64,000 bases of DNA from the IMG/VR virus record IMGVR_UViG_3300035698_018653, positions 62,907 through 126,906 of that record; one strand, written 5' to 3'. A program made the position numbers and the translations under genes. Each line of letters begins with the position of its first letter. Within the stretch, counting starts at the first letter, position 1. Positions 1 through 64,000 of the stretch are shown in pieces. The DNA is from a virus. A model generated the notes under the pieces. It searched no databases, was not told the origin of the DNA, and was given only the letters and a program-made list of their open reading frames with translations.

Positions 1-1605
1 CCAGTTCAGTCATTGGCTACGATAAAGTAAGCGCCATTCAGTCAAGAGGTTTGTCAATAAATACTGCATGATTGGCCTCCTTTGCATTATTAGTACGGTG
101 ACGGAAAGCGTCTGCGCCTCCCACATAAAAATTTTATAAAAAAACAGGAGAAATTAACATGAAATTATCTAGAGAAGAAAATTATAAGAGATATAAAAAG
201 GTAACAATGTTAGCGAGAATAATTAGGTCTGGTAGAAAATTGAGTAAAGATAATTTAAAGTTTTACGACAAAGAAGTAGAAAGAATAAGAAAACATAGGG
301 AAGAATCAGATAAGATTAAGTGGGAAAATTACGATAAAGACATAAAAGGGCTTTCAAAAAAGTTTAAAAGATTAGATAGGGCAATATCAAAAAATGACGC
401 ATTAGAGTCTATAAAAATAATACGAGATATACTAGTGATCGATGTAGATTTTGGAGGTTTTTGTGAAAGATGAACAGTTAGATAAAGCGATTAATTAATA
501 TTATAAATAATACAAAGGAGCGTATTAAATGAATCAAAACGACCTGATCAACATGAACAAAGAAATAATTTCTGTAATGAAGGATATGTTAACCTTTATA
601 AATCATAGATCAAATTGCCAGATGGTTATGTATGCTGCATTCGAAGGTCAGAAGTGCGATTGTGGATATGACAATCTCATTAATCAATTAAAGAAATTGA
701 AAAAGGAAGCCGAGTAATGAGCAGAACAAAATTTATTAAGATAGACTATACTTGCGATGTAGATGCACTAGGGCATAAAGAGTGTGATGAGAAATTAGAA
801 ACCGCTTGTAATACCTCATCGAAGTGTGACAAGGAAGCGAAAGAGAAAGGGTGGTATCTGGGATATAAGTATACTGGGGGCGAAAGAGTGCCGGTGACGT
901 TATGCCCTAAACATGCAAATTTAATTCATGTGCCCAAAAGAGTAAATAGAGAGGGAAATATATATCTTTATGAAGAGGGAGATTATCTTGCCAAGGTAAA
1001 GGTAATTGATGATCTAAGCAATAGAACATCTGACAATAACTTTTCTTTCTGTTTAAAGATTCTTGTTATCATAAGGCAAGTAAAAGATATGAGTCATTTG
1101 GGACCAGGAGATATGTTTAATGTAATAAAGAGAGTAAAAGACAGAAAGAGTTGGAAGCTTAAACCGATAAAAATATTTAGCAGAAGACAGAACCCGTCAA
1201 AGGAAGGTGCCATAATATGATAAAGGATATAATTTTTAATACGCTATATAATGAGCTTAGAGATATAGAGGCCAATAAAACATTATGTCTTTTGGCCTTA
1301 AAAGAAAAAGCTAAGTTAGCGGCAAAGAAAATAGAGATTGCTATTTGGAAGGAATTCTTTTCTGATAATATAGACGAAAGAATTAAAAGTCAGTTTGATG
1401 AATCATGGAGCTACCTTAACAAGCATAATGTACCCGCTCAAGTATTCTATCCGAAAGAGGGATATAAGAGTCTGACATTAAGGGAAAGGATTGAGTGGTT
1501 TATTATAACAGAAGGACTGGAAGAGCATCAGTTAGATATAAAAAACAAAAAAGACTTAAACAATTTAATTGATAAAGTAAGAAGCAAGATAAAGGAGAAT
1601 GAAAA

Positions 1606-1959
1606 GTGAAAATGGATTGGAAGAAAAGTGAAGCAGAGAATTATTTTGATATTTCTTTAGATGGTAGTTTTTGCCTAGCTGGAACAATTATTCTTAATAA
1701 AAAAGAAGTTGTAGAGATGATGAAAATCTGTAATTATATAATTAATGAAGAGCATAAAGGAACAAGAAATAAAATTGGAGAATGTTTTGGATTTAATGTA
1801 AGGGAGCTAATAGATGATGTTATTGAATATAAAGAAAATCAAAACGTAAAGGTAACAGGGCATATTGAATGTAAGTGTGGAAAATCACAATTTATCGAAA
1901 GAACAATTTATAAATCAGAACAAGATATAAACGAAACAGAAATTTATTTGTATACGTAA
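1606..1959 (+). CDS. Hypothetical protein; N-terminal half paralogous to the next small ORF
   Basis: ORF track; AAGGAG upstream; WKKS..F.I.L.GSF...TIIL.K..V.....ICN.I shared with 1972-2139. Confidence 0.7.
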   Translation: MKMDWKKSEAENYFDISLDGSFCLAGTIILNKKEVVEMMKICNYIINEEHKGTRNKIGECFGFNVRELIDDVIEYKENQNVKVTGHIECKCGKSQFIERTIYKSEQDINETEIYLYT

Positions 1960-1971
1960 GGAGAATGAGAA

Positions 1972-2139
1972 ATGGCTAAAAAAATAATGAGGTGGAAAAA
2001 GAGCGACTGGCCAAAACGCTTTGAAATAGCCCTTGAGGGTAGTTTTAATATAGTGCCTAGCACTATAATTCTTACAAAATTAGATGTAAAACTTTTAAGA
2101 AATATTTGTAATGAAATACTTAAAAAGGCAAACAAATGA
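1972..2139 (+). CDS. Unlisted 55-aa ORF (MAKKIMRWKKSDWPKRFEIALEGSF...), paralog of 1606-1959
   Basis: Read by hand: AAGGAG upstream, ATG 1972, TGA 2137-2139 overlapping the next ATG. Confidence 0.75.
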   Translation: MAKKIMRWKKSDWPKRFEIALEGSFNIVPSTIILTKLDVKLLRNICNEILKKANK

Positions 2140-2456
2140 AAAAACTATTCTTAATATTTTTAGCCTGTATAATTTTTAATTGCGCTGCGATAAACAATCA
2201 AAGGAGAACAACCTATATAAATACGCATCCAAATACCCCTGCTGTTTTTAAAGACGCAATTATCAGAGGGGCAATTAAAGTAGGTATGACCAGGAACGAA
2301 GTAAGGGCTGCATGGGGTAGCCCAAGTATAACCTCAAGTAACACCTGGATATACGGTGGCTGTTGCGAACTTGGCTGCACCTATGAGCATGTTTATTTTA
2401 GAAACGGAAAAGTAATTGACTGGGAGTCAACCGATAGCGGAATATTTGTTGATTAA
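2136..2456 (+). CDS. Putative lipoprotein with SmpA/OmlA(BamE)-like motif
   Basis: Signal-like N-terminus MKKLFLIFLACIIFNC; motif IKVGMTRNEVRAAWGSP ... VYFRNGKV. Confidence 0.6.
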   Translation: MKKLFLIFLACIIFNCAAINNQRRTTYINTHPNTPAVFKDAIIRGAIKVGMTRNEVRAAWGSPSITSSNTWIYGGCCELGCTYEHVYFRNGKVIDWESTDSGIFVD

Positions 2457-2548
2457 GGAGATAAGATGAAGAATAGATTTTATAATTTAAGTGAAAATAA
2501 AACGAAAGAAAAATATACCAAGATAGATGCCAATAAAGGAGCTAACAA

Positions 2549-3052
2549 ATGAAAAAGAAAGCAAAAGCAAAGCCTAAGAAAAAGCAGATTGAATATCAGG
2601 TAGTAGATGCCGATGGTAATGGAAACGCATATGATACGCTGGAAGGACTGATAGAGGATATAGAGAAAGGTGATTTAGTGCCTATAGAGGAGTCGCATAG
2701 TAATAGTGCGACAATAACTAAGGTAGAGGTGCTAGAGCGCATTAGTATACGTGTACTAGACGAGATGCGCTATAAGGTGGAGATAATCGAAAGGAATAAA
2801 CCGTGTAAAAGGAGAATAAAGATGGAGATAAAACAAACTAAAAAGATAGAGAAAGTATTTCAGCCATATTCTATTAAGATAGATATTGGTAGCGAACCGG
2901 AAAACGAACAGATAAATACATTAATGGATAGGGTAATGAGGCTTATTGGTAGCGGAGAGATAAATAGTTCAGATGATAGGGAAGATTTTATTAACGACAT
3001 AATAGAAATAACTAACTCTAATGCTACAGACGAATATAAAGCAGATGAATAA
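2549..3052 (+). CDS. Hypothetical protein; looks like two in-frame fused genes (second RBS+ATG at 2822)
   Basis: AGGAGCTA RBS; internal AAAAGGAG-N7-ATG; N-half paralogous to the C-half of 3460-3963. Confidence 0.65.
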   Translation: MKKKAKAKPKKKQIEYQVVDADGNGNAYDTLEGLIEDIEKGDLVPIEESHSNSATITKVEVLERISIRVLDEMRYKVEIIERNKPCKRRIKMEIKQTKKIEKVFQPYSIKIDIGSEPENEQINTLMDRVMRLIGSGEINSSDDREDFINDIIEITNSNATDEYKADE

Positions 3053-3459
3053 AAGGAGAAATAACAAATGAATATTAGATTAGACTTAAAACAGGATAAG
3101 GAATTGAGAAAGGAAATTAACGAAATAATTAAGGGGCAAGTCAAAGCAATTGCCAGGGAAGATGTAAAGGAAACGGTATTGGGAGAGATTAAAAGTCATG
3201 TAGATAATTTTTTAGCTTGTAATCCACATGAGATATTTGAAAGGATTATAGAAAAGACAATAATGAATATATTAGCAAAGGATTTTGGTATCACTCAATG
3301 GGGTAGAAAGTATATTGCCCCTATTGTAAAGGAAAGGCTTGATTCTGTATTGACAGATGGACAAGTAATAAAATCGGTTAAGGAACAAGTTCAAGTAAAA
3401 ATAAACAAGATGATAAAATCATTAAAGGATATAGGATTATAAAAAGGAGAACTAAAACC

Positions 3460-3963
3460 ATGATTGCAATAGTATATGAGCATGGCAAAGCAACTAATAT
3501 ATATTCATCTGTTGAATGTATAATGTCATACCTGGACAATAACCAATACAAGATAGTATTTAAGCATACGGAAGAACGATCAGATGTTGCAGTAGAGTTA
3601 AAGGAAGGATATTGTATTAGAGCGATTAATAAATTGAATAATGAAACGATAGAGATGATTAATTATATAGAGCAAGATGTTGCCTGGGAAAAACTAGATG
3701 TACCAGAGCCAAAGGTAAAGATAACAGATGATAAAGTTGAGTATCAGATAATAGATCAGTCCGGCGCTCTATGTGTATTTGCTTCTCTTGCTACACTCAA
3801 GCACTCCATAGAGACGGGCAATATAAGCCCCTATGTTCTCTACAATAAAGCTGTCGTCACCTGTGTAGAGAAGCGAGAGGTGCTTACTATTGCTATTAGA
3901 AAGAATACCGAAGTAACCGACAGATACACCGTTGATGTATTAGAACAAAAGATATATCCATAA
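3460..3963 (+). CDS. Hypothetical protein
   Basis: AAGGAG RBS; VEYQIID...IETG...VE...RYTVDVLE resembles 2549-3052. Confidence 0.7.
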   Translation: MIAIVYEHGKATNIYSSVECIMSYLDNNQYKIVFKHTEERSDVAVELKEGYCIRAINKLNNETIEMINYIEQDVAWEKLDVPEPKVKITDDKVEYQIIDQSGALCVFASLATLKHSIETGNISPYVLYNKAVVTCVEKREVLTIAIRKNTEVTDRYTVDVLEQKIYP

Positions 3964-4630
3964 TAACTGCCCAATAACACCTATAAATATTAGTTTATTA
4001 GCATATTCGAATAACCTATTATTATATTATAAGAATATTCTAATATTCGAATATTCGAATAACCTAATACAGAATGAGAATTAACAGATTAATAATCTCC
4101 CGTTTAAATAATTTGCCATATGTAAATAACAAACAAGGAAGTCTCTATATAATAAAAAGGAATAGTAATAGTAAATTAGATAACAAATAGTCAAGGAAAG
4201 ATTAATAAGCAAGAGAGAAAGGATAACAAAGAGATAGCAAGGGAAAGGTGAGTGATAAGAATAAAAGGAAAAGAGTTAAGAGAGTTCAAAGGGAAAGGAA
4301 GTAGGAGAATACAATAAGGAAAAGTATTAGGTAGAGAATCAAGAGAGGAAAGCATATAGGAGCGATAAGGAGCGATGTATGATAGTGATAGGGTATATAG
4401 AGCGGATAGGTATCCAGTGCATGAGAGTAGTATTAAATAAATAAAAGAATAAGTAAGAGAGTTAAGAGAAGATTTAAATAGCTGAGTAGTATTGGGATAG
4501 TAAGGAGCGGTATATGATAGGATATAAGGTGCAATGGTGGGATAGTACAGGGTGTATAGTAGAGTGTAGTATACTCTATGAACTCTTTATGCACCCTTTG
4601 CCCTGATCGTCAAATGTTGCCTATCGAGAC

Positions 4631-4995
4631 GCTAAAGAGACTATATGCTGAAACTTACGGAGCGACATATGTAAGACACTATTGATAACAACGTCCCGCC
4701 CCCATAACTCTATATAGATATAGACACTTATAGTTACTTCGTATAATAGTTATTACGTAAACTTAGCAAGGTAAGAATGATGTAAGTTACTATTAATATA
4801 TACACTTACGAGAGGTAAGGGACATTATTGAGACACACAAAGCAGTGCGCCGTCCGGTAAATATTACACATAAGAGGATTGAGAAACAAGTATTTAGGTA
4901 GAATCAAAAAACGCCGTAAGTCTAATAGAATGGATTTAAAACTTACAAAACTTACAAAAGTTACACGTCGTAAGTCCTTTATATATAAGTACTTA
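4631..4995. repeat. Cluster of about five imperfect palindromes spanning 25-26 bp from TAA to TTA
   Basis: 4633-4657, 4705-4730, 4783-4808, 4871-4896, 4971-4995; another at 54314-54338. Confidence 0.55.
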
Positions 4996-5174
4996 GGGGG
5001 GGGGTACCAAAAACGGATAGGGGTATATCAATTTTATATCGATTACTCACCTTCTCCCTACAAACTATTTTGACATTCAAAACACTTTTCCGGGGTGTTG
5101 TTGATAAAAGGAACCCCAATAAAAGGAATCCCCACAACAAAACAAAAAAATGTATGCCAAACAAAACAACTCAT

Positions 5175-5185
5175 CGTATATTATA
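5175..5185 (+). promoter_or_regulatory. Conserved promoter-like motif CGTATATTATA
   Basis: Identical intergenic copies at 9044, 11418 and 46870; variant at 60526; each precedes a gene start. Confidence 0.65.
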
Positions 5186-7277
5186 ATAAAGGAAGGAATA
5201 ATCAATAACAAAAAGGAGTTAATTATGAAAGCAATAATAGTAAAGGAAAATAAGTTTAATGATTTATTTGAAAGATTTAGAAATGAATTAGATTTAATAA
5301 AGCTGTCAAGAAAAGAAGATCCAAATTATGATATTGAAAGGGCAATAAACTATCATGTATGTAAATTAAAAACTAATCTAGTAAGTTCTGATTAAAGGAA
5401 CCCATAATGAAACTAGACAAAACACAAATAGGAAAGAAGTAAAAATACGGAAAGATAAAGTATTTGAATATGCTAAAATTAGATAAAGGAGTTGAATGAT
5501 ATGATAAAAATAATAACTACCTTTAGGGCTATAAAAGTAATTTGTATCTTTAGAGATAAGCAAGATTGTATAGATGGCAACAATGTAAGGAGTGATGGTT
5601 GTAATAAAAAATGCTGTGAAAAGAATTGCCCAATAATAAAGAATAGTGAAAAACTAGATAACCATACAGAAAAAATGATAGGTATAGGGCGTACAACCGG
5701 AATAAAGAATTATTTAAAGGAGCTTAAAAATGTTAAAGGAAATCAAAGAAATAGTTTTAAGTCATAGTAATTATAACGTAATGTATGATACGCTAATAGG
5801 TATAAACAATAATAGTAAATTTGGGGTATTAATTGCTTTAAATAATTTTAAGTTACCGGGAGAAGTAAAGAGCGAAATCTTAAATATAAAAGAAAGACAA
5901 CTGATACCGATTATAATTGAATATAATATTATAGAGATTTTCTGTGATGACGAATCAAATACTTCTGTCTGGGCAGAACTGTATCCTGCAGAAGTAGAAA
6001 TACTATTTGAAAACTGTAGCGTTATGATATAGGAAATAGTAATGAAAATCAAACTAGAAAATCAAGCAAGGAGAGAAATTTTAAAATCTAAGAATAAAGC
6101 CAGGCAAGCAATTGACTTGCTGGGCGGTATCATAGGGCATATAGCGCTGAATGATAAACTGACCTATACAGAATTTATAAGACACTACAGAGACAAATGG
6201 TATGAGATAGTAGAATAAAAACAAAAGGAGCAAGTAAAATGATAACCATATTTACCCGAGATGACCTAAAAGAAAATTGTAAAGATATTGCTACATCGGA
6301 AGTATGCACAGATCATTTAATGATTCATTGCCGAGAAACAATTAATGTATCTAGCCTTATAATTTTTATAAGCGAAGAAATAAAGATATTGAAAAATAGA
6401 TACGGTAGTGGAAGCGGACGGGTATTTAGCTTAAATGAATTTATAATTAATTTATTGAAATAGGGAGCCACTAAATGAAAGAGCCAACCAAAAAGCAACA
6501 CGATATTCTATATGAAGTTAATGAAAACTATTCCGTACAGATGATAAATAGTAATGAGAAGATAGATAAATATTGGGAGCTGGTAAGAATGGGGTATTTA
6601 AAAAATCTAGTGTCCTTGGGGCTGATGTATGATTGGAAATTTGTATTAAGCGAAGAGGGCGAAAAGTATATTAATCAATAGGAGCTAACAAATGTTCAAA
6701 GAAGACGAAGTAACTTTTTTAATAGCAAATACTTTTCAAAGATTAGATATTGGATTTAATTGTTATTATGAAAAAGTAAAAGATAAATATGATAGAATAG
6801 AAAAATATAAATTAATCAATAAAGAAAACGGAAGTATGATAAAAGGACTTGTAATACATATTAACAGTAGCTACAAGAATGACTTAAGAGATGTCTATCA
6901 AGTGGAGGGTTGGAATATAAAAAAAGTAATTCTTTTAGAGCGCTGTATTTTAGAGATAAAAACAAGATGTATATTAGATAATATAATGAATAGCAGATTT
7001 GGAAAAACTAAATGGGAACAATTTTCAGATAGGTAGGGGTATAATAAATGAACGTAATCCAATGCCCGAAGCATAAGGAAACGCCAACCTGTCCGTATAG
7101 GGACTGGAGCAATAAAGTGGGCTGCGGAGAAAGCCCCTGCCAGATGGCTACGGATATTGAAGATAAGGAATCTAAGCCCCTCCATGATTATGGAAAGTGT
7201 CTCCACGGCATTTCTATAATGGAAGATTGTAAAAAGTGCGGAAGAGATTATAAAAAATTTACTTAAAAGGAGCATAA

Positions 7278-8477
7278 ATGACATTCGAAGAGTTTTGTGA
7301 ATTTCATAGGATGCTAGAGCATAGGGCATATATTATATTAGGTTTTATATATGATAATTTTAACGTTAATGAAGAATATATAAAACAAATATTAACTGAC
7401 ACCACAATAGAATCTCAGCTTACCCTCGAAATGATTTATGATGGACTTGTGGAGTTTAAGAAATACAATAGCGATAAAAAAAATCGTGTTGCTTTTTATA
7501 GTTTAATTTATATGCTTAAAGATATGTCAAATAAAGGTTTTCATGGAGCAGCGGCCGGAGTGGAGCTTAGAAAAATATTATTAAACAAAGGAGCTAAGAT
7601 GAAAGACAAAAAACATTTAGGGTCCAATAAAAGACTCTTAGAGGTTGGTAAAAAATATAAAGCAATAAAAGAATTTTTTACTGCATATTGTGTTATTGTT
7701 TATAAGGGTGAGATTTTGTATATAGAAGAAACACATAAAGGAAATAATAAATTATTAAGCGCCAACAATGAAAAATATTTATTGCGTAAAAATAAAAGCT
7801 ATATTGATTGCTTAGAATTAATTACGGACGAAAATAAAAAATGCACTACTGGTCATCTATTAAAATCAATAACAGAGGAGTTAAAAGTGAAAGAGGAAAA
7901 CAAAGCATTGGATTTACTATGGCAGTCATATGAAAAATGGAATCAGGCAGATGAAGTGCTGAGAGATAATTTAGGAAAGGAATGTGACAAGAAAATGAAT
8001 TTAGCGTTACGTATTGGTGGTACCGTATTAATAAAACATGGAACAAGCAATTGCCCGTTATGCAGAAGCTTTATAGAAGAAGATAATTGTTCAACTTGCC
8101 CCATAAGAAATAAAGTTGGGAGTCCAGGTTGCGCCGGCACACCATTTGATAACTGGAGTGAATATACAACCAAAGCAATAAGTATAAATACCTTAAGGAT
8201 ACACAAAGCAATGACAGACTTCCTTTATGATCTCTGGATTGAATTGAAAGAGGAAGAAAAGGAAGAAGAGGATTTAAAGATGGGAGATTTTGTAGTTACT
8301 CCCTGGAATAAATCATTGCGTTTAGTTTGCAGAGAGAAAGAAAATTCAGGAAACTTATTTACTGTAGATATGTGTGGAGTAACACAAGTTGTTGGTAAAG
8401 AAAATTTTAAACGTAATAACTATAAAAAAATCTCAAAGCAAGAAGCACTAGAAATGCTTAAAAAAGAATGGAGTTGA
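7278..8477 (+). CDS. Mosaic hypothetical protein with Cys-rich segment (CPLC...CSTCPI...GC)
   Basis: ORF track; internal AAAGGAGCTAAG-ATG at 7599 in frame. Confidence 0.6.
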   Translation: MTFEEFCEFHRMLEHRAYIILGFIYDNFNVNEEYIKQILTDTTIESQLTLEMIYDGLVEFKKYNSDKKNRVAFYSLIYMLKDMSNKGFHGAAAGVELRKILLNKGAKMKDKKHLGSNKRLLEVGKKYKAIKEFFTAYCVIVYKGEILYIEETHKGNNKLLSANNEKYLLRKNKSYIDCLELITDENKKCTTGHLLKSITEELKVKEENKALDLLWQSYEKWNQADEVLRDNLGKECDKKMNLALRIGGTVLIKHGTSNCPLCRSFIEEDNCSTCPIRNKVGSPGCAGTPFDNWSEYTTKAISINTLRIHKAMTDFLYDLWIELKEEEKEEEDLKMGDFVVTPWNKSLRLVCREKENSGNLFTVDMCGVTQVVGKENFKRNNYKKISKQEALEMLKKEWS

Positions 8478-9043
8478 ATAAATGAACCAAAGAGAAAAGG
8501 GATTTACTCAAGGTGTTGGATGCGCAATACATTATGTAGCTGCTTATGATAAAAATGTGGCAGAGAGATTATTCCTTGATATGAATTTACCTTTAAAAGA
8601 TTACGAGGAAGTGTATGATGAGATTGATTTACCCTATATACGTAAAAGCAGCAGAGGAGTAAAAAATGAAACCACATAAGCCAGACTTTCCAGATTATAA
8701 TTGTACAGTAGAGCTACCAAAGAATCCAGATAAAAACGCAAATCCTTTTGGTACAACATCTTCTTTTAAGGGCGAAGAGTTGACAGCTGATAAGTTAAAA
8801 GAAATGTTTGGGCTTTTAAAAAAGAACCCAAAGCCAAAAGCAATTGTATTAATTCCTATAGGGCTGGAGGGGAGATATATGATTAAAGAATATCCGGCAG
8901 AATATTTTACTCCATCTTTTTTTAAACCAAACTCGCTTCAGCCAGATGGGTTTATCGAAAGATTAACCCCACCTAAAGGTGAGCTAAGAAAAGATGGTCA
9001 GTTTCCCGGCGAAGGAAGACCTGAACTAGTTTAAATAATTAAT

Positions 9044-9054
9044 CGTATATTATA
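9044..9054 (+). promoter_or_regulatory. Promoter-like motif CGTATATTATA
   Basis: Intergenic, just before the RBS of 9070. Confidence 0.65.
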
Positions 9055-9069
9055 TATAAAGGAAAGATA

Positions 9070-9330
9070 ATGAAACTTATTTACTGTCCCGAGTGTGGTG
9101 ATATATTTAGCTTAAGGGAAGATGTTAGATTTTGTTATTGTAAGAAATCATATGGTAATTATTTAGATGATGGTTTAAATGCGGTAATAGGTGGAGAAGC
9201 AATTCCTATCGGATTTAATAATTTTAGTTTTACAGGCGCACTAAATAATATTCCAGAGAGTGGCAAGGGAATAACTTTTGAAGCTTTCTTTATTCCAAAA
9301 AAATGTGATCACATAAAAAGGATAACATGA
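9070..9330 (+). CDS. Small Zn-finger-like phage protein
   Basis: CPECGD...CYC motif. Confidence 0.6.
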   Translation: MKLIYCPECGDIFSLREDVRFCYCKKSYGNYLDDGLNAVIGGEAIPIGFNNFSFTGALNNIPESGKGITFEAFFIPKKCDHIKRIT

Positions 9331-10016
9331 AACCATACTGGCTGGACCTATATAAACAAACAGATTTATTCGGAACAGATAAGCTCAATAGAATCCCCTC
9401 ACGCACTGAAGTCTATGTTATCATAGGTCAATTCTTTGAGGTACTTGCAAGAGAGATACTGGGTGGAGAGTTGGGCGATGTTGACCCTGTTAATAACTTC
9501 CAACCAGACCTTATAATATGGAATAAGAACGGCGAGAGTGATATTATCGTAGAAGTAAAAGGATGTAATCACAAGACCGGATATGGGGCCTTAATAGACG
9601 ATGATCAGATAGAGTTCTATGAGAAGCTTGAAACATCTACTTTTCCATATAATAATCCGAATGCGTTATACTGTATCTTTTATTATCAGTGTGATGGTAT
9701 ACGAGATAAAGGATATTCTGTTAATAAAATATTAAGTATACTTGCTGGTGGAATAATAGATTCATTTCTTGTTAGTGTTTTATATATGAGAGAAATATGT
9801 TCTCCACTTAAATCAAAAAAATATCATGGATGGAAGACCAGGGAAGATCAAACATACAAAAGGCTTTCTTATTCTGCTATATCAAAACATAGAAAAGGAA
9901 GCTACACAATACAAATGAAAAATGTAAAGATAGGAAATTTAAAAATAAATAATTTTCCACTTTGTTTTTTGAGAAAGGAGTTTGATAATGGAGACGATAA
10001 AACAAAAAAGCAATAA
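9327..10016 (+). CDS. PD-(D/E)XK-family nuclease
   Basis: E...QPDLII...IIVEVKG catalytic-type motif; N-terminal QTDLF. Confidence 0.6.
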   Translation: MKPYWLDLYKQTDLFGTDKLNRIPSRTEVYVIIGQFFEVLAREILGGELGDVDPVNNFQPDLIIWNKNGESDIIVEVKGCNHKTGYGALIDDDQIEFYEKLETSTFPYNNPNALYCIFYYQCDGIRDKGYSVNKILSILAGGIIDSFLVSVLYMREICSPLKSKKYHGWKTREDQTYKRLSYSAISKHRKGSYTIQMKNVKIGNLKINNFPLCFLRKEFDNGDDKTKKQ

Positions 10017-10440
10017 TGATTGTTTAGCTGCAGTAACCGCCATGATATTAAAAATTACCTATGAAGAAGCCCTCGATATTTTAAAAAAGCAAAACAAAGA
10101 AGGCCCACCCTTTAATGACATTGATTTAATATTAGTTGCGCTTAAGAAAGAAATTTATATTGGTATTTTAGGAATAGACTATAAAGGAATGAAGTTTTCA
10201 ATCCCTAATGCTTCGATAGGTAAGATTGGCTTTGAACAAGAATTCTGGAAAAATGAATATTATATCGGAGTTAAATCATTGAACTTTCCAGATAAAACTC
10301 ATGCAATTTATTTTGATGGAGAAATATTACACGACCCCTCTTCTAATAAAAGATTTAAAGATTTGGGGGCGTATGAGGTTCAAGCTTTTTATCCTATATC
10401 GAGAGAAAGATTAATAAATAAAAAAGGGGATATAAAATGA
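9982..10440 (+). CDS. Peptidase C39-like (papain-fold) protein
   Basis: KQKSNNDCLAAVTAMIL ... THAIYFDG..LHDP (Q-C/H/D pattern). Confidence 0.6.
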   Translation: MIMETIKQKSNNDCLAAVTAMILKITYEEALDILKKQNKEGPPFNDIDLILVALKKEIYIGILGIDYKGMKFSIPNASIGKIGFEQEFWKNEYYIGVKSLNFPDKTHAIYFDGEILHDPSSNKRFKDLGAYEVQAFYPISRERLINKKGDIK

Positions 10441-11354
10441 TAATAACAATTTGTATTCTTTCTATGTTATTACTTCTCTATTTAAAATTAAGAATGTTTT
10501 GGTTTTATAAAGAGAACTGGAAAAGAGCAAGACAATATGGTAAATACTGGCGTCAATACAAATGTTGGAATAGAAAGAAAGTGCTTCTAAGATTTTGGAA
10601 TTGGAGTTATGATGAAATGTATTTTCCTAAAACATTTGAAGAATTAGAAGCGGAAGGATTATCAGATGCCTTCGGAGACAAAAAACAAAAAGCAAAATTA
10701 AAGTCATTTAGGAAAAAGAAAAAATGATTGGTCGTGGTGGAGTAGATTTAAAAGAGAAGTATAGTAAAGCTCAAAAGGAAATCTTTCCAATGCTTCTTAA
10801 GCTTGTGCCTAAAGAACTAAAGGACAGAGTGCATATCGACTTGTCATCTGGGTCATGGAATTATACCGGAACGATTTGTATCAAGGGTCGTATTAATGAA
10901 ATAAAAAATAGATGGAAATCAAAATACATTCGTATCTGGCAACTGGATAATCTTTATGATATAGCAAGACCGATAATGGAAGAGATAATTGAAGTTACAT
11001 TCGAGGGGTACCACGATGATATTATTAATAGAGGCGAGAGAAAAGAATGGGAAGAGAGGGTAAGAAAGAAGCTTGGAAATGATTTTAAAATAGGATACTG
11101 GGATTGGCGAGACGAATACAAGATTGATTATAAAGGTTTAAGCGCAAATGTAAGTAGAGATAAAAAGGAATATACTATTGGCATTTCAATTACTTGTCCG
11201 CTTAAATATTTAAGAAAGACATTTGATTACATATTAAAATTGAAAAAGTTTTTAGGAGATTATTATGAGAAATAAAAGGAGGTGTTGCGATGAAATAAAA
11301 CAAAACAATTTGTTATCCAAGCAAGCTCTCATAACTGAGAGTGTCAATCAAGGG

Positions 11355-11397
11355 AAAGTACTCTCTGATCTATTTTCGGTCAGGGAGTACTTTTTTA
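11355..11397 (+). terminator. Intrinsic terminator
   Basis: AAAGTACTCTCTGATC / GGTCAGGGAGTACTTT stem followed by T-run. Confidence 0.8.
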
Positions 11398-11417
11398 CAT
11401 CAAAACAATAATTATAT

Positions 11418-11428
11418 CGTATATTATA
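11418..11428 (+). promoter_or_regulatory. Promoter-like motif CGTATATTATA
   Basis: Directly after the terminator, 8 nt before ATG 11436 (possibly leaderless mRNA). Confidence 0.65.
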
Positions 11429-11872
11429 AGTAGAGATGAATAACTTTAAATATAAAACTTTAGAAATAAAATCTTTAATTAGAAAATATAATTCAAAGTT
11501 AAAAGAGTATCACGAAAAATACCCTTTAAAATTAAATGACACTACAGAAAGGATTCAAGAGAAAAAAGATGTAAGAGAAAATATTATAAAGGGGTTTCTA
11601 AAGGAGATAAAAGAACTTGGGGGATATCAAAGAGTTGTTACTGATTTAAAAATGAAGCACCCAAATACTTTAATTATAGATTATAATGAAAGCCAAAAAT
11701 GTTTTACTTACTTAAGAAGGTGCGATATTGTTTTTCCAAGGGGATCATTTACGCCAAGTAAAAGCTCTACTATAGAATTTTATAAGCACGGAGCCGATAA
11801 GATTAGAGATGAATATATATCAATAGAAAACAAATTAAACAAAATCAAAAATAAAATGCTGATAAGGAGTTA

Positions 11873-12454
11873 ATGATGAGAAATGTATTTGACCCTATTG
11901 ACAGATGTCAGTTAAGCGCAGAAGAGGTAAAGATAGTTGGAAATACACTCAAGAAATATACTTTAGAAAAATTAAATCTTATCTCTAGTAAACCAATGGT
12001 GACTAGAGAATTTCATCTTCAAGGTATATTTACTATTTGTATTATTCGATATAATATAGATATTTATGTTGGGGTATCCGTTTGGCATCCAAAGGAAGAT
12101 AAGTTTGATGCTCAAAGTGGTATGATGCGCAGCTTTATAAAAGCGGTTAAAATAATGATGGTTGAAAAACAACTATCAAAAAGATGTACGGCTATTCTTG
12201 ATGGAGGACAACAGTGCACTCACTCTATACCCTTAAAGGATATTAGAAATGATCCTGCGCTTGAAGGATATGATATTATAGATGAGTTATTTTGTAGATA
12301 TCATAGGGGCAGAAGGATGAGAAAGAAAAGGATTAAAAAAGTATATAAAAATATTTTAGATAAAAAGACCCTTAATAAAAAAATCGGTAAACTTAAAGAT
12401 ATAACTAATGAATTAAATAAAGTTTCTGCGCCCGTTTTATCAGATTCAAAATAA
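11873..12454 (+). CDS. Phage Gp49/66-like domain protein with C-terminal Cys/His motif
   Basis: VGVSVWHPKEDKFDAQSG...FIKA; CTA..C...FCRYH. Confidence 0.45.
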   Translation: MMRNVFDPIDRCQLSAEEVKIVGNTLKKYTLEKLNLISSKPMVTREFHLQGIFTICIIRYNIDIYVGVSVWHPKEDKFDAQSGMMRSFIKAVKIMMVEKQLSKRCTAILDGGQQCTHSIPLKDIRNDPALEGYDIIDELFCRYHRGRRMRKKRIKKVYKNILDKKTLNKKIGKLKDITNELNKVSAPVLSDSK

Positions 12455-12461
12455 GGCGCAC

Positions 12462-12531
12462 GGAGAGCGGGGTGTACTGTGTGAGTTGGTTCTCTAACTC
12501 CTTCCAACTGTGACAGATGGCCCCTCTCTCC
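12462..12531 (+). ncRNA. Candidate structured RNA hairpin with anti-RBS loop
   Basis: Nested stems GGAGAG/CTCTCC, GGGG/CCCC, CTGT/ACAG, AGTTGG/CCAACT; loop TTCTCTAACTCCTT. Confidence 0.6.
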
Positions 12532-12553
12532 TAAATTATAATTGGAGAATAAA

Positions 12554-12688
12554 ATGAATTGGACACCGGAATTAATTATTATATTGGTTGCTTGGGTTGC
12601 GTCAACTATAGTAGCAATATGGAGAAAAGATGCCGAGGTGTTGTGGCTTCCACTTATACTTACGGTATTGCTTTTTGTTTGTAAATAA
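12554..12688 (+). CDS. Unlisted 44-aa two-helix membrane protein
   Basis: GGAG RBS; MNWTPELIIILVAWVASTIVAIWRKDAEVLWLPLILTVLLFVCK. Confidence 0.65.
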   Translation: MNWTPELIIILVAWVASTIVAIWRKDAEVLWLPLILTVLLFVCK

Positions 12689-13014
12689 TGAAAATACCGT
12701 TTAAGAAATTAACGTTGTCCGACTATAGGCATTATGCTGCGAATCAAATGGAGATACCGGATTACAAGAATAGAAGACGGTATATATTTAAACATAGAAA
12801 GAAAAAGATAAGAAGCAGATATGCATTTCACTTTAGAGATAAAGATATAATAAGGATAGCTATATTTTTTCATGAAAAGAATAAAGACTTTTTTGAAAGG
12901 TATGGAATAATTTGTTACGATTTAAAATCATTCAAAAAACAATGGAGGTTTATTGGTATTGACAAAGAAATTTTAGAGGTTAAAAAGAGAAAGAAAAAAA
13001 CATTAATACTTTAA
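12688..13014 (+). CDS. Basic hypothetical protein ending KKKTLIL
   Basis: ORF track; TAATG coupling to the upstream gene. Confidence 0.65.
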   Translation: MKIPFKKLTLSDYRHYAANQMEIPDYKNRRRYIFKHRKKKIRSRYAFHFRDKDIIRIAIFFHEKNKDFFERYGIICYDLKSFKKQWRFIGIDKEILEVKKRKKKTLIL

Positions 13015-13025
13015 GGAGAAATAAA

Positions 13026-13289
13026 ATGAATACTGAATTTGAGTTTGAGTTTGGAGACAAAGTAAAACATATAGTTTTAGAATTTGAAGGTATTATTCGC
13101 GCAATGGATACTTGGTATACGGGGTGTAAAAGATGTGCTGTTCAGCGACCAATAAAAAAAGATGAAAGCGTACCTGATTTATATTGGGCCGAAGAGGTTG
13201 ATTTAAAGTTAATTAAAAAAAGTACAGACAAAATAGATGTTCCCAGAAGTGGTCCTCACGATAACGTTAAAAAACTTGGTGTAAAATAA
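13026..13289 (+). CDS. Small phage protein (possible SH3-like fold)
   Basis: FEFGDKVK..GII......TGC.R..VQ....W.EE..L...GP pattern. Confidence 0.5.
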   Translation: MNTEFEFEFGDKVKHIVLEFEGIIRAMDTWYTGCKRCAVQRPIKKDESVPDLYWAEEVDLKLIKKSTDKIDVPRSGPHDNVKKLGVK

Positions 13290-13993
13290 AATTTATATTT
13301 AATTTTAAGGAGAAATAAAATGGCAAAGAAAAAGAAAATTATTGAAGAAGAAGTAGAATCAAAGGAAGAGAAAAAGAAAGAGCCTATTCAGTATTGGATT
13401 CAGAATTTCTTTGTTGAGAACCCCAACCAAGGCGGCAAGAAAAAAGTATTGTCGATTAGAACTTTTGCGCCGATTATTATTGATAGCGAAACTAATACCA
13501 ATACAACTTTCAAAAAGAGAGTTGAAACCGTTATGGGTCTTAATGAGAACAATGAGCAAATAACAGAACCGAAACTGGAAGTTCTTAATGCAGCTGAAAA
13601 TGAAATCAATCTTGATAAGATGATTGTAAATACTATTTTGAAAAAGGTACGCTGATATGATCCCGACCAAAATAAACGATATAGAAATCTTAAATGAACA
13701 AGAGCGTGATGAGTTAAGGGAAGATCTAAAGAACCAAGACCTTGAATTTATAAAAGAGGGGGATTCAATACACGTTCTAATAGCCTCCCTTGATCCGGTT
13801 AAGGATATACTAGTAATTGATGAGAACGAAGCTCAGAACAGGTATATGCAGTATTGTGATAGTAAGAAAAACGAATGTGGTGACTTCTTTATATCCGTTA
13901 TATTATATCACGAATCAATCAAGATATTAAACAACGAACTAGGGTACAGTTTTAACGAAGATAAAAGGATATTCTTAAGGGGGTAAATAAAGC

Positions 13994-15709
13994 TTGGCCA
14001 GAAGTAACCAAGACAAAAGGTTGCTTCAGGAATATGACGATGACATAAGTGTTTTTTTGAAAAGAAGTCTTGTTAAAGGATTTGAAGACATTCCTGATCT
14101 CTCCTCCAGTATCTGGAAGGAGAAGCCTGTAAGTATAGAAGTCTTTTGCAGAGACTTTATAGGTGAAGAACTATATCCTTTGCAGCTTGAGGATGCAGAA
14201 AAATGCTATGGTAAGAATCCATTGGTGTGGGATGAAACATATGATTGGTTAATACTATTTATCGGTAAGGGTGGCGGTAAGGATAGAACTGTTGCCAAGC
14301 TCTTTGCTTACGGAGCCTATAAGATTGCTTGTTTAAAAAATCCTCATAAGTTCTTTGAGGGGATCGGCGCTGGCTCAATGATAGACTTTATTAATTTGAG
14401 CTTTAACGCACAGCAAGCAACTGATGTATTCTTTACAGAACTTAAGACTATTATTAAGATGGTTAAGAATCCACGAACCAAAAAGAATTGGTTTGAGGAA
14501 AGGGGTGCAGATCTTCGAGAGCATGAGGATATGCAAAAGAATAAAATTGTTCTTTTAAAAGGAGTGAGATGTCATTCGCTTAATAGTGAACATTATTCTG
14601 CTGAAGGATATAATGTTTTTATGGGTGTCGTTGATGAGAAAGGAGCTTTTAAAGCAGGGCAGGGAATAAAGGCTACAGATACATTAATGAATTGTATGAA
14701 AAGTAGGTTTCCAAAATGTGGAAAAGTAATTGATATTAGCAAGATGTATCACCATAATGATGATATGGATATAGCGTATAAAGAAACCAAGGGAATGGAC
14801 AACGTTTATCGAATAAGGAGAAAGAGCTGGGAGTATAATTTAAAAATTAAAAAAGAAAATTTTGCAATGCAGTATTCAAGAAATAAGTATAAAGCAATGC
14901 AAGATTTTGAATGCGAAGGTGGCGCACTTGGTGGCGATGCAGTATCAGACAAACTCTCTATAGACGAATGTTTTAATAATGAAAATTGGAACAAGAATCC
15001 GGTTAAAGGTAATCTTTCTTTTACCAGAAATCTGTTTCAACTTAGATTTCATGATTGGTTTAAGGATGACGGAAAAAAACATACACTTCATATAGATTTA
15101 GCAAAAGGCAAGGAGAGCGGATGTGATGCCGGAATAGCAATGGGGCATTCAGAGTGGATGTTTCCGAAGTATACCAGAAAGAAAAACGATATACTAACTG
15201 AGGAAGAACTTAAATCTTTTGAGAAGCAACAAAAGATGGGTGTGGTAATAGACTTCTATATTCAATTGAGAGGCCCAGACAAGGGTGAGATTAGGATATC
15301 AGACGTAAGGAGGTTTGTAGTTGAGATACTGAAAAAAAGATTTGGATTTAACATTGTACTTGTGACCTATGATGGGTATGCTTCCGCAGAAAGTATTCAG
15401 GAATTTCCCAGAGAGGGAATACGTTCTGAGAAACGAAGCGTGGAAGATAATGATAGTCAGGAAACGCTGATCACCGATTTTATGGGAGAGCGTAGATTTA
15501 AGACTTATAGGAATGATGTCTGGCATCGTGAAGCACGAAGCCTTATAAGGGAAGTGGACACTGGAAGGATTAATCATCCTGAGCTTGATTATGAGAGGAG
15601 CATAGCAGAAAATAAAAATGCTGGCTCCGATGACGTTTGGAAAGCAACAGTTGGTGTAACCATGAACTGCATGGAGAAATTGAGACTTGGCGGCGGTATA
15701 GTCTTTTAA
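13994..15709 (+). CDS. terL: Terminase large subunit
   Basis: Walker A GKGGGKD, Walker B VVDE, nuclease-domain HIDLA, YDG and SDD; upstream of portal. Confidence 0.9.
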   Translation: MARSNQDKRLLQEYDDDISVFLKRSLVKGFEDIPDLSSSIWKEKPVSIEVFCRDFIGEELYPLQLEDAEKCYGKNPLVWDETYDWLILFIGKGGGKDRTVAKLFAYGAYKIACLKNPHKFFEGIGAGSMIDFINLSFNAQQATDVFFTELKTIIKMVKNPRTKKNWFEERGADLREHEDMQKNKIVLLKGVRCHSLNSEHYSAEGYNVFMGVVDEKGAFKAGQGIKATDTLMNCMKSRFPKCGKVIDISKMYHHNDDMDIAYKETKGMDNVYRIRRKSWEYNLKIKKENFAMQYSRNKYKAMQDFECEGGALGGDAVSDKLSIDECFNNENWNKNPVKGNLSFTRNLFQLRFHDWFKDDGKKHTLHIDLAKGKESGCDAGIAMGHSEWMFPKYTRKKNDILTEEELKSFEKQQKMGVVIDFYIQLRGPDKGEIRISDVRRFVVEILKKRFGFNIVLVTYDGYASAESIQEFPREGIRSEKRSVEDNDSQETLITDFMGERRFKTYRNDVWHREARSLIREVDTGRINHPELDYERSIAENKNAGSDDVWKATVGVTMNCMEKLRLGGGIVF

Positions 15710-15995
15710 CTTGATTTTGAACGAGGAGAAATTATGATGGAAGAAAGAAAGTCGAATAAGCCTGGGACAATGTGTCCTCACAGAAAGTCCTATAAGTTTT
15801 TGGGTAAAACTGGTGAAAAAGATGCTAGTGGAAAAGCTACGTTTGGTGATTTATCTCTCCAGAAGTGGCAGAATATTTCCATAGTTGTTGAGAGATTCAA
15901 TGATTGTTTAGGTAAGAAATGTGAAGGATGGAGCAAAGAATATAATTGTTGCGTTATTGATAAAGTACAAGTAGAAAAAAAGAAGGGGAAATAAT

Positions 15996-16232
15996 ATGTC
16001 GTCAATAAATGATTCTATGAAGTTTTATACAGAAGGAAATCAGGGTGTACCGGTTAAAAATAGTAAGATTAAAGTAATAAATCATTATGGCAAATCTGTT
16101 TCTGGTCTCTGTGTTGCTCATGATCTTCATGTGCTTAAGCTTATGGGTGACGATGGCGAACCTATGATTATTCCGTATACAGGAGTATTTTGTATTAAAC
16201 CCTTTAGTGAAAAAAAGAAAAAAGGTAAGTGA
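15996..16232 (+). CDS. Sm/Hfq-fold small protein
   Basis: SIND..., G-x4-G-x5-D-xxV-xxL spacing as in Hfq Sm1, Sm2-like strand ending in P; YKH not conserved. Confidence 0.5.
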   Translation: MSSINDSMKFYTEGNQGVPVKNSKIKVINHYGKSVSGLCVAHDLHVLKLMGDDGEPMIIPYTGVFCIKPFSEKKKKGK

Positions 16233-16762
16233 TGGCTAAAAAAGAAACCCTCGATGATGACGACAGCTTCCTGGATGATGAGGAATCTGGCGACAAAATA
16301 GACGCTGAAGAAATCGAGGAGTCAACAGAAGAGACTGCCCCTAAAAATAAAGGGGTGGTCTCTAGGGGAAGGAAAGGCGTCCAGATTGATAATTCAGGAT
16401 ATTTATTTATAAGAAAAGAACAGGAAGTAAAGAAAGAGGAAAAAAGAAAAAAGGATAAAGAACGCAGAGAGAAAAAGAGGCTGGAGAAGACAAAGAAAAA
16501 GAATGAAAGCAAGATAAAAAGCCTCAGGCGTACGGAGAGGACCAAAACTTTTTTAGTCTCTATTTTCAGTTATCCCTTTAATATACTGTTTAATTTTATT
16601 AAGTTATTTACTAAAGTAAAAGATACTTTACAGTTTTTAGGATTAATTATTGTATGTATTTTAATTTATCGTCTAATAATGAATCCAGAGTTGTATCAGA
16701 CTGTCTGGTCTGGAGTAGCTTTAGTTTTTATTGTTTTCCTGGCAGCTCACTTTGATAAATAG
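16229..16762 (+). CDS. Membrane protein with acidic then basic N-terminus and C-terminal hydrophobic helices
   Basis: LGLIIVCILIY and VWSGVALVFIVFLAA segments; immediately upstream of portal. Confidence 0.6.
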   Translation: MMAKKETLDDDDSFLDDEESGDKIDAEEIEESTEETAPKNKGVVSRGRKGVQIDNSGYLFIRKEQEVKKEEKRKKDKERREKKRLEKTKKKNESKIKSLRRTERTKTFLVSIFSYPFNILFNFIKLFTKVKDTLQFLGLIIVCILIYRLIMNPELYQTVWSGVALVFIVFLAAHFDK

Positions 16763-16790
16763 GTTAACAGATTAACGGGGTATAAATATT

Positions 16791-18239
16791 ATGGCTTGGA
16801 GCTTTGAGAAACAAAGATCACCTGGAAGTACTATAACAACCGGTGGTAGAACTGGCGAAATTGATAATGAAAATGAAATAACGGGAACACTGATTAAGAA
16901 ACTTACATTCCAGGAAATGAATGCAATGTATCATGCAAATGTATGGGTACGTGCAATTATTGATAGGGAAGTAACGAGGGTTGTTGATATCCAGCCAAAA
17001 GTCAAGCCCCTTATATCGAAAGGAAAAAAGGAAGCTTCCAAGAAACAGATGAATCGTGTTGAAAAAATAGAGCGTCTGTTTCAAAAACCAAATAGAGAGA
17101 ATGAAACATTTGATAATCTGCGTAGAAAGATGACAGCCGATAATTTAAAGTATGACGCAGGGGCTATTGAATTAGTAAAAGATAAAGCTCCAAATGATTC
17201 TAATGGTCATGACGTTGTTGAAATGTATTCACTTCCAGGAGATCAGATTAGACACAATATAGATAAGCACGGATACAGGGATCTTAAAAGAGCATATTAT
17301 CAACAGAATAACGAAGGAAAGAAAATTGCTTTTTTCGATATTGGAGAAGTACTTTATTTTATGCTTCATCCTCAATCTAATTCATACTACGGACTTTCAA
17401 ATCTTGAAAGCTTAAATCAGACGGTAACTGCAGAGCTTTATTCTTCAAAGTATAATCTCGATTTCTTTGCCAATAATGCACGGCCAGACATAGCTCTTAT
17501 GTTTGAGGACTTAGGCTTTGGTGCGGTAGAAGCGATAGAGCGTGCAAAGAAATATTGGAATCAGGAGCTACAGGGTAAACCTCATAAACCACTTATTCTT
17601 GGTACCGATGAAGGGAAAGTAAAGATAGCAACATTTAAAGTGCCGAATCGTGATATGGAATTTCAGGCGTATAGTGAATGGTTGCTTATGAAAATTATGG
17701 CAATGTTTGGTATGCAGCCTTTCGTACTTGGAATTATTCTCAATACAACCGGCAAGCTGAATTCGGAAATGCAGACAGAACAGTTTAAGATTGATGCCAT
17801 TAAACCTCAGCTAAGAGAATTTAGTAATCATTTTAATATGGAAGTAATTTGGAATGATAGAGGATTTAATTATGTTGATCCTGATTCTGTTTTTATTGAT
17901 TGGACTTTCGACGTAAGGGATCAGGATAAAGTTGCTAAAGTAAATCAGACAAATCTTGAAAGCGGTATTGTAACGATTAACGAAGTAAGACGTGCCGCCG
18001 GAGAAGAGCCAGTGCCCTGGGGTGATATTCCTTATCTTAAGAGCGGTGTTCAGCCCTTTGGCGGTCTTTTAAATTCTCCTGGCGCTAACGTACCTCCTGG
18101 AGTAACCGTGCCTACGGGGCTTGAAGGAGAGCTTGATGGAGCCAAAAAGACATACGTTTATAAAGCGTTAAGAGAAGCCAGAAAGAATCTCTCAAAGTTC
18201 TACATCGATATGACGAAAAACTTAAACAAAGCATCATGA
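16791..18239 (+). CDS. Portal protein (HK97-like)
   Basis: YYGLSNLE, FFANNARP, DMEF, GIVTINEVR...EPVPWGD motifs. Confidence 0.92.
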   Translation: MAWSFEKQRSPGSTITTGGRTGEIDNENEITGTLIKKLTFQEMNAMYHANVWVRAIIDREVTRVVDIQPKVKPLISKGKKEASKKQMNRVEKIERLFQKPNRENETFDNLRRKMTADNLKYDAGAIELVKDKAPNDSNGHDVVEMYSLPGDQIRHNIDKHGYRDLKRAYYQQNNEGKKIAFFDIGEVLYFMLHPQSNSYYGLSNLESLNQTVTAELYSSKYNLDFFANNARPDIALMFEDLGFGAVEAIERAKKYWNQELQGKPHKPLILGTDEGKVKIATFKVPNRDMEFQAYSEWLLMKIMAMFGMQPFVLGIILNTTGKLNSEMQTEQFKIDAIKPQLREFSNHFNMEVIWNDRGFNYVDPDSVFIDWTFDVRDQDKVAKVNQTNLESGIVTINEVRRAAGEEPVPWGDIPYLKSGVQPFGGLLNSPGANVPPGVTVPTGLEGELDGAKKTYVYKALREARKNLSKFYIDMTKNLNKAS

Positions 18240-18447
18240 TAATAGTTAATGAGAGTTTTTTTAAAGTGTGTAACGAAGACGTTGTTATTAGTTGTGCAAA
18301 AATAGTTAACAATACATATGACGTTTGGTTGGAAAATCATTTGGTTAGAGAGTTTAGATTTAAAAGATATGTTCGTGTACTCGATACCTTATCGAGTTGC
18401 CTAAATAAAGCCGGACCAATTATTTGCCATAACTAAAGGGATAGAAT

Positions 18448-20742
18448 GTGGCTCAAAGACGACAATTTAAATCGATTGAACGCCAGCTTCTTACAAATGA
18501 AGTATTGCTGGAGAAAGATACATTTCAATTTCTACAGCGCTCTGAAAAATCTGTTTTAAAAAAGTTCGACAAACTTTTTACTCCCTCCTATTTAAATACA
18601 CTCCGTAGTAAAACAAAAAGCACAAAAAAAAGTATTGTTGACAGAATAGATGTTTCTGAAATTCATTGCGCTTCTGTAATATATTCTTTTAGTATTCCCC
18701 ATATAGCCAAAGAGTTTTTAAAGGCAGAAGATAAACTTTCTGTAATTGCCTCTATAGATACAGATTTGTTTAGAGAAGATCTGGATAAAGCTTTTATTGA
18801 TAATTATAATCTTGGTGGAACAGAGGTATATAAAGAATTTGATATTGGTTTTAATTTTAATCTTGTAGATAAAGATGCCATTGCTTTTGGTGAAGCATAT
18901 AATCTTCAAATTTCTAATCAAATAGGAGATCAATTAAGTGGACAGATAAAGGAAAGTGTACTTGAAGGCGTTAAAGAAGGTGAAGGAATACCAAAGATAA
19001 GAAGAAGAATACAAGAGTCATATAATAAAGGGCTTCAAGTAAAAGTTCCCGCTACCGAAATTCCAGCTAAGTTAGATGCTAATGGAAAAGTAATTAGAGC
19101 TGGTTTTACCAGAAGCGCATATACTTTTGATATTCCCCCAAGTATGTATGCCTCTATGATAGCAAGAAGTGAAACATCACGCTGGTATAATGAAGGAAGA
19201 ATTATTGCGTACGAACAAAGCGGAGTAGTTAAGGGTGTTGAATTAGCTACTGCCGGGGATGATCGCGTTTGTGAAGATTGTTCAGAGTATGAAGGGCAAA
19301 GATATTCTTTAGAAGAATCGAGGGGAATAATTCCATTACACGCACTATGTTTTATTGATGGGCAAGCAAAAGTTGAAACTCTTAATGGTAAAAAGAAAAT
19401 AATGGATATAAAGGTTGGAGATAAAGTGCTCACTCATAAAGGGAGATATAAAAAGGTATTAAGAGTTTATAATCAATATCAATTAGGTAAAGATGACCCT
19501 TATGTTAAAATACATTATAATTTTAGTAATTGGAAAGAGAGTAGAAAAAAACCTATATCTGTAACCGAAGAGCACCCATTTTTAGTTTTGAGAAACGGCA
19601 AGAAACAGTGGGTTCATGCTGGATGTTTAAAAGAGACAGATGAGGTAACTATGCTTGCTAAAAAGTGTAGGGGCTGCGATAAATTAATTCCAGAGATTGC
19701 CAGAAATGAATATTGTACACAATCTTGTGGGAGTAATAAAACAACTAAGGAACAATATAAAGACCCTAATCAAAGGATTTTGAGAAGAGAAAATGCAAAG
19801 AGGCAAATGAAAAGAGAAGATAGAAAGAATAATTGGAGTAAAGAAAAGAAAGCGGCAGGAACAGCTGCGGCAAGAAAGGTTGTTGAGGGGAAATACGCAA
19901 GAGGTGAGATGTGGTGTCAAAACGAGGGGAGATATTTTTTAGGCGAGTATATGAAAAATGAATGGAAAAATAATAAAGAGTATCGAGAGAAAATGATGGA
20001 TTACCTAAAGAATAGAAATCCATCATATACAAAAGAGAGTAGGAAAAAACATAGTAAGTTTATGAAAGAATACTATAAAAAGTATCCAGAAAAACACCCC
20101 AACAGAAGTTTTTATAAAAATAAATTAAACAAGTTAGAGAAGAAATTTTATGACGCATTAGTTGACAGAGGGTATTTCTGGGCAGAGCATAACTATGGAG
20201 TTCTTAATTGTCATATTGATTTTGCCTTACCTGATTTAAAAATAGGAATTGAATGTGACGGAAGGTATTGGCATCAGGATAAAAATGGAAAACTAAAGAA
20301 GATCGATATTGATAGGCAGAAAAAAATAGAAAAAGAAGGTTGGACAATTTTAAGGTTTTGGGATGACGAGATAAACGAAGACGTTTCAAAGTGTATAGAT
20401 AAAGTTGAAAGGTTGGCTACAAATCATTCTAATGAATATAAATTTATTAATTGTAAAATAACAAAGATAGAATACCTTAAGATTAAAAAAACAAAAAAAA
20501 TATATAACTTAGAAGTTGAAGATGACAATAGCTATATTATAAACGGTATGGTTGTTCATAATTGCAGATGCACTTGGCTTCCAATATTGATTGGCGAGAC
20601 AAATCCAAGAACATTTAGGGGTAATAAATTGACAATGCCAAGCAGGGTAAGAACCAAAGCGCAAAAGAATATTAACGATGCAGTTAAGAAAGCAACCACA
20701 AAAGTTGAAACAAAAACCAAAAAATCCCGCCCGGTTTTATAG
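18448..20742 (+). CDS. Head morphogenesis protein (MuF/SPP1 gp7 family) containing an intein
   Basis: MIARSET, DDRVCEDC and PLH..CRC motifs, the last split by an intein. Confidence 0.88.
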   Translation: MAQRRQFKSIERQLLTNEVLLEKDTFQFLQRSEKSVLKKFDKLFTPSYLNTLRSKTKSTKKSIVDRIDVSEIHCASVIYSFSIPHIAKEFLKAEDKLSVIASIDTDLFREDLDKAFIDNYNLGGTEVYKEFDIGFNFNLVDKDAIAFGEAYNLQISNQIGDQLSGQIKESVLEGVKEGEGIPKIRRRIQESYNKGLQVKVPATEIPAKLDANGKVIRAGFTRSAYTFDIPPSMYASMIARSETSRWYNEGRIIAYEQSGVVKGVELATAGDDRVCEDCSEYEGQRYSLEESRGIIPLHALCFIDGQAKVETLNGKKKIMDIKVGDKVLTHKGRYKKVLRVYNQYQLGKDDPYVKIHYNFSNWKESRKKPISVTEEHPFLVLRNGKKQWVHAGCLKETDEVTMLAKKCRGCDKLIPEIARNEYCTQSCGSNKTTKEQYKDPNQRILRRENAKRQMKREDRKNNWSKEKKAAGTAAARKVVEGKYARGEMWCQNEGRYFLGEYMKNEWKNNKEYREKMMDYLKNRNPSYTKESRKKHSKFMKEYYKKYPEKHPNRSFYKNKLNKLEKKFYDALVDRGYFWAEHNYGVLNCHIDFALPDLKIGIECDGRYWHQDKNGKLKKIDIDRQKKIEKEGWTILRFWDDEINEDVSKCIDKVERLATNHSNEYKFINCKITKIEYLKIKKTKKIYNLEVEDDNSYIINGMVVHNCRCTWLPILIGETNPRTFRGNKLTMPSRVRTKAQKNINDAVKKATTKVETKTKKSRPVL
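19348..20562 (+). mobile_element. Intein (405 aa) with DUF559/Vsr-like endonuclease
   Basis: Starts CFIDG...DIKVGDKVLTH; block B VTEEHPF; ends YNLEVEDDNSYIINGMVVHN before extein Cys; internal IDFA...IECDGRYWH...GWTILRFW. Confidence 0.9.
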
Positions 20743-20856
20743 TATTCCCAGTTAGAGTTTCAAAACTTCTTTAGTCTCTATGATATCATTTTTATTTAAA
20801 ATCAGTGTGTCTATTACTATATTTATCATCGTACTTAAAACAAGGATAAATAAAAA

Positions 20857-22377
20857 ATTTATAAATTTCCAATTAATATACCAAAGGAAGTCGGACAGTG
20901 TTCTGTTGGACTTCAGAAAAGATATATAGTTGCAATAAATGTTTTTCTTAGAGATGGAAAAGAACAGAAGCAAGCTTCAGAACTTGCGTTTAAACAGATT
21001 GAAAAATATTATTATAAAAAAGAAAACGATGAAGGAGAAACTAGGTGGTTGCCTATTAAAACAAAGGAGCCACTTAAAAAGAGTTATTCAAAAATTTCTG
21101 AATGTCCGCTTGACGTTCAGGATCTTCCAGACTGGACCATACAAAGAATATGGATTATACAATATAACAACGCAGTAGTTGAAAAAAGTACATATGAAAA
21201 AGCAAAAGATATTGCCTGGGAGGCGGTTAAGAAATTTGTTTATTATGACACTAATACATGTCAGTGGAAAAGAAAGCAGAAAAGAAATACATTCGCAATT
21301 GAACTTCAGAAAGCATTAAAGAGAAAACTTTTAAAAAATAATATGGTTTTAAGTAAATCCCAAGGAGAAGGAAAAATGAGCGAAGAGACATTAAATTTCC
21401 ATAAGAAGTTTGAATGTTTTGTTCCATTAAAAGAAAATGGCGATGGATTGATTCTTTATAAAGTAAAGAGAGAAAATGAAGAAGGGGAAGATTGGTTTAT
21501 CGAGGGGGAAGCCTCAAACAATAAAATAGATAAAGAGAATGACCGTGTAAGTAAAAGCTTCCTTAAAAAGATGGCTAAGAATTCTACAGGGCTTACTATT
21601 TACGCAGAGCACGAACATGACCTGGAACATGCTTTAGGTGTTATTGTAAAGTCTGATTATGCTGATGGGAGCTTTTCTATTAAAGCAAAATTAGAACCTG
21701 AAGAAAATAATGATCTTGTAAAAAAGATTGTTTCTAAAATTCAAACCGGTATCAATCTTGGATTTAGTGTCTTTGGTGCATTAACTAAGGTTGCTTTTAC
21801 TCAAGCAAAAAATAGTGGAGCAGAAATCAGAGAGTTACTTGATGGTATGATAGATGAAATATCAGTAACCTCCAGGCCAGCCGGTAACGTTGCCTCTATA
21901 GGATTATCTCAAAGTGTATCGAAAAGTTTTAATGATATGATAGAGGATATTAAAAAGAGCAATAAAGAACAGGAAGATACAAAGGAATATGAGGAAGATA
22001 TAAAAGAAAAAATTGAAAAGGAGATTGATGTGGAAGATTTAACCACTAAACAGTTTATATCCGAGATAAGCAAAAAGCTTGGAAGTATAAAAGAAGATGC
22101 TTCATATGATTTGTTTATGTCTGCTCTTTCTGCTACGTTCTGGAGCTTTAGGAAATTATTTAGAAATATCATGCGAGATGAGAAAATTGGTGTTGCCGAC
22201 AAAAAGAAAAAAATTAATATTTTAAAAAATGAATATGTAAGTTTATTTCAAAGTCAAATAAAAATTTTATTTTCTAACTTACTTAAACCAGGTCAGTCTA
22301 CCATAGATGTATCTAATGTTATTTTTGGTATGTCAAAAAAAGATAAAAAGGATGATACTTTTGAAGAGGAGAAATAG
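20857..22377 (+). CDS. Prohead protease (HK97-type) with two N-terminal ChaB-like repeats; start uncertain (ATT 20857, TTG 21049 or ATG 21376)
   Basis: IEGEAS..IDKENDRV, EHEH, GFSVFG, EISVTSRPA; frame open from 20854. Confidence 0.8.
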   Translation: MYKFPINIPKEVGQCSVGLQKRYIVAINVFLRDGKEQKQASELAFKQIEKYYYKKENDEGETRWLPIKTKEPLKKSYSKISECPLDVQDLPDWTIQRIWIIQYNNAVVEKSTYEKAKDIAWEAVKKFVYYDTNTCQWKRKQKRNTFAIELQKALKRKLLKNNMVLSKSQGEGKMSEETLNFHKKFECFVPLKENGDGLILYKVKRENEEGEDWFIEGEASNNKIDKENDRVSKSFLKKMAKNSTGLTIYAEHEHDLEHALGVIVKSDYADGSFSIKAKLEPEENNDLVKKIVSKIQTGINLGFSVFGALTKVAFTQAKNSGAEIRELLDGMIDEISVTSRPAGNVASIGLSQSVSKSFNDMIEDIKKSNKEQEDTKEYEEDIKEKIEKEIDVEDLTTKQFISEISKKLGSIKEDASYDLFMSALSATFWSFRKLFRNIMRDEKIGVADKKKKINILKNEYVSLFQSQIKILFSNLLKPGQSTIDVSNVIFGMSKKDKKDDTFEEEK

Positions 22378-23313
22378 TTGCCGCTCAATACAGAACATTC
22401 TTGCGTGGTCAATACCTCTGTTAAAAGTAAGTTAAGGAGATTAGGTAAAAAAGATTTAGTAACTGGAAAAACATTTTACATATTATATGGAAAAGATAGC
22501 AAAGGAAAAGTACTAACCAGATCATATAGGTATAAAAAAGATGAATGGACAAACGCAGAAGCGAAAAATCATTGCAAGTCCCACAAGGGAAAATTTGAAC
22601 CTGCTAGAAAAAACGCAAAGTCACTATCAAGAGGAGGTGAACTATCAATGAGCGACAAAAAGAAAAAAGAAGATGAGAAGAAAGACGAACAGGAATTTGA
22701 CCTGAGCGATTTCTCCAAAAATCTTGCTGAGGATATTGTAGGTGCTTTAAGCAAGAGTGCTCCTGAGGATGAAGATGAGGAAGAGAAGAAAGATGATGAA
22801 AAAGTTGAGGATAAAGAAGAGAAAGAAGACGCTTCTGATTCCGATGCCGATGATGATGCCGATGAGGATGAGAAGGACGAAGACGAGAAACCTGACGGTG
22901 AAGTTTCCAAACGACTTGATGGTGTTGAGAAATCTTTGCTTTCTATAGTTAAGACTTTTCAGAAGAAAGAAAAAGCTGAGAATGACAAGCTGGCGAAAGA
23001 AAAGCTTATTTCTACCACTGAGCAGATGCTGAAAGACAAGTTAAAGGAGTTGGGTATCACTCCCGAGACTGTAGCGAAGCGGAAAGGCCAGGTGGATGAC
23101 AAAGACAATCCTGATGACGATACTGATGAGGAAGGCGATGATCCTATGGCCATTCTTAAACGGTACGACATTGGCAAGATGAAAATGAGGAAATGGAATA
23201 CTTTGAGCGATGACGACAAGCGTGACCTGTCGAACGCTACCTGGAGAAAGCATATGGGTATCGGTTCCCGTGATGAGTTACTGAAACAGATTGCTGCACT
23301 TGACGAAGAATAA
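22378..23313 (+). CDS. Scaffold-like acidic protein with N-terminal EH..RY.K..W...EA..HC..H...FEPA domain; internal start at 22648
   Basis: Between protease and MCP; D/E/K-rich; AGGAGGTG-N7-ATG at 22648. Confidence 0.7.
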   Translation: MPLNTEHSCVVNTSVKSKLRRLGKKDLVTGKTFYILYGKDSKGKVLTRSYRYKKDEWTNAEAKNHCKSHKGKFEPARKNAKSLSRGGELSMSDKKKKEDEKKDEQEFDLSDFSKNLAEDIVGALSKSAPEDEDEEEKKDDEKVEDKEEKEDASDSDADDDADEDEKDEDEKPDGEVSKRLDGVEKSLLSIVKTFQKKEKAENDKLAKEKLISTTEQMLKDKLKELGITPETVAKRKGQVDDKDNPDDDTDEEGDDPMAILKRYDIGKMKMRKWNTLSDDDKRDLSNATWRKHMGIGSRDELLKQIAALDEE

Positions 23314-23405
23314 ATCAGTTTAAAAAAAGGAATACTTAGTGGGTTTATTTTGTTTTTACTTTAGTATAAAAAAAAGATTCCAATTATAAGGAGGTGGAAA
23401 ATTAT

Positions 23406-24389
23406 ATGAGCAAAGTATCTTTGAAAAATATTCTGGCAGAACTTTCTAAACAGCAAACTACTGCTAGTGGTCTAGGTGGCGATTTCTTACCCCTGCCGAT
23501 TGCTAACAGGTTTATTGACTTTGTCAATGACGCTAATTATTGTAGACAGTTGTTTAAGGTTCTGACTATGACCTCTAAGACTCTAGACATGCCCAAGATT
23601 CTCTCACGGGCCTCTGTTTATTATGAGCCTACTGAAACTACCGCTGCGGTACGTACCACTTTCTCTACCGGTAATATCCGCTTCACCGCTAAGAAATTGT
23701 TCTCGAAGCTTGAGGCCAGTTCCGAAGTGTTGGAAGATGCGGCTTTTGATATGGAGCAGATAATTCGGGACCAGGCTGCCGAAGCTACGGGTCAGGCCGA
23801 AGAAGAGGCAATGATGGTCGGTAACACGGCTGCCACTGCCAACGCTACGACTCCGAACAATGCTACTGCTACTAACTGGTACCAGAAGGACCATCGACTC
23901 ATCTTTGATGGGTTGTTTACTATCGGTGGAGCTTCCGGCGCTGCTACGTCTGTAAATGCTGGTGGAGTGGTTGCTTCGTCTTCCATTCTACGTCAGGTGA
24001 TGTATAACCTTGGCAAATATGGCCGGGTAATGTCCAGGCTGGTTGCTTTCTTGAACCCCTGGAGCGCTAACCAGATGCTTGACGATGACAAGGTTGTAAC
24101 CATGGATAAGGCTGGAAACCGTGCCACTATCTTTACCGGCGCTTTATTCCTGCTCTATGGTAAGATCAACGTTATCGATGAAGTTTATGCCCCTGATGGT
24201 CAGGGTTGCATGACCCCCAAGAATAACCCCATCATAGCTGACCGGAGAAAGATTCGGGTAGAGCGTGAGAAGGAAATTCAGCAGGACATGTGGCGTTGGG
24301 TTGTTAGTGAACGCATCGACTTTAAAGTTGAGCATAATGACGCAGTCGCCTTGGTGACTAACCTTGACCTTCCTGACGCTGCAAGTTAA
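23406..24389 (+). CDS. Major capsid protein (HK97 fold)
   Basis: GGDFLP.PIANRFID, SSEVLEDA, EEEAMMVG, ERIDFKV; AGGAGGTG RBS favours ATG 23406; followed by terminator. Confidence 0.92.
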   Translation: MSKVSLKNILAELSKQQTTASGLGGDFLPLPIANRFIDFVNDANYCRQLFKVLTMTSKTLDMPKILSRASVYYEPTETTAAVRTTFSTGNIRFTAKKLFSKLEASSEVLEDAAFDMEQIIRDQAAEATGQAEEEAMMVGNTAATANATTPNNATATNWYQKDHRLIFDGLFTIGGASGAATSVNAGGVVASSSILRQVMYNLGKYGRVMSRLVAFLNPWSANQMLDDDKVVTMDKAGNRATIFTGALFLLYGKINVIDEVYAPDGQGCMTPKNNPIIADRRKIRVEREKEIQQDMWRWVVSERIDFKVEHNDAVALVTNLDLPDAAS

Positions 24390-24405
24390 GATTTTGTTCT
24401 TAACC

Positions 24406-24442
24406 AAAAGGGGGCAGGGCTTTAACTGTCCTGCTCCCTTTT
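24406..24442 (+). terminator. Intrinsic terminator after MCP
   Basis: AAAAGGGGGCAGGGC / GTCCTGCTCCCTTTT. Confidence 0.8.
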
Positions 24443-24463
24443 AATATTTAAAGGGAAAATAAA

Positions 24464-26740
24464 ATGAGTCTAAAAGATAGCGAAATAAAAAACTTTCAAG
24501 ATGGAAGCACGAGTGTTAAAGACGGTGACATAAAGAACACTAGTGATTACCCAGTTGATCCTATTACAGCTGACCTGAACGTCCCAGACACCCTTGAGCA
24601 GTCATTTGGAAAGCAGTTCAGTAAGATTCCCTACGTTAAAAGAAAAAAGATGCTTGCAGACAAAAGGAATTTATATGCTCCTACCCAGGGAGTAATGATT
24701 AGACAAGATGAAACCAACTTATATTTAGCGATTGATAAGAAATTTCTCAAGAACCTACAGCCGAGAGATATTGCCGCTTACGTATCTATTGCCGCTTCAG
24801 GATTCTTTACAAATAGTTTTAGCGATATATCGAAGTATAAAGTAAATAACAGAGATGGTTGTGCAATATTCATGAAAAATGTAGTTCACTATAGTGGTGG
24901 CAGATATTGCGCTTTACTCTGGGCACACATAATGGCTTCGCTCATGAAGGTGACAATCTTTACAAATATGAAGCCACCTTTTATAAAAGATTTTGAGCAT
25001 ATGCCATTTAAAGAAAATATACAGTGGGCTGTTGACGGAAGACTTGGAATGCATCTAAAGAAAAATGATTTTAAATTTACTTTAGGGATTCCTAATGATG
25101 TAGGACAAGCGGCAATTACTTATTCTGAGAAATGGAATATACCTTGCTATATGACAATATTTGAATCACCCAATTTTGTAAGAGAGTATCGCAGAGGAAT
25201 AGATTCAGAGGAAAAGTTTTGGGTTGAGTATAAAAAATGTATGAAAAAAGCAGATGGTATTATAGGAATATCCAATATAAGTGGAAGTAAGGCAAAAGAA
25301 TGGATAGAGGCCGATGGAGTAAAGTGTCCGCCTGTTGAAATTATATATCCACCACTTAATCAGCCTATCGCAGATATGGTTGTAGATAAAGATATTCACG
25401 AAGCAAATGAGATTTGTTATATAAGTAGAATGACCGGATATAAAAACCCTCTTTTAATGATAAAGGATATATGCAAACTAAGACAACCGCCTGACGTAAT
25501 TAATCTAATAGGGCGTGCAGCCGGAGGTACGGTCAATGAAATAAATAAAATGAATAAGCAATACAAGGGTAGAGTAAAGATAAAAATATATGAAGCGGTA
25601 AGCGATATAGAAAAATTTATTATCCTTAAGAGAAGTAAGTTGATTGTATTTCCTTCGACATTTGAGGGCTTTGGAATGTCGCCAATGGAAGGATTTTATA
25701 TGAGTAAGCCGGTTATCGCTTATGACCTGCCAGTACTTAGAGAGGTATATGGTAATCATATAAATTATGTTCCGGTAAACGATTCTAAAAAATTAGCGAA
25801 AGAAGTTGAAAAACTTTTGGAAGATAAAAAAGAGAGAGAGAGATTGGGCGAAGCAGGAAGAGCTCACGTAATAAGATGGTGTTTATATGATATGTGTCGT
25901 GACAGAATAAAGGAAGTATTTCCTATATCTAAAAAGCTTTCCTTATCTGTTGGCACTATCGTACTTAATGGCGCTGAGTGGATTAAACTAGGATTGAAAA
26001 CTATCTATCCAAAAGCAAAAGAAATCATAATTGTTGAGGGCGCTGTTGAGGACTACGCAAAGAATAATCCAGATATGGTAAAAGACGGATGTCATTCTAT
26101 AGATAATACTGTTGAGATAATTAAGAATTTTCCTGACCCTGAAAATAAGATAAAGTTTTTTGCTTGTAACGGAAGTCCTTGGCAGAACAAACAAGAGATG
26201 CAGAATAAGATAGCAGAAAATATAACTGGTGACATATTCCTCAAGCAAGATAGTGACGAATGTTATCTACATAAAGATGTTGATAGAATTGTAAATGAAT
26301 TCGAAAGTGACCCTGACCTTTTTATATTTAGGTATAAGTTCAATCACTTCTGGCATAGCTTTAAACAAATAGCGATAGGCGGACAATGGGAAAGCAAGAT
26401 GGTCAGGTGTTGGAGATGGAGAGATGACTTCAGATATCAGGGTAGAAGTTTTAATGTTATGGTAGATAAGGAAGGCAAGTCAGTTGATAGGCCAAATTAT
26501 AAAGTAAAAGAAGTTGACGATAGACTTGTATTTCATATGTCATATGTAAGCAAGAAACCAGAAATGATTCGTGCAAAATTAAATTACTATAAAAATAGAG
26601 GAATAGAAACAAACGTAAAAGATACTTACACCGGATGGAAGCGGGGCAATCCCACACAGCCCACGGCCGGAGGTGGTACCGTTAAGGCTTTTGCCGGAGA
26701 GATGCCGAAACTTTTAACAAGGATAGCTGATGAATACTAA
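24464..26740 (+). CDS. Fused GT4 (GT-B) + GT2-like (GT-A) glycosyltransferase
   Basis: FPSTFEGFGMSPMEG..KPVIAYDLPVLREV; LSVGTIVLNG...EIIIVEG...SIDNT...QDSDE. Confidence 0.88.
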   Translation: MSLKDSEIKNFQDGSTSVKDGDIKNTSDYPVDPITADLNVPDTLEQSFGKQFSKIPYVKRKKMLADKRNLYAPTQGVMIRQDETNLYLAIDKKFLKNLQPRDIAAYVSIAASGFFTNSFSDISKYKVNNRDGCAIFMKNVVHYSGGRYCALLWAHIMASLMKVTIFTNMKPPFIKDFEHMPFKENIQWAVDGRLGMHLKKNDFKFTLGIPNDVGQAAITYSEKWNIPCYMTIFESPNFVREYRRGIDSEEKFWVEYKKCMKKADGIIGISNISGSKAKEWIEADGVKCPPVEIIYPPLNQPIADMVVDKDIHEANEICYISRMTGYKNPLLMIKDICKLRQPPDVINLIGRAAGGTVNEINKMNKQYKGRVKIKIYEAVSDIEKFIILKRSKLIVFPSTFEGFGMSPMEGFYMSKPVIAYDLPVLREVYGNHINYVPVNDSKKLAKEVEKLLEDKKERERLGEAGRAHVIRWCLYDMCRDRIKEVFPISKKLSLSVGTIVLNGAEWIKLGLKTIYPKAKEIIIVEGAVEDYAKNNPDMVKDGCHSIDNTVEIIKNFPDPENKIKFFACNGSPWQNKQEMQNKIAENITGDIFLKQDSDECYLHKDVDRIVNEFESDPDLFIFRYKFNHFWHSFKQIAIGGQWESKMVRCWRWRDDFRYQGRSFNVMVDKEGKSVDRPNYKVKEVDDRLVFHMSYVSKKPEMIRAKLNYYKNRGIETNVKDTYTGWKRGNPTQPTAGGGTVKAFAGEMPKLLTRIADEY

Positions 26741-27214
26741 AAGCACTAATGGGAGATGTATATTTCTTTATGACTTACATAACCCTGCTTCAAGGTGCTC
26801 TAATTTACATAAAAGAAAAAGTGTGTTTTGCGACATTCATGAAAAGAAAGCAAGAGAAGATAAAGTGGCCGTATTGGTTGTTCCAGAGATATTTAATTTG
26901 GTGCCGGATGATTACCCTCATCCAACCATTATGATAAGTCTTAAAAATAAGGAGAAAGAAGATGCCTAGCTCTATAAGTGGAATAAATCCAAATCATATT
27001 GGAAATGCCGATAAGATTTTATGTGCTTATGATTTGAATACTACCGTTATTAGCAGAAATATAAATAGTGATATAATCGCTATTGACTATCAAGCTGCTT
27101 CTGCTAGTGGCGTGTATAAATTAAGAGAAACAATCACTTATGATAGTGACGGTGAATTTTATAGTTCAATTTTTGAATATATGTTAATAGCGTCTTTAGA
27201 TTAGGGGAATAAAA

Positions 27215-27814
27215 ATGAATTGTGAAAATATTAAAAATTCAATGGCAATACATTTAAAAGGAAAACATAGACACCCAGATTTTGAGTATGATTTTCCTGC
27301 TGGTAGTTTTGATTATCCCACTTCTGCCCCTTTCGATCAGCCAGCCCCCCTCGATACCGATACTGGTGGCAATGGTCAGATTAAAAGACAGTTGATGGAT
27401 GACACTACAGAGGAATTTGTAATGAGGCAGTTTAAGCTTCATTCTCAATTTACCGAAAGACAAAGTCAAACTGTAATGTTTGCAGTGGTAGGTTATTCTG
27501 TTACTGCTGCTGGTGGAAGTAATGTAAGATTTAATTTCAGGCATAGCGCAAGAAATAATGTAAGAGGATTAGACGAAAGAAATTGGGACTTTCCTTTTGC
27601 TTCAGTTGAATCTCCTGATTTTGAATGCAGTAGTGATCAGGATTATTTGGATTATTTTTTCTGGACTGAAACGGTTGAGAATCTTGAATGGGTTGCGAGA
27701 GATGACATAAGAATTATGTTAAGTAGAATAGCAACAGACGATAGTGGAAATTTAACTGGAGATTATGGGCTTGTTGATTTTAAAATTATTGTTCCGCTTC
27801 AAAGGATGAATTAA
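27215..27814 (+). CDS. Putative virion decoration/structural protein
   Basis: Acidic, beta-rich; located in the head-to-connector block. Confidence 0.45.
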   Translation: MNCENIKNSMAIHLKGKHRHPDFEYDFPAGSFDYPTSAPFDQPAPLDTDTGGNGQIKRQLMDDTTEEFVMRQFKLHSQFTERQSQTVMFAVVGYSVTAAGGSNVRFNFRHSARNNVRGLDERNWDFPFASVESPDFECSSDQDYLDYFFWTETVENLEWVARDDIRIMLSRIATDDSGNLTGDYGLVDFKIIVPLQRMN

Positions 27815-27816
27815 TT

Positions 27817-28512
27817 ATGGGTTGTTTATTCGAAACAGCTAGTGCAGAATATCTTAAAAGAAATTCTGCAACTTTTAATGACGCACAAGGAATGATGTGT
27901 GCTTGGATATATTTAAATTCAGTTGGCACTTTTATGATAATGTCAAGTAGTGATGAACTTGTCAATGATACATTTGTTAATTTTTTTGTTACTGCAAGTA
28001 TTTTAAGAATTGGTCAAAGAAACGCTGACATTCTTGATTATTTAAGAGCAACAACTGTATTTATAATTAATAGATGGTATCATGTAGCTATTGTTTCAGA
28101 TGGAACAACTTATTATTTTTATATAAATGGAAATCTTGAAACTCCCGTAATTCTTGGTGGAGCTAATACTGGTGATTGGTTTGCAGATACTGCAGGCAGA
28201 GATAATTTTATAATAGGAGCAAATGAACATAGTGGTGGTTTATTAAATTCTTTTGATGGAATTATATTTGACGCAAGAGTTTATAATAATTCAAATAATC
28301 ATGCAAATAGAATAAAATATATTTGTGAACATAGGGGTTGTGATAATGATACTGATGGGCTTATTGGAAGATGGAAACTTGATGAAAGACCTGAAGGAAC
28401 AGTGGTTGATATTGATTCTGTAAGAGATATTTCAGGACAAGATTTTCATATGAATGGGGTAATAGGTGGAACACCTGAATATAGAGCAGTACCAATGAAA
28501 ATTATAAAGTAA
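27817..28512 (+). CDS. LamG/concanavalin-like domain protein
   Basis: AWIYL, RWYHVAIV.DG...FYING, FDGIIFDARVYN, GLIGRWKLDE. Confidence 0.85.
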   Translation: MGCLFETASAEYLKRNSATFNDAQGMMCAWIYLNSVGTFMIMSSSDELVNDTFVNFFVTASILRIGQRNADILDYLRATTVFIINRWYHVAIVSDGTTYYFYINGNLETPVILGGANTGDWFADTAGRDNFIIGANEHSGGLLNSFDGIIFDARVYNNSNNHANRIKYICEHRGCDNDTDGLIGRWKLDERPEGTVVDIDSVRDISGQDFHMNGVIGGTPEYRAVPMKIIK

Positions 28513-28524
28513 GGAGAAAGTAAA

Positions 28525-28929
28525 ATGGGAATTACAATTAATAAAACTACTTTTAATGTAAATAGAAGTGGAGATACTGCAAAGGCATTAAGAGATTCAA
28601 ATATGCTTGTAGTTGAAGGAATAATTAATGGAGAAAGAAAAGTAAATTTTAAACTTCCCTCTTGTACTAAAAAGTATTGGAAACTAAATGGAGCAAGAAG
28701 CAAAGTTATTGAAATGAATGCAGATGAAAAACAAGTAGTGGATAATACTGAAGCTCAAGCAATAGAGGACACCAAAGACATTACTATTTCTTTAGATAAA
28801 TTAACTAAGGCACTTGCGCTTATTATTCTAACAGAAATAAATATCTTAAGGGTCAAAGCTGGATTAACAGAAAGAACAGTTACTCAATTAAAAAATGCAG
28901 TTAAAACAAAATATAACTCATTATCATGA
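28525..28929 (+). CDS. Hypothetical structural-module protein
   Basis: AAGGAG RBS; EINILR..AGL.ERT..QL..A motif. Confidence 0.55.
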   Translation: MGITINKTTFNVNRSGDTAKALRDSNMLVVEGIINGERKVNFKLPSCTKKYWKLNGARSKVIEMNADEKQVVDNTEAQAIEDTKDITISLDKLTKALALIILTEINILRVKAGLTERTVTQLKNAVKTKYNSLS

Positions 28930-29100
28930 TCAGGGATATACTTGAAAAGTTTTCTAATAATATTAATTACATAGAAAGCAAAGAGGAATTAGATTTGTTA
29001 ATTATAAATACAGAAACAGAAATATTAATATCGATGGCAGATGCAACAATGCCAAAAGATAAAAATACTTTTTATCCAGATGTGTTAAGGGGATAATATC

Positions 29101-29703
29101 ATGAGCGTTCCTTTTACAAATTATACTACAAAGAGTTATACCGCCAATGTAAAGGATGCGGTTGATCAGTATATCAATGGACTGATTGATGGAGATTTCT
29201 GGAAGCACGTTAATGAGCCTCAGATATTTAATATAAACGATATTACAACTGATTCTTTATTGCTTAAATATTATCCTATACTTCAAATCATTTCTGTTAC
29301 TGATAATATTACCGCCGATACCGCAGATGATGATTCCGGTCCAGAACTATTGGATGCGCTTAATTATGAGTTTGATGATAAGGCCGGAATACTTTATTTA
29401 ATAAATACACACGCAGCAAGTACTACTGGTCTTATTTATTTTAGTGAAGGGCCACAAAATGTTGAGATAGAATTTGATTGGGGATTTGATGACGTGCCGA
29501 CAGATGTTATAAGATTTGCCGATGCGAATGCAGATAGAATTAATGATGCTATTAACGCAGGTACTGCTTCGGGCAATAAGATAAGCGAGAGAATAGGAAA
29601 TTATTCATATCGTTATGATATTAGTAAAACGCTTGATGGAAAGTACGCTCATCTTGCTAATTGGGAAACAGCTTTCATAAGAAAGTATAAGAGAGTTATA
29701 TAA
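29101..29703 (+). CDS. Head-tail connector (gp6-like)
   Basis: L..YPI..I.SV, G..NVEIE...GF..VP.DV, SERIGNYSY. Confidence 0.8.
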   Translation: MSVPFTNYTTKSYTANVKDAVDQYINGLIDGDFWKHVNEPQIFNINDITTDSLLLKYYPILQIISVTDNITADTADDDSGPELLDALNYEFDDKAGILYLINTHAASTTGLIYFSEGPQNVEIEFDWGFDDVPTDVIRFADANADRINDAINAGTASGNKISERIGNYSYRYDISKTLDGKYAHLANWETAFIRKYKRVI

Positions 29704-30068
29704 TGACAATATCTCCAGTACAATTAAATTTACTAGTATCTATAAGTAGAAAGGTAACCACGACTATTTCAGCGGGTCTGGAGCCGTCTGCGAGGCCATC
29801 TGTGATAGCAACTGACGTACCTATAAGAATAACCACTAAAGTGAATGAAGTGGCTGGCTATCAGGAGAAGGGCTGGAATTCGTCAGATGAGCTGATAGGG
29901 TTTACTAATGTTGGAATTGACGTACAGCCGAATGACGTATTAACCAGAAATGATAATGGAAAAACATATGTAGTACAAAATGTAGATAAAGAACCAGGTG
30001 GAGTAGTTGATAATCATTACGAAATGGAAATAATGGAAAAAGATTTTACTAAAAGCGGGAACCCATAA
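29703..30068 (+). CDS. Head closure/adaptor protein
   Basis: Position; DVQPND.L....Y.V..V......HYE. Confidence 0.65.
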   Translation: MTISPVQLNLLVSISRKVTTTISAGLEPSARPSVIATDVPIRITTKVNEVAGYQEKGWNSSDELIGFTNVGIDVQPNDVLTRNDNGKTYVVQNVDKEPGGVVDNHYEMEIMEKDFTKSGNP

Positions 30069-30457
30069 TGGCTGGATTCGGAGCTAAATTGATAGGGGCA
30101 AAAGTTGTTGCAAATACATTTAAAAGAATGAGCGATAATGCTATGCCAAATCTTACTATCGCTATGAAAAAAATAGTTTTAATGATCGAGAGAAGAGCAA
30201 AACAATTAGCCCCTGTTGATAGTGGACGTTTAAGAAATTCAATAAAAGGAATAGTTGAAAGAATTGCTTTAACCGCTATAAAAGGAGAGGTAGGAACTGA
30301 CGTTGATTATGCAATATTTGTTCATGAGGGGCATACTTCTGGGGGAACTTTTATTTCAGCAAAGCCTTTTTTAAGACAAGCCTTAAGAGAACTGAGACCA
30401 CAAATTCACATCATGCTTAAGAAAGCTATATTTTTAGATTTTGGAAAGGTAATATAA
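30068..30457 (+). CDS. HK97 gp10-like tail component
   Basis: APVDSGRLRNSI, YAIFVHEG, KPFLRQA. Confidence 0.88.
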   Translation: MAGFGAKLIGAKVVANTFKRMSDNAMPNLTIAMKKIVLMIERRAKQLAPVDSGRLRNSIKGIVERIALTAIKGEVGTDVDYAIFVHEGHTSGGTFISAKPFLRQALRELRPQIHIMLKKAIFLDFGKVI

Positions 30458-30933
30458 TGGCAAATCCAGATACCCCTCAAATGGAGTTGATTAAAACGCT
30501 TGGGTATATTTTTACAAATGATACGGATTTAGATAGTAATACCATAGGGAATCCAGGGCAGAGAGTTTATAGAGAGGCGAGCATAAATTATAATGACGAA
30601 ACAGTACCATATATAACTATAGAAATAGATGACAATCCAGATATGATTGGAATGCCAACCGTTGATATGAACTTAAGAATAAGTATTTGGAATAGTAAAG
30701 AAAGAGCAGGAGATAAACAAGAGTCAAATATAATAGCTCAGATAATAGTAAACTTAATTGAGGGAGATAAGAATGACGAAGGAAAAGATTTTATAAATAC
30801 TCAAGGGTTAAGTCAGAACTATCACCCAAAAGTAAGATTGATAAATAAAATAAACGGGGCTTTTGCTCCCACTAATTTAAAAAATATGACAAGATATTTA
30901 ATGAATTTTAATGTTACTTCAGGTAAAGTTTAA
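30457..30933 (+). CDS. Tail terminator/completion protein
   Basis: Position between gp10-like and tail tube; RVY...PYIT. Confidence 0.55.
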   Translation: MANPDTPQMELIKTLGYIFTNDTDLDSNTIGNPGQRVYREASINYNDETVPYITIEIDDNPDMIGMPTVDMNLRISIWNSKERAGDKQESNIIAQIIVNLIEGDKNDEGKDFINTQGLSQNYHPKVRLINKINGAFAPTNLKNMTRYLMNFNVTSGKV

Positions 30934-30955
30934 TTTTTAAGGAGGTGAGAAAAAT

Positions 30956-31408
30956 ATGGCTATACAGTTCGGGCAAGGTGTATTGGTTGGGTCAGGCCAG
31001 GAGTTTGGTTATCTTCAAGATGTAACGTTAGATTTTGAATTTGAAGATGCAGAACTTCACGCAGGTAACGGCTTATATCCCATTGATGTCAGAATCCATA
31101 GTGCCAGTATTTCTGGTAACGCAGGATTTGCTGATATTGATGTAGAAGCTTTCCAACATATTGTTGGGGGCACTAAGAGCGGTACTTCGCTTTTACTGAC
31201 CGGCACGTCACGTCCCAGTTATTTTCAGCTGGTGTTTACGTTGACTACTGACAGTATTAGTTTTATCGTAACACTGTATAGAGTCAAGTCAACTAAGTTG
31301 TCTATGGCTTTTAACAGAACAAATCACTTTATTCCCAATTTTGATTTTAAAGCGTATGCCAGATCAGATGGTAATGTCGGCATAATTGACTGTGGTGATG
31401 TAAGTTAA
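30956..31408 (+). CDS. Major tail (tube) protein
   Basis: AGGAGGTG RBS; FG.G...FG.LQDV.LDF...ELH....YP; position. Confidence 0.75.
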   Translation: MAIQFGQGVLVGSGQEFGYLQDVTLDFEFEDAELHAGNGLYPIDVRIHSASISGNAGFADIDVEAFQHIVGGTKSGTSLLLTGTSRPSYFQLVFTLTTDSISFIVTLYRVKSTKLSMAFNRTNHFIPNFDFKAYARSDGNVGIIDCGDVS

Positions 31409-31490
31409 TTTTTAATTTCATTTATTGTCTTTTGTAATTAAAAGTTAATTGACTTTGAAATGTTTGTAGAGACTATAAAGGAGAAATATT

Positions 31491-31871
31491 ATGAATAAGA
31501 AAGAAGATAAAGAAGTAGAGGAAAGACAAACAGCTGATGCAGCAATTGAAGAGATGAGCAAGCTTACCAATAAAGAAACAAGCGTTATTATTGGGGAAGA
31601 TGGAAAGGAATATAAATTAGCTCCTTGCACTATATCTCAAATTCCAAGGTTAATAAAATTGTCTAATGAGATTGATGGTGAGAAGCTGAATGAACATCCT
31701 GACCAAGCAGCGGATAATATGGCGGAAATAATTAAGATAGGATTGAAAAAAAATCATCCAAACTTAAAAATAAAATTTATAAAAGATAATTTTACTTTTA
31801 TGAATTTAGCAACTGTCATAAAGGAGATACTTAACCTCAATTCTTTTTACGAGATGATGGCAGGGAGGTGA
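31491..31871 (+). CDS. Tail assembly chaperone (G-like)
   Basis: Between tail tube and tape measure; TTCTTTTTAC near 3' end. Confidence 0.7.
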   Translation: MNKKEDKEVEERQTADAAIEEMSKLTNKETSVIIGEDGKEYKLAPCTISQIPRLIKLSNEIDGEKLNEHPDQAADNMAEIIKIGLKKNHPNLKIKFIKDNFTFMNLATVIKEILNLNSFYEMMAGR

Positions 31872-32317
31872 TAAGAAAAGACTCTAAGGGAATTAATACA
31901 AACAAAGGGACATTTACATGGAGTCAGATATTTGATTTTCTAGCAGAGAGATATAGTTGGACAATAGAGTATATTGCAAACTTAACCAATACTCAAGTTG
32001 TTCAGCTTATAGAAAAGGGTTTTCTTACTACTAAAAAACAAGAGAGGGATTATCAAAAAGAACATCAGCATGATAACCCAGATTATTCTAATGAGGAAAA
32101 GCCAACCGGAAAAATGAGAAAAGCTCAGATTAATTTACTTGAGATTGCAGGTAGTCTTAAGGCCAGAGAGAAGAGGGGTAAGAAAGAGATTAAGGGTGGC
32201 CCAATGACCGGTACAATAAATAAAGGTAACTTTGGGGAAAAATTTAATAAGAATAGAAAAGTAATTAAGAAATGGCAAGAGATAGCAAGAAAAAATAATC
32301 CTGACAAGGACTTATAA
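31868..32317 (+). CDS. Tail assembly chaperone (T-like), probably expressed by -1 frameshift
   Basis: -1 frame relative to upstream ORF; Y.WT.EYI..LT..Q motif. Confidence 0.65.
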   Translation: MIRKDSKGINTNKGTFTWSQIFDFLAERYSWTIEYIANLTNTQVVQLIEKGFLTTKKQERDYQKEHQHDNPDYSNEEKPTGKMRKAQINLLEIAGSLKAREKRGKKEIKGGPMTGTINKGNFGEKFNKNRKVIKKWQEIARKNNPDKDL

Positions 32318-32320
32318 ATT

Positions 32321-35008
32321 ATGGCTCTTGAAACAGATCGCATTATAACAAGAATTATTGCTGACGCTAAAGGATATACTGCCGGTATAAATAAGGCAGT
32401 ACGTGGAACTAAAAAGCTCGATAAAGATGTTAATAAGTTAAATGAATCTTTATTGAAGTTTGCGAAGATATCTGGACTTGCTGGTGCCGCTATTGCCGCC
32501 GGAGTTGGGGTTGGTGTTGCTATGTTTGCAAAGTTTGAAAGAAGTATGACAAATGTAGGAGCTGTACTTGGTCAGTCTTTTAGTCAGATGACAGAGCTTG
32601 CCGGGAAAGCGAGAGACTTAGGAAAAGCAACTGAGTTTACCGCAACTGAGGCTGGAGATGCTATGTACTTCTTAGCTTCTGCTGGTTTTGCAGTAAACGA
32701 TATTATGGATTCTGTTGATGCCACCCTTAAACTTGCTTCTGCAACTCAGTTTGATCTTGCCGAAACTACCAGAATAGTTGTTTCTAATATTAATGCTTTC
32801 GGTCTCGAAGCTTCCGATGCCGATAAAATAGCAAATGTATTTGCAGCTACTATCGCTGGCTCACAAGCAACTATGGAAAAGCTAGGAATAGCAATGGGAT
32901 TTTTAGCGCCTGTTGCAAATCAGCTGGGGATTTCTATAGAACAAACATCAGCTATGCTTGGAATACTTTTTAATAACGGCATAAGAGCGAGTACTGCTGG
33001 AACTCAGTTAAGGGCTGCTATGTCTAAGCTCCTTAAGCCTTCAAAAGAAGCGGTAGGAGTATTTAAGGATATGGGATTAACTATTGCAGAAATGAATCCC
33101 GAAAATGTTAGCTTTATTGATATTATAGGTAAGCTTGAAAAAGCTAATTTATCTGCTTCTCAGGCCGTTAAGATTTTTGGATTAAGAGCACAAACAGCTA
33201 TGACGATTCTTGCTAGAACAGGGCAAAGTGCCGTAGAGAACTTTACAAATAAAATAACCGGAACAAATAAAGCAGCGGAGGCAATGGGTATTCAGTTAGA
33301 TAGTTTGAAAGGAAGTTTCAATATTTTAAAGTCTGCTATTACTGAAGTATTTATTGCTATAGGAGAAGCAGTTGCACCTGCCTTTAGAAAGTTAATAGCT
33401 TTACTCACTGGATTGATGACAAAATTTAATGAGCTTCCTATTAATATGAAAAAATCTATTGTAGTTGCAACTGCAATAACGGGAGCAATCTTAGGGATAA
33501 CTGCCGTAGTGGCAGGGTTAATTGCAATTATGCCAATATTATTGGCTCATCTAACTGCATTTAATATTATGATGGGTGGAATTCCAATAATTATAGGTGC
33601 TGTAGTGGCAGGAATATTAGCATTAAGTGGAGTGTTCAAAAAGAAAACTAAAGCAATGCAAGATGACACAAAAGCAACAGAAGAGAACGTAAGAATAAAC
33701 GAAAGAGATACCGTAAATTTAATAAGATTAGCCGATAGTTATGATACACTTTCAAAAAAAGTAAATAAAACTGTTGATGAAAAATTAGAATTAAAAAGAG
33801 TAACTCAAGAACTCGCTAAAGAATATCCCGCCTTAGTGGATGAAATAAATGATGAAGGTGAAGCAAATAATTTATTGCTTCCTGATTTAAAAGAGATTGT
33901 TAAATTAAAAAAAGAACAACTTGAAATACAAAGGGAATTAACAAGAGATGAAGATAAGGAAGCCCTAGCTAGTCTAAGAAATAGGATAAAAACAACAGAG
34001 CAGGCTATAGATGGCTTTAATAAATCAAGAAAAGCAAAACAAACTGAAATGCAAGAAGCAAAGAAAGGAAACGATATTCTTTCTCAAGCTCTCGATGAGT
34101 TATCTGGTAAACAAGAGCAAATAGGATTTGAAGTTCAAGCTGAAATATTCTTAAGAGAAAGTCTTATTAAATTAAAAAAAGAAGAGGCAAGACTTGCTGA
34201 TATAATTGCCGGTAAAGAGCCCAAGGACGTAAGAAAAAAAACTTTCTTGGATGAAATGGGTGGAGTAAAAAGAGGGAAAGCGTTTCCGATAGAATCTGAA
34301 TTTATAGACATAACAGAAGAGATGGGAAGAAGAACTGGTGTTATAAAAAAGATTCATGAAATTACCAATAAGGAGTTAGAGGCAAATAATGCTGCAAGAA
34401 GAAAAAGAGAAAAAGAAGCTGAAAAAAAGAACCTAAAAGATTTGGAAAATCAGTATAAAAGCACTTACAGTCTTATAGGAAATATAGTTGGTGGCCCACT
34501 TGATGGACTTATAACAGATATGCTTGAAGCAACTAAAGCTGGTGAAGATATATGGAAAAGTTTTATGAATAATCTTAAAGGTCAAATAATAAGTTTTATT
34601 GCAAGCTCTGCTGTTAAAACTTTTATAGGAATTGCCGCCAATGCTTTTACTGGTGGTGGACTTTCTGCTGGAAAAATATTAATGGGCGCTCTTGGTTTTG
34701 CTAAAGGCGGTATAGTTGGTGCGGCCGGCGGAATACCTATGGCCGCTAATGGATTGATCACAAACCGCATGATACCCGCTATAATAGGTGAAGCTGGTCC
34801 AGAGGCGGTTATTCCCCTTGATAGGATTCAACCCCTCTTGACAGAGGCCATGAAGAACGCAAGTAGAAGTACAGACAATAGCAGAAAGGTAGAAATACAT
34901 ATAGAGAAAGCAATGGTTGACGATGAGGATTTCTGGGATCAGACATACAGAGAAAAAATAAGTCCTGCTATGAGTAAATTTGATAGACTAACAGGGGCAG
35001 ATAAATGA
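32321..35008 (+). CDS. Tape measure protein (TP901-type core)
   Basis: FE..M..V.A, TEFTA.EA...M.FLA.AG, AGT.LR; TM-like segment; C-terminal FAKGG..IGEAGPEAVIPL. Confidence 0.92.
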   Translation: MALETDRIITRIIADAKGYTAGINKAVRGTKKLDKDVNKLNESLLKFAKISGLAGAAIAAGVGVGVAMFAKFERSMTNVGAVLGQSFSQMTELAGKARDLGKATEFTATEAGDAMYFLASAGFAVNDIMDSVDATLKLASATQFDLAETTRIVVSNINAFGLEASDADKIANVFAATIAGSQATMEKLGIAMGFLAPVANQLGISIEQTSAMLGILFNNGIRASTAGTQLRAAMSKLLKPSKEAVGVFKDMGLTIAEMNPENVSFIDIIGKLEKANLSASQAVKIFGLRAQTAMTILARTGQSAVENFTNKITGTNKAAEAMGIQLDSLKGSFNILKSAITEVFIAIGEAVAPAFRKLIALLTGLMTKFNELPINMKKSIVVATAITGAILGITAVVAGLIAIMPILLAHLTAFNIMMGGIPIIIGAVVAGILALSGVFKKKTKAMQDDTKATEENVRINERDTVNLIRLADSYDTLSKKVNKTVDEKLELKRVTQELAKEYPALVDEINDEGEANNLLLPDLKEIVKLKKEQLEIQRELTRDEDKEALASLRNRIKTTEQAIDGFNKSRKAKQTEMQEAKKGNDILSQALDELSGKQEQIGFEVQAEIFLRESLIKLKKEEARLADIIAGKEPKDVRKKTFLDEMGGVKRGKAFPIESEFIDITEEMGRRTGVIKKIHEITNKELEANNAARRKREKEAEKKNLKDLENQYKSTYSLIGNIVGGPLDGLITDMLEATKAGEDIWKSFMNNLKGQIISFIASSAVKTFIGIAANAFTGGGLSAGKILMGALGFAKGGIVGAAGGIPMAANGLITNRMIPAIIGEAGPEAVIPLDRIQPLLTEAMKNASRSTDNSRKVEIHIEKAMVDDEDFWDQTYREKISPAMSKFDRLTGADK

Positions 35009-35508
35009 ACATAGAAAAAGTAATGAGAAGTGGGGTTTTATTCTTTACTAAAAATAACCGTTCATTTTTCGCATGGATTATTCGACGTATAGAGGGTTCC
35101 AGTTGCAACCACGTTGCAGGTGTATGTTACCATAAGAGGCAATGGGTAGCTGTAGAGATGTTGGCTTTTGGAATTTCCGTTAAGCCCCTTAAAACCTGGG
35201 TACGCAAAAATAGAAAAAAAATAGTTGAAGTAAAAATACATAAAGATATGAATATGACAAAAGGAAAAGAATTAGATAAATATATTTCAAGCAAAATAAA
35301 AGGTAATATTAAATATGATTATGCTGGGCTTTTTGGATTTTTACATGACAAATTCACTAGAATTAATAATCCCAAAAGATATTTTTGTTCGGAGTTATGG
35401 GCTGAGGGCTTAAAAAAAATTGGCACATTACTAATATCTAAAAAGGAATTAAGAGTTGTTTCTCCTCAAGATTTAAATAAAAAAAATTGCCTTATAAATG
35501 TTTTATAA
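35005..35508 (+). CDS. Permuted papain-like (YiiX/YebB, NlpC/P60 superfamily) enzyme
   Basis: NHVA near N-terminus, YDY and FCSEL near C-terminus. Confidence 0.75.
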   Translation: MNIEKVMRSGVLFFTKNNRSFFAWIIRRIEGSSCNHVAGVCYHKRQWVAVEMLAFGISVKPLKTWVRKNRKKIVEVKIHKDMNMTKGKELDKYISSKIKGNIKYDYAGLFGFLHDKFTRINNPKRYFCSELWAEGLKKIGTLLISKKELRVVSPQDLNKKNCLINVL

Positions 35509-35533
35509 GAATATAAAAAAGGAAGTATTATAA

Positions 35534-36604
35534 ATGACAATGAAGGGAAAACATCATTCAGAAGAAACAAAAAGAAAAATGTCTAAAACCAAGAAAGACA
35601 ACCCTCCCTTTATGAAAGGGAAACACCATACAGAAGAATCTAATGAAAAAAATAGACAAGCACATTTAGGTAAAAAACTAACAGAAGAGCATAAAAGAAA
35701 AATAGGTAAAGGCTTAGAGGGGCATTCTGTCTCTAAGGAAAGTGCTGAAAAAACATTAAAAACAAGAAGAGAAAGAAACGACAATTGGCATACCGAAGAA
35801 ACAAAAGAAAAAATAAGTAATGGTGTTATTGAGTATTTTGCTAATGGCGGAAAATCATCAATGGAAGGTAAATGCCATTCTGAAGAATCTAGAAAGAAAA
35901 TGAGTAAATCACATTCGGGTAAAAAAGATTCTCCAGAAACTATTGAAAAAAAGAGAATTGCCTCTACTGGTAGAAAGTGTTCTGAAGAAACAAAAAAGAA
36001 GTTAAGTGTACTAGCCAAAGAAAGGGGTGTTCCTGAAAAATCATTAAACGCACTTATTCAAAGCAGTAAAGACAGAAAAGTAAGAGGGCCACATTCAGAA
36101 GAAACTAAAAATAAAATAGGAAAAGCAAATGAGGGAAAAGTAAGGAGTGAAGAATTTAAAAAACATTTAAGTAAGGTTCAAAAAGGTAGAAAACGATCTA
36201 AAGAATGGTGTGAAAATTTATCTAAAAGAGCAATGGGAAATAAATATGCAGAGGGAAAAACTATTGGTTCTGATAATGGAAATTGGAGTGGTGGTACTTC
36301 TTATTTTCCGTATCCAATAACTTTTAATAAGAACTTAAAGCTAGAAATAAAGAAGAGAGATAATTATACCTGCGCTATATGTGGTAAAAGAAGAATAGGT
36401 AAGCACATTGCTATTCACCATATAGATTATAATAAAAACAATTCTTGTGTTGAAAACCTAATTAGTTTATGTCATAATATAGATAATTGTCATAACAAAA
36501 CAAATAATAAAAACAATAGAGAACATTGGATTGCTTTTTTTGAATCTATAATGTTTGAAAAATATTTTAAAGAAATTAAAAAGAAAAAAATATTAATACT
36601 ATAG
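35534..36604 (+). CDS. Free-standing homing endonuclease, NUMOD3 repeats + HNH
   Basis: Repeated GK.HSEET..K.S; RDNYTCAICG, IHHIDY, NLISLC..CHNK. Confidence 0.9.
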   Translation: MTMKGKHHSEETKRKMSKTKKDNPPFMKGKHHTEESNEKNRQAHLGKKLTEEHKRKIGKGLEGHSVSKESAEKTLKTRRERNDNWHTEETKEKISNGVIEYFANGGKSSMEGKCHSEESRKKMSKSHSGKKDSPETIEKKRIASTGRKCSEETKKKLSVLAKERGVPEKSLNALIQSSKDRKVRGPHSEETKNKIGKANEGKVRSEEFKKHLSKVQKGRKRSKEWCENLSKRAMGNKYAEGKTIGSDNGNWSGGTSYFPYPITFNKNLKLEIKKRDNYTCAICGKRRIGKHIAIHHIDYNKNNSCVENLISLCHNIDNCHNKTNNKNNREHWIAFFESIMFEKYFKEIKKKKILIL

Positions 36605-36612
36605 GAATTTAT

Positions 36613-39600
36613 ATGAAAAGTATTCCAAGTCCTCAAACAGAAAAGGAACTTTCCAACACAGTAAATCTGGGATTTGTCGTGACTCTGATATTAAGAAGAG
36701 AAGCAGAAGCGGGATTATGGGAAGGTCTTGAGGCTACCTCTGGCGAAGTTCAGTTTGGCAAGACAACGTATTTTGTAGAGCTTAACCAAACAGACATAAT
36801 TGATATGGGGACATTAAACGAACAGACCGAAAGTGATTTAGCAGTTTTGGTAGCGTCCGATATAAATATAAAGACGGAAGAAGATCATTTATATGACGAT
36901 ACTGAACCGAATAAAGAGAAGCCCAGAAAGATATTTCAAAACCTTACGAAAGATACCAGGATCACCGCTATACTGCTTATAAATACACGCAGGAGCTTCG
37001 GTGACTATATTTCTACTATCGAGGGAAAGGTGGATATAGAAAGAATACAGAGAGACGCAAAAACCAGAGAGGTGTCTTTTTCTATTTTTGGATTTAATGT
37101 AATCGCAAATGATATGCCCGCTGAGTATATATCAAATTTAAGAATCAATAATAACAACTCAAATACTCTTGCAAATATTCCAGGAATAAATAATATAGAT
37201 ACAACTAATTGGGTTGATGAAAAAGTATCTAATGTAGCATTTGCTAAAGGCGAAGGAATAATTCCAGACAGCTTAAGAATAGATAATGGTGATCCCGTTG
37301 CGATAACTGCTGACGCAACTAATATTAAATTGTTTGATCAATTCTTTCAGCAGTTTATCGAAGTCGATATACAATTTGCAATACTCCCTACAGAGGACAA
37401 AGAAAATAGTATAATCTTTATAACTAAGCACCCCCATGCCGGTAGGCATTTTGATTCTGATTATCCAGACAGACCAGTTGACCCAGATACAACGACCACC
37501 GGCGCTGAGATGAGATTTTCAACATGGTTCCAAGATTTAAAGTATAAAGAGTTAGTGGAAAAATGTTTTGACGCACTTGGGCTTGACCTAAATAATAGTG
37601 TAGTTGATGAAGACGAAATGGTATATCACGGGTCTGTTTTTGAAAACGATAAAGCACCCTTCCCGGTTGTTAGACCACCTAGAGATGGAACACAACAAGA
37701 GGCAAGTTCATTGGTTATTGATCCTGATTTAGGAATTTCTTATTATGGAATAGGAAATAAAATTTATTCATCCATTAATGACGGCTATGATTATACATTA
37801 ATAAAAGAATTAACTTATGATGGAGAAAGCTCCAGTGATGCAGGTGAAGGTTTGATAATGGGAGCCACTAATGGTTATGGGAATATTATTAATATGTATT
37901 TCTATAAAGCGAGTAATAATAAAAAATATCTTGTAGGTATTCAAAGCAGAAGGTTTTATTCTGAGACATATAAGGATTTCGATACAGGCGGTGTTGTTTT
38001 TGTATATAATATAACAGATAATAATTTATTTGAACTCTCTGCCCCAAATGCTTATAAGGGATTTTTTGTAAGTAGAAGAAATGGTCAAAAGTGGTATGAC
38101 AACCATTGGGGAACATCGTTTGATAACGGACAACAGCAAAAATTTAAATGTTTTGTAAACTCAACAGAAGGTAAATTTGTATGGTGGGAATATCCCGTAA
38201 ATGAAAGTTTAGGGTTTTCCGATATGCTAAAGGATAATAGAGCGAGTTCAGAAAACGTAATGGGTGGTTGGTTTAGAAAATTAGACTTAACATCCCTTAA
38301 TTCTAACATAGAATTTTTAGATGAAATTAATGGATATTTAATTCATCCTTCAAGATATTTTCATCCAAATTGGAATAACGGTAAAAACTTTTGTTATTGT
38401 CATTCGTTTGATAAAGATGTAACATCTTATAATAGATTAACTTCTTTAACTGGATTTCAATTCTTACAAGATATTTATTTTGATGATGACGCTCAAAAAA
38501 TATATTTATCTTTTGTAGTAAGCGAACATTATAATGCTCAGAGTGGAGTAACAGAAAAACCATTCGCAAAAGATGTTACTTACGGAGAAGTTTATGTTTG
38601 GGATTATGGAACATCTTCTGGAAATACCGAAAACATAAAGTGTATTTTAAGAATAGATTTTAGTGAAAACCATTATTATGGTTGGCCTGACGGTATACCA
38701 AACCCTACCGTTCTATCATTACGTGATAATATAAAATTAATAAATAGAGGTTTAATTTTTAATAAAATAAAAGTTATTACATTAGACGATGGACAAAAGG
38801 GTCTTTTATTTTTTGCTCAAAGATTATATCCAGACTCTTCTCCCGCTATAGTTGATGGGGAAACTACCTGGATACAAGACGGAGAGACAGAAGAGGTAAA
38901 ATTAACAAATGGATATATTGGATTTTTACCATTTAAAGAAGATAACGAAGCGTTAAGATCAGAGCATATAGATGGAAGTGGCGAAGGAAATATACAGGGT
39001 GGAGAAAATGAATTTGGAATTTATAAAAATGTTTATATTGTAGATGGCGCAAATGTAAATAAAATAAATGTAACCGATAATAGAATATTAAAAAACTTTA
39101 TTAAATATATAGAAACAGATCATGCAGATAATCCAGCTTATAAAAATTTAATTGTAAATGAAGATATTGATTTTATGAAAAATAAATTTAGAGATATAAT
39201 TTTTGTAAATGAATATCCATTTTTAAATTCGTTAAGTAGCGATAATGAATACGGCGCAAGAGTTAGCGAAATGAGAATAAGTCAAAAGATGCCTTCTGCC
39301 GAAACTTTATTCAATGAAGAGTTTAGAGATGGAAATATTTTTAGATGGTTAGATATAGAAGAAAACCCCAAGTTAAATTTTTTACTTAAATCTGAAATAC
39401 ATCACAGGTTTGAAAAAGAAACAAATACAGTTGGACTTTGGAGAATGGCAAATATAGATGGAAATTTTGCTAGTGGAATAAAAAGTGAAATATCCCCAAT
39501 GTTTAATTTATATGAGGACGCTGCGCTAAATAGAAATAGTTATTTTGGAATAGGATTAAAAACTGAATTTAATGCTTGGCAGTCATGTTCTGGTATAAAT

Positions 39601-42195
39601 CCTGACGATATTTATGCAAGAATTTTTGAAAATAATTCTATTACCGTTGAAATGTGGTATAATTTTAAAGCACAAGACGCAGTAAGGGAATATACATTAT
39701 TGATGATAGGTGGAAATACATTTACTTCTGATAATGCTGTACGAATTTATATTGATACAAATGATAATAAATTAAGATTATCTGTAACTCATGATGATGG
39801 TTTTGTTTCGAGCGTAAGATCTTCACAAGCGATAGTGGTAGGAACAGATTATCTTCTTTCTTTTCATTATAGTAATTTTGGCGACATGAGAATATTAATA
39901 AACGGAGTAGATGTTTCTGAAAATAGAACATATTATCCAACAAAAAATTTAAAATATCAAGATTTATGGAATATTCTTTTAAATTCAAATAATAGTAGTG
40001 CATTGCCTAGCGGAGAAAATATAATAAAAGCAATTTTTTCGGGGCTAAGAATTTCAAATACAAATAAAACAACGTCTGAAATTCTTAATTATTATAACTC
40101 CGCAACTATTGAAGATAGTTCAGTAAATGAATTAGATTTAACCTATAATTCAACCGCCGCTTTAAATAGATATCCTCAGGGGATATACAAGAGCGCTTTA
40201 ATATTTGCAAATAATTATGCTACCATTAATGGTAGTTCAAAATTAAACCCTCAAGATAAAATTTCCGTAATGGGATTCTTTATAAAAAGAACAACTGTTG
40301 GAATAACAGAAACAATTTGTACGCAGGCAAATGGATTAAGGCCAGGCAACAGGGAATATTATATATTTATTGATGCGGTAAATCAAGTTAGGTTTATATG
40401 TTATAATACTTTAGGTGGAAATGCCACTATAACAAGTGACAGAACAATTACTGCTGACGGGAATTGGCATTTTGTTATGTTTGTATTTGTTCCAAATAAT
40501 TTTGTATATTTATATATTGATGGCGTTCTTTCCGGTACTTCAGGGGCATATGTTGATACAAGATATTTTTCTGATTCTGATTTTTATTTAGGTGCAAGAT
40601 GGGGCGCTTTTACTTTAATTCAAAATTCTTATATGGATGGATTCTTTATTTTAAAAGATTTAGATACTGCCTGGGATGCAACAGAAGCATTAAATATTTA
40701 TAGAATGGGAGTAAGAAAATATATAGCAGAAGAAAATAATGATTATTATTTTTATGATTCTTTAAATCGTTATGCTCTTACACTTCCTTATCCAGATTCA
40801 GTTGATAAAATAATTACCATTCCTGAAAATACAAATTATATAAGTATAAATTTAAAAATTGGATATGGTATTTCTCATTATACTCCACCTGATTTACAAT
40901 ATAAAGAAACTGCTTTAGCAATAAGTGCACTTCTTTATGATGGAAACAATAATGAAATAGCAGGGGCAGCAATTAAAAATAATAAAACACATGGAACTAT
41001 AGGACACTTATTAAATGGTGAATGGAAATATACAGATAATACTTTTAAAAATGCAAACAGTGGAATAGCGCCAAATCTAATAGGAATATATGGTCAAAAA
41101 TTTAATAAGTGGTGTAACGTAACATTAACAATTGATTTAAATAATAAAACATACTCTATTAAAGGTGGTTTATCTTCCGAATTATATAGAAAACATAACC
41201 CCTATATAGACAACGAAGGTCAAGATTATGTAAGTGGATTATTTAAATTTGAAAATATTTCTATTCCGGCTGGAAGTATTTTAGATGCGGGGAGTACAAT
41301 TAGGCTAAATATAGAGCAACATATTCCAGATATAGCAGCCCCCCCGGTGTATAGTTTACAGTATAGAAATAAAGTTAAAATAGGTGGAATAGATATTGTT
41401 GCAATTAAAAATACAAATTTAGACACTTTACCAAATACGGAAGGTGAATGTTCTGAAAGTAATCTTGTTTTAAAAATTGTAGACGATACAAAAACTTGGG
41501 TTGAAAATCAATGGCAAAATTATTTAGTGGTAATAACTCAAGGAACAGGCATTAAACAAATGCGTAAAATTATCTCTAATACTATTACTGAATTAATTAT
41601 AAGTAATGGAAGTGATAGTTTTCAATGGGACACAGCGCTTGATATAACATCTAATTATCAAATAAAGACTTCCGATATAAAAGTTCCTTATACTACAATT
41701 AAGGGTGGAGAAAGAAAACTTTCTAATTCGCTAGTTGTTAATAACAGACCTGACTTAGAGAACTCTGAATATATAGAAATTGTAGATAGTTACGGAACAG
41801 ATGGAACTGGATTTTATATTGAGGTAGCCGGGGTAGCCTGGGGGACAAATGACTTGAAAGGATATGCCGCAGTAGTCTACAAGGGCTTTGGTCTTGGTAG
41901 CTGGAGCACTATCCTTTCAAATACAAGTAATAGAATTTATTTAAATGAAAGTTTAAGTCTTGATGAGACAAGCGAGATATATATAAAAAGAATAAAAGAT
42001 AAAACAATTGGAAGTACGGTATCATCTGCAGATGTAGTATTTTGGTATGATGACAGTATACCTTTTACTATCGTAAATGCAAACTTTGAAGGAATGAATG
42101 TTGGTCAGCTTCTTAATGCATCAGCTATGAATACGATTAAAACGATTAGGTTTTCGCCGAGTCCCAGTGCGTGGGGCAGCGAGGCACACGAATAA
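36613..42195 (+). CDS. Large tail-tip/hub-like protein with internal LamG-like domains
   Basis: 1860 aa downstream of TMP; ITVEMW and GNWHFV..YIDG LamG-like motifs; two W..N...V.I..G.G repeats. Confidence 0.75.
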   Translation: MKSIPSPQTEKELSNTVNLGFVVTLILRREAEAGLWEGLEATSGEVQFGKTTYFVELNQTDIIDMGTLNEQTESDLAVLVASDINIKTEEDHLYDDTEPNKEKPRKIFQNLTKDTRITAILLINTRRSFGDYISTIEGKVDIERIQRDAKTREVSFSIFGFNVIANDMPAEYISNLRINNNNSNTLANIPGINNIDTTNWVDEKVSNVAFAKGEGIIPDSLRIDNGDPVAITADATNIKLFDQFFQQFIEVDIQFAILPTEDKENSIIFITKHPHAGRHFDSDYPDRPVDPDTTTTGAEMRFSTWFQDLKYKELVEKCFDALGLDLNNSVVDEDEMVYHGSVFENDKAPFPVVRPPRDGTQQEASSLVIDPDLGISYYGIGNKIYSSINDGYDYTLIKELTYDGESSSDAGEGLIMGATNGYGNIINMYFYKASNNKKYLVGIQSRRFYSETYKDFDTGGVVFVYNITDNNLFELSAPNAYKGFFVSRRNGQKWYDNHWGTSFDNGQQQKFKCFVNSTEGKFVWWEYPVNESLGFSDMLKDNRASSENVMGGWFRKLDLTSLNSNIEFLDEINGYLIHPSRYFHPNWNNGKNFCYCHSFDKDVTSYNRLTSLTGFQFLQDIYFDDDAQKIYLSFVVSEHYNAQSGVTEKPFAKDVTYGEVYVWDYGTSSGNTENIKCILRIDFSENHYYGWPDGIPNPTVLSLRDNIKLINRGLIFNKIKVITLDDGQKGLLFFAQRLYPDSSPAIVDGETTWIQDGETEEVKLTNGYIGFLPFKEDNEALRSEHIDGSGEGNIQGGENEFGIYKNVYIVDGANVNKINVTDNRILKNFIKYIETDHADNPAYKNLIVNEDIDFMKNKFRDIIFVNEYPFLNSLSSDNEYGARVSEMRISQKMPSAETLFNEEFRDGNIFRWLDIEENPKLNFLLKSEIHHRFEKETNTVGLWRMANIDGNFASGIKSEISPMFNLYEDAALNRNSYFGIGLKTEFNAWQSCSGINPDDIYARIFENNSITVEMWYNFKAQDAVREYTLLMIGGNTFTSDNAVRIYIDTNDNKLRLSVTHDDGFVSSVRSSQAIVVGTDYLLSFHYSNFGDMRILINGVDVSENRTYYPTKNLKYQDLWNILLNSNNSSALPSGENIIKAIFSGLRISNTNKTTSEILNYYNSATIEDSSVNELDLTYNSTAALNRYPQGIYKSALIFANNYATINGSSKLNPQDKISVMGFFIKRTTVGITETICTQANGLRPGNREYYIFIDAVNQVRFICYNTLGGNATITSDRTITADGNWHFVMFVFVPNNFVYLYIDGVLSGTSGAYVDTRYFSDSDFYLGARWGAFTLIQNSYMDGFFILKDLDTAWDATEALNIYRMGVRKYIAEENNDYYFYDSLNRYALTLPYPDSVDKIITIPENTNYISINLKIGYGISHYTPPDLQYKETALAISALLYDGNNNEIAGAAIKNNKTHGTIGHLLNGEWKYTDNTFKNANSGIAPNLIGIYGQKFNKWCNVTLTIDLNNKTYSIKGGLSSELYRKHNPYIDNEGQDYVSGLFKFENISIPAGSILDAGSTIRLNIEQHIPDIAAPPVYSLQYRNKVKIGGIDIVAIKNTNLDTLPNTEGECSESNLVLKIVDDTKTWVENQWQNYLVVITQGTGIKQMRKIISNTITELIISNGSDSFQWDTALDITSNYQIKTSDIKVPYTTIKGGERKLSNSLVVNNRPDLENSEYIEIVDSYGTDGTGFYIEVAGVAWGTNDLKGYAAVVYKGFGLGSWSTILSNTSNRIYLNESLSLDETSEIYIKRIKDKTIGSTVSSADVVFWYDDSIPFTIVNANFEGMNVGQLLNASAMNTIKTIRFSPSPSAWGSEAHE

Positions 42196-42605
42196 TGAGT
42201 GGAACATACCAAAGAGGTTTAAATCTTAATAGAGACGCACATTCAAAGAATGTACTTTACTCTGCTGATGAAAATACATATCAAGCAATTAAGAATTTAA
42301 AAACAAGTAAGAATTTAAAAACAAGAACGAATGATTTAGAAAGAATGTCAGTAAGGACAATGGTTGCTAATAGCAACCACCAAATATTATTAACAGATGA
42401 ATATGTAGAATGTAATGGAACATTTATAGTTTATATGCCCGATGTAGCTTTAGTAACTCACCACTATAGAATAACAAATATAGGAACTGGAGTTATTACT
42501 TTAGATGGGGTTGACGGAACTATAAATGGATATGAAAATGTAGATTTAGATACAAATACTTTATTGATATTAGTTTCTAATGGAACCAATTGGAGAATAT
42601 CATGA
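42195..42605 (+). CDS. Putative tail-associated protein (start re-called at ATG 42195)
   Basis: TAATG overlap; I.N.G.G.ITL...TING......L.SNGTNW motif. Confidence 0.6.
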   Translation: MSGTYQRGLNLNRDAHSKNVLYSADENTYQAIKNLKTSKNLKTRTNDLERMSVRTMVANSNHQILLTDEYVECNGTFIVYMPDVALVTHHYRITNIGTGVITLDGVDGTINGYENVDLDTNTLLILVSNGTNWRIS

Positions 42606-43231
42606 GCTGGATAGAAAAAATAAAAATGCTTGGTTTGATTAATAATACTGATTGGAAGGGAATACGTATAGATGCATCAACACATGCAATAAATACTATT
42701 GAATATGAGCATCATGAAATTCATGGTGGAAGTAGTTATAGTTGCATTTATAGTCAAGCTGTTTCAGATACAGACGACAGAAGCATAATTGCTTTCAAAA
42801 CTCCTGACACTACAAAGTTTCTTCACATAACAATTAGTGCTTCAGCAACAGCAGTAGCGCTAGCAAGTATTATAGAAGCACCTGCTATAGTAGATAATAC
42901 AGGAGCATCTTTAACTGTATATAATAGATATAGGAATTCATCTAATATAAGTACAATTTGGGATACATCTCAAAATCCAGATGTTCAGGGTCAAGCAATG
43001 TATTTTACAGAAATAACTATGGGAAATGTAACTGGTGGAACAACAATTGCTTCTATTCCTTTAGGTGCTGCAACTTCACCTACAAAGTCTATTGGTGGAC
43101 TTGCACGAGCACAACAAGAATGGATATTGTTAAGAAATACGCTATATGCTTTTGAAGTAAAAAGTTTAGATAGTTCAGACAATACTCATTGGATAGAGGT
43201 TGACTATTACGAGCATACGAACAAGGATTAA
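42590..43231 (+). CDS. Putative virion structural protein
   Basis: TIEYEHHEIHGG motif; E.IL..NT.Y; tail module. Confidence 0.55.
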   Translation: MENIMSWIEKIKMLGLINNTDWKGIRIDASTHAINTIEYEHHEIHGGSSYSCIYSQAVSDTDDRSIIAFKTPDTTKFLHITISASATAVALASIIEAPAIVDNTGASLTVYNRYRNSSNISTIWDTSQNPDVQGQAMYFTEITMGNVTGGTTIASIPLGAATSPTKSIGGLARAQQEWILLRNTLYAFEVKSLDSSDNTHWIEVDYYEHTNKD

Positions 43232-43234
43232 ATT

Positions 43235-43942
43235 ATGCCTAATGCAGTCGGACAACGTATATACGCAGATCGGATTTCGATCACGGATGAATCTCAATCC
43301 TGGCCGGATAATGTGTTTTTGGGAAGTCGCGTTATAATTGTCGAAGGCACGGGGTACGGCCAGGTTCGGCGGATAATAAGAAATAATAATATTACACTTT
43401 GGGTTGCAGATGAATTCTACGACGGGACGTATACTGGCGAACCATGGACGACAATTCCTGGGACAGGATTTTCTGTTTTGCCGATTGGTGGCCATACCCG
43501 TGGTATATTCCAAGCACGGGATAAACATATAGGCACGAGGCAACTATTCAGAAATGAAATATTTGATACTGAATTACCCCTGTATGAGATGTGGGAAGAA
43601 TGGTATGATGTAGTACAGGTTAACTGGAATGATAGCGTAAACAGCGGTGTAGAGACGTTTGGGACGGTCAGGGCAGGCAGTAAGGTGCTTACCATAAATA
43701 ACGTACTAATACAAAATCAATTCCTTGCACGGGCACTCGCACGCTATGCATACAACTTTTTCTCTGTAAAGAAAAAAGCAATTAAGAATTTAAAAACCAC
43801 ACCAATGATATTTTTAGAGCCTCAGGATAGGGTGCGCCCGACCATAAAAAATGTCCAGGGTCTAAATTTGTACTACATAATTCGTAAGATAGTAACGGAC
43901 TTAAAAAATGGAATGTCTAAAATAGACGGAGTACAACAATAA
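43235..43942 (+). CDS. Probable C-terminal part of the tail-tip/hub protein
   Basis: Third W..N...V.I..GTG.GQ.R.I..N repeat; I.N..IQ....A..LA, LE..D.V hub-like ending. Confidence 0.55.
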   Translation: MPNAVGQRIYADRISITDESQSWPDNVFLGSRVIIVEGTGYGQVRRIIRNNNITLWVADEFYDGTYTGEPWTTIPGTGFSVLPIGGHTRGIFQARDKHIGTRQLFRNEIFDTELPLYEMWEEWYDVVQVNWNDSVNSGVETFGTVRAGSKVLTINNVLIQNQFLARALARYAYNFFSVKKKAIKNLKTTPMIFLEPQDRVRPTIKNVQGLNLYYIIRKIVTDLKNGMSKIDGVQQ

Positions 43943-43956
43943 AAGGATAAAACATC

Positions 43957-44910
43957 ATGTCAGAGAATGAAAATTGGAGCGCTAATGTAATAGGTGGAAT
44001 TAGTAATCCACGGGTGCTGCTTGCTAATGGATTTCAACTTATAGGAAATAATAGTTTTGAAAACTCATTAAGTCCTTGGACACCACAGGCGGCAACATTA
44101 TCCAGGCCGAATGACCTGACGGCCCCTCACGGTAACTATGTTTTAAAAGTAGAGGACACAAATTTTATTGCCTGGGGATATGCTCAGTTTATTCTAAATT
44201 TTGCAGAGAGTGATTTTATAAGCGGAACTTGTAGCGGTAAAAAGTTTTTACTTTCCTTTTACGCAAAGGAAGGCAACCCAGATATAAGCGGACATAATGT
44301 AACCTGCATGATTGCTGATGGTAATCTAACAAATACAGCGCAGGAAACATTTCAAGTAACAGATTTAGGTTGGAAAAAGGTATCTATATTGCTCGAATGC
44401 GATGTAGGGAACCTATCCTCATCCTTAGTAATCTTTTTATCTGGAACAGAAGAAGCTTTTGAAGAAGGGTCTTGCTTGTTTGATTTTGTAGAGTTAAATG
44501 AAATTGATAGAGATTATGTTATGCAAATTCCTACCAGATTTAATCAGCGATTTATAAGAGAAACAAATTATAGAAGAAAGACTTGGGATGGAGGGATAAA
44601 AGAAAGCATTAAAGGATGGAGATATACTGCTCAACTTGATTATGATTTTATGGCACCTAATGAGCTTCAAAGTTGGGTTGCGATTTCCGAAGCTTCCTTT
44701 ATTATATTTTATCCGCATCAAGATCATGTATTTTCTATTAAAGCAAGTATGCCTCAAGATTTTGATTATACATATTTTAGAGATAAATATGTGGGGCACG
44801 AATTTAGTGCAAGGTTAGAGGGGTTAGAATTGGTGACCGGAAAACCGACGCAGGTGGGTGACGGAACAGAGTCTGTAATCATCACAGGTTCAGAATATAT
44901 ATTCGAATAA
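43957..44910 (+). CDS. Distal-tail-like protein with a carbohydrate-binding-module-like insert
   Basis: LIGNNSFE...W, LSFYAK, W......FD.V.L. Confidence 0.55.
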   Translation: MSENENWSANVIGGISNPRVLLANGFQLIGNNSFENSLSPWTPQAATLSRPNDLTAPHGNYVLKVEDTNFIAWGYAQFILNFAESDFISGTCSGKKFLLSFYAKEGNPDISGHNVTCMIADGNLTNTAQETFQVTDLGWKKVSILLECDVGNLSSSLVIFLSGTEEAFEEGSCLFDFVELNEIDRDYVMQIPTRFNQRFIRETNYRRKTWDGGIKESIKGWRYTAQLDYDFMAPNELQSWVAISEASFIIFYPHQDHVFSIKASMPQDFDYTYFRDKYVGHEFSARLEGLELVTGKPTQVGDGTESVIITGSEYIFE

Positions 44911-44925
44911 AAAGGAGAAATAAAG

Positions 44926-45267
44926 ATGGGTGCTCCAGTAGATTTTTCGCGACTCACTCGCGTTTTAAGAGATCAAAATAATAATCTCTTATCAGGAAGA
45001 TTAGTTGAAGCAAAAGCGGTTGCAATAGTCAATGGAAGTAGGCCAAACTATACACTTACAGAAAGCACCAATAAACCTGGAGTATATAGTAATCCACAAG
45101 TAGAATGCGGAAGAGAATATAATATATATGTAGATGGTGATTTATTTGCTGAATGGCAAAGCGTTCCCTTTGGGAGTGGAGTTGGTAGAGATAGAATATT
45201 TTTAAATGAACATGATAGACTAGGTGCTCATACAGATATTACTTGTACAACTTTAACTTTCGTTTAA
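44926..45267 (+). CDS. Small beta-sandwich-like tail-module protein
   Basis: AAGGAG RBS; LRD.....L.G..V...G.Y...Y.IYVDG. Confidence 0.5.
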   Translation: MGAPVDFSRLTRVLRDQNNNLLSGRLVEAKAVAIVNGSRPNYTLTESTNKPGVYSNPQVECGREYNIYVDGDLFAEWQSVPFGSGVGRDRIFLNEHDRLGAHTDITCTTLTFV

Positions 45268-45516
45268 GGAAATAATATGTCTGTACAAATTACAAAAGAT
45301 TTAGTTAATGGAAGAATTTTATTCGTTATTGACGGAAGTACAGTGGCAACCGGAAATAGAAGTGGTTGGTTTAATGGCAACTACAATGATAATGGAGGAA
45401 CTTGTAAAGGAATAAAAATTCAGTACTCAACTAATTTTTCTTATTATAAATTTGACGTGGTAGAGACTGACGATTCATTAACACTAATAGGATATATAGC
45501 AAGAAGGAAGGCATAA

Positions 45517-46839
45517 ATGGCTACAGTTTTCACAGTAGGAACTGACGGGCAAGATTATGCAACTTTATTACTTGCTATAGCTGCACTCCCTGATCCGCTT
45601 ACTGACGATTATGAAATACAGTTTAATGGAGAAACATTTATATTAGGCGCTGTGAATATTTTAAGTGATGTCAGTGCTGGATTTACCCTTACATTAAAAC
45701 CCATAAGCGGTCAAGCCCCCATTCTTAAGGGCGATACAGATGCAATACAGGGAATGATAGATATAAGAACCGACAACATTATAGTTGAAGGATTTACATT
45801 TAATATAAATGGAGTAGTAGATCAAACATATGCAATAGAAGTAAACAAAGGAGTCACGGTAGATAATATTATAATAAGAAGCAATGTATTTGTTTATAAC
45901 TCTATAGGTGCTTCAAACTATATGATTAATCTTGATAGAATAACTAATTTACAATTTATAAATAATACATTAATAAATAATAATGCACAACACCTTCCTA
46001 GATTTATTTCTGTAGAAAGAACTGCCGGTGTTATAAAAAATAATTTAATGAGTGGGAATGCTCTTTCTCATATTAGTCTTGCTCCCGGTGGTGGGGCAGC
46101 AGTAGGCACTCTTGATATTTTTGAAAATAGTATTTCAAGTAGTTATGTTTCCATGACTGGAAGTATAAAGCTTGGAATTATAGCAGCAACATGGACAATA
46201 AATATTTACAATAATATAATAAAAGGATATGCAGATAATGTTACTGATGGGTTGATTAATTTAGGGGATATAAGAGGTGCAGTAAATATCTGGGGGAATA
46301 TTCTTGATGGGTTAGGATTAGGAACTGTAAGTGGAATTTACAAAACAAATAATGCAAGTGCTGGACCAGTTGAGATAAGAAACAATGGAATTATAGGCTG
46401 TACTGTAGGGTTAGAATTAACCGCAGGAGGAGCACAACCAGACGCAGATTATAGCGGACTTTATGATAATGCATCTAATTATGGGGGAACTTGGGTTGCA
46501 GCATCTAACGATACAATTACTAATCCAGAGTTTGCAGATAAAGTTGATTATCATGTTACTTCTGTTTCTCCCTGGATTAATGCAGGTGATCCAACCTACG
46601 ACGCAAGCCAGCAGAAAAGCTCTCCTGCGAATCTTGGAAGATGGAGTAATACCAGTCAGGCGCAAGACACGAGTGACCCTGAAATTTTCTTTCCGGGATT
46701 TACAACTCAGCTTCCGGTAAACGGAGGAGCCAGCGCTGGGCTGATGGAACAAAATTTTGGCACGAGGCATATATTTAAAGCAGCAGCAGAAATAATAGGT
46801 TATATCGACGAGAACGGCACGCATGATGGAAGTCCATAA
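45517..46839 (+). CDS. Right-handed beta-helix (pectin-lyase-like) protein, candidate receptor-binding or depolymerase
   Basis: TVG....DY.TL..AI, repeated I.NN.I turns, NP.F...DYH...SP.INAG. Confidence 0.75.
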   Translation: MATVFTVGTDGQDYATLLLAIAALPDPLTDDYEIQFNGETFILGAVNILSDVSAGFTLTLKPISGQAPILKGDTDAIQGMIDIRTDNIIVEGFTFNINGVVDQTYAIEVNKGVTVDNIIIRSNVFVYNSIGASNYMINLDRITNLQFINNTLINNNAQHLPRFISVERTAGVIKNNLMSGNALSHISLAPGGGAAVGTLDIFENSISSSYVSMTGSIKLGIIAATWTINIYNNIIKGYADNVTDGLINLGDIRGAVNIWGNILDGLGLGTVSGIYKTNNASAGPVEIRNNGIIGCTVGLELTAGGAQPDADYSGLYDNASNYGGTWVAASNDTITNPEFADKVDYHVTSVSPWINAGDPTYDASQQKSSPANLGRWSNTSQAQDTSDPEIFFPGFTTQLPVNGGASAGLMEQNFGTRHIFKAAAEIIGYIDENGTHDGSP

Positions 46840-46869
46840 AAAATAAATTTTTTATCTGAATAAGTTCAG

Positions 46870-46880
46870 CGTATATTATA
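46870..46880 (+). promoter_or_regulatory. Promoter-like motif CGTATATTATA
   Basis: At the boundary between structural and replication modules. Confidence 0.65.
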
Positions 46881-46944
46881 TATATAAATAGCTATATAAT
46901 ATATTATTTTTAAAAAGGGAAGATGTATTGATAATCTTTTTACG

Positions 46945-47044
46945 AGTGGGTGCTACTTTCTGTCACCTTTTTTCTGTGCTGGGCTATCGCTTTCCACAAG
47001 GCGAACTTGGCAATCCCTTTTCGGTGACGGGAATGGCACCCACT
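46945..47044 (+). ncRNA. Candidate 100-nt structured RNA
   Basis: AGTGGGTGC/GCACCCACT and TTCTGTCACC/GGTGACGGGA stems; G-U pairs favour + strand; followed by T-run. Confidence 0.55.
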
Positions 47045-47074
47045 TTTTATATCAATCTAAAATAAGGAGGCTTA

Positions 47075-47509
47075 ATGAAAGATTATTTACTCGAGGACGG
47101 GGATATTTTTATTGATAGTGATGAAATGTATACCTATTCTTGGTCACCAATACCCGCGCAGTGGATTGGTTTAAAAGTCGATTATAAGGCAAAGACTACT
47201 TTTGGTCGCCATAAAATTCCCGTTAGACGCGCCTCCAAAGAAACGGGCAACACTGCGGCGATTGCTTTAATTAACGATGATAAATTTTCACATTTATTTG
47301 GAGAACGCAGTAGATACCGCGAGGAGTTAATCAAGGCTTTGCAACCGCCTGGCCTCTACGGTGTCGCACAACAGGTAAAGGACGCGCTAGTCACAAATGA
47401 CGTTCCCACACAAATTAAACACTGTGATTATTGTACTGGACATTGTGGGGCGAATGATATGAGTAATTGTATTCAAAATAATTATAAAGATTTTATTAAA
47501 CGCGCTTAA
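47075..47509 (+). CDS. Hypothetical protein with C-terminal CxxC..C..C
   Basis: AAGGAGG RBS; ORF track. Confidence 0.65.
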   Translation: MKDYLLEDGDIFIDSDEMYTYSWSPIPAQWIGLKVDYKAKTTFGRHKIPVRRASKETGNTAAIALINDDKFSHLFGERSRYREELIKALQPPGLYGVAQQVKDALVTNDVPTQIKHCDYCTGHCGANDMSNCIQNNYKDFIKRA

Positions 47510-47541
47510 CTTCTCACTGCACTATTTGTATAAATTTAAAT

Positions 47542-49239
47542 ATGATTAAACTGGAATTAATAGAAAATAACAGAGCTTCCGTAATGTTCTCTGGAAGTAA
47601 ATTTTATTTAATATTAAAAACGCTTAAAGAGTTTGAGGCAGCCGTATTTGTACCGAAGATGAAAAGATGGGAATTGCCGGTCTCAGACCTTCCAATACTA
47701 CTAGATAAGGAAAGTATAGAGAGAGAGGGTGTTATGTCCTCTATGGCCCTTGAATGGAGCCTTAATAGGACAATAAAGAGGAATGATAAGCTTCTATCTA
47801 TTAAAAAGGAAGAATTACCTAATATAAAGATAAAAGGATTTAATTGTAAGTTCTATCCGTTTCAGGTAATAGGCACTTTATTTGCGTATCATGGAGAGCG
47901 AGTTTTAATTGCCGATAGTGTTGGCTTGGGTAAAACAGTTCAGGCGCTGGCGTGTTCTGTTCTTTGGAATGCAGATAAAATATTTGTAGTAGTGCCTGCT
48001 TCGCTACGTAAGAAGTGGACAGAGGAAGAGATAAAGAAATTTATAGGTGATGATTATGAATTGGTTATTGGAAATAAAGGTATCAGAGAAAGGGTATATG
48101 AAAGCTCTCCGAAGAAATATTTTGTTATATCGTATCGAACACTTGTTGACGATGTAGATTTTATATGTGATTTATTTAAAGATAAAAAAATAACTGTTAT
48201 AATGGATGAAATACAATACGCTAAAAACATGAAAGCCAAAAGAACCAAGAGCGCCATAAAACTTGCTCAGATAGCAAACAGATTTATATGCCTTTCGGCA
48301 ACGTATCTCGAGACAAGTGTTGAAGATTTATTCTCTATCTTTAGAACCATAGATGATTCAATTTTTGAAAAGTCTCAATGGAAGTTTATGAAACAATATA
48401 TTAAAACAGATTGGATGGGTAAAATAGTTGGTTATAAAAATATTGATTTAATCAAGAAAAAAATAGCTTCGTATGTTATAAGGAGAAATAAGGAAGAGGT
48501 ACTTAAGGATCTTCCAGACAGAATAGAGCTTAATTACTGGGTTGATTTTAGCGCTAATGAAAAACGAATATATGAAGAAGTGAGGGTTGGGGTGATAACA
48601 AAAATAAAAGAGCTGGAGAGGGCAAAGAAAATAAATGCAGCTAATTTACTTGCCCAAATGCAATATTTAATTCAGGCTTGTCTGCATCCGCACCTGGTAG
48701 GGTCGAAAGGAAAGTCATCCAAGCTTGAGGAGCTGGTTCAAATAATTCGCTCTCTTGACGATAATAAGATAATTATCTTTTGTTACTATACAAAAATGGT
48801 TGAACTGATTTGCATGAAGCTTAATAACGAAGGGATAAAAAGTATATTTATACATGGGCAAGCAAAGAAAAATAAAGATGATATAGTTACTCAATTTAAG
48901 ACGGAAGACTACCGGGTACTGGTCACCTCAGACGTCCTGAGAGAGGGACACAATCTTTATGAAGCCTCGTCAATTATCCACTATTCTTTACTCTGGAATC
49001 CGGCGAAGATGATCCAAAGGGAAGGGAGGATTGATAGGATTGGACAGAAAGCAAAGAAGATAAATATAATATATTTAATGACAAACAAAACGATTGAGGA
49101 GGATATGTATGAGAGGATAGTTTCAAGGAAAAAAATCTTTAAAGAAATTGTTGATGACAATTATAGGTCTGATAGATTAAAGGAATTTGACAAAGTAAAT
49201 ATGACGAAATTAAAAGAAATTATACTAAAAGTAAGATAA
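47542..49239 (+). CDS. SNF2-family helicase/ATPase
   Basis: LIADSVGLGKT, MDE, LSAT, WNP...QREGRIDRIGQ. Confidence 0.93.
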   Translation: MIKLELIENNRASVMFSGSKFYLILKTLKEFEAAVFVPKMKRWELPVSDLPILLDKESIEREGVMSSMALEWSLNRTIKRNDKLLSIKKEELPNIKIKGFNCKFYPFQVIGTLFAYHGERVLIADSVGLGKTVQALACSVLWNADKIFVVVPASLRKKWTEEEIKKFIGDDYELVIGNKGIRERVYESSPKKYFVISYRTLVDDVDFICDLFKDKKITVIMDEIQYAKNMKAKRTKSAIKLAQIANRFICLSATYLETSVEDLFSIFRTIDDSIFEKSQWKFMKQYIKTDWMGKIVGYKNIDLIKKKIASYVIRRNKEEVLKDLPDRIELNYWVDFSANEKRIYEEVRVGVITKIKELERAKKINAANLLAQMQYLIQACLHPHLVGSKGKSSKLEELVQIIRSLDDNKIIIFCYYTKMVELICMKLNNEGIKSIFIHGQAKKNKDDIVTQFKTEDYRVLVTSDVLREGHNLYEASSIIHYSLLWNPAKMIQREGRIDRIGQKAKKINIIYLMTNKTIEEDMYERIVSRKKIFKEIVDDNYRSDRLKEFDKVNMTKLKEIILKVR

Positions 49240-49337
49240 GACTTTTATAGTCTCTACATGAATAAAAAACTTTTATTTTTAACGCTTATTTATTATAGTA
49301 TAGTAGGAGCTAGCATTACTGATTGTTCTTTATTAAA

Positions 49338-49420
49338 TAAGAGAGCTTGTGGGGTTGGCGTTTTATCTGAAGCCATTTATCGCTCCCCGCTGGCTCCTGC
49401 GGACTCACAAGCCTCTCTTA
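49338..49420 (+). ncRNA. Structured leader upstream of HNH gene
   Basis: TAAGAGAG/CTCTCTTA and GCTTGTGGG/CTCACAAGC stems with two inner hairpins. Confidence 0.6.
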
Positions 49421-49440
49421 TATTAAGGAGTCAGCGCCTT

Positions 49441-50088
49441 ATGCCAAAAGGAATTTACGAAAGAGGAGAAAAGACTATTGCCCAAAAAGCAGTGATTATG
49501 ATGACTGCTGCTTTTATCGGTACTACAGTTAAAAGAACCTGTACAAGATGTAAAAAAAAGAAATATATTTTTGAATTTGCGGCAGTTAAGAGGCCGATAC
49601 CAGAATGGAAAATAGTATGTAAAGAATGTAATGGTAAAATTAGAATCCACAAAACAAAATATGCATTTGCTCAAAAAAGGTATTATGGTATTTGTAGATC
49701 AGCAGGGCATAGAAAAATATATGTGGATATGGCGCCAAGAGCATTTGTAAATTGGTGGATAAAAACTCCAAATGTATGTCACTATTGTAATTCTACAGTT
49801 AAAGAATATCAGAAGATGAGAGATTTTCTTATTAACTATAAAAAGGGAAATAATTTACTTATAAATAAAGTTTTTAGTAAAATGAATTTTGGGTGTAATT
49901 TTGGAATAGAATCATTCACTGTTGACAGAAGAGATAATTTTGACGGATACACTATTAAAAATATTGTAAAGGCATGCGCTATTTGTAATTATTTTAAAGG
50001 AAATACTTATCCAGAAAATGAAATGATTAAAATGGGTAAAAAAATAAGAAAAAGTATATTAACCCTAATGAATAATAAAGGTTTATAG
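49441..50088 (+). CDS. HNH-like (His-Me finger) endonuclease; start re-called at ATG 49441
   Basis: AAGGAG RBS then MPKGIYER; CxxC pairs; CHYC...VDR.DN..GY...N....C..CN..K. Confidence 0.75.
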   Translation: MPKGIYERGEKTIAQKAVIMMTAAFIGTTVKRTCTRCKKKKYIFEFAAVKRPIPEWKIVCKECNGKIRIHKTKYAFAQKRYYGICRSAGHRKIYVDMAPRAFVNWWIKTPNVCHYCNSTVKEYQKMRDFLINYKKGNNLLINKVFSKMNFGCNFGIESFTVDRRDNFDGYTIKNIVKACAICNYFKGNTYPENEMIKMGKKIRKSILTLMNNKGL

Positions 50089-50425
50089 AAATTTTTATAA
50101 AAATAAAATAATGAGCTTAAAACAACATAAAATATTCTTTTTTCTCTCTAAGGGTGCAACCCTATTTAAAAATAATAGTTTACCATACTTTAAAGGTCGA
50201 ACGACATCTCCATTTTTAAAAATCTTTATGATTTCCTGTTCTTTAATATATATAAGCATGTTTCATGCTTATAGTTATCTTTTAAAAAACACAAAAAATA
50301 ATAACGAAGTTTTTCAAAAAAAGAAGCTATTGCTGCTATAAGAGAAAAATTTTGATTTTAAAGAATTCTAAAAAAATAATCTCTATGAAAATAATTTCTA
50401 CGGGAAAAATAATAGGGAAAATAAT

Positions 50426-50818
50426 ATGCCTCTAAAAATTGATATTAAAAAAAATAAAAAGAACTGGAGATATCGTAAAACAAGTGAATGGAGTTCAATG
50501 AATTTTTTCAGTTATATAAATTTTAAAAATAATTCTTTTTTTAATTCACTGCCTTTGGAAAACGAAATCCAAGGTCCAGGGGTTTCGGTATCTAAAATAA
50601 AAAGATGTTTGGTGGATAAATTTTTAAAGCTCAAAAAGAACAAAGACGATTTGAGAAAATATATTGATTGGTGCTTCGATAAATTTCAGCACTCGCCTAA
50701 ACTGAGAAAGCCATTTGGTATTGGGTTACTTGCAAATTCATTCTGGATTGAATTATATTTAGAAAACGATGTGGACTTAACTAACAAAAGTGTGGGACGT
50801 AAAATAAGAGAAAACTGA
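50426..50818 (+). CDS. Hypothetical replication-module protein
   Basis: Immediately upstream of loader-like gene and helicase. Confidence 0.5.
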   Translation: MPLKIDIKKNKKNWRYRKTSEWSSMNFFSYINFKNNSFFNSLPLENEIQGPGVSVSKIKRCLVDKFLKLKKNKDDLRKYIDWCFDKFQHSPKLRKPFGIGLLANSFWIELYLENDVDLTNKSVGRKIREN

Positions 50819-50832
50819 AACAGGGAGAATGT

Positions 50833-51378
50833 ATGGTAGATATGTTACAACCTTTTATGCGTTATCATTACGCACGAATACCCAAAGTATACTATGATAA
50901 AAATTTTACTGACTTAAGTAAATATGTTAAAATTGAGAATGCGTTAAATAAAAACTTGATAATATTTGGCGGCAGTAATACGCAAAGAACTTTATTCTTA
51001 GTAACCCTCTTAAAAAAGTTTGCAGAGAAAGGGGCGAAGTACACGAGGTATTATAATTTTAGCTCGATTATAGAGCACTTCCGTGAGAAAGAGTATTTAG
51101 AGCTATTGAGGAAAACGGTTGACTTAAAGTTTCGATGGGTGGGTATAGATAGAATTTCGCTGGCTTACTTTGATGAGAATTTTGAAAAGGTGAAGGGTAA
51201 TTATTATTATAAAAAATTCTTTTCGTTTTTGATGGAGATATACGAAACACCAAATCCAGAGGGAACAAATATGTACTTGAGTGTATCCACGAATAAAGAT
51301 GATTTCTATGAGTTAATGCCAAATAGTTTTAGCGAAGTAGTCAAGGAATATTTTTTAGAGATAAACTTGGAAAACTAA
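50833..51378 (+). CDS. DnaC/IstB-like helicase loader with degenerate Walker A
   Basis: ARIPKVY...F, NLIIFGGSNTQRT, IDRI, STN; abuts DnaB. Confidence 0.55.
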   Translation: MVDMLQPFMRYHYARIPKVYYDKNFTDLSKYVKIENALNKNLIIFGGSNTQRTLFLVTLLKKFAEKGAKYTRYYNFSSIIEHFREKEYLELLRKTVDLKFRWVGIDRISLAYFDENFEKVKGNYYYKKFFSFLMEIYETPNPEGTNMYLSVSTNKDDFYELMPNSFSEVVKEYFLEINLEN

Positions 51379-52761
51379 ATGGCGACTCCAGAGAAAAGAA
51401 AGGGGAAGTACAATCTTAAATTTGAGCTGTCTGTACTGAAAGCTATGTATCAAAACATATCTTTCTTGAGAGACGCCATGCTGAAAAATGTGAAGGTAGA
51501 GTATTTTGCCGATAGTGCGCATAGGAATATGTTTATATTTATGAGTGAGTTCTATAGGGCGAAAAAGTCATTGCCTTCGAGAGATGCGCTAGTATCTATA
51601 ATAAAAAGTAGGATCAAGAAAAGGAATCACAGAACATACGCACGTATGTTATCTAAGATGCGCAAAGATATGTCCGAGAGGGATGAAGAGAATTTTAATT
51701 ATTATTTAGAGCAATTGGGTAAGCTGTATAGGATTAGGAAAATCCAATATGAAACAAAAAAGATTGTAAGGGTAATAGCGAGTGATGATGAGGAATTTAC
51801 AGACGATAAGTTTGAGCAAATAAAAGGTATCTCCAGGAATATACTGGGTACTGCTTTGGAGGAAAATGATAATGCTTCGAATGAAGGCACGCCGTTTGAT
51901 GATTTAAAAGAACGCAAGAGGTTGATAATTAAAAAGAAAAAGTTTCCAGAATTATTTCAAGCAATACCCACTGGCATTGCTGATCTTGATAAAGTAATTG
52001 ACGGTTGGATGCCAAGTGAATTTAATTATGTAGATGGAGGAACAAAAACCGGCAAGAGTACATTTTTACTTCAGTGCGGATTTCACCCAGCGGTACACAT
52101 GGGGTACGAAGTGTATCATTTTACAATCGAGATGAGCAAATGGAAAGCAGAGACAAGGTTTGACAGCAGGCTGACCGGCATACCATATAATAAATTTAAG
52201 AATGGAACCATAAATAAAAAAGAGTGGAATAGTTGGCAGGAGAAAGTCAAGCGCTACAGGGAGAAGGGTGGAGAATACAGGGTGATTTCTTTTGATCGTG
52301 GCTGTACGGTCTTTGATATAGACCATAAAGCCGATGATATCATGCAGCGAACCGGTAAGGCTCCGAAGTTAATAGTGGTTGATTATATGAATGACATAAA
52401 ACCAATAGGTAATTTTACAACAAGTAAAGACTGGCAAGCAATAGGGAGTATATCCTGGGATATGAAAATGTTAAGTCAATCTTTTAATGACGGTAATGGA
52501 GTGTCTATTCTTACCGCTTCCCAGGCAAAGGAGGGTGGCGGTACAGCTTTTTCTCCGCTCCCTGCTCAGCACGCCACGATACACTTGGAATTAATAAGAG
52601 ATGATGATTTTGATTTATACGGGAAGATGTTTGTCAATGTTAAAAATAACAGGGATGGGCCAGCCGGTATTCGTGTACCAACATATCCGAATTTTCAATG
52701 TTACAAATTTCATTCTTTGCGAAAGAAAGCAGAGTTTGAAGATTTGGGAGATGATGACTAA
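51379..52761 (+). CDS. dnaB: Replicative DnaB-like helicase
   Basis: IPTGI..LD..I.G, GGTKTGKS, FTIEMS, IVVDY, ASQ, KNNRDG. Confidence 0.9.
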   Translation: MATPEKRKGKYNLKFELSVLKAMYQNISFLRDAMLKNVKVEYFADSAHRNMFIFMSEFYRAKKSLPSRDALVSIIKSRIKKRNHRTYARMLSKMRKDMSERDEENFNYYLEQLGKLYRIRKIQYETKKIVRVIASDDEEFTDDKFEQIKGISRNILGTALEENDNASNEGTPFDDLKERKRLIIKKKKFPELFQAIPTGIADLDKVIDGWMPSEFNYVDGGTKTGKSTFLLQCGFHPAVHMGYEVYHFTIEMSKWKAETRFDSRLTGIPYNKFKNGTINKKEWNSWQEKVKRYREKGGEYRVISFDRGCTVFDIDHKADDIMQRTGKAPKLIVVDYMNDIKPIGNFTTSKDWQAIGSISWDMKMLSQSFNDGNGVSILTASQAKEGGGTAFSPLPAQHATIHLELIRDDDFDLYGKMFVNVKNNRDGPAGIRVPTYPNFQCYKFHSLRKKAEFEDLGDDD

Positions 52762-53705
52762 TGGACTACACCTTAAAAGAATTTGTAAAAAAACACTTTC
52801 TGAAATATACAGAGGACAAAGATAATTTCAAGGTAATCTGTTGCTTCCATGAAGATAGCAACCCCTCGTTATGCGTCAACAAAAGGGGCAGGATTAAAAA
52901 CAAAAAGTATTTGCCTCTTGGTTCATATCATTGTTGGTCTTGCGGTGCGCACGGTAAGTTTAAAGATTTGATAGAGAATTTTGATGAAGACTACGCAGAT
53001 TATGAAGGTGAAAAAATAGATGCAATGGAAAATAGATTATGGAGTGATTTAGACAAAGAGATAGATGGAGTAATGAAAGAGGAAAAGAAATTTAAGATAA
53101 CTGTTCCGTATGGTTTAAAAAGTATACATGAAAAAATGGATAATAAGTATTATGAATATTTGGTCAGCCGGGGAATAAAACTAGAAACAATAAAATATTT
53201 TAATATAGGGTATGTTTCAAATAAGCTTTCAAGGTACTGCGGGCGTATAGTGATTCCAATTACTTTAAATAACAAGAAAAGATTTATATTTCCAGAAGCT
53301 CGTGCGATAGATAAAAGAAAGAAACAGAAGTACATGAGACCGGAAGGAATTCAAGTAAAGAACTTTCTATTTAATTATTATAGCGCACGCAGGGCACAGC
53401 ACGTGATAGTGGTTGAGGGCGTGTTCTGTGCCCTATCGCTCTGGCAGTGGAGGTATAACGCAGTATGCTCCTTTAACCCTCAGCTGAGTGATAGGCAGGC
53501 TGATTTACTTCAGAGATTTGACAAGATAATATTTGCGTATGATAATGATGGCGCAGGAGAGAAAGGATTAAAAGATTCACTTGAAATAATGCAAGGGAAG
53601 GGAATAGAATTATATAAAATTGAATTGCCTGAAAATAGAGATATTAATAACATGAAAAAAAAGGAATTTAGATTGATCATGAAAAGAAAAAAGAGGGTGT
53701 ATTAA
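52761..53705 (+). CDS. dnaG: DNA primase (CHC2 Zn finger + TOPRIM)
   Basis: CCFHEDSNPS..HCWSCG, RIVIPI, KY, VVEG, YDNDGAG, DIN. Confidence 0.9.
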   Translation: MDYTLKEFVKKHFLKYTEDKDNFKVICCFHEDSNPSLCVNKRGRIKNKKYLPLGSYHCWSCGAHGKFKDLIENFDEDYADYEGEKIDAMENRLWSDLDKEIDGVMKEEKKFKITVPYGLKSIHEKMDNKYYEYLVSRGIKLETIKYFNIGYVSNKLSRYCGRIVIPITLNNKKRFIFPEARAIDKRKKQKYMRPEGIQVKNFLFNYYSARRAQHVIVVEGVFCALSLWQWRYNAVCSFNPQLSDRQADLLQRFDKIIFAYDNDGAGEKGLKDSLEIMQGKGIELYKIELPENRDINNMKKKEFRLIMKRKKRVY

Positions 53706-54096
53706 ATCTTTAAAAAGGGAGTTTTGTAATGAAAAAGAAAAGTGATCAAGGTTTCAGTTTATGGGGACTTTCAAAATATTACAATAGATATCGAAAAGGA
53801 ATAGACGCATTAATAGAAAATACTTTTAGTACTTTTACGATTGAATGCCAGGGTACAATAAATAATCCATTAAGATTATGGAAAATATATGATACTAGGG
53901 TTAATTTAAATAAGCTAACAAAAAAGGAAAAATCTTGTAAGAGTTTAATGTATTGTCAGGCCGATTGGATATGGTCTGCAATGATACATTTTTATAAAGA
54001 TGGATGGAGAAATATTGATGGAAAAATTCTTTGTAAATTTTGTGTAAAAGATTATAAAGAGCTTAAAAAAAGTAATAAGAAAAAAGGAAAATAAGT

Positions 54097-54273
54097 ATGT
54101 ACTCTAGGAAAAATAAGCACGGAAAATCTATGACGTATATCGGATTTGAAGTAGAGAAAAATGTGCGTAAAAAGTTTGAGAAATTACTGAAAAAAAGAGG
54201 TAAAAATATAAGTGATATTTTAAGAGAATTTATTAATGGGGAGATAGAAAATATTGAAAAACGGTTAAAATAG
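54097..54273 (+). CDS. Unlisted 58-aa ribbon-helix-helix-like regulator
   Basis: TYIGFEV....RKKFE......G.NISDILREFI; just upstream of the 54.3-54.6 kb control region. Confidence 0.6.
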   Translation: MYSRKNKHGKSMTYIGFEVEKNVRKKFEKLLKKRGKNISDILREFINGEIENIEKRLK

Positions 54274-54391
54274 CGGTGATTTCAGGTACAATTTACGAAA
54301 ACTTATATGTTCATAAGTATAATAAAAACAGTAACTTATGAAAAGTTGTAAGTTTTTTTTTAAATTATTTTTAAAATATCTCATTTTTTCC

Positions 54392-54580
54392 TTTACAGTT
54401 AAACAAGAAATTGTTAATTTATATAATAGTTAAACGAAACGCTCTTTAAAAAATCGGTTCGGAAGTACGGCCAACCAAACGGCGCTGGGAAAACACCGAG
54501 AAAAAAAAAGAAATTAAAAAAGAGTTAGCTTTCTTTTTCTTATAGTGGCGCTTCTGAGAAATCAAGAGCGCTACAATAAG
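54392..54580 (+). promoter_or_regulatory. Putative early promoter and leader with boxA and GAAA-loop hairpin
   Basis: TATAAT at 54422; CGCTCTTTAAAAA at 54440-54452; hairpin ~54539-54580 with TGA-GAAA-TCA apex. Confidence 0.55.
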
Positions 54581-55289
54581 TAAACTAAATTATTCATTTT
54601 TAATAGGAGTTAGAAATGAGAATTAAAAGAGGGCTGTTCAAGGGCGCAAAGTTGGAAGAGGTTTATAAGTGTGATACAGGCGAATATAGAACTACTGACC
54701 CTTGCTTTTGTACCAGAAATCCCACTTTGCAAAGCTTACGCACTAGCAGAAAAACATGGTCAATTAGGTGGGACATAAAACACGACAGAATTGATACTAA
54801 AGATTTAATTGTAAGAATTCTTTATTATACGGCAAAGCGAACAAGAAAAAGTATGCGATATGAGGTTGATATAGTTACAACTTGGGAAAATTGCCTTACT
54901 ACTTTTACTAGTCATTTAATTTAATTAAAATATAAAGAGATTGCGTAAAATGTCCTTGGTAGGCAACAAGCGTTTGAAGATAGGACGAGGTTCGATTCCT
55001 CTACTTAAATATTGCGCTGGCGTAATCTTTTAAAATAAAGGAGTTAGAAATGAAAGAGTTAGAATGGAAATCGAAAGATGCGTATGAAATTGAAGCAAAA
55101 AGTAATAGATTTTTAGAGAAGTATAATATTGAATATTGTACTATAAGTTGTTTAAACACTTTAAGCATTATTGGTGGGAGTAATAATAAAAAATATATTG
55201 GACAATTTGAAAAATTAGTTAACGCTCAGCAAGTTGCAGGGATGATTGATAATGGATAATTAATTTAACCTTTTAAATAGGAGTTAAAG

Positions 55290-55586
55290 ATGAAAGTATC
55301 TGTCAGTATAATGGGTATGGATTGTACGAATAACGGAGTAACTTCCGGGAAAGAAAATGCTCTATTAATAGTTAATGAAGAGATTGATGAAAATCAGGAT
55401 TCGTTTGTTGGTGATATTCCGGTTTTAAAAATTGTTAGTGGGAGGGGCGGTAGAGAATATATAGCTGTTCCGGTTAAGGCTGGAAAAAATGAATACCCTA
55501 TGTTTGGTGGACAGTTTATTTATACTTCAGATTCAAGATTTCCTTTTTCTAATCCTATTCACGTTCATGATCGGTATGAAAAATAA
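55290..55586 (+). CDS. Small phage early-type protein
   Basis: DCTNNGVTS...MFGG.FIYTSDSRF....I.VHDRYE. Confidence 0.65.
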   Translation: MKVSVSIMGMDCTNNGVTSGKENALLIVNEEIDENQDSFVGDIPVLKIVSGRGGREYIAVPVKAGKNEYPMFGGQFIYTSDSRFPFSNPIHVHDRYEK

Positions 55587-55607
55587 ACCTTTAAAGGAGT
55601 TAGAAAA

Positions 55608-56123
55608 ATGAATAAACCAAATTTAAAGGATTATAAAGAATATAATTGTTGGTATGATGATACTTTAGTTTGGGATCAGTACGGATACTGGCATGAAAAC
55701 ACTAGCGCGAATGGTCCTGCTTGGTTTACTCCAGCGTTTATAAAAGAATCAAAGCAAATAGCAAAGAGTTTGATTGAGTCTGATATTCAATTATGGTATA
55801 AAACGAAAAAAGAAAAGAATGGAAAGTGGAGCGCAGAATGGATAACGTATGACAAAGCAAATAAATATATTTATTTTCAATGTGGTGTTAGTGAGTGCAC
55901 AAGCGAGAGCAGAGCAGAAGATTATGTAAGAGATCGTCACAGCACTCATAAGCGTCTTTATGGCGGCGTGATAGATGCGATGCTAGTATATAAGCGTACT
56001 GGGGTTGCTTGCTTACCGGACTGGAATACAAATAAAAGCGATAGTTTTGGATATAAAGACGGAGAGAAAAACGAAGTGCCGAGAGCAAGTGAAGTAAGAA
56101 AGAAAAAGGTTTTAATAGCCTAA
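55608..56123 (+). CDS. Hypothetical protein ending KKKVLIA
   Basis: AAGGAGTTAG RBS; ORF track. Confidence 0.7.
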   Translation: MNKPNLKDYKEYNCWYDDTLVWDQYGYWHENTSANGPAWFTPAFIKESKQIAKSLIESDIQLWYKTKKEKNGKWSAEWITYDKANKYIYFQCGVSECTSESRAEDYVRDRHSTHKRLYGGVIDAMLVYKRTGVACLPDWNTNKSDSFGYKDGEKNEVPRASEVRKKKVLIA

Positions 56124-56379
56124 AAAGGAGGAATAAATCAAAAACGTATTTTATACCAATTACGGGAATGAAGGAATTGAATTAAGTATAGATGGAAAGC
56201 TTTATTATTATCCTGTACGGAGATCATTAACCGATAAAGCAATTAAAATATTGGAAAAAGGAGGAACTTATAAAGCGGTAAACTATCTCAAAAAATTTCA
56301 CAAAGGAGTTGATAGAAGTAAGAAGCACTATAACGAAAAAGTTGTAAAAGAAATCTTAAATAAAATAAGGAGTTAGTTT

Positions 56380-56631
56380 ATGGAAAAACCAAAGTATACC
56401 CCAGGGCCATGGAGAGTAAGTGGAAATAAGGTAGATGGAAATGGCTATCATATAGTATCTGTTAATGGTTGTCGAACAACAGAGGGTATAGCAAACGCAA
56501 ACTTGATCGCAGCAGCTCCGGACTTACTGAAAACCTGTAAACAGTTACTAGATTATTATAATGGCGAAGCTAATATCAACGGTACTGCCCGTATTGCTAT
56601 GCTAACCGTAGCTATTGAAAAAGCAGAATAA
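56380..56631 (+). CDS. Small phage protein of the TPGPW...ANA.LIAAAPDLL type
   Basis: Recognisable motif; RBS; followed by terminator. Confidence 0.75.
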   Translation: MEKPKYTPGPWRVSGNKVDGNGYHIVSVNGCRTTEGIANANLIAAAPDLLKTCKQLLDYYNGEANINGTARIAMLTVAIEKAE

Positions 56632-56642
56632 ATAAATCAAAT

Positions 56643-56672
56643 AAAGAGGGGGTGTAAAAGCCCCCTCTTTTA
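56643..56672 (+). terminator. Intrinsic terminator (possibly bidirectional)
   Basis: AAAGAGGGGG / CCCCCTCTTT. Confidence 0.75.
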
Positions 56673-57177
56673 TAACCTCAAACTAAGGAGTTAGTAAAAT
56701 GGAATTTGACGATATTAAATTAATTGATTTAATTATACCAGACGATAAAGAAAGAATAATAAAAGAAATTAAAGAAATAAATAAAATGGACTGGGATGAA
56801 GTTTTTAAAAGAGTCAGAATAATTAATTTTATTATTTCAGTTATCAGATATTAAACAAAAATAAAATCTCAAAATAAGGAGCTACAAAATGAAATACGAT
56901 GCACTCGCCATACTGCAAGATATACTGATGATCGTAGGTACTATTCCGAAACTGGCCATGGACGAACTGAACGCCTGGAAAAAGAAGTATGATTTTGTAG
57001 GAATGAAAAATAAAGATATCCTCAAGCATAAGCTATATCTGAAAACCGTCACTTCCAATAATAAGTGGCACTGGAAGTTCAGCTTCAAAAACTTTTTAAT
57101 TATTTCCAGGGAATATTATCTCAATGCAAAAGTATTTCATGCAGAGAAAGTATTTTCCATTTTCTAAATGAAAATAT

Positions 57178-57253
57178 GCCCCTGTATCCTAACGAATAGG
57201 GAAACTGTCTTCTAAACAGTTACGTCTCGGTTTGAATCCGGGCAGGGGCACCA
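57178..57253 (+). tRNA. tRNA-Arg (anticodon TCT)
   Basis: Acceptor GCCCCTG/CAGGGGC + ACCA; anticodon arm ACTGT-CTTCTAA-ACAGT; T arm CTCGG-TTTGAAT-CCGGG. Confidence 0.9.
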
Positions 57254-57712
57254 TTTTAAAAAGGAGTTAAATAAATGTATATGAAATATATTGTAATAGA
57301 AATATTGGGACAAGAAAGAGTTTTTATTTTTCAAAAAGAAATACAGCATGGTGACCTTTGGCAAACACTAAGAGAAAATTATAATCCTCAAGAAGTAGGG
57401 TTAGTAAGCGCCGGACAGATTTTATATAAAAAGGAAAGAGGTTTTATTTGTACCGGCGAAAGTCTGACCTTAGAAATAAAGTCAAGAAAGGAAATAGATA
57501 CAGAATTATTAATGAAGCAATTTGAAATATAAAGGATAACAATAAAATATGAAACAAACTAAAATAACGAAACAGAAAGGGGCGCTACAAAGATTAGAGT
57601 TAAATAGAAAAAGAATGGAGGACAATATATATTGGGATGACGAATATAAAAAAAAATACTTTAAAAAAGTTGACAAGGAAATAGAAACCTTAAGGAATAA
57701 AATAGGAGTGTT

Positions 57713-57910
57713 ATGAACTTCTTAAAAAATCTTTTTAAAAGGAGAGATAAAGTAAAAAGAGTTTGCGATACAGATCCAGAGCTGGATAGATTATTAAAAA
57801 GGCATTGTGAAAAAATAAAGAGAAGAAAGATATTTGCTAATATAGGAAGGAATAGTAAGTGCCCGTGTTTATCTGGAAAAAAATATAAACACTGCTGCTT
57901 AAATAAATAA
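57713..57910 (+). CDS. SEC-C motif protein
   Basis: IGRNSKCPCLSGKKYKHCC. Confidence 0.85.
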   Translation: MNFLKNLFKRRDKVKRVCDTDPELDRLLKRHCEKIKRRKIFANIGRNSKCPCLSGKKYKHCCLNK

Positions 57911-57921
57911 AGGAGTTAGTT

Positions 57922-58266
57922 ATGAGTAAAGTATGGAAAATATTTTTGAGAAATAAGTGTAGTGAGATTGCAGGAAAAATTAAAGTTTTATTACTTTCAA
58001 TAATTGTTGCAATAGTTATTGGCGCTATACTAACTGTTATTTGGTTTTGTATTGGGTATGGAGTATATAAATTACTTCCTATGTTTTATGCCTGGCTAGG
58101 ACATCCAGCAGATTTTGAAAATTTAATGGGAACAGGTATTGGGCTTTCAATTCTTATATTAGGACCTTCTTTTTTGTCATATTATTTATTTTATGATTGG
58201 CCAAAACAATTTAAAGAATGGATTGCTGATAATTGGATTAAAGCCAAAAGAGAAGCATTAAAATAA
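57922..58266 (+). CDS. Membrane protein (two hydrophobic segments)
   Basis: Hydrophobic stretches; AAGGAGTTAG RBS. Confidence 0.65.
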   Translation: MSKVWKIFLRNKCSEIAGKIKVLLLSIIVAIVIGAILTVIWFCIGYGVYKLLPMFYAWLGHPADFENLMGTGIGLSILILGPSFLSYYLFYDWPKQFKEWIADNWIKAKREALK

Positions 58267-58696
58267 AGGAGCCATTATGATAAAGGGGTTAGAGTTTGCT
58301 GTTTATGTTATACTTGCTTTTTCTATTCTGTATTTAATAGGTAGATTAATTCAAGCTTATTTGATTTATAGAAAAAGAAAAAAGAGTTTGGTTAAAGTAG
58401 TTTGGCCGGATTGTTTTAATGGGTGTGAGGCCGTTGAGCACCTTGGCGTTGGGGAATGTGAAAGTATCTGTCCAGATAAATTTGATAAGGAGTTTAAATA
58501 ATGAAACCTCAAGATCACTGCGATAAAATTAGAAAGGAGTTTGAAGATAAAAGTAGGTATATTCCAGATAATATTGATGGTGTTGATTACGGTTATTATG
58601 CAATAGCATATGGCAAAAAAGTATTTGTAGATAGCTGTACAATGGCTTTATGGATAAAATATGCAAAAGTAAATAAGGTAAAAAAGGAGTTAATAT

Positions 58697-59059
58697 ATGG
58701 CGAGAACAATTGACGTTATATATTTTGATTGCGTATTGATTACTAAGAATGAAGGGGAGAGTAAGCTTACGTCAGATGAGATTATGGATGGCCCAGGTCG
58801 TATCTGTAAGCTGACAGATGAACTCTGTCCTAATAATCGAGGTATAGTTAAGAATGGGCCGATTCCTGAATGTAAGATCAGGGACGAGTTTCATAATGCC
58901 TGGCTTAAGGAGAAAGGGTTTGTTAAGAATGAGAAAGCAGAACAATTCAAAAACAAAAAGGTGTTGATCGTTGATGAACCAATACCGAAAAAGAAAAAGG
59001 TATTAATTGTTGACGAACCAATACCAAAAAAGAAAAAGAAAAAAATACTTATAATGTAG
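58697..59059 (+). CDS. Hypothetical protein with triplicated KK(V/I)LI motif
   Basis: KKVLIVDEPIP x2 then KKKKKKILIM-stop. Confidence 0.7.
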   Translation: MARTIDVIYFDCVLITKNEGESKLTSDEIMDGPGRICKLTDELCPNNRGIVKNGPIPECKIRDEFHNAWLKEKGFVKNEKAEQFKNKKVLIVDEPIPKKKKVLIVDEPIPKKKKKKILIM

Positions 59060-59073
59060 AAAGGGGTTAGGTA

Positions 59074-59907
59074 ATGAAAAAAGAAATAATAGTAAGTAAC
59101 CAGAAGGAGTTTGACAAGATAAAAGAAGTAAAAAAAGACCAGGTAGTTATAATAGAAAATGAAGTAAAATTAAATATTAAGCTTAATGTTTTTGGGGTTT
59201 TAAAGTTAAGGGCTAAAGTTAATTGTAATTGGTATGAAGATAGATATATAGTGGCTTGGGAGAACTCGTCAGTAGAGGCTTGGGAGAACTCGTCAGTAGT
59301 GGCTTGGGAGAACTCGTCAGTAGAGGCTTGGGAGAACTCGTCAGTAGTGGCTCGGGAGAACTCGTCAGTAGAGGCTCGGGGGAACTCGTCAGTAGAGGCT
59401 TGGGGGAACTGTTTGGTAAGATTATGGGATAAAATAAAGAATATATCGATTAATGAATTTTCAGTATGTATAAAGCCTTTTGATTTAAAATTAAATATTA
59501 AAAAATCAAAAACAGCTATTATACAAAATATTAAGCCCCTTAATTTTTTTGAAAGACATGGAATAAAAAAACAAAATAAAATAATTTTATATAAACGTAT
59601 TTCAAAAGATTTTAAAACTCAAGAGGGAACAGAAAATGAGACATTGTGGAAGATAGAGTCAACAGTTGAGCATCCCGATTGGAACCCTAAGGATAGTGAA
59701 TGTGGCGAAGGAAAATTTCATGCCGTGGCAAGGCCTTATTTTGCGGATGAGTTTAGAAGTAAAAAAGACGACATATATATAGCCATAAAGATAAGTATTA
59801 GCGATATATATGAGTGGAAAAATAATCCTAATTATCTACATAAAATAGGCTTTAGGAAAGGATACATATTATACAAATGTAATAAATTTGGGATTAAGAT
59901 AATATAA
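59074..59907 (+). CDS. Octapeptide-repeat (A-W/R-E/G-N-S-S-V-E/V) phage protein
   Basis: Repeat tract; C-terminal LYK.....EC..GKFH domain. Confidence 0.8.
   Translation: MKKEIIVSNQKEFDKIKEVKKDQVVIIENEVKLNIKLNVFGVLKLRAKVNCNWYEDRYIVAWENSSVEAWENSSVVAWENSSVEAWENSSVVARENSSVEARGNSSVEAWGNCLVRLWDKIKNISINEFSVCIKPFDLKLNIKKSKTAIIQNIKPLNFFERHGIKKQNKIILYKRISKDFKTQEGTENETLWKIESTVEHPDWNPKDSECGEGKFHAVARPYFADEFRSKKDDIYIAIKISISDIYEWKNNPNYLHKIGFRKGYILYKCNKFGIKII
59254..59410 (+). repeat. 24-bp coding tandem repeat, about 6.5 copies
   Basis: GCTYGGGRGAACTCGTCAGTAGWG units. Confidence 0.95.
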
Positions 59908-59921
59908 TAAAAGGAGAAATC

Positions 59922-60485
59922 ATGGACAATGTATTTTGTGATTTTGATGACCTAATCGGACTTGCGAAAGATGGCGACAGCGGAGCGTTCGAAGAGGTGG
60001 TCAGAACAGTTGCTTTTGATGATAACGATATTGACACACGCAGGAGAGATAAGGTTGCTTTATATGCAAGAAAGATAAATTATATTGATACTGATGAGGA
60101 TTTAATACAGGATATAAAGCTTAAGATATGGGAGTCCATAAAGAGTTACAACCCAGAGCGTGGAAGCTTCGTATCTTTCTGTTGGATTAATATTAAAAGG
60201 AAGTTAATGGACAAGAAAAATAAATACTTCAGAGATCCATTAAGAAGTTCAGCACCCATGGATAGCTTTCAGTTTGAGGACACCTCCAATGCAACTTTAT
60301 ACAGAGAGGTTTATGTTAAGAAGATACTGGATGATATTGATGGGGATGAATGGATAATGAGTAATCTTTTAATGGCTGGCTGGAGCAGGCGTAAAATTAA
60401 AGGGGTGCTAGGATTTAACGACAGAATGTACAATAAAATGATTGGGCATTTAAGGGATAGTTTTTCATTGGCGTATTGTTTTTGA
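59922..60485 (+). CDS. Sigma-70-family (SigH/ECF-like) factor
   Basis: LI.LAK.GD..AFE, EDLIQD....IW..I..YNPERGSF..F....I region 2; C-terminal HTH-like segment. Confidence 0.75.
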   Translation: MDNVFCDFDDLIGLAKDGDSGAFEEVVRTVAFDDNDIDTRRRDKVALYARKINYIDTDEDLIQDIKLKIWESIKSYNPERGSFVSFCWINIKRKLMDKKNKYFRDPLRSSAPMDSFQFEDTSNATLYREVYVKKILDDIDGDEWIMSNLLMAGWSRRKIKGVLGFNDRMYNKMIGHLRDSFSLAYCF

Positions 60486-60525
60486 AAAAAAAATAAAAAA
60501 AAATCGTTCATTTTATTGTTTTTAT

Positions 60526-60536
60526 CGTATATTGTA
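60526..60536 (+). promoter_or_regulatory. Promoter-like motif variant CGTATATTGTA
   Basis: Intergenic, upstream of 60586. Confidence 0.55.
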
Positions 60537-60585
60537 ATTAAGGAACAGAAATCAATTTAATTAATTTTCAAGAGGAGAAGGAAAG

Positions 60586-61620
60586 ATGGCAAAGAAACAG
60601 ATAGTACTTTACATTAAAGACGGAGTTGATTTTAAAGATGGCTTCGTAAAGGGCACCAAATGGGAGGAGGAGAAAGCAAATAGATTTAAGGGAGTGCAGT
60701 GCTGGATTTGTCAGGATGGACGGGTCAAGGGCAGTATGACAGTAGAGAAGGTAACATATGCTGAAGCAGGAGCCGAGATAGACGGTTCTGAAGTTCCCAA
60801 AGCCGGATTTTATCTAGAGGTTGGTGGTGACTTTGTCAAGGCACCTAAGAAGTTTACCGCCAAGAAGTTCTCCGAGATAAAGGTGATGGATATGGCGTCT
60901 AAAATGGGTGCCAATGGAGCTGAGGAAGCAGATGCAGGCGAAGACCAGGAAGATAACGAAGAAACAAAGAAAAAGAGCAGTAAAACCTCTAAAAAGGAGA
61001 AGAAGGTGAATAAGGAAAAAGAAGCGGAAGTCAAGGAAGATGAGGCGGTAGAAGTAGAAGATAAAAAAGAAGATGTAAAGGAAGATGCAGAAGTAAAGGA
61101 TAGTAAAAAAAGCAAAAAAGCTAAGTTGCTTAAATCGCTACAGGGTAAATGCGCAGCCGCAGGGGTTAAGGGCATTAAGGGAAAGAAACCGGCAGAGCTT
61201 CAGGCCATGCTCGATGCGCTTAAGGAAGATAAGCCGAAGTTGAAACCGAAGGACAAGGAAAAAACAAAGGTTAAAAAAGAGAGTGAGAAAAAAGAGACAG
61301 TAACTAAAAAAACTAAAAGTAAAGAGAAAGAATTAAAGGCTGCTGATGGGTTTGATTTTATTGAGGGTTCAAAAAAGAAGCAACGGTATGACAAGAAAAA
61401 TATGAGTGGTGTTGTATTTGATATCGTTAAGGGTATCAAATCAACTACCGTTGAAAAGATTAACGAAAAGATTGCTAAACTTGTCGCAAAGGGCGGCTGT
61501 AAAATAAAAAAGAAAAAGAATTATGACAAAGAAATAAACCGTAGGATATCGTACCTTAAATATACTATTGGTTATGATATTGAATTTAAGGGTGGTAAAA
61601 TAACGAACAATACCAAATAG
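60586..61620 (+). CDS. Lys/Glu-rich low-complexity protein, possibly nucleic-acid-binding
   Basis: Long K/E linker between globular ends; own promoter motif and terminator. Confidence 0.6.
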   Translation: MAKKQIVLYIKDGVDFKDGFVKGTKWEEEKANRFKGVQCWICQDGRVKGSMTVEKVTYAEAGAEIDGSEVPKAGFYLEVGGDFVKAPKKFTAKKFSEIKVMDMASKMGANGAEEADAGEDQEDNEETKKKSSKTSKKEKKVNKEKEAEVKEDEAVEVEDKKEDVKEDAEVKDSKKSKKAKLLKSLQGKCAAAGVKGIKGKKPAELQAMLDALKEDKPKLKPKDKEKTKVKKESEKKETVTKKTKSKEKELKAADGFDFIEGSKKKQRYDKKNMSGVVFDIVKGIKSTTVEKINEKIAKLVAKGGCKIKKKKNYDKEINRRISYLKYTIGYDIEFKGGKITNNTK

Positions 61621-61646
61621 ATTAAAGTGTTGGAGATAATTAAATT

Positions 61647-61692
61647 AGAGGGGTCACAGAGATAATTTTACTCTGTGGCTCCTCTTTTTTTT
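61647..61692 (+). terminator. Intrinsic terminator
   Basis: AGAGGGGTCACAGAG / CTCTGTGGCTCCTCT + T-run. Confidence 0.8.
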
Positions 61693-61946
61693 TATTATAT
61701 AATGGAAAGTGGAATATTAAAAATAGTCCATAAGGACGATAGTGTTGTTATATTGTCAACAATAAAAGAACAAAAGTCAAATTGGGAGAGTGTAACTAGG
61801 CGTAAAAGTATAATAAGAAAAAAAATGAACAAAAAAGATTTTGTTAAATATTGTAAAAAAACTCTAAGTTGGTTTAAATCAGAAGGAAAGATAATTAGCA
61901 GGAAGTTAAACAAAGAAAAAAATATTTTATTGTTTAGGTACGAAAA

Positions 61947-62945
61947 ATGAAAAAACAAAAAGTAATTGCAATATTAGATGGAGACAAAAATAAAAATGTA
62001 AGAAAGAAGTATAAAAAATTTCCCAATTATGCTTTAATGAAAATAAGCTCTTATTACAAAAAGAAAGGGTATGGGGTAGAATGGTATTCTGATTTATTTA
62101 AAGATAAATACGAAAAGGTATTTGCCAGCCAGGTATTTACTTTTTCAGATAAATCGGTTTTAAAAAACAACATGATAAAGGGTGGTACTGGTATTGATAT
62201 GAGCCATAAACTTCCATCCGAAATAGAAAAAATAAATGATCTTGATTATTCTCTTTATCCTGATTTTCCCCATGCTCTTGGAATGCTCACTCGGGGTTGT
62301 ATTAGAAAATGTAAATTTTGTTTTGTTCCAAAAAGGGAAGGTAAGCTTCAGCCCTATAGAGATATTGAACAAATAATAACGAAAGATAGAAGAGAAGTTG
62401 TTTTAATGGATAACAATGTTCTTGCTTCTGATTATGGAATAAAGCAAATAGAAAAAATCGTTAAATTAGGTATAAAAATAGATTTTAATCAGGGAATAGA
62501 TTGTAGGTTAATAGATAATAGTGTTGCTAAGTTATTGTCTAAAGTAAAGTGGTTAAGACCCCTTACTATGGCTTATGATAGCGAAAATCAAAAAGAACAT
62601 GTTTATAGGGCAACTAATTTATTAAGATGGCACAATACAACACCTGGGGTATTTTTTGTTTATATATGTTTTAATGATCTTGATTTGGCATTAGAGAGAG
62701 TAAGGTATCTAAAGGGGTTAAATTTAAAGCCATTTGTTCAACCAGAAATAATGATTGACGGAAATTATCATGAAGGTTTATTGGATGGTTGTGGAAAAAT
62801 AAAGCAAGAGGTGATTTTCTTTAAGAGGTGGGTGAATAATAGATATTCTTTTTATACTGTTCCCTGGGAGGACTTTTCCGTAAAAGAAGCAGCCCAAAGT
62901 TTAAAGAAAGGAAGTAAAAGAAATCAGCGATTATTAATTTTATAA
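61947..62945 (+). CDS. Radical SAM protein
   Basis: TRGCIRKCKFCFVP (CxxxCxxC), PN.ALMKIS, MDNN, DFNQG.D.RL. Confidence 0.9.
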   Translation: MKKQKVIAILDGDKNKNVRKKYKKFPNYALMKISSYYKKKGYGVEWYSDLFKDKYEKVFASQVFTFSDKSVLKNNMIKGGTGIDMSHKLPSEIEKINDLDYSLYPDFPHALGMLTRGCIRKCKFCFVPKREGKLQPYRDIEQIITKDRREVVLMDNNVLASDYGIKQIEKIVKLGIKIDFNQGIDCRLIDNSVAKLLSKVKWLRPLTMAYDSENQKEHVYRATNLLRWHNTTPGVFFVYICFNDLDLALERVRYLKGLNLKPFVQPEIMIDGNYHEGLLDGCGKIKQEVIFFKRWVNNRYSFYTVPWEDFSVKEAAQSLKKGSKRNQRLLIL

Positions 62946-62962
62946 TATTAAGGAGAAAGATA

Positions 62963-64000
62963 ATGAAATTTAGTGTTGAGAAAAACGAATTCACGAGGTT
63001 GTTGAGTAATTTTATTTTTATATTTAATCAAAAATTATCTATGCCGATACTTAGCAACTTGCTTCTTAAGCTGTCTGGAAACAAGCTTGTGGTTACAGCT
63101 ACTGATTTAGAATTAACCATGAAGGGTCAGCTAAAAGTAACTGGCGAGAAAGATGGATCTGTTCTGGTAAGCGCTAAAGGGCTATATGAAATAATAAAAT
63201 CACTTGATGATAAAAAGACAGTTAGTTTGAGTATTGCGGATAAAAATTTAATGATAAAAAGTGGAACGGGTAAATACAGGCTTTCAAAATTTGACAGTAA
63301 AGAATATCCTATAGAGGCAAAAAAGAAAAAGACGAATAATTTGGAATTTGATTTTAAAAGACTAGATAAAATATTTGACAAAAGTATTATTTTTGTTGCA
63401 GATGAATATGACAATAGAAAAGAATTTTCTGGAATTAATTTAAAGACAGAAGAAGATAAAATGTATCTTGCCGGTTGTAATGGAAAGGCATTAATAAAAA
63501 GTACAGTTAAGATAAAAAAAGGGAAAAGTTCTAACATTATAGTTTCTAGGAAAATTATTGATAACTATATGAAGATATCTCAAAACAATAAAATAATGGG
63601 TGTTGACTTGTGTGACGGATTTATATTTTTTAAATTTAAGGCAATAGTATTTTATGGTAGATTATTGTCTGGGGAATATCCAGACTATAATAATGTTATC
63701 CCTAAAGATAATAAAATAAATATAACGATAGATAAAATAAGATTACTTAACGCGCTTAAAAGGGCTTTAATATTTTCTGATGACAGTACTCATCAAATAA
63801 AGGTTGTAATGTATAAAGATAAACTCACTATTAGTGCATATAATCAAGGAGAAATTACTGGCGATAGCGAGGAACATTTAAAGGTTGACTATAGTGGAAA
63901 GCCCTATGAGATAGGATTTAATTGTGGATTTTTAATTAACGTTATCGATAAAGTAGAAAGTGACAATATTAAATTTTCCTTTAATAAGAGCAATGCCGTG
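62963..64000 (+). CDS. dnaN: DNA polymerase III beta sliding clamp (runs off the window end; absent from ORF track)
   Basis: Hand translation: PILSNLLL..ATDLE..G.VLV.AK, RLL.GEYPDY..VIP, IGFN..FL; AAGGAG RBS. Confidence 0.9.
   Translation, partial: MKFSVEKNEFTRLLSNFIFIFNQKLSMPILSNLLLKLSGNKLVVTATDLELTMKGQLKVTGEKDGSVLVSAKGLYEIIKSLDDKKTVSLSIADKNLMIKSGTGKYRLSKFDSKEYPIEAKKKKTNNLEFDFKRLDKIFDKSIIFVADEYDNRKEFSGINLKTEEDKMYLAGCNGKALIKSTVKIKKGKSSNIIVSRKIIDNYMKISQNNKIMGVDLCDGFIFFKFKAIVFYGRLLSGEYPDYNNVIPKDNKINITIDKIRLLNALKRALIFSDDSTHQIKVVMYKDKLTISAYNQGEITGDSEEHLKVDYSGKPYEIGFNCGFLINVIDKVESDNIKFSFNKSNAV

What the first reader, a model, noticed from the sequence alone, without database searches (positions are those of the whole stretch)
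12462..12531. Intergenic hairpin whose loop is antisense to the shared RBS of a distant gene cluster
Seen: a GC-rich 70-nt nested hairpin with a 14-nt loop TTCTCTAACTCCTT (12490-12503), reverse complement AAGGAGTTAGAGAA. AAGGAGTTAG precedes starts at 55050, 55608 (13 of 14 loop positions complementary), 56380, 56699 and 57922; AGGAGTTAGA precedes 54616. The match extends beyond the generic SD core, and no start codon follows it on the minus strand. Inference: a phage sRNA made in a later operon that shuts off translation of a whole early cluster through a common RBS barcode. Caveat: the loop could instead pair in cis with GAGTTGG (12483-12489).
Basis: partly seen in the sequence, partly recalled or inferred. 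Interest (0 to 1): 0.8.

Follow-up and report, generated by a model that had tools for sequence, protein, structure and literature searches.

The report
Phage intergenic hairpin with anti-RBS loop
A real, very stable RNA hairpin sits between two genes of an uncultured salt-lake phage and shows a ribosome-binding-site-complementary loop, but nothing beyond that complementarity indicates it is a trans-acting regulator; it is most likely an ordinary element of its own messenger RNA.

Summary
Positions 12462-12531 fold into a 70-nt imperfect hairpin (-33.3 kcal/mol, z -4.2). It is the third most stable 80-nt window of the 126.9-kb genome, and its 14-nt loop stays unpaired (P >= 0.97). The loop's complement AAGGAGTTAG precedes five starts at 55-58 kb, and AGGAGTTAGA precedes a sixth.

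Once the generic anti-SD core CTCCTT is fixed, random loops do as well in 1-5% of trials by exact 10-mer count and in 7-19% by duplex energy. The longest match (12 nt, 34370) lies inside a coding sequence. No promoter, T-run terminator or Rfam family defines an sRNA gene.

No relatives exist. The upstream gene is an ORFan, the best terminase relative is 55% identical, and four metagenome runs carry the identical sequence. No RNA data were found, so covariation and expression could not be tested.

Best reading (0.4): a cis-acting intercistronic stem-loop for processing or stability in the packaging-gene transcript. The trans anti-RBS sRNA reading remains possible (about 0.1).

The parts
12462..12531 (+). 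70-nt imperfect GC-rich hairpin: 21 standard pairs, one 1x1 and two 3x3 internal loops, 14-nt apical loop
   Evidence: Energy is -33.3 kcal/mol on the + strand and -28.4 on the minus strand. One U-G pair exists only on the + strand.
12490..12503 (+). Apical loop TTCTCTAACTCCTT carrying the anti-SD core CTCCTT
   Evidence: Unpaired probability 0.97-1.0. CTCCTT occurs only 7 times on the + strand of the 126.9-kb genome, 2 of them intergenic.
12455..12553 (+). 99-nt intergenic spacer holding the hairpin. No T-run follows the stem (TAAATTATAATT).
   Evidence: The terminator scan lists nothing here.
11873..12454 (+). Upstream gene, 193 aa, ORFan with a basic C-terminus. Its RBS AAGGAGTTA (11864-11872) matches 9 nt of the loop.
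   Evidence: The duplex is -14.4 kcal/mol, rank 5 of 190 TIRs.
12554..12688 (+). Downstream gene, a 44-aa peptide with two hydrophobic segments. Its SD GGAGAA starts 12 nt after the hairpin.
   Evidence: Loop-SD pairing is only -7.9 kcal/mol, about the mean of all 190 TIRs (-7.8).
11419..11428 (+). Phage promoter-like motif cGTATATTATA, 1 of 9 intergenic + strand copies, just after a canonical terminator at about 11352-11398. It is the likely start of the unit that contains the hairpin.
12578..12605 (-). Sigma-70-like TTGACG-16-TATAAT (11 of 12) on the minus strand inside the 44-aa gene. It would drive an antisense RNA across that gene's start and the hairpin.
   Evidence: There are 7 such minus-strand sites in 126.9 kb.
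54605..57919 (+). Span of the six RBSs carrying AGGAGTTAG, before starts 54616, 55050, 55608, 56380, 56699 and 57922. These are the proposed targets.
34370..34381 (+). Longest match to the loop (12 nt, AAGGAGTTAGAG), in-frame coding sequence and not an RBS

Best explanation
The hairpin is a cis-acting intercistronic stem-loop of the + strand polycistronic mRNA. That mRNA probably starts at the phage promoter-like motif at 11419 and runs into the packaging and head genes (terminase at 13994).

It is not a separate sRNA gene and not a canonical intrinsic terminator. Most likely it acts on its own transcript as a processing or stability determinant. As a long imperfect double-stranded stem, it could be cut by an RNase III-type enzyme or could block exonucleases. 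That would uncouple the levels of the upstream two-gene message (11436-12454) from the downstream message (44-aa gene through terminase).

On this reading the anti-SD-like loop is incidental, or acts only locally.

Shown: the structure, its stability, its intergenic position, the + strand bias, the exposed loop, and the lack of promoter or terminator signals. Inferred: the transcription unit and the processing or stability role.
For: The hairpin is strongly and specifically stable: z -4.19 and 3rd of all 80-nt windows in the genome. It persists in context.

It lies in a 99-nt spacer between two + strand genes, in a genome where 190 of 212 crude gene calls are on the + strand.

The + strand fold is 4.9 kcal/mol better than the minus-strand fold, with a U-G pair present only on the + strand.

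The genome's other stable intergenic hairpins have perfect stems, 5-9-nt loops and T-runs, for example at window 11352, 24390, 56643 and 61640. This one has a 14-nt loop, three internal loops and no T-run, so it is a different kind of element.

The nearest upstream promoter-like motif (11419, score 21.5) directly follows a canonical terminator. The sequence next to the hairpin scores -0.4, rank 320, so it is not a promoter of that class. No sigma-70-like site above 9 of 12 precedes the hairpin on the + strand.

Twenty-one pairs plus seven non-canonical positions span more than two helical turns. From recalled knowledge of T7, lambda and SP82 processing sites, that is the size class of RNase III substrates.
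Against: There is no direct evidence of transcription, cleavage or RNA ends. No RNA runs were listed and there are no relatives, so conservation cannot be shown.

No second element of the same design occurs in this genome.

CTCCTT is rare on the + strand (7 in 126.9 kb). Finding it in an exposed 14-nt loop is unlikely by chance alone, roughly 5e-4 by my own arithmetic. A generic stability element does not explain that.

Six of the seven mismatched positions are like-with-like (G.G, U.U, A.A). This reading does not explain that either.
Confidence: 0.4

Rival explanations
1. The hairpin, released from or acting within the late mRNA, is a trans-acting anti-RBS RNA. Its loop pairs with the extended RBS AAGGAGTTAG(A) of a cluster of small genes at 54.6-57.9 kb and blocks their translation.
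For: The loop is exposed. Seven of 190 TIRs carry a 10-nt exact complement and two carry 11 nt. The best duplexes are -15.9, -15.9 and -15.2 kcal/mol at 55050, 55608 and 54616. By exact 10-mer count only 1.0-4.8% of random loops containing CTCCTT do as well. Six of the 7 AGGAGTTAG RBSs lie in one 3.3-kb cluster.

Unpaired C-rich loops that bind SD sequences are a known sRNA design in low-GC Gram-positives (PMC2790875, abstract and passages read). One weak contextual lead: the 78-aa protein at 15996-16232 resembles Hfq_1 clusters in the ESM Atlas (cosine 0.92, 193 of 256 features).
Against: By duplex energy the loop is not unusual (P 0.07-0.19). TTAG is simply the second commonest 4-mer after AAGGAG in this genome's RBSs (6 of 53; AAAT has 7). 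The longest match is coding sequence.

Eighteen TIRs, including genes outside the cluster (for example 5225, 10617 and 11873), share 8 nt or more. No promoter, terminator or Rfam family defines an sRNA. The early and late assignments are untested.

The Hfq lead got no support from Pfam at E <= 1, from phmmer against 1.84 billion proteins (3 hits, none Hfq-like), or from PDB sequences.
Confidence: 0.1
2. A 3'-UTR anti-SD acting on its own message, as in S. aureus icaR. The loop pairs with the RBS of the gene just upstream (AAGGAGTTA at 11864-11872, about 600 nt away on the same mRNA). That would lower translation of the 193-aa protein and create a double-stranded cleavage site.
For: There are 9 contiguous complementary nucleotides. 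The duplex is -14.4 kcal/mol, rank 5 of 190 TIRs. Being on the same molecule raises the effective concentration. A precedent exists: the icaR 3'-UTR UCCCCUG pairs with its own SD and yields an RNase III substrate (PMC3868564, abstract read).
Against: A rank of 5 of 190 for one of two neighbours has about a 5% chance and was noticed after the fact. The match is mostly the generic SD. There are no relatives and no RNA data.
Confidence: 0.1
3. The functional RNA is on the minus strand. A roughly 125-nt antisense RNA starts at the TTGACG-16-TATAAT site (12605-12578), covers the start codon and SD of the 44-aa hydrophobic peptide gene, and ends with the hairpin. This would resemble the P22 sar RNA or a type I toxin-antitoxin pair.
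For: This is the best sigma-70-like match of the 8-kb region (11 of 12). Only 7 such sites occur on the minus strand of 126.9 kb. The target is a 44-aa two-segment hydrophobic peptide. The RNA would be fully complementary to its SD and ATG.
Against: The -10 box arises from Ile codons (ATTATTATA), so it can be a by-product of coding sequence. No T-run directly follows the hairpin on the minus strand; there are 9 nt before TTATTTT. The minus-strand hairpin is weaker (-28.4), and the 133-nt antisense fold is not unusual (z -1.35). Promoter-like sites as a class are at the shuffle level (35 found, 33.7 expected).
Confidence: 0.08
4. The hairpin has no selected function. It is an inverted-repeat remnant, for example of a rearrangement or of foreign GC-rich DNA, and its loop merely resembles an inverted copy of the phage's common RBS.
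For: It is a single copy with no family in the genome. It sits in an ORFan context and has no relatives. The loop read on the minus strand is exactly the genome's own purine-rich RBS style.
Against: The stability is extreme for this AT-rich genome. The sequence is identical in contigs of two independent runs covering it (X2, X3), though that only shows one population. The non-random like-with-like mismatches suggest constraint.
Confidence: 0.2
5. It is a DNA-level site, such as a protein-binding inverted repeat or a packaging or replication signal about 1.5 kb upstream of the large terminase gene.
For: It lies close to the packaging genes: the terminase large subunit at 13994-15709 (phrog_17415; PF27249 homologues).
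Against: The arms differ at 8 of 28 positions and are separated by 14 bp, which is unlike typical operator or pac repeats. The G-U pair favours RNA. No repeats of the arms occur elsewhere.
Confidence: 0.05

Closest known systems
C-rich-loop sRNAs of low-GC Gram-positive bacteria (S. aureus RsaE and other Rsa RNAs, RNAIII hairpins 7, 13 and 14)
   Same: An unpaired pyrimidine or C-rich motif in a hairpin loop is complementary to Shine-Dalgarno sequences of several mRNAs, and pairing would block initiation (PMC2790875, abstract and passages read).
   Different: Those are separate transcripts with a 5' hairpin and a classical terminator, are conserved across species, and have been detected experimentally. 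Here there is no promoter, terminator, conservation or RNA evidence. The motif is CUCCUU rather than UCCC.
icaR 3'-UTR / 5'-UTR interaction (S. aureus)
   Same: An anti-SD motif downstream of a coding region can pair with the SD of the same mRNA. The adjacent upstream gene here has a 9-nt match (PMC3868564, abstract read).
   Different: icaR has a roughly 390-nt 3'-UTR ending the transcript (recalled). Here the element is intercistronic, and the interaction is only predicted.
T4 RegB endoribonuclease system
   Same: A phage factor inactivates many early mRNAs through their GGAG Shine-Dalgarno sequence plus extra conserved neighbouring nucleotides. That is the same logic as the proposed 'RBS barcode' (PMC1702504 and PMC3014915; search listing and start of abstracts only).
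   Different: RegB is a protein nuclease helped by ribosomal protein S1. The present proposal is an RNA, and no RegB homologue was looked for.
RNase III processing hairpins between phage cistrons (T7 R sites, lambda, SP82; recalled, not read here)
   Same: A long imperfect intercistronic stem with internal loops, inside a polycistronic phage mRNA, without a T-run.
   Different: No sequence similarity was tested or is known. Cleavage is untested. The 14-nt loop is larger than usual.
Phage cis-antisense RNAs and type I toxin-antitoxin pairs (P22 sar, hok/sok, Bacillus prophage bsrG/SR4; recalled)
   Same: A candidate opposite-strand promoter would make an RNA complementary to the SD and start codon of a 44-aa hydrophobic peptide.
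   Different: There is no terminator, no homology and no evidence of minus-strand transcription. The peptide has two hydrophobic segments and is of unknown function.

Membership tests
Trans-acting base-pairing sRNA (anti-SD loop type) | Own promoter or a defined processed 5' end | tested here: not met
   No sigma-70-like site of 10 or more of 12 lies upstream on the + strand. The phage motif PWM scores -0.4 (rank 320) beside the hairpin, and the nearest true motif is about 1 kb upstream. Processing was not testable.
Trans-acting base-pairing sRNA (anti-SD loop type) | Intrinsic terminator at the 3' end | tested here: not met
   The stem is followed by TAAATTATAATT. The terminator scan lists nothing here.
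Trans-acting base-pairing sRNA (anti-SD loop type) | Accessible seed complementary to the target RBSs | tested here: met
   Loop unpaired probability is 0.97-1.0. There are 10-11 nt exact complements in 7 of 190 TIRs. Duplexes reach -15.9 kcal/mol.
Trans-acting base-pairing sRNA (anti-SD loop type) | Complementarity beyond what a generic anti-SD gives | tested here: inconclusive
   P is 0.010-0.048 by exact 10-mer count (20,000 random loops per null). P is 0.07-0.19 by duplex energy (400 per null).
Trans-acting base-pairing sRNA (anti-SD loop type) | Conservation or covariation in relatives | not testable with these tools
   No relatives of the locus were found. The runs hold the identical sequence.
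Trans-acting base-pairing sRNA (anti-SD loop type) | A stable small RNA is detected | not testable with these tools
   No RNA run was listed.
Intrinsic (Rho-independent) terminator | GC-rich stem, short loop, then a T-run | tested here: not met
   The loop is 14 nt and no T-run follows on either strand. The genome's canonical terminators all have one.
RNase III-type intercistronic processing site | About 20 bp or more of imperfect double-stranded stem inside a polycistronic mRNA | tested here: met
   There are 21 pairs plus 7 mismatched positions, between two + strand genes. Membership in the transcription unit is inferred.
RNase III-type intercistronic processing site | Cleavage by RNase III | not testable with these tools
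   This needs an in vitro or in vivo assay.
Any Rfam family (including tRNA, riboswitches, ribozymes) | Covariance-model match | tested here: not met
   At gathering thresholds the only hit is tRNA at 57178. At E <= 10 over 12380-12620 the only hit is a chance mir-342 match (E 2.9, 13 bits against a 60-bit threshold). ARAGORN finds only tRNA-Arg.
cis-antisense RNA / type I toxin-antitoxin | Opposite-strand promoter overlapping the 5' end of a small hydrophobic-peptide gene | tested here: inconclusive
   An 11 of 12 consensus match lies at 12605-12578, and the peptide is hydrophobic. But the match sits in Ile codons, there is no terminator and there are no RNA data.

The most novel reading that the evidence does not exclude
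A lytic-phage mRNA-embedded or processed hairpin RNA uses a 14-nt anti-RBS loop to silence, in trans, a whole cluster of small genes that share the extended RBS AAGGAGTTAG. This would be an RNA counterpart of T4 RegB-type early-gene shut-off, possibly helped by a divergent phage Sm/Hfq-like protein encoded 3.5 kb downstream.
Probability: 0.1. Interest if true: 0.75.

Novelty: new member of a known kind. Interest (0 to 1): 0.3.

Why it matters
If the trans reading were true, it would show phages timing gene expression with an RNA that recognises a regulon-specific ribosome-binding site. That mechanism is so far known only for a protein (T4 RegB). As the evidence stands, the element is a singleton hairpin in an uncultured salt-lake phage with no relatives. 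Its likeliest role, shaping its own mRNA's processing or stability, is ordinary. The practical lesson concerns method: complementarity between a pyrimidine-rich loop and SD-type RBSs must be judged against a null that fixes the anti-SD core. Under that null, most of the apparent specificity disappears.

Tried and rejected
Rfam: no family matched. tRNA remnant: rejected.

Canonical terminator: rejected, because there is no T-run and the loop is 14 nt.

Promoter right after the hairpin: CTAAATTATA looked like the phage motif GTATATTATA (8 of 10), but the PWM score is -0.4, rank 320, so it was rejected.

Cis pairing of the loop with the SD of the 44-aa gene: 8 bp and -7.9 kcal/mol, equal to the mean of all 190 TIRs (-7.8), so it is not notable.

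A 13-codon GTG mini-ORF lies inside the hairpin (12472-12513). It was noted and not pursued.

Relatives:
- The 193-aa protein gave no confirmed relative in viral contigs (32 pattern matches, 0 confirmed).
- The exact 27-mer gave 0 matches.
- The terminase as a single sequence gave 0.
- The phage collection gave no match by blastn. By tblastn, terminase matches are all below 60% identity, the listed ones 25-28%.
- A terminase alignment gave 80 loci, but only the 109-aa neighbour has a weak homologue, in L003. None of the loci holds a comparable hairpin.
- A metagenome scan with the stems fixed and the loop free gave 0 matches.
- The basal-stem pattern scan gave 124 matches in the fetched loci, all unrelated, mostly in flanks of 0.5-0.8 GC.

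Sequencing runs: 9 DNA holders were listed, all salt-lake metagenomes, and no RNA holder was listed. Contigs of X1-X4 cover parts of 11900-13300 with no differences. Only X2 and X3 cover the hairpin.

A second minus-strand TTGACG-16-TATAAT next to the genome's most stable hairpin (genome 50369-50478) has a different layout and gave no family.

Hfq-like lead for 15996-16232:
- Pfam gave nothing at E <= 1.
- AlphaFold2 from the single sequence gave pLDDT 45, which is unusable.
- phmmer gave 3 hits: itself and two repeat proteins.
- PDB sequences gave nothing relevant.
- The Atlas gave cosine 0.92 to Hfq_1 clusters, a lead only.

Atlas search for the 193-aa protein: nothing usable. Supplementary files of papers were not consulted.

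Full report
**What is there**

The window is the second half of a 126,906-bp IMG/VR virus record: linear, 74% complete by CheckV, about 33% GC. By a crude gene call, 190 of 212 genes lie on the + strand.

Positions 12462-12531 lie in a 99-nt spacer. Upstream is a 193-aa ORFan gene (11873-12454). Downstream is a 44-aa gene (12554-12688) whose product has two hydrophobic segments. The large terminase gene follows at 13994 (phrog_17415; PF27249 homologues).

**The hairpin**

The 70 nt fold into 21 standard pairs, interrupted by a 1x1 and two 3x3 internal loops, and capped by a 14-nt loop. The energy is -33.3 kcal/mol and the MFE takes 0.80 of the ensemble. None of 200 shuffles folds as well (z -4.19). 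It is the third most stable 80-nt window of the whole genome. It survives in a 261-nt context, and its loop stays unpaired (0.97-1.0).

The + strand version is 4.9 kcal/mol more stable than the minus-strand version and has one U-G pair. That mildly favours a + strand RNA.

Reading the fold, six of the seven mismatched positions are like-with-like (G.G, U.U, A.A). I cannot explain this.

**The complementarity**

AAGGAGTTAG occurs seven times in the window. One copy is the loop itself, five are RBSs at 55050, 55608, 56380, 56699 and 57922, and one is internal at 34370. AGGAGTTAGA precedes 54616.

Three additions change its weight:
- The longest match (12 nt, at 34370) is in-frame coding sequence.
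- The gene directly upstream of the hairpin has a 9-nt match, AAGGAGTTA.
- 'GGAGTTA' is a common RBS flavour here. It occurs in 16 of 190 TIRs, 9 of them in the 54.6-58.7 kb cluster and 7 elsewhere.

**Is the match more than a generic anti-SD gives?**

Among 53 RBSs with AAGGAG, the next four bases are AAAT in 7 and TTAG in 6.

I kept CTCCTT fixed and randomised the other eight loop bases. Seven or more TIRs with a 10-nt exact complement arise in 1.0-2.1% of 20,000 trials. With the core placed anywhere in the loop, the figure is 3.0-4.8%.

With RNAduplex energies against all 190 TIRs, the observed values were 7 TIRs at -14 kcal/mol or better and a top-six mean of -15.2. Random loops reach these in 7-19% of 400 trials per null.

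The 'barcode' is therefore suggestive at best, and it was noticed after the fact. The more striking fact is that CTCCTT, found only 7 times on the + strand of the genome, sits in an exposed loop at all.

**Is it a gene for an sRNA?**

- No Rfam family matches.
- No sigma-70-like site better than 9 of 12 precedes it on the + strand, and no T-run follows it.
- The genome's clear terminators have perfect stems, short loops and T-runs. This element is of another kind.
- A phage-specific motif, cGTATATTATA, occurs at nine intergenic + strand sites just upstream of genes. One is at 11419, right after a canonical terminator. The next one downstream in the window is at 46871.
- The sequence beside the hairpin is not one of these motifs (score -0.4, rank 320).

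The simplest reading is that the hairpin is an internal part of a long transcript that starts near 11430 and runs into the packaging and head genes.

**Relatives and expression**

No comparative test is possible:
- The 193-aa protein has only itself as a hit in 5.8 billion proteins.
- The best terminase relatives are 55% and 47% identical.
- Eighty terminase loci from IMG/VR share none of the hairpin's neighbours except a weak match to the 109-aa protein. They hold no comparable hairpin.
- Pattern scans of viral and metagenome contigs found nothing related.
- Nine DNA runs hold parts of the stretch, all labelled salt-lake metagenomes. The four laid show no differences, and two of them cover the hairpin.
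- No RNA holder was listed. This says nothing about expression.

**Alternatives examined**

(a) Cis pairing with the downstream SD is only average (-7.9 against a mean of -7.8 kcal/mol).

(b) Pairing with the upstream gene's own RBS ranks 5th of 190 (-14.4 kcal/mol). This would resemble the icaR 3'-UTR mechanism (PMC3868564, abstract read).

(c) A minus-strand TTGACG-16-TATAAT (11 of 12) at 12605-12578 could drive an antisense RNA over the 44-aa gene's start and the hairpin. It is one of 7 such minus-strand sites in the genome. However, it lies in Ile codons, no terminator follows, and the minus-strand fold is weaker and unremarkable.

(d) A DNA-level role, or no function at all, cannot be excluded.

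**Context for the trans idea**

Unpaired C-rich loops that bind SD sequences are an established sRNA design in staphylococci (PMC2790875, abstract and passages read). T4 RegB inactivates early mRNAs through GGAG plus neighbouring conserved bases (PMC1702504; listing and start of abstract only).

The ESM Atlas lists Hfq_1 clusters as nearest (0.92). Pfam, phmmer against 1.84 billion proteins, PDB sequences and a single-sequence fold gave no support.

The ten cluster proteins have no known function. Their 'early' status is therefore a guess.

**Verdict**

The feature is real and the complementarity is real, but the regulatory inference is untested and statistically weak.

- Best reading: a cis-acting intercistronic processing or stability stem-loop, 0.4.
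- Trans anti-RBS RNA: about 0.1.
- icaR-like self-pairing: about 0.1.
- Antisense RNA: about 0.08.
- Remnant without function: about 0.2.
- DNA site: about 0.05.

Interest is 0.3. The element is a new member of a known kind.

Noticed in passing
window 5176, 9045, 11419, 46871, 60527; genome 827, 28032, 32354, 61818: A conserved motif (t/a)cGTATATTAT(a) occurs at nine intergenic + strand sites, 16-57 nt upstream of gene starts, often right after a terminator. It is probably a phage-specific (middle or late?) promoter class.
   Followed up: partly
window 15996-16232: The nearest ESM Atlas clusters of this 78-aa protein are Hfq_1 (PF21979) families (cosine 0.92, 193 of 256 features). Pfam, phmmer, PDB sequences and a single-sequence AlphaFold2 model (pLDDT 45) give no support. 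The Sm-like idea stays a lead.
   Followed up: partly
genome 50369-50478 (12.5 kb before the window): The most stable hairpin of the genome (-39.6 kcal/mol, 26 pairs with several G-U) lies inside the 5' end of a 266-aa gene. It is immediately downstream, in the minus sense, of another TTGACG-16-TATAAT site.
   Followed up: partly
window 3964-5224, and genome 61789-63064 (window -1117 to 158): Two stretches of about 1.26 kb have no + strand ORFs in an otherwise tightly packed + strand genome. At window 62-77 a minus-strand AAGGAGG-N6-ATG suggests at least one real minus-strand gene.
   Followed up: no
window 56643-56694: A canonical terminator (GAGGGGG...CCCCCTC plus T-run) is followed by the RBS of 56699. 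There AAGGAGTTAG is embedded in a self-complementary CTAAGGAGTTAG mini-hairpin.
   Followed up: no
window 54925-55049 and 57178-57253; genome 55305, 58089, 58169, 58257-58357: tRNA-Arg(TCT) lies at 57178. Several further tRNA-like folds occur in the first half of the genome, and a T-arm-like fragment (GGTTCGATTCCTC) lies in the spacer before 55050.
   Followed up: no
window 11900-13300: The same sequence, without a single difference, is present at low depth (2-4x) in contigs of four runs from four studies, all labelled salt-lake metagenome.
   Followed up: yes
window 54274-54615: A 342-nt spacer with a hairpin plus T-run and AT-rich promoter-like sequence opens the cluster of small genes that share the AGGAGTTA(G/A) RBS. 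Many TIRs genome-wide also share an upstream CTTTTAAA(A) element.
   Followed up: no
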